Positions 1-41,341 of a stretch of 41,341 nucleotides of DNA are shown here, piece after piece. The notes beneath the pieces were generated by a model. The model was not told the DNA's origin and did no database searches. It saw nothing but the letters and a program-made list of their open reading frames with translations. The stretch lies in the IMG/VR virus record IMGVR_UViG_2718217863_000002. The stretch is one strand, 5' to 3'. Every line of letters starts with the position of its first letter. Positions within the stretch are counted from its first letter, which is position 1. The position numbers were made by a program, and so were the translations under genes. This DNA comes from a virus. Taxonomy: Duplodnaviria > Heunggongvirae > Uroviricota > Caudoviricetes.

Positions 1-8718: not shown

Positions 8719-11058
8719 CTAGCCCACCAGTTTCTGTAGGGCAGTAAGCCGATCGGTTATCAGTGAGGAAATACGCACAGGCCCCGCGTCCGCATTGAGG
8801 TGGATGCGGGACGGATTTGTATCCCCCTCGGTTAATAAAAAACTAGTGCTATTGAATTTTGTCCAGCCACAGTCAGCGTTAAGGTCTATTAGGGGGAATC
8901 CATATCGCAACGCCACGGCGCGTATGGCCGCTGCATAGTCAGAAACCCGCCCATAGCCATTTGTTTCACCGTCAACCCATGCCGCTGAACGTGGAGAATC
9001 ATAGTCCCCATTGAACGGCGTGGCCCACAGGATAGGTTTTGTTGGGGCCCGCGCCCGCAGTTTCTGAGCGATGATGTTCAGCGCGCCGTAAACGGTTGTA
9101 TTCACTGAGTCGGTGATACTTCCAATCGGAATATTTTGCGCCCAGTCGTTTGTTGCCCACGGACCGCAAATCCACGCCGCCGCCGATGTATCCAGAGCAT
9201 TGATTCGCACATCGTCGCACATGCTGATTTGCGTTGAGGAGCTATCCGGTTTGGCTATTTTCGAACCACCGACCCCGTGATTCAGAAAAGTGCAGCCCAG
9301 TTCTGCCGCGACAAGAGGTTGCCATTTGTTATAAGCAACGTTGCTGTCACCCATCACATCGATGACTTTTCCAGACCACGGACTGACCGTGCTACCACCG
9401 GGAACGACTACATATTTTTTGGCAATAATGGGGACGGCTATACGGGTGGTGATCCCGATTTTGGCGGTGCCGGAAGGAGGTGTTAGCTCGTAATCGGTGT
9501 AGTCCACCGATTCTGTAGTACCGTTCCCTTCGGTGCCGATAACCGTCCCGGCACTGTTCATATACACCGCGAGCGAAACTCCACTGCCGTTAACCCTCGC
9601 TGTGACTTTCCAGCGGTCTCCTGCTGTGTAATTAAAAATTGCACAGTCAAATGCAGCATTTGCCACCACACTGCCATCAGCACGGTTTATATATGCTCCT
9701 GAGGTAATCGTGACGTCGTGTTTAATAAAATCATAAACAAGAGAGTCCTCTATTGTTTGTACCCTGACATCCAGAGAATCGATCGATGCCAGTACTTTGG
9801 CCGTCTCAACGACAGCAAGTTTTTTAACAGCAATTTCCGCAGAATTACGACCCGTTATACCGATCTGTGTTGTCCCGGCAGGAACGTTAAGACGATAATT
9901 AGTATACTGCTGCGGGGTTGCCGTTCCCCGCCCTTCAACACCCAATACCATCCCGGCGCTGTTCATGTACACGGCCAGAGCAGTCGCCGATCCTGTCACA
10001 AGGGCTGTCACCAGCCAGCCATCCCCGTCGGAATGCGGAATGATTGCGCAGTTCAGCGCAGAGTTATCAGTGATGGCCCCTGTAGTTGGGTTGATAAATT
10101 TCCCGACTTGCCAGGCAGCTGCATAAGCATAACCAACAGAGATAGCTCCCTGGAGCGCATCGACGCGTGATGTTAACCCCGAAATACCGGATGATATGAC
10201 GGCTGACAGATAAGTTTTATCCGGCGTGGCGCGAACAAAATCAGGCTGAATAGCCCCCAACGCAGCAGCATAAGCACCGACCTTAAATATCCCTGCCGTA
10301 GTATTTTCAACCCGGATCCTGACGTAGGATGCGCCGGATGGAATGACATCTGTGATAACCGGCGTATTTATACCTGCGGCCAGAGCAAGCTGTGATTTAG
10401 ACGAAATAACAGCGCCAGCGGTGGACATCCAGAAAATATGGAACATAGCACCGGCATCCTGGAACCACGCCAGCACGGAAAAGGTTAACTTATCACCAAC
10501 CCTTACAGGCAGGCGGGCAAGGTCATAATATTTATCTGCAGACCATACGCCGGAATACTGTGCCACTGGAGTCGGTAACGAAATATTGGCATCAGTAGTG
10601 CTGAAGGTGATCACTGCTCCGCGATACCAGTCCCACGCACCGAATTTAGGATCATTTGCTGAATATTCATTCAGAGCATCAAACAGAATGTTCGCCCCGC
10701 GTAGCGAAGAATAAGATGGCATTTTCCGCCCGGTAGGCTGCAGCGTACCGGCGTTATTGATCACTTCTACAGCTAACGCGTTGTCATCCGGGCTACGGTA
10801 ATACGTGGTCGACCCCACCGGAATATTCGCGATATCCGCCTGCGCCGCTGCCAGCGTCTGGTATTGCTTACTGAGCGGGATCAGGTTCTGCCTGACCTCA
10901 TCGTTTTTCGCCATCATCTGGCGCCAGGTATCGAGTGGTTCACCGCCGCGGTCGTCAACCGTTCCGGCCGGACCGTTAACCAGCTCGTCAGCGCGCTTAA
11001 CGTTGTCCATGAATATTTCCGGCGTCGTCGTGCCCAGTGGCGGGTTAAGTTCGGCCAT
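8719..11058 (-). CDS. tail fibre / receptor-binding protein, variant A (in expression position after J)
   Basis: 779 aa; shared N-terminus MAELNPPLGTTTPEIF; C-terminal region with GDSN, GGS and ND motifs suggesting an SGNH-type hydrolase. Confidence 0.75.
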   Translation of the reverse strand: MAELNPPLGTTTPEIFMDNVKRADELVNGPAGTVDDRGGEPLDTWRQMMAKNDEVRQNLIPLSKQYQTLAAAQADIANIPVGSTTYYRSPDDNALAVEVINNAGTLQPTGRKMPSYSSLRGANILFDALNEYSANDPKFGAWDWYRGAVITFSTTDANISLPTPVAQYSGVWSADKYYDLARLPVRVGDKLTFSVLAWFQDAGAMFHIFWMSTAGAVISSKSQLALAAGINTPVITDVIPSGASYVRIRVENTTAGIFKVGAYAAALGAIQPDFVRATPDKTYLSAVISSGISGLTSRVDALQGAISVGYAYAAAWQVGKFINPTTGAITDNSALNCAIIPHSDGDGWLVTALVTGSATALAVYMNSAGMVLGVEGRGTATPQQYTNYRLNVPAGTTQIGITGRNSAEIAVKKLAVVETAKVLASIDSLDVRVQTIEDSLVYDFIKHDVTITSGAYINRADGSVVANAAFDCAIFNYTAGDRWKVTARVNGSGVSLAVYMNSAGTVIGTEGNGTTESVDYTDYELTPPSGTAKIGITTRIAVPIIAKKYVVVPGGSTVSPWSGKVIDVMGDSNVAYNKWQPLVAAELGCTFLNHGVGGSKIAKPDSSSTQISMCDDVRINALDTSAAAWICGPWATNDWAQNIPIGSITDSVNTTVYGALNIIAQKLRARAPTKPILWATPFNGDYDSPRSAAWVDGETNGYGRVSDYAAAIRAVALRYGFPLIDLNADCGWTKFNSTSFLLTEGDTNPSRIHLNADAGPVRISSLITDRLTALQKLVG

Positions 11059-11080
11059 GTTTTTTGCTCCAAAAAGAGGC

Positions 11081-11106
11081 TTCGCCCAAACGAGGGTTTG
11101 AGCGAA
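11081..11106. other. candidate 26-bp invertase crossover site (right), exact inverted copy of 5532-5557
   Basis: TTCGCCCAAACGAGGGTTTGAGCGAA is the exact reverse complement of 5532-5557; lies 22 nt upstream of the fibre A start, about 30 nt after the J stop. Confidence 0.45.
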
Positions 11107-11134
11107 AGAAAAGTTGAAAGGGATTTTTTTGGTA

Positions 11135-14100
11135 TTAAGCAGCGTCGCCGGGGTATGTGGCGTCGTCGTACTGGTAGAACGATTCGAGGTATTCTTTTGC
11201 GGTGACCTGGCAGGTTCCGTCAGACTGCGGGGCGATCTCCTCTACAATGGCGTCGTAGACGTGGCGCGTTGAGCCGCAGAACACCAGGCGGATCGGCTCG
11301 ATGGTTGCCGACGACAGGTCAACCCGCATGGGATCATCAAACTCGCTCAGGTGCGGGACTGACAGCTGAAAATCACCCACCCGGCTCGCCACCATCAGCC
11401 CGGATGCAGAGCCATCCTGATAGCGGATTAGCGCGCGGGGATTTTCGAAAGACCAGTCCAGCGGCTCCGTAACGGTGAACGTTGTCACGCCACCAGCCGT
11501 TGTCATCGCCTCCACCAGACAGGAAATTGTGTTGTTACCCGGAATATCATCCGTGAGCACAATGCGATCGCCCGTGTTGTAGCACAGCGCGTCCAGCTCG
11601 GTAGTGGTCTGGAACGTCACCCGCTGCTGCAGGTATTTCATCAGGCGACGCATGCCGATCTGGTAGGCGTGATCCTGATTCAGTACCCCATCGAGTTTGT
11701 AGTTCTCGATTTTCACCGGCGTGGGATTATCAGGCGTCCGGCATTTAACGGTCTCCTCCGCCCAGGTAGTCCCGTTGATGTATGTCACGTCGACGCCATC
11801 AAAATCATCGTCGGACGGTACGGTAAATCCGCTCTGCAGCTCCTCCACCATCTCATGCGGAGTGATCACGCCAGTCCAGGGCTTAATCCCCTCACGGTTG
11901 ACCGTCGCCAGGCCATCACTCAGCAGAAAACGTGACTTCCCGGCATTGGCTATCTTCTGCAGCATTTCCAGCGCTGAGATACTGTCGCCCGTGGCGAAAT
12001 CAAAATTTTCGCCCCGTGGCGTCCAGTACGCGGATTCCAGCGCGTTGATGGTGTCGACGTCCATCTCCAGCCCCAGCGAGTTCCCGACATGCAGCAGCGC
12101 CCCCGAAATGGTTCTGGCGGTTCCTGAGTCGTAGGCCCGCGTGGCCACAACGTTTACGCGGCGGTCCGACTGCGCCGCCAGCTTCCCACCCGTCTCAACG
12201 GTCACCGCCATCAGCGACACGCCGGGATAGGATGAAGGGCGCGTCAGCAGTCGCCCGCGCAGTGCCTGCCAGTACATCGAATCCCTGGCGTTGTTTGAGC
12301 CCTGCTCATTGCGCCGACGGCAGCGAACCTCTACCAGTCCCGGAGAACTGAGGGTGATCCGCTCAGTGAAACCTAACCCGTTGACGTTTTTCAGCGCATA
12401 CTCGCCCTGGTGACTCACCCACCCCGATCCGGAACCGTAGACGCGATACTGTATCTCCCACTCAACGTGGCGGATCCGTTTTTTGCCCTTACTGTCAAAG
12501 CCGCAAATACCGTTCGGGAAAGAGAAATTCACCTCGAACATATCGACGGTCTCATTTTCAGGGCAAACCAGGAACGGCCCCAGCCAGCTCAGCGTGTCGT
12601 TAAGACCAGTGGCCTCATAGTCGATCATCGTCCGGGCGGTGAATCCCGGCCATGACTCATCAACGGCACCGTTAACCAGGCGCGCCACCGTCGCCGTTGT
12701 GCCGTCGGTCGAGACAATGCGGTACTCATTCCCGCGGTGAGCAAGTGAAAGCCGTTGCACCCCCTCCGGCATGCCGGAAAAGGCCGTTCCCGTGGCGCTG
12801 TTATAGGCAAGCGTCACATTCGCCGTTACCGCCGGGCTGCCGCCGGTTGATGCCGTGCCGGAGGTGTAAACCGGGGCATCACCGAAAACAGCTGCAGGCA
12901 GCGAAGAGGACGTGATCTCCCCACCCGCGAACGGACTGGCCGACTCGGTTATCAGTACGGTGCCGCCGTTGTCCTGCGCAACCAGGCCGGCGCCAGTGAG
13001 TCCCTCGGTGATGGCCGCCAGCAGTCCCGACATCGAGACGTAGTTAGCCACCAGCGACACCGGGTAGGTAACTCCCTGCCAGGTGATCGTGAACGTGCTG
13101 GAGCTGGTCGAAAAATCGTAGGTGGTCGGGGCCGCACTGGCCTGGACTTTTGCCACACTCCCCCCGGTGCCGGGCACTGCAGCCTGACCGGGGGTATATG
13201 ACGCGATAAACAGATCGTAATCGACAGAGTTAAACCCCAGCGTCACCGGCATTCCAACCACCGGCGCGATCTCCGTCAGCAGCGGGCTTGCGATAACGCT
13301 GTATCCGGCCGCCGTGGTGATCTGGTAGTTCGCCTGGGCTTTCAGTTCGACCACGGCGCCAGCGACCCAGCTGGGCGGCAGTGAGTTATCGTTCTCGTCA
13401 TTATCGTCATCATCATCCGTATCCAGCCCGGTAAACGTTACGCTCGAACCGGATACGGTCATGCTGTCTGCGATAATATCGTCGGCATCCGGCGACGTCT
13501 GGGCCATATCCAGCCCGGTACCGGATGATGTCCCTCCGACCTCAGTACTATTGACCCAGTTTTCACTGCGCTCATCGCCGGAAACGTCCGCGCCTGGTGG
13601 AAAATAGGTGATGTTGAAACCCGGCAGCGTTGAAGCTGGCGTACTGCCTACCCTGATATCGCCAGTGGTATAAATCAGTTCACCGACACCGAGACACAGC
13701 AGCATCTGGACGCGCATTTTCGTAGGATCGGCGGCATCGAACCGGGTAACGGGCTGGACCACATAATCCGGGTAGATACGCACCCGGCCAAACACCTCAC
13801 GAATGGCATCACCGAGTTTTGCGGTGTTGGCCCGCGCCGGGTTCAGGTCGAGACTCCGCCCTGTGGATGAGGTATAGCCGCCCGTATCGATGCGGCTCAT
13901 CAAAACAAGCGAATAGGCTGCAGCGGCAACGGAGATACCGACGCCGATCCACGCGATTGTGGCGGCCTCCAGCCCGAAGGGGACCGGATAAAGCCGTACA
14001 TCACTATCAGGGCGGATCACACAGGTAGCCCACTCGCCTGGCGGAATTGACTGACCCTCAACCTCAACGGTCAGCGGTGGGACATCCCGATCGGTATAGT

Positions 14101-14203
14101 TTTCAACATTTTCCACCAGCCAGGTGCGGATACTGGTTACACCATGCTCATGCGTTTCGAGTGGTTCACCGGGAAGCCGGGACGGGTAGAAACGAATGGT
14201 CAT
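11135..14203 (-). CDS. host-specificity / tail-tip protein (J-like)
   Basis: 1022 aa, directly after distal tail genes and before the fibre; size and position typical of a central tail fibre protein. Confidence 0.7.
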   Translation of the reverse strand: MTIRFYPSRLPGEPLETHEHGVTSIRTWLVENVENYTDRDVPPLTVEVEGQSIPPGEWATCVIRPDSDVRLYPVPFGLEAATIAWIGVGISVAAAAYSLVLMSRIDTGGYTSSTGRSLDLNPARANTAKLGDAIREVFGRVRIYPDYVVQPVTRFDAADPTKMRVQMLLCLGVGELIYTTGDIRVGSTPASTLPGFNITYFPPGADVSGDERSENWVNSTEVGGTSSGTGLDMAQTSPDADDIIADSMTVSGSSVTFTGLDTDDDDDNDENDNSLPPSWVAGAVVELKAQANYQITTAAGYSVIASPLLTEIAPVVGMPVTLGFNSVDYDLFIASYTPGQAAVPGTGGSVAKVQASAAPTTYDFSTSSSTFTITWQGVTYPVSLVANYVSMSGLLAAITEGLTGAGLVAQDNGGTVLITESASPFAGGEITSSSLPAAVFGDAPVYTSGTASTGGSPAVTANVTLAYNSATGTAFSGMPEGVQRLSLAHRGNEYRIVSTDGTTATVARLVNGAVDESWPGFTARTMIDYEATGLNDTLSWLGPFLVCPENETVDMFEVNFSFPNGICGFDSKGKKRIRHVEWEIQYRVYGSGSGWVSHQGEYALKNVNGLGFTERITLSSPGLVEVRCRRRNEQGSNNARDSMYWQALRGRLLTRPSSYPGVSLMAVTVETGGKLAAQSDRRVNVVATRAYDSGTARTISGALLHVGNSLGLEMDVDTINALESAYWTPRGENFDFATGDSISALEMLQKIANAGKSRFLLSDGLATVNREGIKPWTGVITPHEMVEELQSGFTVPSDDDFDGVDVTYINGTTWAEETVKCRTPDNPTPVKIENYKLDGVLNQDHAYQIGMRRLMKYLQQRVTFQTTTELDALCYNTGDRIVLTDDIPGNNTISCLVEAMTTAGGVTTFTVTEPLDWSFENPRALIRYQDGSASGLMVASRVGDFQLSVPHLSEFDDPMRVDLSSATIEPIRLVFCGSTRHVYDAIVEEIAPQSDGTCQVTAKEYLESFYQYDDATYPGDAA

Positions 14204-14580
14204 CGCCAGAACTCCACTTTGACAAATCGCCGCTTAAACCGCGGCAACGGCAGAAAGGTGACGTTCGTTCCCGGGTTGCATTCCGCCACATGCAGCAGGC
14301 CACCGATACTGACGACAATCCCCACATGGGTGACGGTCGACCCGGAATAACAGGCCACCCCGGCCCCTTCGCAGGGTTCGCAGCGCTCAAGGGTAAGCAT
14401 CATCCGGCGCGCTTCCCGGTCGAGTCCGCCGTCGTCTTTGGTGACCCCGGCAAAATCAGGCCAGAGAGGCATGCACAAATCGCGGCGTATCTCGTTCACA
14501 ATGCCGAAGCAGTCGAGCTGCGGATATACGCGCCCGCCCTTCAGCCAGGTGACTGAACGGTATTTATCAGGAATAAACAT
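14200..14580 (-). CDS. tail-associated NlpC/P60-like peptidase
   Basis: 126 aa with Cys and His candidates (CYSGSTVTHVG, HVAEC); start overlaps upstream gene; position equals lambda K. Confidence 0.5.
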   Translation of the reverse strand: MFIPDKYRSVTWLKGGRVYPQLDCFGIVNEIRRDLCMPLWPDFAGVTKDDGGLDREARRMMLTLERCEPCEGAGVACYSGSTVTHVGIVVSIGGLLHVAECNPGTNVTFLPLPRFKRRFVKVEFWR

Positions 14581-14590
14581 GATGGATTCC

Positions 14591-15073
14591 TTAGCTGATA
14601 TAACGCAGTCCGGGGAAGACAGGGAGCGTGTAGCGGTAACGTGGCCAGGCGGTATCGAGGATATTCATGTAGCCCGCAGTGATCTGCACCTCTGTCGCCG
14701 TCCAGTAACCAGACTTGATTTTCAGCGTATAAGGCACTGCCGCAGGCACTGCTAAATCCGTGGAGATATAGCTCCGGTATGTCAGCGATGCAGGCAATCT
14801 GTTAGCCAGGGCATTGCGGATCGCCGTTGACACAACACCATCGATATTGCACAGGGCAAATTTCAAATCTTGCGTGCCGTCCGCATTACGCGCCGGCAGC
14901 GCAATGTCTATCGCACAGGCGGTAAACGTTACGGTATCGCCGTTCTCCGTCGTTGCCGTAATATCCTCGTAGCCCTGACACAGGTAGTGAATATCTGAGC
15001 CAACGGTGATCTGCAGCGTTTCAATGATCACCTCCGGGCCGCTGCTGGCGTAGAGGCGTTTAATCTGCGTCAT
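14591..15073 (-). CDS. minor/distal tail protein
   Basis: 160 aa, translationally coupled within the tail operon. Confidence 0.5.
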   Translation of the reverse strand: MTQIKRLYASSGPEVIIETLQITVGSDIHYLCQGYEDITATTENGDTVTFTACAIDIALPARNADGTQDLKFALCNIDGVVSTAIRNALANRLPASLTYRSYISTDLAVPAAVPYTLKIKSGYWTATEVQITAGYMNILDTAWPRYRYTLPVFPGLRYIS

Positions 15074-15539
15074 GATTCGGCCACTCCTTATTCAGGGCGA
15101 TATCAAGCAACGAACTTCCGACTATCCATTCCGGGTAATGCCCCCATCCAGACGGCGGCAATGGGCGCTCCCAGAGTTCTACTGGCGCGGTATATCTCCA
15201 GTAAAGTCCGCCTTCTGGCGTGGGGCCTTTATAAATATCCGTGAAACGACACACGTAATTTTTCAGCCCTACAGGCGTTAATAACGGTATGTTGAACCAC
15301 GCCGCCCCATCTGATAACTCATCCCGAAACCACGCCTCAAAAGCCTGCGCCTGGGCATCAGAAAAAATCCAGGCCAGATCTGTTTGGGTTGGTGTCGAGG
15401 TGTAGGCACGCCGCTGCCGTGCCCGGCCAGTTACCATCTGAGTCCGTTTCAGAGGAGATACAGGAGTTAAACCAAAACTCTCTTTAAGCGGACCAGGCAG
15501 GTAAGCGGAGGGGTAATAAAGCGTTGTGGTGATAGCCAT
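15060..15539 (-). CDS. minor/distal tail protein
   Basis: 159 aa, immediately downstream of the tape measure gene. Confidence 0.5.
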   Translation of the reverse strand: MAITTTLYYPSAYLPGPLKESFGLTPVSPLKRTQMVTGRARQRRAYTSTPTQTDLAWIFSDAQAQAFEAWFRDELSDGAAWFNIPLLTPVGLKNYVCRFTDIYKGPTPEGGLYWRYTAPVELWERPLPPSGWGHYPEWIVGSSLLDIALNKEWPNHDAD

Positions 15540-17974
15540 CAGCTAATTTTCCTCCCCGAGGTAGTTTTCCCCATCAAGGCCTTATGCAAATCACCCTGAC
15601 CGCTTGCGACTGAATTAACCGCCTTCCGGTATCCCCTTTCTGCCCCCTCATCTGCAGCTTTACGGACCAGCGCCAACGTTGCATCGGAAGGGTTACCATT
15701 GATGGGGATATTGATTGTGGGCGAATAAATCGCGCCGCCACCTGTTGACTGGTTTGCAACTCGATCCAGAGTGGCATCCAGTTTTGCGCTGGTTTTAGCT
15801 GTCGTAACGCGCTCACCTTTCTGCAGGAGCCAGGTTCCTGTTTCGGGCACAGAGTCGATACCGTCGTGAGCCTGTCCATGAAGCGCCGATCCGATAGCAG
15901 TCATGAACACGCCAGCAGCAGCTGCCGCAGCTATTGCTTGGGTTGACGCCACCACGGGACCTACATAGGGAACACCAATCCAGGCAGTGAAGGCACTCAA
16001 CGCTGCCATTGCTACCTGAGCAGCCGCATATTGCAGTAATGCAGCCCCAACAGATTGAATGAATGTCGCCGCAAAGTCCTGAGCGTTTAATTTACCGGTT
16101 TCCGCCCAGTTAATTACCATATCAGTTAAACTACTAAACGTTTGTGTACCTACTTGCTGCATATTTGCATATAGGTTTGAATATGCAGCAGCTTGATCTG
16201 ATATTCCAGAAACGAAACCTGCGACACCATCGTTTTGTAACTCTTCTAACTTCTTATAGTGTTCCTCTTGAATTCTTAGCCTTTCATTCAGCGAGTTTTG
16301 AAGCGCTTCTTTCTTTTTATCGTATAGACTTTTTTCAATATCTCCAGACTGAAATTGATTTAAAAGCTCTTCCTGTCGAGAAGCAAAATCTTGCTGAATA
16401 TCATTATTATCCTGCATGCGTGAACGTTCACGACTACCAGAATAACGGCCAACTATTTGGTTTTCAAACCCTTGGCGGACTAATTTATTCTGTCTTTCGA
16501 GATCTGAAACATATTCAGCTACTTTCGCATTTTCCTGATTAAGCCGTAACTCTTCCTTCTTGGAATCAAGGATTTTAGCCGCAGTTCGAAGTTGTTCCTT
16601 CTGCCCTTCAGATAATTTTTTCAGGTTTCCGCTGGTTATATCAAAATTAATCTTCTCCAGCTCGGTTACTTCTGCAGTTTTTTTACCGGTTGTTTCAATG
16701 AGGGCGGCCTGCTTCTGTAAATCAAGAAGCCTACTTTTGAAAGCGTTGTCAGTCGGATTGCTTTTTGGTTTTATTTTGGGCTGATTCTGGTTAGACTCCC
16801 CTTTTCCCAACGAAAAATCATTATCCTTAGCCGTATCAATGCCAAGATCAGAAAGAAGAGATGTGAGTCCTTTCGCTCCTCTATCTACCTGCTCCGGGGT
16901 CATTCTTGACTTTATCGCGCGAAGAAATTGAAGACGTTTAGTTAAAAAGTCTAATTCGTCTTTTTGTTCCTTACTTTGATTCCCTCGTTTATTAAGGAAT
17001 TCAATGCGCTGTGAAATATCACTTTCATCAGCAGCATTATAATTACCTGATACAGCACCTATACGAGAGCGGGTATAAGTAGCAATGGCCCCCAAGCCAC
17101 CAGCAATACGCCCCACAACCCCGGCAAGGCTTATGGCTTCACCAACCAAGTCTGATAGCCCCTGAAGAACAGCAGGATCGGTGAAGACGTCACGAATGTC
17201 ATCAAGCCCATCCTGCAATGGCGTAAGGTCAACCTTAGCCAGCCCCGAAGCCATTTCCATTTTAAGACCGCGGGCGCTAGTCTCTATATCCTGAAAGAAC
17301 TGATTAACCTTAACAAGGTTATCAATATCTTCTTGCGGTGGTGCGACACCAAAATCTTTTGATAGCTGGATAAACTGTTTCAGCTTCTCGTTGTTGTTGT
17401 CGAACAACGGCAGCATTTTTGACAGGTCATTACCCAGACTTTCGAGAATATTAGTTTTCCCGGCCTGAGTGGGTATTTTCTGTAATGCTTCACTGATTGC
17501 CATCAGCTGCTTATCTGGGGATTGCTGAGCCAGCTTCTGAGCTGAAAGCCCCAAAGTATCCAGCGCCTGAGCAGCCTCACCTGATTTATTCAGGACCGCA
17601 TCGCCGACCTTATCATTAATGTCTTTGAAAATATCGGCTATGTTGTCACCGGTTAAACCGGCTTGTTCAGCAGCATATTGCCAGGATAACAAATCCTGGG
17701 TGGACATTTTAAGAGATTTTGCCCAGCGATCAACTTCTGTAACCTGCTGTGCAGTATTTTTAACAATGGCTAGCCCAGCAGCGCCAATACCAACAGCTGC
17801 GGTAGCCGCTGCAGCCCCCACAGCAATGATTGAAGAACTTACCTCTTTAGCGTCTTTTTTTACCTGGTCGCGCCACTTCTGAGAAGATCTTTCGGCTTTA
17901 TCCATGCCCTGAACAAATCCACCTACTTTAGCGATCAGGTCGATTGTTAACGTACCGAGGGACTTGCCAGACAT
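15539..17974 (-). CDS. tail tape measure protein
   Basis: 811 aa; Ala/Gly-rich hydrophobic N-terminal segment, long coiled-coil-like middle, C-terminal hydrophobic block. Confidence 0.85.
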   Translation of the reverse strand: MSGKSLGTLTIDLIAKVGGFVQGMDKAERSSQKWRDQVKKDAKEVSSSIIAVGAAAATAAVGIGAAGLAIVKNTAQQVTEVDRWAKSLKMSTQDLLSWQYAAEQAGLTGDNIADIFKDINDKVGDAVLNKSGEAAQALDTLGLSAQKLAQQSPDKQLMAISEALQKIPTQAGKTNILESLGNDLSKMLPLFDNNNEKLKQFIQLSKDFGVAPPQEDIDNLVKVNQFFQDIETSARGLKMEMASGLAKVDLTPLQDGLDDIRDVFTDPAVLQGLSDLVGEAISLAGVVGRIAGGLGAIATYTRSRIGAVSGNYNAADESDISQRIEFLNKRGNQSKEQKDELDFLTKRLQFLRAIKSRMTPEQVDRGAKGLTSLLSDLGIDTAKDNDFSLGKGESNQNQPKIKPKSNPTDNAFKSRLLDLQKQAALIETTGKKTAEVTELEKINFDITSGNLKKLSEGQKEQLRTAAKILDSKKEELRLNQENAKVAEYVSDLERQNKLVRQGFENQIVGRYSGSRERSRMQDNNDIQQDFASRQEELLNQFQSGDIEKSLYDKKKEALQNSLNERLRIQEEHYKKLEELQNDGVAGFVSGISDQAAAYSNLYANMQQVGTQTFSSLTDMVINWAETGKLNAQDFAATFIQSVGAALLQYAAAQVAMAALSAFTAWIGVPYVGPVVASTQAIAAAAAAGVFMTAIGSALHGQAHDGIDSVPETGTWLLQKGERVTTAKTSAKLDATLDRVANQSTGGGAIYSPTINIPINGNPSDATLALVRKAADEGAERGYRKAVNSVASGQGDLHKALMGKTTSGRKIS

Positions 17975-17992
17975 TTAATTTCTCCAGGCAAC

Positions 17993-18020
17993 AAAAAAAC
18001 CCCGCCGAAGCGAGGTTTTG
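17993..18020 (-). terminator. rho-independent terminator after the lipoprotein gene
   Basis: ACCCCGC-cgaa-GCGAGGT hairpin with T-run on the minus strand, between the lipoprotein stop and the tape measure start. Confidence 0.45.
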
Positions 18021-18043
18021 GTTTGTTTATATATTGGTTAAAA

Positions 18044-18436
18044 TTATTTAACTTTTCCCGTATAGCCCGCATTCACCTGAGCATCAGCGGAGTCTATTTT
18101 CCCATGGGAGTAAAAAATAGTATGTGCTTCAGCACCTGTATATCCACCATAGGAGTTTTTAGCATTAATGGTTATCGGAATAAGCCATCCATATCGCATA
18201 GCCCCACCTGATTCAGCTAAAATGCCATCCTTAAACCATGCTTTCTCTGGTGTACCAAAAGTATAATGAGCAGAATATGGGTCTTTTAACATCCTTCCCC
18301 ACCAATCCTTTATCTGCTGCTGATAGTTATCCGGTAACACCCCATAATCAGCCGAGTGCAACTGAACTTGGCTAGGTGGATTTGCGGCGCACGCAGTTAA
18401 CAATAATGCAAATAACATAATCGCTATTTTCTTCAT
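18044..18436 (-). CDS. lipoprotein (insert between tail chaperone and tape measure genes)
   Basis: Signal peptide MKKIAIMLFALLLTAC with lipobox LLTAC; 130 aa; lower GC than neighbours; own terminator. Confidence 0.6.
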   Translation of the reverse strand: MKKIAIMLFALLLTACAANPPSQVQLHSADYGVLPDNYQQQIKDWWGRMLKDPYSAHYTFGTPEKAWFKDGILAESGGAMRYGWLIPITINAKNSYGGYTGAEAHTIFYSHGKIDSADAQVNAGYTGKVK

Positions 18437-18499
18437 ATCCCTATCCCATTGGTTATTGTTGTACTGATGATATTGATACCTACAGCGATTTAAAAGTTA

Positions 18500-18814
18500 T
18501 CAATGCCAACTTTTCATAGCTTCTTCAAGAGATAATGGCGCTTCGTTGATGTGCGGTGCAAAGTCACTAACCTTGAACGGAGGCGTGTTCTTTGCCTTAT
18601 TGATGTTAGCCAGGACAGAAGCCACCAGCGAAGCCCCCCACTCGGTACGCATCATAACGTTAAGCTGACCATACTTATTACGGTACTTTACCCACACCTG
18701 AAACTCACGAAGGCTCATTCGCTCCTGAGCCTCCGCTATGGTCCGCCCACCGATGCCGTTCATGACTAACTCACACCAGAACTCGTCTTCTCCTGTGAGT
18801 TCGTAGTCTTTCCC
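18500..18814 (-). CDS. tail assembly chaperone GT extension (-1 frame)
   Basis: ORF 18500-18763 lies in the -1 frame relative to G; the -1 frame is open from the slippery site through its ATG. Confidence 0.55.
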   Translation of the reverse strand, partial: GKDYELTGEDEFWCELVMNGIGGRTIAEAQERMSLREFQVWVKYRNKYGQLNVMMRTEWGASLVASVLANINKAKNTPPFKVSDFAPHINEAPLSLEEAMKSWH

Positions 18815-19149
18815 AGATCGTTGACTTCCTGGATGACGGCCAGCAAAGCAATAACGATCGGCCCATCGAGCGCGCCACGATCTGGGGTAGCAGTTCCAAG
18901 AATGTCAGCCGCGGTAAACACTGGGGCGCCGTCCTGATCGCAAATATGCGCCGCAATGCGCTCAGCAATCGGGTCCGATTTCCCGTTATACGCCAGCAGT
19001 TCAGCTTTAGTGGTGTGGTAGCCCATCGGGCGCACATAGACGGTTGCGATATGCTCTTTCCTGTCACGGCCTTTCCACTTAATTTCTTTTTTCACGGGAC
19101 GCCCGGTAAAGGCACCGGTTTCTTTTAACGTATCGAGAGTAAGTTGCAT
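18766..19149 (-). CDS. tail assembly chaperone (lambda G-like)
   Basis: 127 aa, between major tail and tape measure genes; carries the slippery heptamer near its 3' end. Confidence 0.6.
   Translation of the reverse strand: MQLTLDTLKETGAFTGRPVKKEIKWKGRDRKEHIATVYVRPMGYHTTKAELLAYNGKSDPIAERIAAHICDQDGAPVFTAADILGTATPDRGALDGPIVIALLAVIQEVNDLGKTTNSQEKTSSGVS
18808..18814 (-). other. programmed -1 frameshift slippery heptamer G_GGA_AAG
   Basis: Minus-strand GGGAAAG with GGA and AAG in the zero frame of G (frame checked from coordinates). Confidence 0.55.
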
Positions 19150-19160
19150 TTCAGCTCCTG

Positions 19161-19185
19161 AATTGAAAAGCCCGGATAACCGGGC
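19161..19185 (-). terminator. terminator/attenuator after the major tail gene
   Basis: GCCCGG-ttat-CCGGGC hairpin then TTTTCAATT on the minus strand. Confidence 0.45.
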
Positions 19186-19192
19186 ATATTAA

Positions 19193-19684
19193 TTACGCTG
19201 CGGCCTTCGGCACCCATACGGAAGAGCCAGACCGCTGGATCGTGGCGGAGGTCGTCACAACAGCGTTACCCTGAAAATCAAACGGGAAGTCGGAAACGTA
19301 ACCCTGGAAAATGAACCAGGTGCGATCCGATGGCAGCACCAGGCCATCAACAGCATCCTCAGCGCCAGGAGCGGCGGCTGTCGGGATACTGGTTCCATCT
19401 GACCAGCCAACCGCAAAAGTTAACGGCGTCTGATCATTCGCTTCAGCGAGACCATGCAACATAATGTGGCTGGCGTTCGTCGGATCAGCGTTAAGCCCGA
19501 CGGTTGCGGCCGCAGGCGTTTTAAGCCCCTTTTTGTAGGTTCTTGAATCCCGCTCACTCAGACAGGTATCTTCAATCTGATCGGCAGGGTTGCCGCCGGG
19601 GTTGAAACTGGTGATGCATTCAACCTCGCTGACCACGCCAGACTTGAGCACAAAAAATTGCGTGCCTTGCGTTAATACAGACAT
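19193..19684 (-). CDS. major tail protein
   Basis: ATG at 19684 with GGAGA RBS ([12 protein letters not shown]...); 163 aa; track ORF starts at an upstream GTG. Confidence 0.7.
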
Positions 19685-19699
19685 GTTTTGTCTCCATAA

Positions 19700-19723
19700 A
19701 AGAAAAACCCGCACAAGGCGGGT
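19700..19723 (-). terminator. hairpin plus T-run immediately upstream of the major tail gene
   Basis: ACCCGC-cttgt-GCGGGT then TTTTTCTTTT on the minus strand. Confidence 0.35.
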
Positions 19724-19740
19724 CAGTTTGGGGTTGTTGG

Positions 19741-20106
19741 TTATCTGGGCGTTATCCAGTCAACATCGAAGGAATAGCGGTATCGCATTGTTTCAGGATC
19801 ACGGCTTTGTTCACCCCATCGGGTGATATAGGCCTTGCCCTCAATCGCGTCGCGTAAAGCACGGGCAACGGCGATCACGTCGGTGTCAGTATCACCATAG
19901 ACATCAACCTGCAGAGAATAGTGATCTGCATCTGGCCGCTGGTTTAGATAATTTTCAGGGTTGCCACCTATGTTTTGCCAGACTGCATAGGGGTAAACGA
20001 TATTATCGTTCTGCATACCGAACGGATAAAGCCGCACGGGATTAGAGCCTAACAAATCCCTGACTGCCTGGCTGGCTGCGCAAACTGCAAATATTGGAGC
20101 AATCAT
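19741..20106 (-). CDS. tail completion / tail terminator protein
   Basis: 121 aa; position between the gp10-like gene and the major tail gene. Confidence 0.45.
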
Positions 20107-20642
20107 ACCGGCGTTCCTTTTTTAGCCGCCCGTCGCACAGCGCGATCAATGGACTTTTCCAGCTCCGCTGCGAAAATATTAATTACGTCGGTATCAACAC
20201 CATTGATCGCCGGTCGCAAAACAGGCTTTGCTGCTGCGTGCTCTGTGCCGAACTCCAGGAATCGCCAGTACCAGGTATCCCCGCCGGGATTACCTTTATC
20301 TCCGGCAGTGTTAAAGCTTTTACCCACCCTGCCTTTTCGGACGTTGGCCTTTGTATTGGCGTATTGCCTGGCGCCGCCCATCACCCCGACACGAAACGTT
20401 GGATCGCCGGTTCTGCGAAATGCCTTGCTGCTGAAACTGACCACAATGTTTTTGTAGATAGCCTCTTTGGTGAGAGGGTCATCAACCCGCGCGGCATTAT
20501 TGCGCGCTCTGTCCCTGATCACGTTTGCCGCTTTACGCAGCGCTGCACGACCGGATTTATCGCGAGTGACCTGTGAGACGGCATCCAGTTTCCCCAGGAC
20601 GGAATCGAGCCCAGTCAGGTTTACTTCTACGCCATCAGCCAT
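20103..20642 (-). CDS. HK97 gp10-family head-tail joining protein
   Basis: 179 aa; GRAALRKAANVIRDRAR resembles gp10-family proteins. Confidence 0.6.
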   Translation of the reverse strand: MADGVEVNLTGLDSVLGKLDAVSQVTRDKSGRAALRKAANVIRDRARNNAARVDDPLTKEAIYKNIVVSFSSKAFRRTGDPTFRVGVMGGARQYANTKANVRKGRVGKSFNTAGDKGNPGGDTWYWRFLEFGTEHAAAKPVLRPAINGVDTDVINIFAAELEKSIDRAVRRAAKKGTPV

Positions 20643-20967
20643 CGTTAGCCCCCTCTGAACATGGCAGTGTCAGGTATTCCCTGCCGCTCCGGGGGTCAGG
20701 TAAAACGCCCTCAATGTTGTAGATGCGGCCACGAAACAGGATCCGATGTTTGCGGGTAACACCCTCACGGTAACGAATCGTTATCCGGGTGGTAACTTCG
20801 CCCTGAGAGGCCTGGGCGGCGATAAACTCACGTGCGGATAAAGCAGCGACTTCGGCCCAAAGGGTTGCGACATCGCGCCAGGTATTAATCACGGCTCCCG
20901 TTGTCGGGTTCTGTTCTTTTACCGGCTCCTGCAGGGTTATCCTGTGACGCAATTTCCCGGCCTGCAT
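20635..20967 (-). CDS. head closure / head-tail adaptor protein
   Basis: 110 aa; MQAGKLRHRITLQEP ... RITIRYREGV ... RILFRGRIYNIEGV pattern typical of this family. Confidence 0.6.
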   Translation of the reverse strand: MQAGKLRHRITLQEPVKEQNPTTGAVINTWRDVATLWAEVAALSAREFIAAQASQGEVTTRITIRYREGVTRKHRILFRGRIYNIEGVLPDPRSGREYLTLPCSEGANDG

Positions 20968-20968
20968 A

Positions 20969-21181
20969 TCACCCCCTCGTTCTTTGACTCAGGTACACAG
21001 GGCGATCATCACCCAGTGAAGTGATATCAATATCGTCATCTGCAGCCAGCGACTGGATAATTACATCGGACAGGGCGACGTTAGATTCAGCCAGGCGGTT
21101 TATCGCTTCCGTCTGCTCTCTCTGTGCTGCTGTTTGTTCTCTCAGCGCTGCTATCAGCGCGTTTACCAGTTGCTCGTTCAT
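20969..21181 (-). CDS. hypothetical small protein
   Basis: ORF track, 70 aa, within the head-tail joining cluster. Confidence 0.4.
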   Translation of the reverse strand: MNEQLVNALIAALREQTAAQREQTEAINRLAESNVALSDVIIQSLAADDDIDITSLGDDRPVYLSQRTRG

Positions 21182-21241
21182 AGGCTATTTTCGTCCACTT
21201 TTTTAACCATTCACGCCGTTTAGCACATCCAGAGCAGCCCA

Positions 21242-21634
21242 TTAATTCCACCTCCGGTGCCGAATCAGAAGCGCTTCAACACCCAGCGGAACTTCCGAAA
21301 GGTTCTGCGCTACCGCTTCGCGGTTCGCATACCAGTGTCCAATCAGCAAAAGCATTGCCGCCCAGATGCCGGAAGTAAAAATAATCTCACGGGGCTGAGT
21401 TTCCCCTTCCACTGGCGGCGTTAATGTTTCGACCAGCGCCCCGTCGCAGAACCGCTCAACATAATCGACGGAGGCCGACGCATAGGCAGAAATAAGCGTA
21501 TCTTCGTCGTCACCATCAACCTTCAGATGCGCCTTTATCTGCGCCAGCTGTTCCTCGCTTATTTCCACCTTTACCCCCTGGTTTGGCTTTAGCAGGCTCC
21601 GCAGAACCAGAGTCTGTTGCCTTTTCCGGCTCAA
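21242..21634 (-). CDS. head-tail connector protein (gp6-like); true start probably internal
   Basis: EISEEQLAQIKAHLKVDGDDEDTLISAYASA is typical of gp6-like connectors. Confidence 0.55.
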   Translation of the reverse strand: MSRKRQQTLVLRSLLKPNQGVKVEISEEQLAQIKAHLKVDGDDEDTLISAYASASVDYVERFCDGALVETLTPPVEGETQPREIIFTSGIWAAMLLLIGHWYANREAVAQNLSEVPLGVEALLIRHRRWN

Positions 21635-21758
21635 CCGCCTCGGCCAGATGCAGTTTCACCAGTACTTCGCCGATTCCTTTATGCACCTCGCGGATTTCCC
21701 CCTGAGATACCGTACCCAGGTGATAATGCGAGAACATACGGAGAGCTTTAATTTTCAT
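21516..21758 (-). CDS. possible small protein after the capsid gene (overlaps the connector ORF)
   Basis: ATG at 21758 (MKIKALRMF...), low-complexity C-terminus, no clear RBS. Confidence 0.25.
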   Translation of the reverse strand: MKIKALRMFSHYHLGTVSQGEIREVHKGIGEVLVKLHLAEAVEPEKATDSGSAEPAKAKPGGKGGNKRGTAGADKGASEG

Positions 21759-21795
21759 CGCATTTACGCGGCCATTGCTGGCCGCGCCCTTTTTG

Positions 21796-22959
21796 TTATG
21801 CACCAGTGCTGACAGCAATATCACCCGTCACAATCGCTGCCGGGCGATAGTGGGCCAGCGCCAGGCGCTCTTCGCAAAGGATGGTCAGCATGTTTTTAAC
21901 GAAGTTATCGCGGTCCTGGTTGCTGATCTCGATGGTGGCATCCATGCGATCCCAAACCTGCGACGCCAGGCCAAACGCGCCAACGGTGAATTTGCCTGCC
22001 GTCTGCGCCGTGGTCGACACCACCGGAAGCCCCCAAAGCACTTTCGAGGCAAACGCCTGCGGGCCACCGAGAATGTAATTGCCGTTAGCGTCCTTCAGCA
22101 GGGCAATACGGTGCCAGTCCGCCGGGTTCAGAATGATGCCGTCTGCTTCGAACTCACTCAGCGATACCTGATAGATGGCGTGTGCCAGAACATCAGCGCC
22201 AGTATCTCCGGTTGCGTTGAGTGTGGTTTCGTAGTCGTTCGCTACTACGTTGAGCCCCTGCAGGTTATCGCCGGTACCGTCCCCGTTCAGCATCTGGTTC
22301 TCTTCCACCAGTGCCAGTCCGTACATCATGCGGGAATTGATGTAAGACTCGAGCGCCGGGGCATCATCCATGATCTGGCGCGATGCCTGGATCCAGTGGG
22401 CGATAGTTTTCACGTTCGCCGTTTCTTTGGTGAAGGTGATATTACTTTCCGGCTTGAGGGTACCTTCTGCCACTGGTGCTGCAGCGTTGGTAAACACGTT
22501 TTCGCGCACGTATTCCAGCGCGTTACTGGTGATACGCCCCTGTGCCAGCAAGTCACGCACAGTCAGACGGCGAAGGCCCGGCATAAGAATACCCGGCAGC
22601 TGCTGCGGCTGGACCAGGGCGCCTGCCGACGCTGCGCCGGAACCAATCGCTTTATCAAAGCTGGTGACTTTCGCTTTGGTACGCGAGCCGTCCCAGCCCT
22701 TCATCAGATCTTCAGATACGCGCTGAGCAAATGACTTCTGCGCAGTCTGATCAGGAGAGTTCCCGGCCAGTTTCTGCTCAAGATCGAACAGGCGGGCACC
22801 GGTGGCTTTCAGTTCTTCCTGTGCTTTCGTCAGATCGGTCTGCATCTGCTTGTTGATTTCACCGGTCTGGTTGATGGATTTACGCTGTTCTTCGATAAGC
22901 TCCTTTACTTCTTTTTGGGAGTTTTCGATAGCTTTTTCCAGTACAGATAATTCAGACAT
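21796..22959 (-). CDS. major capsid protein, HK97 family
   Basis: 387 aa; N-terminal coiled-coil delta-like region followed by the capsid body, as in HK97 gp5. Confidence 0.85.
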   Translation of the reverse strand: MSELSVLEKAIENSQKEVKELIEEQRKSINQTGEINKQMQTDLTKAQEELKATGARLFDLEQKLAGNSPDQTAQKSFAQRVSEDLMKGWDGSRTKAKVTSFDKAIGSGAASAGALVQPQQLPGILMPGLRRLTVRDLLAQGRITSNALEYVRENVFTNAAAPVAEGTLKPESNITFTKETANVKTIAHWIQASRQIMDDAPALESYINSRMMYGLALVEENQMLNGDGTGDNLQGLNVVANDYETTLNATGDTGADVLAHAIYQVSLSEFEADGIILNPADWHRIALLKDANGNYILGGPQAFASKVLWGLPVVSTTAQTAGKFTVGAFGLASQVWDRMDATIEISNQDRDNFVKNMLTILCEERLALAHYRPAAIVTGDIAVSTGA

Positions 22960-22970
22960 GTGTTACTCCG

Positions 22971-23651
22971 TTAAGGTGTCCGCAGGTTAGCGGCAAATGA
23001 GTTAATGCGCTGTGCCAGCGCGTCAATGTCGTCGCTACCGAACTCGCTTCGGCCTGCAGACTTAACACGGGCGATAAATGCCTGTGCTTCAGAACGCGAA
23101 AGCCCGACTGAATCCCTCAGCCAGGCCTCCGCATCGCGAATAGATTTGATACTGTCGATGCTCTTCATAGCCGTTACGCCAGCGAGCTCGTTGGCCGGGA
23201 AAGTACAGACGCTAATTTCCCGCAGGTAAGAGATGTTTTTGAAGATGAGCCCTGACGTGCCAACGGTGTAATCATCAGGCCCAACGGAAAACCCCACTGA
23301 CATCCCTTCAACCGTGCCATGCTGCATGGCAGCTTTCAGGTCTTCGGCCAGGCTAAGCCCTGGAGTAAGTTGACCACGGACAAATAGCCCCTTGTCATCT
23401 TCATGCATTGCATCCCATTTACCGACCGGGATAGCACGTGTCTGGTGGTTAAAGAACATGGCCACCTTGCGACTCTGGTTAGCAATCACACCAGCGAAAG
23501 CACCTGGCAAAATAATGTCGCCATCGGCGTCGGTGTTATTAAAAACCGAGGCATACCCTTCAAATGTTCCCTTACTGCCGTCGCCGATGAACTTGATTTC
23601 TGTCTGGTCGAAAGCCAGCGTCTTCTGAATGTCAGGCATCATAGCCCCCAT
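22971..23651 (-). CDS. prohead protease (HK97 family)
   Basis: 226 aa, between portal and capsid genes. Confidence 0.8.
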   Translation of the reverse strand: MGAMMPDIQKTLAFDQTEIKFIGDGSKGTFEGYASVFNNTDADGDIILPGAFAGVIANQSRKVAMFFNHQTRAIPVGKWDAMHEDDKGLFVRGQLTPGLSLAEDLKAAMQHGTVEGMSVGFSVGPDDYTVGTSGLIFKNISYLREISVCTFPANELAGVTAMKSIDSIKSIRDAEAWLRDSVGLSRSEAQAFIARVKSAGRSEFGSDDIDALAQRINSFAANLRTP

Positions 23652-23656
23652 AAAAA

Positions 23657-24934
23657 TTAAGCCCCGGCATTGCGGGGCTCTTTGTTTGTTCCGAGATCGG
23701 TAATGGGCACGTTCTGCGACTGCCGTGTCGCCACATCACCTCCGGGCAGCGGCGGCAGGTTATCGAGCCTTCGAACCTCGTTAACGGTCCGAATCCCGGT
23801 ATTGACCATGATTTGCATAAATGATGCCCGGCTTGTTGAATCACCGCGCAACAGCCCGTCGAGGTTATGCTCGGCGTGAATGATGCCCTGTTCTGACTCT
23901 TTGACCAGCCAGCGCTCAATGCTGTACTCCCACCGATCAAGGTAGGGTTTGAGGGTATACTGGAGAAAGCCTAGGTTTTGCTGTTCAATCCCCGATCCCC
24001 AGGAGGTGGTTTTGTCCACATCGCCGACCAGATGTGGAGGCACGCCGTAAAATCGCGCCAGTTCGGCGACCTGAAATTTACGCGCAGACAGAATTTCTGA
24101 ATCCTGAGGCGAAACGCCGATAGGTTGCGTGGTGAAGCCGCTCTCAAGGATCCAAAGCCGCTTTTTGACCGGGCCACCAGCAATCTCCTTAAAGTTTTCC
24201 TCCAACTGCCCGCGCTGCTCTTTCGTCAGCACCTTGCCGTCAGTCATCAGGATCTGCGGAGACTTCGCACCATTGGCGAAAAATTCACGCTGGTTATCTT
24301 CCATCGCTATGGCCACACCAGCAGACTTCGCACTGAACGCCAACGGCGAAAGACCAGTCAGCCCATTGAAGCCAAACCCTTTGAGATGAAAAATTTCTTT
24401 CTGTGAAAAGTCGGCGTATTCAGTGTCCCGTCGGTAGCGATAGATAATATTTTTACCGTTATCGCTGAGCCGAACTTCCATATTGGCGCTCATCAGTGGA
24501 ACCATGCTAATCACGTCACCAACACTGTTTCGCTCAACATGTGCATAGGCGTTGCCGTAGGCACATAGTTGCATAGTCATTGCTTCGCGAAACTCAAGAG
24601 CGGTCATGAAGTTGTTGGGACGGAATCTCAGCAGCTTCGCCAGGGGGTGACTGTTGTCCACTTTCGTGCGCTGATCATTTTTGGTCTGATAAACATCGAG
24701 TGGTAAAGATGCTGTTACGGTGGAGATTAACCTGATGCAGGCCCATACCGTACTGATTTGCATATTACGCTCATCAGTCACAACAGAATCACCAACCACA
24801 CCGTGCGCTGACGTACCCGCCATTTGCGAGCCCTTATCGGGTGTCACCAGGCGGCCGCCGGTCAGGATAGAGGCCATGCGCGCCCAGAATGGCGATCGCG
24901 TCCGCAGGTCAATGCTGTAATCGGTATCTGCCAT
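23657..24934 (-). CDS. portal protein
   Basis: 425 aa, between large terminase and protease. Confidence 0.85.
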   Translation of the reverse strand: MADTDYSIDLRTRSPFWARMASILTGGRLVTPDKGSQMAGTSAHGVVGDSVVTDERNMQISTVWACIRLISTVTASLPLDVYQTKNDQRTKVDNSHPLAKLLRFRPNNFMTALEFREAMTMQLCAYGNAYAHVERNSVGDVISMVPLMSANMEVRLSDNGKNIIYRYRRDTEYADFSQKEIFHLKGFGFNGLTGLSPLAFSAKSAGVAIAMEDNQREFFANGAKSPQILMTDGKVLTKEQRGQLEENFKEIAGGPVKKRLWILESGFTTQPIGVSPQDSEILSARKFQVAELARFYGVPPHLVGDVDKTTSWGSGIEQQNLGFLQYTLKPYLDRWEYSIERWLVKESEQGIIHAEHNLDGLLRGDSTSRASFMQIMVNTGIRTVNEVRRLDNLPPLPGGDVATRQSQNVPITDLGTNKEPRNAGA

Positions 24935-24936
24935 TT

Positions 24937-26469
24937 TTACACGCTCAAAAAGTTGTAAATGAAATCATTAACGTCACCCTGCTCCTCTACCTCGTCACTA
25001 GTCTGCGCGCCAATAGACATCGCCAGCGCTACCATGCCGTCGATACGTCCGCTCGACTTACCTTTCACAAACTTGCGGTTACCGGCAGGGTCAGTGATTA
25101 CCGTGGCGTTTTTGGCGCACATTTCGAGGATCGGATGATTGCCGTGCTTCAGCTGCGCACCGAGCAGTTTGGCTTCCAGCTCCCTGAGAGCAGGCGACAT
25201 GGAAACAAACCCCTGACCGAACTCTACGAATCGTTCGAGCTCCACATCTGTGAAACCAGCATCGATGAGATGCGGGCGAAGGAAGCGCATGTTATAGCGG
25301 TCAAACGCCAGCGCCCTGACGTTACAGAGATCAAAAACGCGCCGCAGCTCCCTCGCGATAAATCCATACTCGATAGCCTTACCAGGTGTCGTGTTTAGCC
25401 AGCCCTGCTTCGCCCATATGTCATAAGGCACACGATCGTTACGCGCCTTATCTGCCAGCCCTTCCTCCGGTAGCCAGAATTTACAGTGCACATCGCCCTG
25501 CGTGGTGTTCAGCACCAGTGCGGTCAGGTCTGACACGCTGGAAAGATCGAGCCCGCCCCATACGGTAGCCCCCGCAAGTTCGCCGGGTTCCTCCTTGTTC
25601 ATATGCCATACACTCTGGCTAACGAACGGGCTTTTCGCTTCAACCCTGCGGTTTAAAACAAGGTTCTCAAACTCTGCCTGGCGAGACGGCAGGCGTTTCG
25701 CACTGGCGGCCATATCCAGCACTTCTTTCTGGTTCATGAACACATCGAAGGCCGGGTTTGCCAGCCTGATTGCCTCGACAGAGAAAGGATCGATATCTTC
25801 CGGCGCGGTCTGAAGCCGGACCACCGTCCGGGGATCGGCTCCGGTCAGGCCATCATCAATCAGCAGGCTAAGCAGGTCGCTCGCATCGGGCGCCTGGGTG
25901 CTGATGATTATCGAAATAGGGTTATCCTGTGCAGCGGTGGCGGTTTCCAGCGCTTCATAAAGCGGATCTCGCGGACCACGCACCTGGCCCAGTTCGTCGT
26001 GTGCGACAAATCGCGGCGAGAAACCGTAGGCCGTGGTAGCTTCGGCACTCAGTGCGCGGTAATAAGAACCCAGCTCAGGGCAGTGGATTTCTTTAGCTGA
26101 ATCCTTGATCGCAACGTACTGCATTAGTACCGGGTTCATCCGGCACATCTTCGAGGCCAGGTTAAACAGAATGGCCGCCTGGTCGCGTGAGCGTGCCGCA
26201 GAATACAGCTGCGAGTTCGGTGCAGCCTCGGGCCCTATCAGGTAGAGCAGCATCAGCATGGCGGTTTCCACCGTTTTGGCGTTTTTTCGCCCGCGACTGA
26301 TGATTGCGCGACGTGTACCATGCTTGTTGTCGAAAATGGCTCTGAAGTCATCCTTCATGAACTCAGCCATTTTCAGCGGCTGGCCGACAAACTTACCTTC
26401 GGGAATATAAATATTTCTTTCGCACCAGAGGATATTCCTCTCGGCTCTTGTCAGAGTTTTTTTAGCCAT
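24937..26469 (-). CDS. terL: terminase large subunit
   Basis: 510 aa; N-terminal ATPase region and C-terminal nuclease-like region; follows the small subunit. Confidence 0.85.
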   Translation of the reverse strand: MAKKTLTRAERNILWCERNIYIPEGKFVGQPLKMAEFMKDDFRAIFDNKHGTRRAIISRGRKNAKTVETAMLMLLYLIGPEAAPNSQLYSAARSRDQAAILFNLASKMCRMNPVLMQYVAIKDSAKEIHCPELGSYYRALSAEATTAYGFSPRFVAHDELGQVRGPRDPLYEALETATAAQDNPISIIISTQAPDASDLLSLLIDDGLTGADPRTVVRLQTAPEDIDPFSVEAIRLANPAFDVFMNQKEVLDMAASAKRLPSRQAEFENLVLNRRVEAKSPFVSQSVWHMNKEEPGELAGATVWGGLDLSSVSDLTALVLNTTQGDVHCKFWLPEEGLADKARNDRVPYDIWAKQGWLNTTPGKAIEYGFIARELRRVFDLCNVRALAFDRYNMRFLRPHLIDAGFTDVELERFVEFGQGFVSMSPALRELEAKLLGAQLKHGNHPILEMCAKNATVITDPAGNRKFVKGKSSGRIDGMVALAMSIGAQTSDEVEEQGDVNDFIYNFLSV

Positions 26470-26478
26470 CGAAGAGCC

Positions 26479-26913
26479 TTATTCAATTTCCCAGGGTTTT
26501 TTCTCCCGCGGCAGATTTTTGTTGGCGCGTCCTACTGTTTTAGGATCAGCAGTCGCCTGCCGGGTGATACGCAGTCGCGTTGCCAGTGAAGACGCAGACC
26601 GTACTTCACGTTCGCGCATCGTGAGCAATTTATCGTAGCGCTTCAGCCCATCATCCCGAGCCAGCCACTCCAGCTCAAACTCCTCGATCTGAGTGGTTAA
26701 CAGTCTCGCCTGCACCACATGCCGACAGTACATTTCCATCATGTCGCGATGTGTTTCAGTAAATGAGCTGGCCGGGTTATCGTTAACCAGTCTGATCCAA
26801 ACGTTTATCTCTGGATCGCTAAGGTGAAACGAGGGCTGCAGCCTGCTTTCAGCCAGAGCCGGAAGCGACACAGCCGTCGTCGCGGCAAGAGATTTTCTGC
26901 CTCGCTGTGCCAT
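26479..26913 (-). CDS. terS: terminase small subunit (P27-like)
   Basis: 144 aa, directly upstream of the large subunit and downstream of the HNH gene. Confidence 0.7.
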   Translation of the reverse strand: MAQRGRKSLAATTAVSLPALAESRLQPSFHLSDPEINVWIRLVNDNPASSFTETHRDMMEMYCRHVVQARLLTTQIEEFELEWLARDDGLKRYDKLLTMREREVRSASSLATRLRITRQATADPKTVGRANKNLPREKKPWEIE

Positions 26914-27034
26914 CGCTTTTTTCCTTTTTTTCTGGACGTTTTTGAAAAGAAAACTGGGGGCGCGGTCTTTTTACGATTGCGGCCAGAGTTTTACCCCTCC
27001 CCCCATCCTGTCGGGCTGATAATGAGAAAAGCTA

Positions 27035-27244
27035 TCATTTCTCGATGATCCGCAGGTTTTCACGGGGAGGACTGGGTAACACCAGGCGCTCACCGACACC
27101 GACAGACATTGTCAGGATGATCGTTGGTAGCGTCTCTTTTGCTGTATGACTGAAGGATATGGCGGATGCAGAAAGAAAGCTCATACCATCAATGCTCAGC
27201 TCCACCAGCTTGCCATCCTGGTATTCAATCTTCAGGTCTTGCAT
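27035..27244 (-). CDS. hypothetical small protein
   Basis: ORF track, 69 aa, between HNH and terS. Confidence 0.3.
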   Translation of the reverse strand: MQDLKIEYQDGKLVELSIDGMSFLSASAISFSHTAKETLPTIILTMSVGVGERLVLPSPPRENLRIIEK

Positions 27245-27256
27245 TGCGTGCTCCTG

Positions 27257-27553
27257 TTACCAGATAACCCTGCCTTCATTGTCGAACTCGGTAACCGTTC
27301 CGCCCTTCTCCATGCGTTGTTTAACCGAGTCGTGGCAGCGCTTGCATAGCGACTGAAGATTGTTCGGGTCGTGGAAGAGGGTTTCATCGCCCTTGTGAGG
27401 TTTGATGTGATCAACAACGGTTGCGGATATCACCTGATTTCGCCTGAGGTGAAACTCGCAGAGTGGTTGCTTCTGAAGCTGGTGATAACGCAGCCGGTAC
27501 CACCGTTTAGTGTTATAGAGATGATGCCAGGGTGAACTTGACGCCATATTCAC
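27257..27553 (-). CDS. HNH endonuclease (terminase-associated)
   Basis: CEFH ... DHIKPH ... NNLQSLCKRCH; 98 aa; GTG start. Confidence 0.8.
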   Translation of the reverse strand: MNMASSSPWHHLYNTKRWYRLRYHQLQKQPLCEFHLRRNQVISATVVDHIKPHKGDETLFHDPNNLQSLCKRCHDSVKQRMEKGGTVTEFDNEGRVIW

Positions 27554-27556
27554 TCC

Positions 27557-27586
27557 AATAAAAAAGCCACCGTTTAAAAGGTGGCT
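27557..27586 (-). terminator. rho-independent terminator ending the AT-rich module
   Basis: AGCCACC-ttttaaac-GGTGGCT then TTTTTATT on the minus strand, 22 nt after the stop at 27608. Confidence 0.6.
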
Positions 27587-27607
27587 TTCATAAATTACAA
27601 AGGGATT

Positions 27608-28084
27608 CTATAGAAGGTTTTTCTTTGCCATTCTTAGCTTATGTTCGAGATTTCTTATTGTTATCCCTAGCTCATTAACTTTCTGCTTGGTATATCGTTC
27701 TGAATATATCCAGTAGTCTGATTTCTTCTCACATATGTCTGACAACTCAGGAGAAATATCTTGAAACAAGAGACCGACACGCCTCCACTCCTTTGCAAGT
27801 TCAAGTTCCCTTTGAGCGTCTTTAACACCTTGGTGTGCGAAATCCCTCAGGTAGGCCCGATTATCTATCAATAAATTTGATAGCGCTTCCAACTTGGATA
27901 ATGTTAGCTCTCGATTCTGTTTGGACCATGACAAATAGCATTCCCATAATCCAGTAATAGTAGCGCTTATATATTCGCCCATATTTAACGACCTGATTGT
28001 GTGCAAGTAGTTAAACATATCACAAACAACCAGTATTTGCATACTGCAGTGCCTTAACTTACCTTTCCTACGTTTTATTGACAC
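27608..28084 (-). CDS. hypothetical protein, third gene of the AT-rich module
   Basis: ORF track, 158 aa (true start may be internal); AT-rich; followed by its own terminator. Confidence 0.45.
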   Translation of the reverse strand: MSIKRRKGKLRHCSMQILVVCDMFNYLHTIRSLNMGEYISATITGLWECYLSWSKQNRELTLSKLEALSNLLIDNRAYLRDFAHQGVKDAQRELELAKEWRRVGLLFQDISPELSDICEKKSDYWIYSERYTKQKVNELGITIRNLEHKLRMAKKNLL

Positions 28085-28176
28085 ACTGCAAAGATTCTCT
28101 ATTGATTACTTTAGTTATCGAACTTGGCTGCTGTATCGACAAAATCATTGAGCCAAAGAACGAACTAAAAATACTA

Positions 28177-28806
28177 CTATTTAGGGTTTCTTGATGCTTG
28201 CGTAGCTAAAAGCGCATACGCTGTCATGAAAATCATAGATATTAAATCAAAAGTCATCAGCATTCCATATAATAATAAAAAGATACTCAACACATGTGTA
28301 ATAAACCCAACCTGGAATAGTTTCAGAAAAAACTCACCCATCAGGACAACAGCATATACCATTAGAGGATAAGCCATATCGACAACCATTAACGATGCGC
28401 CAAATGTTTTATTTTTACCGTTATGTTTGATAAGATTTATTTTCTCAATGAATTGATTCGGAAGGGCAAAAACAACAACAAACACACCAATGCCAAAACC
28501 TAATATGCTCGGAAATATGGATAAAGCAACAAGGGTTGCGTCGAGACCTGCAGTGTTTGAGTTGGGATTGTAAAGCCCATCTCTGAAAAATGTCACAATC
28601 AACAAACTTAAAACAAAAGTAAATAAAACACCAGAAAGTACCCTCCGCACCCAATTTTTGAAATTTGCAATTCGCTTCCTTTCTGATAAAACTCCAGAAT
28701 TAGCATAAAAGTTGGCAATGATAAAAATTGCACCAACATATGGAATAGACTTAATTATTTTAAGTATATTCTCATGATTAATGTCCCATCCACCAACTTT
28801 CATCAT
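28177..28806 (-). CDS. polytopic membrane protein (4-5 predicted TM helices), second gene of the AT-rich module
   Basis: 209 aa; hydrophobic segments IPYVGAIFIIANFYA, VLSGVLFTFVLSLLIVTFF, ATLVALSIFPSILGFGIGVFVVVFALP, MVVDMAYPLMVYAVVLMGEFF, ITHVLSIFLLLYGMLMTF; start 1 nt after the upstream stop. Confidence 0.6.
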   Translation of the reverse strand: MMKVGGWDINHENILKIIKSIPYVGAIFIIANFYANSGVLSERKRIANFKNWVRRVLSGVLFTFVLSLLIVTFFRDGLYNPNSNTAGLDATLVALSIFPSILGFGIGVFVVVFALPNQFIEKINLIKHNGKNKTFGASLMVVDMAYPLMVYAVVLMGEFFLKLFQVGFITHVLSIFLLLYGMLMTFDLISMIFMTAYALLATQASRNPK

Positions 28807-28807
28807 A

Positions 28808-29743
28808 CTATCCTTTTCTAATTTTCTTTAGCAATCCACTTCCTGTTCTGGACTCATTATTAGCTGCATTAATTGTGTTTTTCACATCATAATAATAGTC
28901 TAAAATTGATGCCCTTTTTTTCATAGACTCAGACACACGTTTTCTTACAGGATAATCGGCCATTTTGAAAACTTTTTTCTTATTGCTTTTGTCTTTATAA
29001 GATATTTCAGTATTCCCAAACTTGCATGATAAACCTGCATAAACCAACGCGATTGTACTAACGTCAGTCATTATTGAGTCTTTGTCTGATGACTCTTTAT
29101 GCTCCAGCTTATCAATCCCTTTATCTTTCATTTCAGCCTCAACCCCCTCTAGCAATTCTTCTAGTCCTTCAATAAAATCATTAGAGTTAGAGAAAGTTAT
29201 TTCTGTTTTAAAGGAATAATATCCTTTAGACTCTTTTATAACATTATCTAGACTAGCAGAAGATGTTAATTCATCAACACTCATGCGAAAGGATGGATAT
29301 AATTTCCTGCGCGCATCTTTAAACACCTCATTAAGCACCTTATATAAAACACTTGCGCTAGGTAATGAAGGGCTATCTTCGATAGCAAGGATATGCAATA
29401 CAGGATCAAATACAAACCTATACTCATAAATCTTACTAGACTCGCCAAAACCAGCTGCATAAGTCTGAACTCTGCTAATAGTTTTTCTAACAACATCTAC
29501 CTTGTCAAACTTTAAAAAACGACCATAAACCATGTCCTCTCTAGCATTTATTTCATACGGAGCAAAAAAGAAATCATTCCTCAATGGAACAGCGATATTT
29601 CTTAAATCACCTTCCGATGACAAAACTTTGCGAAGTTTGTCTCCCAGATGCTGGAATAATTTAATATAACCCTCTTTACCAATATGTTTTTTACTATTGG
29701 TTAGAGGTAGCATCTGTATATTATAATATTTGTAAGTAGCCAT
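28808..29743 (-). CDS. hypothetical soluble protein, first gene of the AT-rich module
   Basis: 311 aa; ATG at 29743; charged, Lys-rich; no motif recognised. Confidence 0.6.
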   Translation of the reverse strand: MATYKYYNIQMLPLTNSKKHIGKEGYIKLFQHLGDKLRKVLSSEGDLRNIAVPLRNDFFFAPYEINAREDMVYGRFLKFDKVDVVRKTISRVQTYAAGFGESSKIYEYRFVFDPVLHILAIEDSPSLPSASVLYKVLNEVFKDARRKLYPSFRMSVDELTSSASLDNVIKESKGYYSFKTEITFSNSNDFIEGLEELLEGVEAEMKDKGIDKLEHKESSDKDSIMTDVSTIALVYAGLSCKFGNTEISYKDKSNKKKVFKMADYPVRKRVSESMKKRASILDYYYDVKNTINAANNESRTGSGLLKKIRKG

Positions 29744-29833
29744 AAATATCCATTGCTATGTGAGTGTAAACACACATCATAATTCAATGGATTTTGTAAC
29801 ACTTAGCAACGCAATGGATAATTGGGACTTGCG

Positions 29834-30052
29834 TCACATTTTTAGTTGGTTACAGTTTCTTTTAACTGTTCTGTTGTGGGTTAGAATGTCGCGCTTGGTC
29901 TGCCTATCCAGCACGTCGATATCGTGGTCGGTCAGGTAGATAATGCGAACCCAGCTGCAGGCCGTATCAACGACTACCGGGGCGGGTAAACTTTTCGCGC
30001 AGCTCCCGATCAACATCGTCATCAGGCATATGGCTAACAGTCTGCTGTACAT
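29834..30052 (-). CDS. candidate o-spanin (Rz1-like lipoprotein)
   Basis: 72 aa; MLIGSC lipobox, Pro-rich SLPAPVVV after the Cys; overlaps the 3' end of the Rz-like ORF in another frame. Confidence 0.4.
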   Translation of the reverse strand: MYSRLLAICLMTMLIGSCAKSLPAPVVVDTACSWVRIIYLTDHDIDVLDRQTKRDILTHNRTVKRNCNQLKM

Positions 30053-30242
30053 TACTGGCCCCTTTCACAACTTCCGCCTTACGTTCTGCCGCGGCGATGG
30101 TGGCGGCGGCGTTTTCTTCGGTACGTTGCTGATCGGCTTTGGCTTCCGCCTTATTGGTCCCGCGAGCGTGACCAATGCCGAATGCACCAGCGATAGTGCC
30201 CAGGATTACGACCACCAGCCCAGCAATAATTTCTAAGCTCAT
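29967..30242 (-). CDS. candidate i-spanin (Rz-like)
   Basis: 91 aa; N-terminal TM helix then charged Ala/Lys/Glu-rich region; ATGA overlap with the upstream lipoprotein gene. Confidence 0.45.
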   Translation of the reverse strand: MSLEIIAGLVVVILGTIAGAFGIGHARGTNKAEAKADQQRTEENAAATIAAAERKAEVVKGASNVQQTVSHMPDDDVDRELREKFTRPGSR

Positions 30243-30547
30243 CGTTCATCCCTTACTGATTGCGGAACCTTGCCAACCATCTGGCTATGCGAACCTACCT
30301 CGGAAATCCCAATACCGCTGATACCGATGTATTCCTGTCCGGTCTGCTTATCCTGAATGAGATAAACACCCCGCCAATTTCCATATGCAAGCCCATCGCG
30401 GAACTCAGACATTTTTGTCACGCTAATCCGGTCTGCATCTGCAGAAAGTTGGGATGATACAGCCATAGTCGATTTGGCAGGTTCAGGGCTGGCATCACAC
30501 GCAGAAAGAAGAAGCGCAAAAGCGACCACACATATTTTCAGTTGCAT
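30239..30547 (-). CDS. lipoprotein embedded in the lysis cassette
   Basis: MQLKICVVAFALLLSAC signal peptide with lipobox; 102 aa; coupled to endolysin upstream and Rz-like downstream. Confidence 0.5.
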   Translation of the reverse strand: MQLKICVVAFALLLSACDASPEPAKSTMAVSSQLSADADRISVTKMSEFRDGLAYGNWRGVYLIQDKQTGQEYIGISGIGISEVGSHSQMVGKVPQSVRDER

Positions 30548-30548
30548 G

Positions 30549-31178
30549 TCACACCACCAGTACCGATTTTGCTTTCAGGAAGCGAGCGCGCCGGTTATTA
30601 ATCCCGTTTTGTCCGCCGTTTATAATCTTCGTGACCCGGACAAGATCACCCGGATATTTCAAGCAACCTTTTGAGACATAGAACCATGCTGCACTACGGG
30701 CTGCGTAGGAGGACTGCTCCAGTAATTCTGGCTGTGCCACCAGATCAACCTTCAGCCCGTTGCCGCAGTCCCTGTAATTAGAAAGTCCGGTTATTTGAAT
30801 AAGTCCGCGCCCTCTATAAACCCATCCATCAGTTGCCCTGCTGTTACCCAACCGCTTGCTATAGACAATGTTGGCGATAGCCCGCTGGCGCTCCAGAGGT
30901 AACACAGTTTCCGACTGGCTGCGCCCGAGGGAATTGGCCTGATCCTGCGTTAACCTGCCGTAACGAACAAAATCAGCAAGCCCGGCGATGCTGTAGTTGA
31001 AATTCTCCACTACCCTGTTAAACCCGAGGCTTTCATGGCCGCACTGAGCAATGAACATTGCCTGGTCGATAGCGGAAGTGATGCCAAACTCTTTCATCGC
31101 GGCTGTAAAGTGCGGAAACCAGCGCGCAGCTAACCCGGCGCTGATACCAGCCGCCTTCTGGAATTGTGTTTGATTCAT
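30549..31178 (-). CDS. endolysin, GH19-like (chitinase-class lysozyme)
   Basis: 209 aa; FIAQCGHES ... GRGLIQITG; directly follows the holin genes. Confidence 0.75.
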   Translation of the reverse strand: MNQTQFQKAAGISAGLAARWFPHFTAAMKEFGITSAIDQAMFIAQCGHESLGFNRVVENFNYSIAGLADFVRYGRLTQDQANSLGRSQSETVLPLERQRAIANIVYSKRLGNSRATDGWVYRGRGLIQITGLSNYRDCGNGLKVDLVAQPELLEQSSYAARSAAWFYVSKGCLKYPGDLVRVTKIINGGQNGINNRRARFLKAKSVLVV

Positions 31179-31459
31179 TAGTGCCTCAGTGCATCAACCA
31201 GACGCGCTATATTCCCCCTGAACCAGAGAACCGCGCCGCAGATAAGAATGTTTGCCAGTACCACCAGCCAGTGGGATGACTCGTACAAGCCAAACAGGAA
31301 ACGGAAAGGGATGCTGGCATAAACCAGCACAGTGAAGTAAGCCATCAGCGATATCATGGGGCGGTGTCTTGACCCGTCGCGCCGGTAGAACATCAACGCA
31401 CCAACAATTACAGCGCATATCACCGCATTGACGATTGCGCTCGGATCACTTGTTACCAT
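31178..31459 (-). CDS. holin or antiholin-like small membrane protein
   Basis: Probable start MVTSDPS at 31459; predicted TM helices; overlaps the upstream holin end and the endolysin start. Confidence 0.5.
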   Translation of the reverse strand: MVTSDPSAIVNAVICAVIVGALMFYRRDGSRHRPMISLMAYFTVLVYASIPFRFLFGLYESSHWLVVLANILICGAVLWFRGNIARLVDALRH

Positions 31460-31841
31460 TGCTTGTCCCTCCTCCACGTAAGCGAGAGAGAATCCCAAAC
31501 AGGCTACCCAGATCCTGACTGTTAACGAACGTCAGCAATTTAATGGCTATTGCTGCAACGATTACAGCACCGAGAGCATCAAGCGGCCTGTCACTGTACC
31601 CCGTCCACTTTGAGAAGTAAGACCCCAGCAGAGGAGCACCAATCACACCGAAGATGAATGAAGTTATGAAGTAGCCCACCAGCTTTAGGCGGCTGATATT
31701 TACCGCCGTCGCGACATAGAACACTGCCCCAGCGAACGCACCAAATACCACGCCATAATCAATGCCAGTTGCAAGGCCGAACATACTGGCCCCCATCAGC
31801 CCGCCAGCAGCTACCGTTGTGCCAGAAACAGGATCGGACAT
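31446..31841 (-). CDS. holin
   Basis: 131 aa with several predicted TM helices, first gene of the lysis cassette after Q. Confidence 0.6.
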   Translation of the reverse strand: MSDPVSGTTVAAGGLMGASMFGLATGIDYGVVFGAFAGAVFYVATAVNISRLKLVGYFITSFIFGVIGAPLLGSYFSKWTGYSDRPLDALGAVIVAAIAIKLLTFVNSQDLGSLFGILSRLRGGGTSNGNK

Positions 31842-31970
31842 TTAGCCCCCTCTTTTTGCTGTGAGTCCTCTCAATCGAGGGGAAAGATAAATTCTATTTA
31901 CTTGAATACCGTATGTACTTCTAAGGGTATACTTAGGATCTTTACGTTCGATTTAACACTGGAGCAAGAA

Positions 31971-32567
31971 ATGACCAGTTCAGAACTTTTGGAATTGATC
32001 AAAAAAGATGTAAGTGATGTAAAGCAACAAGGTTCAGAAACCATCCCGGTCGATAATTTACTTCACTATCTTTCAGAAATAGATGTGACAGAGCAGCCAG
32101 AGGCTAATGCTTTAACTCTCGAAGGGATTAAACATCAAAACTCCACCCAATTGGAAATAATGAAAATTGAAAATAGCTTTCAAATAGAGTCTTTCAAAGC
32201 TGCTATCAGTATTGGTGCGAATGCTTGCAGAACATTTCTAATAATGAATGGAGGTGCAGCAATCGCTCTGTTGGCTTTTTTAGGAAATATTTGGAACAAG
32301 AATTCCTCAGCTGAAGCTGCGTCTGCTATCGCATCAGCTCTCTATCTTTTCTGTGGAGGAGTCGTTCTGGCCGGACTTTGTTCGGGCTTATCCTATTTCT
32401 CACAGTGCTGCTTCGCATCATCATATCTTGGAACCAAAAAATTTTATCTTTGGCTCGGGCATACAATAAATGCTGTAGCTTGTATATGCGGCGCCGGTTC
32501 CATCTTCATATTTGCTTATGGTTCCTATTGTGCTTATCAATCAATGATTGCTCAGTTAGTAAAATAA
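31971..32567 (+). CDS. membrane-anchored hypothetical protein (opposite-strand insert at the Q-holin junction)
   Basis: ATG at 31971 with GGAG RBS (MTSSELLELIKK...); soluble N-terminal ~100 aa then about three hydrophobic segments; AT-rich; own terminator. Confidence 0.5.
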   Translation: MTSSELLELIKKDVSDVKQQGSETIPVDNLLHYLSEIDVTEQPEANALTLEGIKHQNSTQLEIMKIENSFQIESFKAAISIGANACRTFLIMNGGAAIALLAFLGNIWNKNSSAEAASAIASALYLFCGGVVLAGLCSGLSYFSQCCFASSYLGTKKFYLWLGHTINAVACICGAGSIFIFAYGSYCAYQSMIAQLVK

Positions 32568-32570
32568 AAA

Positions 32571-32599
32571 AACCCGCTCATTGGCGGGTTTATGTTTTG
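32571..32599 (+). terminator. rho-independent terminator
   Basis: AACCCGC-tcattgg-GCGGGTT then TATGTTTTG immediately after the stop. Confidence 0.55.
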
Positions 32600-32642
32600 T
32601 TCTGCTGCTCAGTTCGCTTTAACGTCCCGAGCCTATCACAAT

Positions 32643-33221
32643 TCAAGCAGTTTCTGGCTCACTTTGCAAGTAAAATCTGTCGCGATTTGTGCCGAATGCG
32701 TCACACATTGGTGCGTACAGCATCGATTCTGCCAAACTTATCCATGCATCAACTCTTCTCCTACAGGTCATAAAGCACCAGTCAGGATGCTTTTCATAGA
32801 GCTCTTCCGCTATGCGGCGTTTGCTCTTCCGTAACCGGTAATGCTCCACCAGCAGGTGATACAGCTCTTTGTGACCACCCGTAATAAGGACTGCCCCCAG
32901 TACCTTATCAATCAGCAGTCCTTCATCGTCTGTACAGAAGGCCAGGCCGCTTTTGTTTTTCCCCGCGAGTATTTCACGAAAAAACGCCTCAAGCTCAGGC
33001 TTCGAGATGCCAGACTTCTTCATCCGGCGTAATGCTTCGTTGATGGCTGTTTTAGTGACTTTCCCGGAAGCCAGTAACTGGTTAAACATATTGCCGCCAC
33101 TACCGCCGCCGATGTAAGACCAGCGGCCCCACATGCGCAGCTTCCCCTGAATCCAGATGGCCTCCAGCGTTTTCAGCCTGACCATTTCACCAGCTTTTCC
33201 AACCTCGGACGGGTTAATCAT
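32643..33221 (-). CDS. putative late antitermination protein (Q-like)
   Basis: ATG at 33221 with GGAGAA RBS (MINPSEVG...); RMWGRW motif resembles the RWGAW motif of some Q proteins; position directly upstream of the lysis genes. Confidence 0.45.
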   Translation of the reverse strand: MINPSEVGKAGEMVRLKTLEAIWIQGKLRMWGRWSYIGGGSGGNMFNQLLASGKVTKTAINEALRRMKKSGISKPELEAFFREILAGKNKSGLAFCTDDEGLLIDKVLGAVLITGGHKELYHLLVEHYRLRKSKRRIAEELYEKHPDWCFMTCRRRVDAWISLAESMLYAPMCDAFGTNRDRFYLQSEPETA

Positions 33222-33234
33222 TATGCGTTCTCCA

Positions 33235-34215
33235 CTATGCCAGCACGCCAATTGCCAGCGAACGATCCAGAAATCGAAACAGCAGCTCAAGCTGTGAGCC
33301 GTACTTCTCCTCAAATGCCACGGTGTCAGCGTGCAACTCGTCGTGATGTGCTCTGCAAAGCGGCAACACAAACAGGTCATGCGCTTTTGTTCCCATTCCA
33401 CCTTGTCCGTGGCCTATCAGGTGATGGGGATCATCTGCTGGTTTGTTACAGCAGACACACTGCTGGGACTTAACCCAGCGCGTCCAGCTCTCGTTTACCC
33501 AGCGGCGGCGCTTTGGTCGCAGCATGAATGATTCCGGCGTTTCAGGATCTACGCGAAGACCGAGAATCTTTTTCTGTACCACTTCGCTCGCCGCTGGCTC
33601 CGGCACAATATCGCTCTCCTTCATCACTGGTTGATGCTTTATTTCCGGCAATCGCAGGGCTTTCCGGGCCAGCGATTCAGGGATGACGTGCGCCAGATTG
33701 TTTATCACCAGCCACCAGCACAACTCCGGGATCGTCAGTTGATGGTCTTCGTTGAACCCCAGCTGTGAGCGGATGACCGTTATCAGCCAGGATACCAGGT
33801 TCTCACGCGCAATGCCTGCCAGCGTCTCTGTGTACTGATCACGCAGCAGGTTATCGCAGGCCCAGCAAAGGCGGATGCTGCCAGGCTCATGCCGGAACAG
33901 CGTAAAATTTTCGCTGTGCCATGAGCCGTGGGGATACTGGCATTCAAAACGACGCTCCAGCTCGGCCTCCAGCGAGCTAATACCACCCGCGCGCAGAATG
34001 ACGTCTTTGTTTTCGAGTACTGGTATCAAAACTGGGTCTTCTGCCAGTGGCTGCGTAGCGGGAGGAATGACGCCGGTTGCATAGTCGCTGTATTTTTCCG
34101 GTGCAGGCTCAATCAGTACCCGCCCTCTCCTGAACATCGGCATGAGATCAGCACCTGGGCGAAGCAGAACAACGCCCATGCGTGGGGCAATCTCAGGGGT
34201 TAGTAGTGCTCTCAT
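33235..34215 (-). CDS. phage protein with C-terminal Cys/His-rich HNH-like motif (DUF968-like)
   Basis: 326 aa; C-terminal CVCCNKPADDPHHLIGHGQGGMGTKAHDLFVLPLCRAHHDELH. Confidence 0.4.
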   Translation of the reverse strand: MRALLTPEIAPRMGVVLLRPGADLMPMFRRGRVLIEPAPEKYSDYATGVIPPATQPLAEDPVLIPVLENKDVILRAGGISSLEAELERRFECQYPHGSWHSENFTLFRHEPGSIRLCWACDNLLRDQYTETLAGIARENLVSWLITVIRSQLGFNEDHQLTIPELCWWLVINNLAHVIPESLARKALRLPEIKHQPVMKESDIVPEPAASEVVQKKILGLRVDPETPESFMLRPKRRRWVNESWTRWVKSQQCVCCNKPADDPHHLIGHGQGGMGTKAHDLFVLPLCRAHHDELHADTVAFEEKYGSQLELLFRFLDRSLAIGVLA

Positions 34216-34227
34216 ATCATCTCCACG

Positions 34228-34605
34228 TCAGGCAGCTGCACGAAAACGACGGATAGTGATTTCTACTTTCCCTTTCTTCACGATGTTCCCCCACTCCACC
34301 AGCATGCGCTTAACCTGACTGTCGTCTTCCCAGACGCCTGTTAGAGTCAGGGCATCGAACAGCGCTTTGTTGTAGTTATCGATATCCCGACGGCGCTGAT
34401 CCGGCGGATACAACACTATGTGAACCTCGGCCAGATCAGAGGATGGCCGGGGAACGGCCCGCAGTTGCTCAATAATCGCCGCTCTCGCTGCCTGCTGGAA
34501 CTTGCGCCCTGTCTCGCTTACCAGATGCCTGCCTTTCAGCGGTCCCTTGCTCGGGGCGCGCCAGTAACTATTTACGCTCGGTGGAAATGGTAAAGTCAGT
34601 TTCAT
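34228..34605 (-). CDS. rusA: Holliday junction resolvase RusA
   Basis: 125 aa; MKLTLPFPPSVNSYWR start, Asp-rich catalytic region (PPDQRRRDIDN). Confidence 0.8.
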   Translation of the reverse strand: MKLTLPFPPSVNSYWRAPSKGPLKGRHLVSETGRKFQQAARAAIIEQLRAVPRPSSDLAEVHIVLYPPDQRRRDIDNYNKALFDALTLTGVWEDDSQVKRMLVEWGNIVKKGKVEITIRRFRAAA

Positions 34606-34614
34606 TTAGCCCCC

Positions 34615-35424
34615 TTAAAGGATCGCGACAACGTCTTTTGCGACTTCCCGCGTACTGCTTTTGCAGGAAATCGAACGGCGCGCTTTGATGAATTGCAGGT
34701 TAAAACCATGCTCCCGGTACAGGTCGAGAACCTTCGGTGCAGATGAGTTAGAAATCACTACCCGAGCGCCACGGTGAAAGGCAGATACGCATTGCTTCGC
34801 CAGGTCCACCTGGTTCTCCCAGCTAAAACCACCAGCGGCATAGGCGGTGAATCCGGTTGTTCCCGGCATCGGTTCGTAAGGCGGATCGCAGTAAACCACA
34901 TCCCCTTTCCCGGCCAGGCTGATTGTCCGGCGGTAATCAGCGGTCATGAAGACGCAGTTATGCGCCATAGCGGCGAAGGATTTCATTTCGACCAGCGGGT
35001 AATACGGCGCCTTGTAGCCTCCCCATCCCACATTGAACTTGTTCGCCTGGTTGTAGCGCATCAGGCCATTGAAACAATGCCGGTTGAGATACAGGAATGC
35101 AGCTGCGCGTTCAGTAGCATCCAGCGTCTGAGCGTTGAACTCGGAACGGATCAGCTCATAGCCATCTGGTGACCGCATGTGCTCGAACATCCAGCGGGCC
35201 TTCAATTCCACTTCATCCGGCACGACCGCTAACATCTGATACAGATTAATCAGGTCCGGGTTAACGTCCGCCAGCAGATAATCTGCGTGCTTATCGCTGT
35301 TCAGGAATACCGACCCACCACCAACGAATGGCTCTATCAGGCGTTTCCCTGCCGGGATATGCACGAACAGGTCAGCCAGCTGGGTATACTTTCCACCTGC
35401 CCATTTCAGAAATGGCTTGCTCAT
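34615..35424 (-). CDS. Dam-family DNA N6-adenine methyltransferase
   Basis: FVGGGSV (AdoMet site) and DPPY catalytic motif; 269 aa. Confidence 0.85.
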   Translation of the reverse strand: MSKPFLKWAGGKYTQLADLFVHIPAGKRLIEPFVGGGSVFLNSDKHADYLLADVNPDLINLYQMLAVVPDEVELKARWMFEHMRSPDGYELIRSEFNAQTLDATERAAAFLYLNRHCFNGLMRYNQANKFNVGWGGYKAPYYPLVEMKSFAAMAHNCVFMTADYRRTISLAGKGDVVYCDPPYEPMPGTTGFTAYAAGGFSWENQVDLAKQCVSAFHRGARVVISNSSAPKVLDLYREHGFNLQFIKARRSISCKSSTREVAKDVVAIL

Positions 35425-36335
35425 GAACGGAACCCCGCTGGCACTGAATAATCCACGTCGGAATAACTGGACTTGAACGCCGTGTCTTGTTTAACCCACT
35501 TTCCGCCAGTCCAGGCTGGGCGCCCGGCTGCTTCCCATTTTTTGGCCTTGTCGAAATACTCGACGCAGTTCTCGGGAGCAAACAGCGTTTTGGGCCGCAG
35601 GTAGTCGCTCATCTTCGGATCCTGAGCCCATTTCTCGTTCAGGTAGTCAACCACCAGCATCAGGTCTTTAGGGCTGTAATCTTCGGCCAGGCGTCCCCGG
35701 ATATAACCCAGCGTCGTTTTGGTTCGTCCCCCCTTGCCATAGGTCGAGTTGGTTACCCGATTGAAATGATCCAGAACGAGTTCTGCCGGATCGGTCTGGT
35801 CTGGTTGCAGCGCAACCGGACAAGAGTCTTTACCTGTAATCTCTGTAGTACTCTCTGTTGTATTCTCTGTAAGATCATCGTGCCAATTTGACCTGATGAC
35901 AGCGGTTCGTTTTGACCCGGTGGAGCGTTTCACAATGACCTCTTCCATCGTGTCATTTTGACCTGATGGAACGGCGCATTTTGACTTCTTCGATTTGGTC
36001 ACTTTGACCTCATCTAAAAGCTCACTCTCGTAGTTGATCGTGTAGTAGTTCGTCATGTCGCGTTGGGACTTGTTCAGCTGCTCAACTTTAAGCACGCCCA
36101 GGCTCTTCAGCCGGGTGAAGGTGCGCTTCAGAGTGGATTCAGACCAGAACGGGAATTGCTCCAGCCATTGCTCTGTCGTGTTGTAGATCCAGCGTACGCC
36201 GTCACGCTCCAGCCCTGAGTTAGTCTCCTGCAGCCAGTAGTTAAGCTGCTGCAGCGCAATGGCTTCATTCAGGCCTATGCTGTACGCAAGGTCAGGATTG
36301 ATGACTATCGGCCTTGATGGCATTAACAGGCTCAT
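35421..36335 (-). CDS. replication initiation protein (lambda O-like role) with internal origin iterons
   Basis: 304 aa; N-terminal HTH-like domain, central low-complexity linker encoded by the iterons, conserved C-terminal domain. Confidence 0.65.
   Translation of the reverse strand: MSLLMPSRPIVINPDLAYSIGLNEAIALQQLNYWLQETNSGLERDGVRWIYNTTEQWLEQFPFWSESTLKRTFTRLKSLGVLKVEQLNKSQRDMTNYYTINYESELLDEVKVTKSKKSKCAVPSGQNDTMEEVIVKRSTGSKRTAVIRSNWHDDLTENTTESTTEITGKDSCPVALQPDQTDPAELVLDHFNRVTNSTYGKGGRTKTTLGYIRGRLAEDYSPKDLMLVVDYLNEKWAQDPKMSDYLRPKTLFAPENCVEYFDKAKKWEAAGRPAWTGGKWVKQDTAFKSSYSDVDYSVPAGFRS
35887..36009. repeat. origin iterons: six TTTGACC-type repeats at ~23-bp spacing
   Basis: TTTGACC (or AATGACC / TTTGACT) at 35887, 35911, 35934, 35957, 35979, 36003; preceded by a (CTCTGT)n-like tract. 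Confidence 0.6.
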
Positions 36336-36504
36336 AAGACCCCTCTATTTCCCTGAATTTTCGTCTGAACTGCTCGAGGGGGCTGAAACACTCGTGCTTA
36401 TACCCTTCGCGCAGGTATATAACGCGCTGTGTCTGGGGCTCCCAGCGTATGACCCTGACCGGGACACCGTAGTGATCTCTGAACCATCGGTTAAGTTCTC
36501 GCAT
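36292..36504 (-). CDS. possible small protein upstream of the replication gene
   Basis: ORF track, 70 aa; overlaps the replication gene start and a competing ORF. Confidence 0.25.
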   Translation of the reverse strand: MRELNRWFRDHYGVPVRVIRWEPQTQRVIYLREGYKHECFSPLEQFRRKFREIEGSYEPVNAIKADSHQS

Positions 36505-36741
36505 ACTTTCTCCGCCTGGCCGTTAAAGTCCCCTACCACCCACTGAGCAAACTGGTAGCAGACAGGTTCGAACCCGCCTGGTACTCTTACCCCATACACG
36601 AACTGCACCGGTCCTGCTCCACCAGGAACTGGCCGCGCTACAAGTTGCGACCTGCGGTACTGTGTTGATAAACTGTTCATGCGTTAGTAATCTCCACTGA
36701 TAACGACACGCCACGACGCCAGGAGCTGCAACTCGCTGGCG

Positions 36742-37203
36742 TCACTTCTTTTTGCGTGAAAATAACGTGATAATTGCGGCAATCTCTTCTTCCCGAGCTG
36801 CCAGATGGCGGCGGTGATGCACCATGATTTCTTCGGCCTCGTGCCTTTCAATAACGCCATCTTCAAGTGCCTGTTCGATAATCTGATCAACCTGTCCCCT
36901 GGCGGCAGAGGTACGCATTGCCCGGCTAAACAAGTCCACGCGATCCAGCTCTTCCAGGTGCGGAACATCCACCAGCAAAGCACCACGACGGCGGGCGAAG
37001 TAGTCTGCCAGTAGTGACGTGTTGGAAATGTCTTCCATCGCTTCCAGCTCCGATACTTCAAAAAATCGACAGCCGTTTTTCTCGTAGAGGTTGTTGTTGA
37101 ACTGCGTCACGGTCATTCCCAGTGCGCCAGCCATTGCTTCGCGCCCACCTGGATATGCTTTGCACATCGCTTTGACGGCTTCTTTGAGGTTTGGCTCTAC
37201 CAT
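36742..37203 (-). CDS. CII-like regulatory protein
   Basis: ATG at 37203 (MVEPNLKEAVKAMCKAYPGGREAMAGALGMTVTQFNN..., HTH-like); directly downstream of cro. Confidence 0.5.
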   Translation of the reverse strand: MVEPNLKEAVKAMCKAYPGGREAMAGALGMTVTQFNNNLYEKNGCRFFEVSELEAMEDISNTSLLADYFARRRGALLVDVPHLEELDRVDLFSRAMRTSAARGQVDQIIEQALEDGVIERHEAEEIMVHHRRHLAAREEEIAAIITLFSRKKK

Positions 37204-37237
37204 ATTGATTTTCCTTTTGTAGTTATCGAATAACCGC

Positions 37238-37480
37238 TTAAGCAGTACGATTATTTGCACTTGGTACGTCATCTGTTTGATAGCGACTTGGGTACAAAAT
37301 GTGTAATTCGCTTATTTCTCCTCTAAAGAACTTGGCTAATCTCTCCGCCAGTTCGACAGATGGGACTTGCTCGCATCTTTCAATGCGGCTCAACGTTGCA
37401 GGATCTACCTGTACCCCGGTTGCAACGTGCAATAAGGTCATGCCATGCGATTTTCGCAATTTTCTTAATGGTGATTGCAT
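37238..37480 (-). CDS. cro: Cro-like HTH repressor
   Basis: 80 aa; HTH GMTLLHVATGVQVDPATLSRIERCEQVP; divergent from the CI gene. Confidence 0.65.
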   Translation of the reverse strand: MQSPLRKLRKSHGMTLLHVATGVQVDPATLSRIERCEQVPSVELAERLAKFFRGEISELHILYPSRYQTDDVPSANNRTA

Positions 37481-37495
37481 AACGCCTCCTATTTT

Positions 37496-37556
37496 TGCGT
37501 ATTACGCATGCTATTCCACGCTAGCGAATTGCGCAAGTTGCTTTGCACGAAACGCA
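37496..37556. promoter_or_regulatory. right operator region: three TGCG-N5-CGCA-type sites between cro and cI
   Basis: TGCGTATTACGCA (37496-37508), AGCGAATTGCGCA (37523-37535), TGCACGAAACGCA (37544-37556). Confidence 0.5.
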
Positions 37557-37577
37557 AAAACAACATGTAATGAGTGA

Positions 37578-38273
37578 ATGAAAATAGGATCTCGCATACG
37601 ACAACTTCGCTTAGCGAAGAACATTAAAATCGCAGAGCTTGCAGAAGCTGTGGGCGTTGATGCTGCCAATATTTCCAGGCTTGAAACTGGTAAACAAAAG
37701 CAGTTTTCAGAACAGACACTTAACCGACTTGCTCAAGCTTTAAGCGTAAGTGTACCTGACCTATTTACCTCTGACGAAAATGATACTACTGTACATATAA
37801 ACAGTAAAAAATATGCATCTCCCGTAAAGGATGTGGATGTATACAGAGTCGAGGTACTTGATGTGAGCGCAAGCGCCGGGGCAGGACATATACACGGTAG
37901 TGACGTCATAGATGTCATTCATGCTATCGAGTTCAGCAATGATCAGGCATTGGCAATGTTTGGTGGCAGGACTCCATCTGGAGTAAAGGTCATCAACGTT
38001 CGCGGTGATAGCATGGCCTCAACGATTGAGCCTGGCGACCTAATCTTTGTGGACGTAACTATCAATGAGTTCGATGGGGATGGGATTTACGTCTTTGGTT
38101 TTGATGGAAAAGTTTATGTTAAACGCCTGCAGATGATACCAGACCAACTGCTAGTCATCTCTGATAACCCTCGTTATAGAGAATGGAATATAACTAAAGA
38201 GAATGAACACAGATTCTATATCTATGGAAAGGTTTTAATAAGCCAGTCTCAGTCCTTTAAACGGCATGGATAG
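37578..38273 (+). CDS. cI: CI-type repressor (N-terminal HTH, C-terminal S24 LexA-like autopeptidase)
   Basis: HTH IKIAELAEAVGVDAANISRLETGK; C-terminal GDSM with Ser and downstream Lys (VKRL); 231 aa. Confidence 0.85.
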   Translation: MKIGSRIRQLRLAKNIKIAELAEAVGVDAANISRLETGKQKQFSEQTLNRLAQALSVSVPDLFTSDENDTTVHINSKKYASPVKDVDVYRVEVLDVSASAGAGHIHGSDVIDVIHAIEFSNDQALAMFGGRTPSGVKVINVRGDSMASTIEPGDLIFVDVTINEFDGDGIYVFGFDGKVYVKRLQMIPDQLLVISDNPRYREWNITKENEHRFYIYGKVLISQSQSFKRHG

Positions 38274-38291
38274 CATTCATCATCATAAACT

Positions 38292-38316
38292 AGGCCTCAT
38301 TCGAGGCCTTTTTTTT
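38292..38316 (+). terminator. rho-independent terminator after cI
   Basis: AGGCCTC-attc-GAGGCCT then TTTTTTT. Confidence 0.6.
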
Positions 38317-38323
38317 CGCCATA

Positions 38324-38366
38324 AAATTGCGAGTAACGCACATAGCTATTGCGTTACTCGCAATTT
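38324..38366. promoter_or_regulatory. candidate left operator: perfect 17-bp inverted repeat carrying two operator motifs
   Basis: AAATTGCGAGTAACGCA-(9)-TGCGTTACTCGCAATTT; each arm contains TGCG-N5-CGCA. Confidence 0.45.
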
Positions 38367-38636
38367 ATGATTATCTTCTACTCGTCGGCACATGACGAAA
38401 CTTACGGACAAGGATGAACAGAACACAACATGGAAGCGCATTCCCCTTCTTTCCGGTGGGGATCGGTTTGTAACTGAAGGAGTGCGCTTCCAGTTGTGTG
38501 GAGAACTAACGTACCGCCATTGCAGTGGCGGTCCCCCATCAGCAAGAAATTTTAACCAGCTATTCACCCACTTTCATGGGTTGGGTTGCTGCACCCTAAA
38601 TTTACGCGTTGCAGCGCGTCAGATGGAGAACAAAAG

Positions 38637-38936
38637 ATGGCTAAGACAGCAAATCAATTGATTAAACAGGCGTACGAAATAGCCAAAACTATGCCACCAG
38701 AACAGGCAGCAATCATCAAGGAACTGGCTACCGTCCTCGATGTTTCGAATGTAGCTCTGCGCCAGACACGCACCGAACGTGACGCCCTTCTCGCAGAGGT
38801 CAAATCTTGGGCGAAGGAGTGTGATCGTATTACTGAGCGATATACCAAGAAGCGCATAAATCTGCATGTCCTCGAAGCAATGCGCGATTTGAAAGCAATT
38901 TGCCCCACCAGCTTCCGTAACGTGGAGGCTCTCTGA
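38637..38936 (+). CDS. hypothetical early-left protein
   Basis: ATG at 38637 with GGAG RBS (MAKTANQLIKQ...); track ORF starts at an upstream TTG. Confidence 0.45.
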   Translation: MAKTANQLIKQAYEIAKTMPPEQAAIIKELATVLDVSNVALRQTRTERDALLAEVKSWAKECDRITERYTKKRINLHVLEAMRDLKAICPTSFRNVEAL

Positions 38937-39721
38937 TGGCTAAAGACTCAAAGCTGGTATATGGCGCGAGTGGCAAAACGAACGTTTTGACGTTCGAACC
39001 TGAAAACCTGCACCTGGTTACCGACAAAACGCACCCGCTTTACGATGAGCGTATCCACCTGCCTATCAGCGAGGCAATGGTGCTGAACATCATGGACCAG
39101 GGCGTTCTTGAGCCGATTATCGTCTGGAAAGACCCGGAGACAGGGCTGTCTTGTGTGGTTGATGGTCGCCAGCGTGTGCGACATACACTGGAAGCCAACA
39201 AGCGTCTGTCGAAAGAGGGCAAAGAACCGTTACTGGTTCCGGCAGTCGCTAAACGTGGCTCTGCCGTTCGCATGGCGCAGGCGATGGTAAGTGCTAACGA
39301 AATCCGCCAGGCTGATACGCCGCTGGGCCGAGCAAAGAAAATGGCTGATGCGCTGGACCGCGGGCACGACGAGGACGATTTATCGCTGATGTTTGGCGTG
39401 AGTGTTCAGACAGTACGTGCAACGCTGTCGCTGCTGGATGCCACCCAGGCTGTCCGCGATGCAGTGGAATCTGGAACTGTCACCGTTACCCAGGCGCGTC
39501 AGCTTGGTGCGCTCCCACCTGAAGAGCAGCGTGCCAAAGTGTCAGCAATCGAGCTGGCGACAGCTGGTACAACCGGCCATGAAAAAGCCCGGCGTCAGCG
39601 TAAGATTCTCGGTGAGGAAAAGCCGCGTCTGAAAACCCGCAAAGAAATTACTAAAGCCCTGGAATCTGCCGAGGGTGAGTATGCAAGCGCACTCCGTTGG
39701 GTGCTTGGGGAGTCCGTATGA
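38936..39721 (+). CDS. ParB-like nuclease domain protein
   Basis: 261 aa; IIVWKDPETGLSCVVDGRQRVRH resembles the ParB N-terminal box. Confidence 0.6.
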   Translation: MAKDSKLVYGASGKTNVLTFEPENLHLVTDKTHPLYDERIHLPISEAMVLNIMDQGVLEPIIVWKDPETGLSCVVDGRQRVRHTLEANKRLSKEGKEPLLVPAVAKRGSAVRMAQAMVSANEIRQADTPLGRAKKMADALDRGHDEDDLSLMFGVSVQTVRATLSLLDATQAVRDAVESGTVTVTQARQLGALPPEEQRAKVSAIELATAGTTGHEKARRQRKILGEEKPRLKTRKEITKALESAEGEYASALRWVLGESV

Positions 39722-39909
39722 CAATCATAAAAACCCATACCGGTACCGTGATCACCAAAGACGGTCCGAAGCTTAAAAAACTGCATCAGACAGAGCGGAT
39801 GTGGGTCGTTGGCAAAAACGAGTTTTACCACAAAGCGACCGGATGCCGTCATTTTGCAGAAAATACGCGCCGCCGGCTGCTGCTCGACACCATCAAGCCT
39901 ATCGAGTGA
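39718..39909 (+). CDS. hypothetical small protein
   Basis: ATGA overlap with the ParB-like stop (MTIIKTHTG...); 63 aa. Confidence 0.35.
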   Translation: MTIIKTHTGTVITKDGPKLKKLHQTERMWVVGKNEFYHKATGCRHFAENTRRRLLLDTIKPIE

Positions 39910-39972
39910 CGACTGGCCCGGAGAAAAGAATTGTAGAAGTTAAGCCGGTTGCAGCCGGTATATGGAGAAGAA

Positions 39973-40209
39973 ATGTCACGTATGGTCTCTTTACTCGAAT
40001 GGGCAAAAGATGAATTCGGTAGTGAAGCCCCTAGCGAGCGAGTATTAAAAAAATATGCTAAAGGCCAGATGATAGCACCACCACCGATGAGAGTCGGGCG
40101 GCGCTGGATGGTTGACAAAGAGGCTCGTTTTATAGGTGTAGTTGCTGAACCTCAACTTCCAATAAATGTTAACCCAAAACTGAGACGGATAATTAGCGAT
40201 GGCAGCTAG
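39973..40209 (+). CDS. xis: excisionase-like protein
   Basis: ATG at 39973 with GGAGA RBS; KGQMIAPPPMRVGRRWMV resembles the lambda Xis region RIFPPPVKDGREYLF; overlaps the int start. Confidence 0.5.
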   Translation: MSRMVSLLEWAKDEFGSEAPSERVLKKYAKGQMIAPPPMRVGRRWMVDKEARFIGVVAEPQLPINVNPKLRRIISDGS

Positions 40210-41341
40210 ACCGCGTACCCATAAAATCACTATTCCAAACCTATATTGCAAACTTGATAAACGTACCGGAAAGGTTTACTGGCAATACAAACACCCTATC
40301 TCTGGTCGTTTTCATAGCCTCGGCACGGACGAAGCTGAAGCAAAGCAGGTGGCAAGTGAAGCAAATACGATTATTGCAGAGCAGCGCACCAGGCAGATCC
40401 TTGGTATTAACGAGCGTCTGGCTCGCATGAAAGGAAACCGCACGGATATTACAGTTTCTTCATGGCTCGACAAATATGAATTGGTGCAGGAGGAAAGATT
40501 GAAACACAACGAACTGCGCCCAAACTCTTTTCGACAGAAAGCTAAACCAATTCGTCTTTTTCGTGAGCATTGTGGTATGCAATATCTAAAAGATATAACA
40601 GCACTTGATATTTCCGAAATAACAGATGCTGTTAAGGCAGAGGGTCATAACAGGATGGCTCAAGTTGTACGCATGGTACTAATAGATGTTTTTAAAGAGG
40701 CTCAACATGCTGGTCACGTTCCTCCGGGATACAACCCTGCCCAAGCAACGAAACAGCCACGAAATAAGATAAGCAGACAAAGGCTATCTCTGGAGGAATG
40801 GGAGGCTATTTATACATCCGCCGAACAACAACAACCTTATTTGCAATGTGGAATGTTGCTTGCCATTGTAACAGGGCAACGCCTCGGGGATATTTGCAAT
40901 ATGAAGTTTTCGGATGTATGGGATGATATGCTGCATATTGAGCAGGAGAAAACAGGAACTCGTTTAGCCATTCCCCTTTCTCTCAGAAATGAGGCGTTAA
41001 ATATTACTCTGAGTGATGTTATTTCAAAATGTAGAGATGCTGTGGTGAGTAAATATCTTGTTCATTTTCGCCATAGCACCTCACAGGCTAGTCGTGGTGA
41101 CCAAGTGTCAGCCAAAACACTTACTTCAACGTTCAAGAAAGCACGGGATAAAAGCGGTCTTACCTGGGAAGAAGGAACAGCACCGACTTTCCATGAACAG
41201 AGGTCTCTTTCAGAGCGATTGTATCGTGAGCAAGGAATAGACACTCAGAAACTATTGGGCCACAAAACAATGAAAATGACTGACATATACAATGATGACC
41301 GCGGCAAAGAGTGGATCGTTGTTGGTAAAAAAGCAGTATGA
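40199..41341 (+). CDS. int: tyrosine integrase (lambda Int family)
   Basis: 380 aa; C-terminus HEQRSLSERLY ... LLGHKTMKMTDIYNDDRGKEWIVV parallels lambda Int including the catalytic Tyr context; stop at the window end. Confidence 0.9.
   Translation: MAARPRTHKITIPNLYCKLDKRTGKVYWQYKHPISGRFHSLGTDEAEAKQVASEANTIIAEQRTRQILGINERLARMKGNRTDITVSSWLDKYELVQEERLKHNELRPNSFRQKAKPIRLFREHCGMQYLKDITALDISEITDAVKAEGHNRMAQVVRMVLIDVFKEAQHAGHVPPGYNPAQATKQPRNKISRQRLSLEEWEAIYTSAEQQQPYLQCGMLLAIVTGQRLGDICNMKFSDVWDDMLHIEQEKTGTRLAIPLSLRNEALNITLSDVISKCRDAVVSKYLVHFRHSTSQASRGDQVSAKTLTSTFKKARDKSGLTWEEGTAPTFHEQRSLSERLYREQGIDTQKLLGHKTMKMTDIYNDDRGKEWIVVGKKAV

Follow-up and report, generated by a model that had tools for sequence, protein, structure and literature searches.

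In phage lambda, the left operators of CI and Cro comprise three sites, OL1–OL3, which overlap the early-left promoter PL. The operator of phage 434 reads ACAA-N6-TTGT, with contacts made in the outer half-sites and a variable, A/T-rich centre between them. Here, we analyzed a stretch of phage DNA of 41,341 nucleotides (hereafter, the window), which represents a temperate siphovirus or prophage of the Klebsiella type with a lambda layout in its immunity region; its nearest GenBank records are Klebsiella phages 1 LV-2017, Kp4871-1, ST147-VIM1phi7.2, KPP5665-2, and KpF5. A full-text literature search did not find a published description of this immunity type or its operator, and the mEpimmI phages that the search brought up were set aside as a different group, with an N-like gene. 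Directly after the cI terminator the window carries a perfect inverted repeat, the arms of which, judging from the comparisons described below, are very probably CI/Cro operators that control the early-left promoter, that is, a lambda-like left operator, OL.

The immunity region begins on the minus strand with cII (36742–37203), the product of which belongs to the phage-186 CP76 family (PF06892) although the layout around it is otherwise lambda-like, and with a cro-like gene (37238–37480) that the open reading frame (ORF) list and Pfam describe as encoding an 80-aa HTH_3 protein and that has an AGGAGG Shine–Dalgarno sequence at 37484–37489. A 97-bp intergenic region separates cro from cI (37578–38273, plus strand), which encodes a 231-aa repressor with an N-terminal HTH_3 domain (Pfam E = 5e-11) and a C-terminal Peptidase_S24 domain (E = 1e-20). 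The solved structures nearest to CI by sequence were those of 434 repressor, SinR, and UmuD, its N-terminal DNA-binding domain being nearest, weakly, to the 434 repressor/SinR-type HTH (E about 1e-5 to 1e-4). The HTH regions of CI and Cro could not be aligned meaningfully by BLASTP, and their recognition helices, judged by eye from the Pfam-aligned residues, both read A-x-x-S-R-x-E. The terminator scan placed an intrinsic terminator after cI on the plus strand (38292–38317), with a stem at 38292–38309 (7 bp, GC-rich, with a 4-nt loop) followed by T8 at 38310–38317; this stem-loop and its T-run are kept at this position in relatives, the more diverged of which show compensating changes. Between the repeat and the first early-left gene lie about 270 nt in which no ORF is convincing. 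This first gene, a 99-aa ORF (38637–38936), is followed by a gene for a ParB-HTH (ParB-like) protein assigned by Pfam (38936–39721), a small ORF, xis (39973–40209), and int (40199–41341). These early-left ORFs form a tight block from 38637 to 41341, all on the plus strand, and no plus-strand terminator was predicted across 38370–41341. A single transcript running through xis and int is plausible.

The preliminary description, made from the sequence of the window, had reported a perfect 17-bp inverted repeat after the cI terminator, and we found it at 38324–38366: the left arm AAATTGCGAGTAACGCA (38324–38340) and the right arm TGCGTTACTCGCAATTT (38350–38366) are complementary at 17 of 17 positions and enclose a 9-nt loop, catagctat. 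The repeat starts 6 nt past the T-run that ends the cI terminator. No longer inverted repeat with a loop of up to 60 nt is present in the window, and 200 dinucleotide-preserving shuffles yielded perfect repeats of 13 bp at most. If one bulged A is allowed, the complementarity extends to CATAAA(A)TTGCG.../...CGCAATTTATG (38320–38369). As RNA, the repeat folds into a hairpin of −26.7 kcal/mol (z = −7.6), and a T-rich, interrupted stretch, TTTATGATTATCTT, comes directly after it; a simple terminator scan flagged the right arm by itself. The same description had argued that the repeat is no terminator because no T-run follows. Its denial of a terminator held, as the stem is not conserved (see below), whereas the reason that it gave was only roughly true, given the T-rich tail. 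An Rfam 15 scan of 36500–39500 returned nothing relevant, the one chance-level match being Atu_C8 on the cI terminator (E = 0.73), and a scan of the relative L001 (2600–3260) likewise returned nothing relevant.

Each arm had also been said to contain a TGCG-N5-CGCA site like those in the right operator region, and this was borne out by exact matches at 38328 and 38350 in the arms and at 37496 between cro and cI. The exact TGCG-N5-CGCA motif has five matches in the 41-kb window, where 1.25 are expected, and four of these lie in the immunity region (37446, 37496, 38328, and 38350). When the 15-bp palindrome TTGCG-N5-CGCAA was searched with at most one mismatch, seven matches were obtained, a number that none of 100 shuffles reached; six of the seven fall within the 0.9-kb immunity region (37445, 37495, 37522, 37543, 38327, and 38349), and the right arm holds the only exact match in the window. 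Three of the sites lie between cro and cI, one lies inside cro, and two are the arms of the repeat. Since the arms match the sites found between cro and cI, the repeat can be described as two head-to-head copies of the right-operator motif. Two left sites are recognizable in the window. The distal, OL2-like operator in the left arm (38327–38341; core 38328–38340) reads TTGCG-AGTAA-CGCAc and would occupy about −56 to −44 of the PL proposed below, and the proximal, OL1-like operator in the right arm (38349–38363), TTGCG-TTACT-CGCAA without mismatch, would occupy −35 to −21 (core −34 to −22). From centre to centre they are separated by 22 bp, or about two turns of the helix.

On the right side, site B (37496–37508; TGCGTATTACGCA) overlaps the predicted PR start and is kept in all relatives, site C (37523–37535; AGCGAATTGCGCA, one mismatch) lies at −34 to −22 of the proposed PR and has the least conserved left half-site, and site D (37544–37556; TGCACGAAACGCA, one mismatch) lies at −34 to −22 of the proposed PRM. 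A fourth exact site, TGCGATTTTCGCA, followed by ATTT, is located inside cro, in codons 8–12 (37446–37458). It lies about 50 bp downstream of the predicted PR start and is kept in all relatives, including the distant Buttiauxella locus described below; it may be a fourth site for CI/Cro, acting as a roadblock or anchoring a loop, or constraint on the cro codons may at least partly explain its conservation.

The preliminary description had pointed to a comparison with the OL regions of related phages as a check, and this comparison agreed with an operator. We compared 80 IMG/VR loci with CI proteins 86–100% identical to that of the window, together with GenBank relatives, which gave 56 distinct versions of the region after cI. 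In these 56 versions, the eight half-site bases of both left sites were essentially invariant, as was the downstream TTATCTT, and the only regular half-site change was CGCA to TGCA in the right half of the left site in the group with 86–91% identity. In contrast, the central 5 bp occurred in about 15 forms in the left site (TTTTA, CTTTA, TAATA, TATAA, AGTAA, and others) and in 13 forms in the right site, and the gap between the two sites was 9, 10, or 11 bp. The two centres varied independently, a change in one never being compensated in the other, and their complementarity to each other was 1–2 of 5 in 50 of 57 rows, which is the chance level. Whole arms were complementary at 10–13 of 17 positions in 53 of the 57 rows, usually at 12–13, and the full 17 of 17 was found only in the window and its identical copy, L004. 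In keeping with this, the hairpin of two homoimmune phages was calculated at −11.4 and −12.9 kcal/mol. Conservation was also traced outward. A pattern scan of GTDB representative genomes returned a single locus, in a Buttiauxella MAG, with a CI that is 68% identical and has a conserved HTH; its OL reads TGCGCATTACGCA, 10 bp, and TGCGCATTTCGCAA, so that TGCG-N5-CGCA and TGCG-N5-CGCAA are both kept, and TATCTT follows with the 17-bp spacing, at the same distance as in the window. The TTGCG and CGCAA of the proximal site were invariant in 34 distinct sequences that include this relative, the invariant columns being 38349–38353 (TTGCG), 38359–38363 (CGCAA), and 38371–38377 (TTATCTT). Conservation collapses at 38378, where the group with 86–91% identity switches to a different downstream module. 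The invariant half-sites, the uncompensated centres, and the low pairing of the arms in relatives together indicate that selection, as read from these alignments, acts on a pair of dyad sites, spaced by about two turns of the DNA, and not on the stem. The predicted functional unit is accordingly two separate palindromic operators rather than a 17-bp hairpin.

We then asked what the motif follows among related phages. Sorting 80 loci with CII proteins of at least 99% identity by their repressor gave four types on a shared backbone, each with its own motif in the cro–cI region and two copies of it directly after cI. Besides the window type, the type of L003 and L099 has copies of GGTAAC-N4/5-GTACA around TTGACC, that of L086 has copies of CTAA-N6-TTAG around TTGACC, and that of L137 has GTAAG-N4-CTTAC with ATGTAAGAT, around TTGACT. 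Since each immunity type has its own OR motif at this place, the comparison shows that the position after cI is the left operator/promoter throughout the phage group. Within this group, cro, OR, cI, and OL/PL are exchanged as a unit (37204–38377; loci L086–L165, with at least four repressor types); the cassette is bordered on one side by CII genes of at least 99% identity and on the other by the shared early-left genes, and its right edge falls directly after the PL −10 box.

To locate a promoter at the left sites, we used a rough sigma-70 matrix with approximate hexamer frequencies, which reportedly correspond to the Harley–Reynolds and Lisser–Margalit compilations. Promoter prediction had been named as a further check on the repeat, and the best plus-strand candidate in 38300–38640 overlapped the right arm: TTGCGT (38349–38354), a 17-bp spacer, and TATCTT (38372–38377), with a score of 9.07. 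Such a score is not significant by itself, as values of at least 8 turn up by chance roughly twice in each kb of a strand. This candidate, which we propose as PL (38349–38377, plus strand; predicted start at about 38384), is a weak match to the consensus at 7 of 12 positions and is conserved among relatives; a consensus promoter scan at a threshold of 9 of 12 gave no plus-strand promoter at the repeat. Divergent promoters were proposed in the same manner at the right operator, PR with TTGCGC (37536–37531), 17 bp, and TAGCAT (37513–37508), scoring 9.36, and PRM with TTGCAC (37543), 17 bp, and TGTAAT (37566), scoring 7.0. All three proposed promoters are alike in that the −35 hexamer is T plus the first five operator bases, which places the operator at −34 to −22, and the placement of the left sites relative to PL (−34 to −22 and −56 to −44) mirrors that of sites C and D relative to PR (−34 to −22 and −55 to −43). 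The PR −10 box reads TAGCAT, TAACAT, or TAAAAT among relatives and retains its key positions. Since the PRM −10 box ends 6 nt before the cI ATG and cI lacks a Shine–Dalgarno sequence, cI is probably translated from a leaderless mRNA, as in lambda.

Other promoter candidates near the repeat were considered. An alternative −10 box, TATGAT (38366–38371), with a −35 box TAGCTA, scores nearly as well as PL in the window, and it was rejected as the conserved promoter: among relatives the hexamer takes the forms TGTGAT and AATGAT, L166 has ATCTTT in its place, and many have lost either the A at −11 or the T at −12. A minus-strand candidate, TCGTCA-17-GATAAT (38398..38370), was judged unlikely, the final T of its −10 box (38375–38370) being G or A in four lineages and its −35 box being non-conserved. 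The invariance of TTGCG could come from the operator alone. Whichever −10 box is used, the proximal site is placed by these predictions within the core promoter. The view that the repeat is the likely control point of the early-left promoter was supported by its location between the cI terminator and the plus-strand early-left block and by a motif that tracks the repressor type.

We weighed four other explanations of the repeat against this reading. The strongest of them, which we nevertheless regard as unlikely, takes the sites as CI operators that do not act on the early-left promoter and are instead a roadblock or a remote anchor for looping to OR, the early-left genes being driven from a downstream promoter such as TTCATG-18-TAAATT at 38573–38602. 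The weak consensus match of the proposed PL is in its favour, as are the comparable score (7.69) of this downstream candidate, which lies 35 nt before the first ORF, and the unusual length, 250 nt, of the leader that PL would otherwise produce. However, the downstream candidate belongs to a module common to all immunity types and would not be repressor-specific, whereas xis and int must be silent in the lysogen; at the homologous position, the two OL sites of each of the three other immunity types enclose a near-consensus −35 box (TTGACC or TTGACT); and TTATCTT is invariant at its fixed 17-bp distance even at 68% CI identity. We consider it improbable, somewhat more so than a remote anchor, that the repeat works as an RNA or DNA hairpin, whether as a back-up terminator, a 3′ stabilizer of cI read-through transcripts, or a cruciform. 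The great stability of the stem in the window, the T-rich tail, and the terminator-like flag on the right arm would fit such a role, but the arms of nearly all relatives pair incompletely (the 53 of 57 rows above) with changes that are never compensated, relatives fold at only −11 to −13 kcal/mol, and at OR the motif is found again without any hairpin. An identity as an intrinsic terminator in particular was rejected, given the non-conserved stem, the interrupted tail TTTATGATTATCTT, and the strong canonical terminator that already stands 6 nt upstream.

ParB proteins bind palindromes near their own genes, and a ParB-like gene is present in the same transcription unit, so that the repeat could in principle serve the ParB-HTH protein, the gene for which lies 600 bp downstream, as a centromere-like site (parS). 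This role was excluded by a co-occurrence test across loci with ParB-like proteins 82–93% identical and different cI genes, and we give it very little credence. TTGCG-N5-CGCAA sites were absent from L003, which has a different immunity and a ParB-like protein 93% identical, and from L084 and L085 (82% identical), which are phages KpF5 and vB_VIPKPNMC05 and were used for the ParB test only, their cI regions being outside or absent from the stretch examined. Conversely, L002 keeps all six sites though extra genes separate its OL from the ParB-like gene. With the motif also repeated in the cro–cI region, these loci indicate that it follows the repressor type and not the ParB-like gene. Palindromes do arise by chance, yet a functionless chance palindrome is hardly credible here: the shuffled sequences stopped at 13 bp, and the half-sites stay invariant across relatives while their surroundings vary.

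For the preferred reading, two CI/Cro operators on the early-left promoter, a mechanism can be outlined. CI dimers would bind the perfect proximal site (38349–38363) and cover the PL −35 box, and the distal site (38327–38341) would help through cooperative CI binding. In the lysogen, bound CI would block RNA polymerase and keep the early-left genes (the 99-aa ORF, the ParB-like gene, xis, and int) silent; RecA-stimulated self-cleavage of the CI S24 domain would leave the sites empty and lift the repression. Cro, an HTH_3 protein, probably uses the same sites later in infection. Because there are at least two sites at each end, 0.85 kb apart, lambda-style looping between OL and OR by CI may also occur. 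In this scheme, repressor binding and its cooperativity, the loop, and the precise promoter and its start are inferred from the DNA sequence.

By position and predicted function, the feature is an ordinary, expected lambdoid OL/PL. It resembles the lambda region in the order of cI with its terminator, operators and promoter, and early-left genes ending in xis and int; in the presence of several dyad-symmetric sites that repeat the OR motif, with neighbours 22–24 bp apart from centre to centre; in a repressor with an S24 self-cleaving C-terminal domain; and in divergent PR and PRM promoters at OR, cI being predicted to be leaderless in the window. In contrast to lambda, the sites here are 13/15 bp, (T)TGCG-N5-CGCA(A), rather than 17 bp; two OL sites are recognizable instead of three, and neither overlaps the −10 box or the start; the −35 box is built into an operator half-site; no N gene follows PL, a 250-nt structured leader taking its place; Cro is an HTH_3 protein of the 434/P22 type and does not have the lambda Cro fold; and CII belongs to the phage-186 family named above. 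The 434/P22 systems share with the window CI and Cro proteins that are both HTH_3, with the CI N-terminal domain nearest to the 434 repressor/SinR HTH, and a short palindromic operator with outer half-sites and a variable, A/T-rich centre. They differ in half-site sequence, in the centre, which here has an odd length of 5 bp, and in the number of OL sites, which is two here rather than three; protein similarity is also low. The heteroimmune relatives on the same genome backbone, such as Escherichia phage vB_EcoS-733R5 and the IMG/VR loci L086, L099, and L137, have CII proteins at least 99% identical, the same early-left genes, and, straight after cI, a −35 box flanked by two copies of their own OR motif. 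They differ from the window in repressor and motif, however, and their −35 box (TTGACC or TTGACT) lies between the sites, with the proximal site in the spacer and −10 box, whereas the sites of the window type are 9–11 bp apart and the −35 box lies inside the proximal one.

We next considered why the repeat is perfect in this lineage. The window differs from its nearest non-identical relatives (L014, L017, and L018) at about eight positions over 37213–38498, and five of these differences cluster at 38321, 38326, 38332, 38333, and 38335. All five bring the left side closer to the exact reverse complement of the right arm and its flank, so that the extended pairing reads CATAAA(A)TTGCGAGTAACGCA versus TGCGTTACTCGCAATTTATG. 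A single templated event is suggested by five clustered substitutions that all perfect the repeat, and the perfect symmetry is most likely a lineage-specific accident of one clustered, possibly hairpin-templated mutational event. Templated mutation at quasipalindromes is a mechanism reportedly established in work by Ripley and by Lovett. A more specific version, which we put forward only tentatively, is that the perfection is unselected and that one quasipalindrome correction rewrote 38320–38340, the distal operator with its flank, using as template the complement of 38350–38369, the proximal operator with its flank. Recombination with an unsampled allele could also have been the source of the five changes. 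If a templated event did take place, it would have left OL with two identical operator cores in inverted orientation and with a hairpin or cruciform of unusual stability, and this could measurably alter either how tightly CI binds the distal site or how much transcription reads through from cI. Templated mutation within operators would then be one of the ways in which the operator centres of this phage group diversify.

This analysis provides a testable map of the genetic switch of a common Klebsiella/Enterobacteriaceae prophage family, of which our searches returned about 80 loci in IMG/VR and over 20 phages in GenBank. The map holds a consensus, TTGCG-N5-CGCAA, three OR sites, one site in cro, two OL sites, and proposed PR, PRM, and PL promoters with embedded −35 boxes, and it can help to annotate immunity groups and predict superinfection immunity, and also to engineer these prophages or induce them. 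Conceptually, it does not extend the lambda paradigm; the one mildly unusual feature is that the perfect repeat seems to have arisen by templating.

Several observations were made on the region downstream of the proposed PL. The leader of the early-left transcript (38384–38636, plus strand) is predicted to be untranslated and structured (RNA fold z = −3.2), with a long hairpin pairing 38431–38444 with 38479–38492 and a second one pairing 38513–38520 with 38525–38532. No Rfam family matched the leader, and it is not followed by an N-like gene. A role as a cis-acting RNA, for example in antitermination or processing, is possible. The strongest promoter-like match within it is on the minus strand, ATGAAA-17-TAAAAT at 38549–38577, aimed back at OL and cI; an antisense transcript from this site is possible, and the match may equally be due to chance. 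A mosaic junction near 38494–38498 is marked by the word GTTGTG(TGGAGAACTAACG) at 38494–38512, and in relatives two copies of this word enclose additional non-coding sequence, amounting to one or two modules (L001 2794–3075, L002 3794–4262, and L003 2240–2520). One such module, of about 265 nt and absent from the window, starts with the palindrome GGCACATGTGCC and ends with GTGCTCTTT(T/C)CGTTGTG, which resembles the rrn boxA. In addition, a short ORF begins at an ATG 8 nt past the predicted PL start (38392–38498) and spans 89 codons in the window; since it has no Shine–Dalgarno sequence and no family match, it is probably non-coding. In L001 and L002, this short ORF stops after 35 codons, exactly at the GTTGTGA junction.
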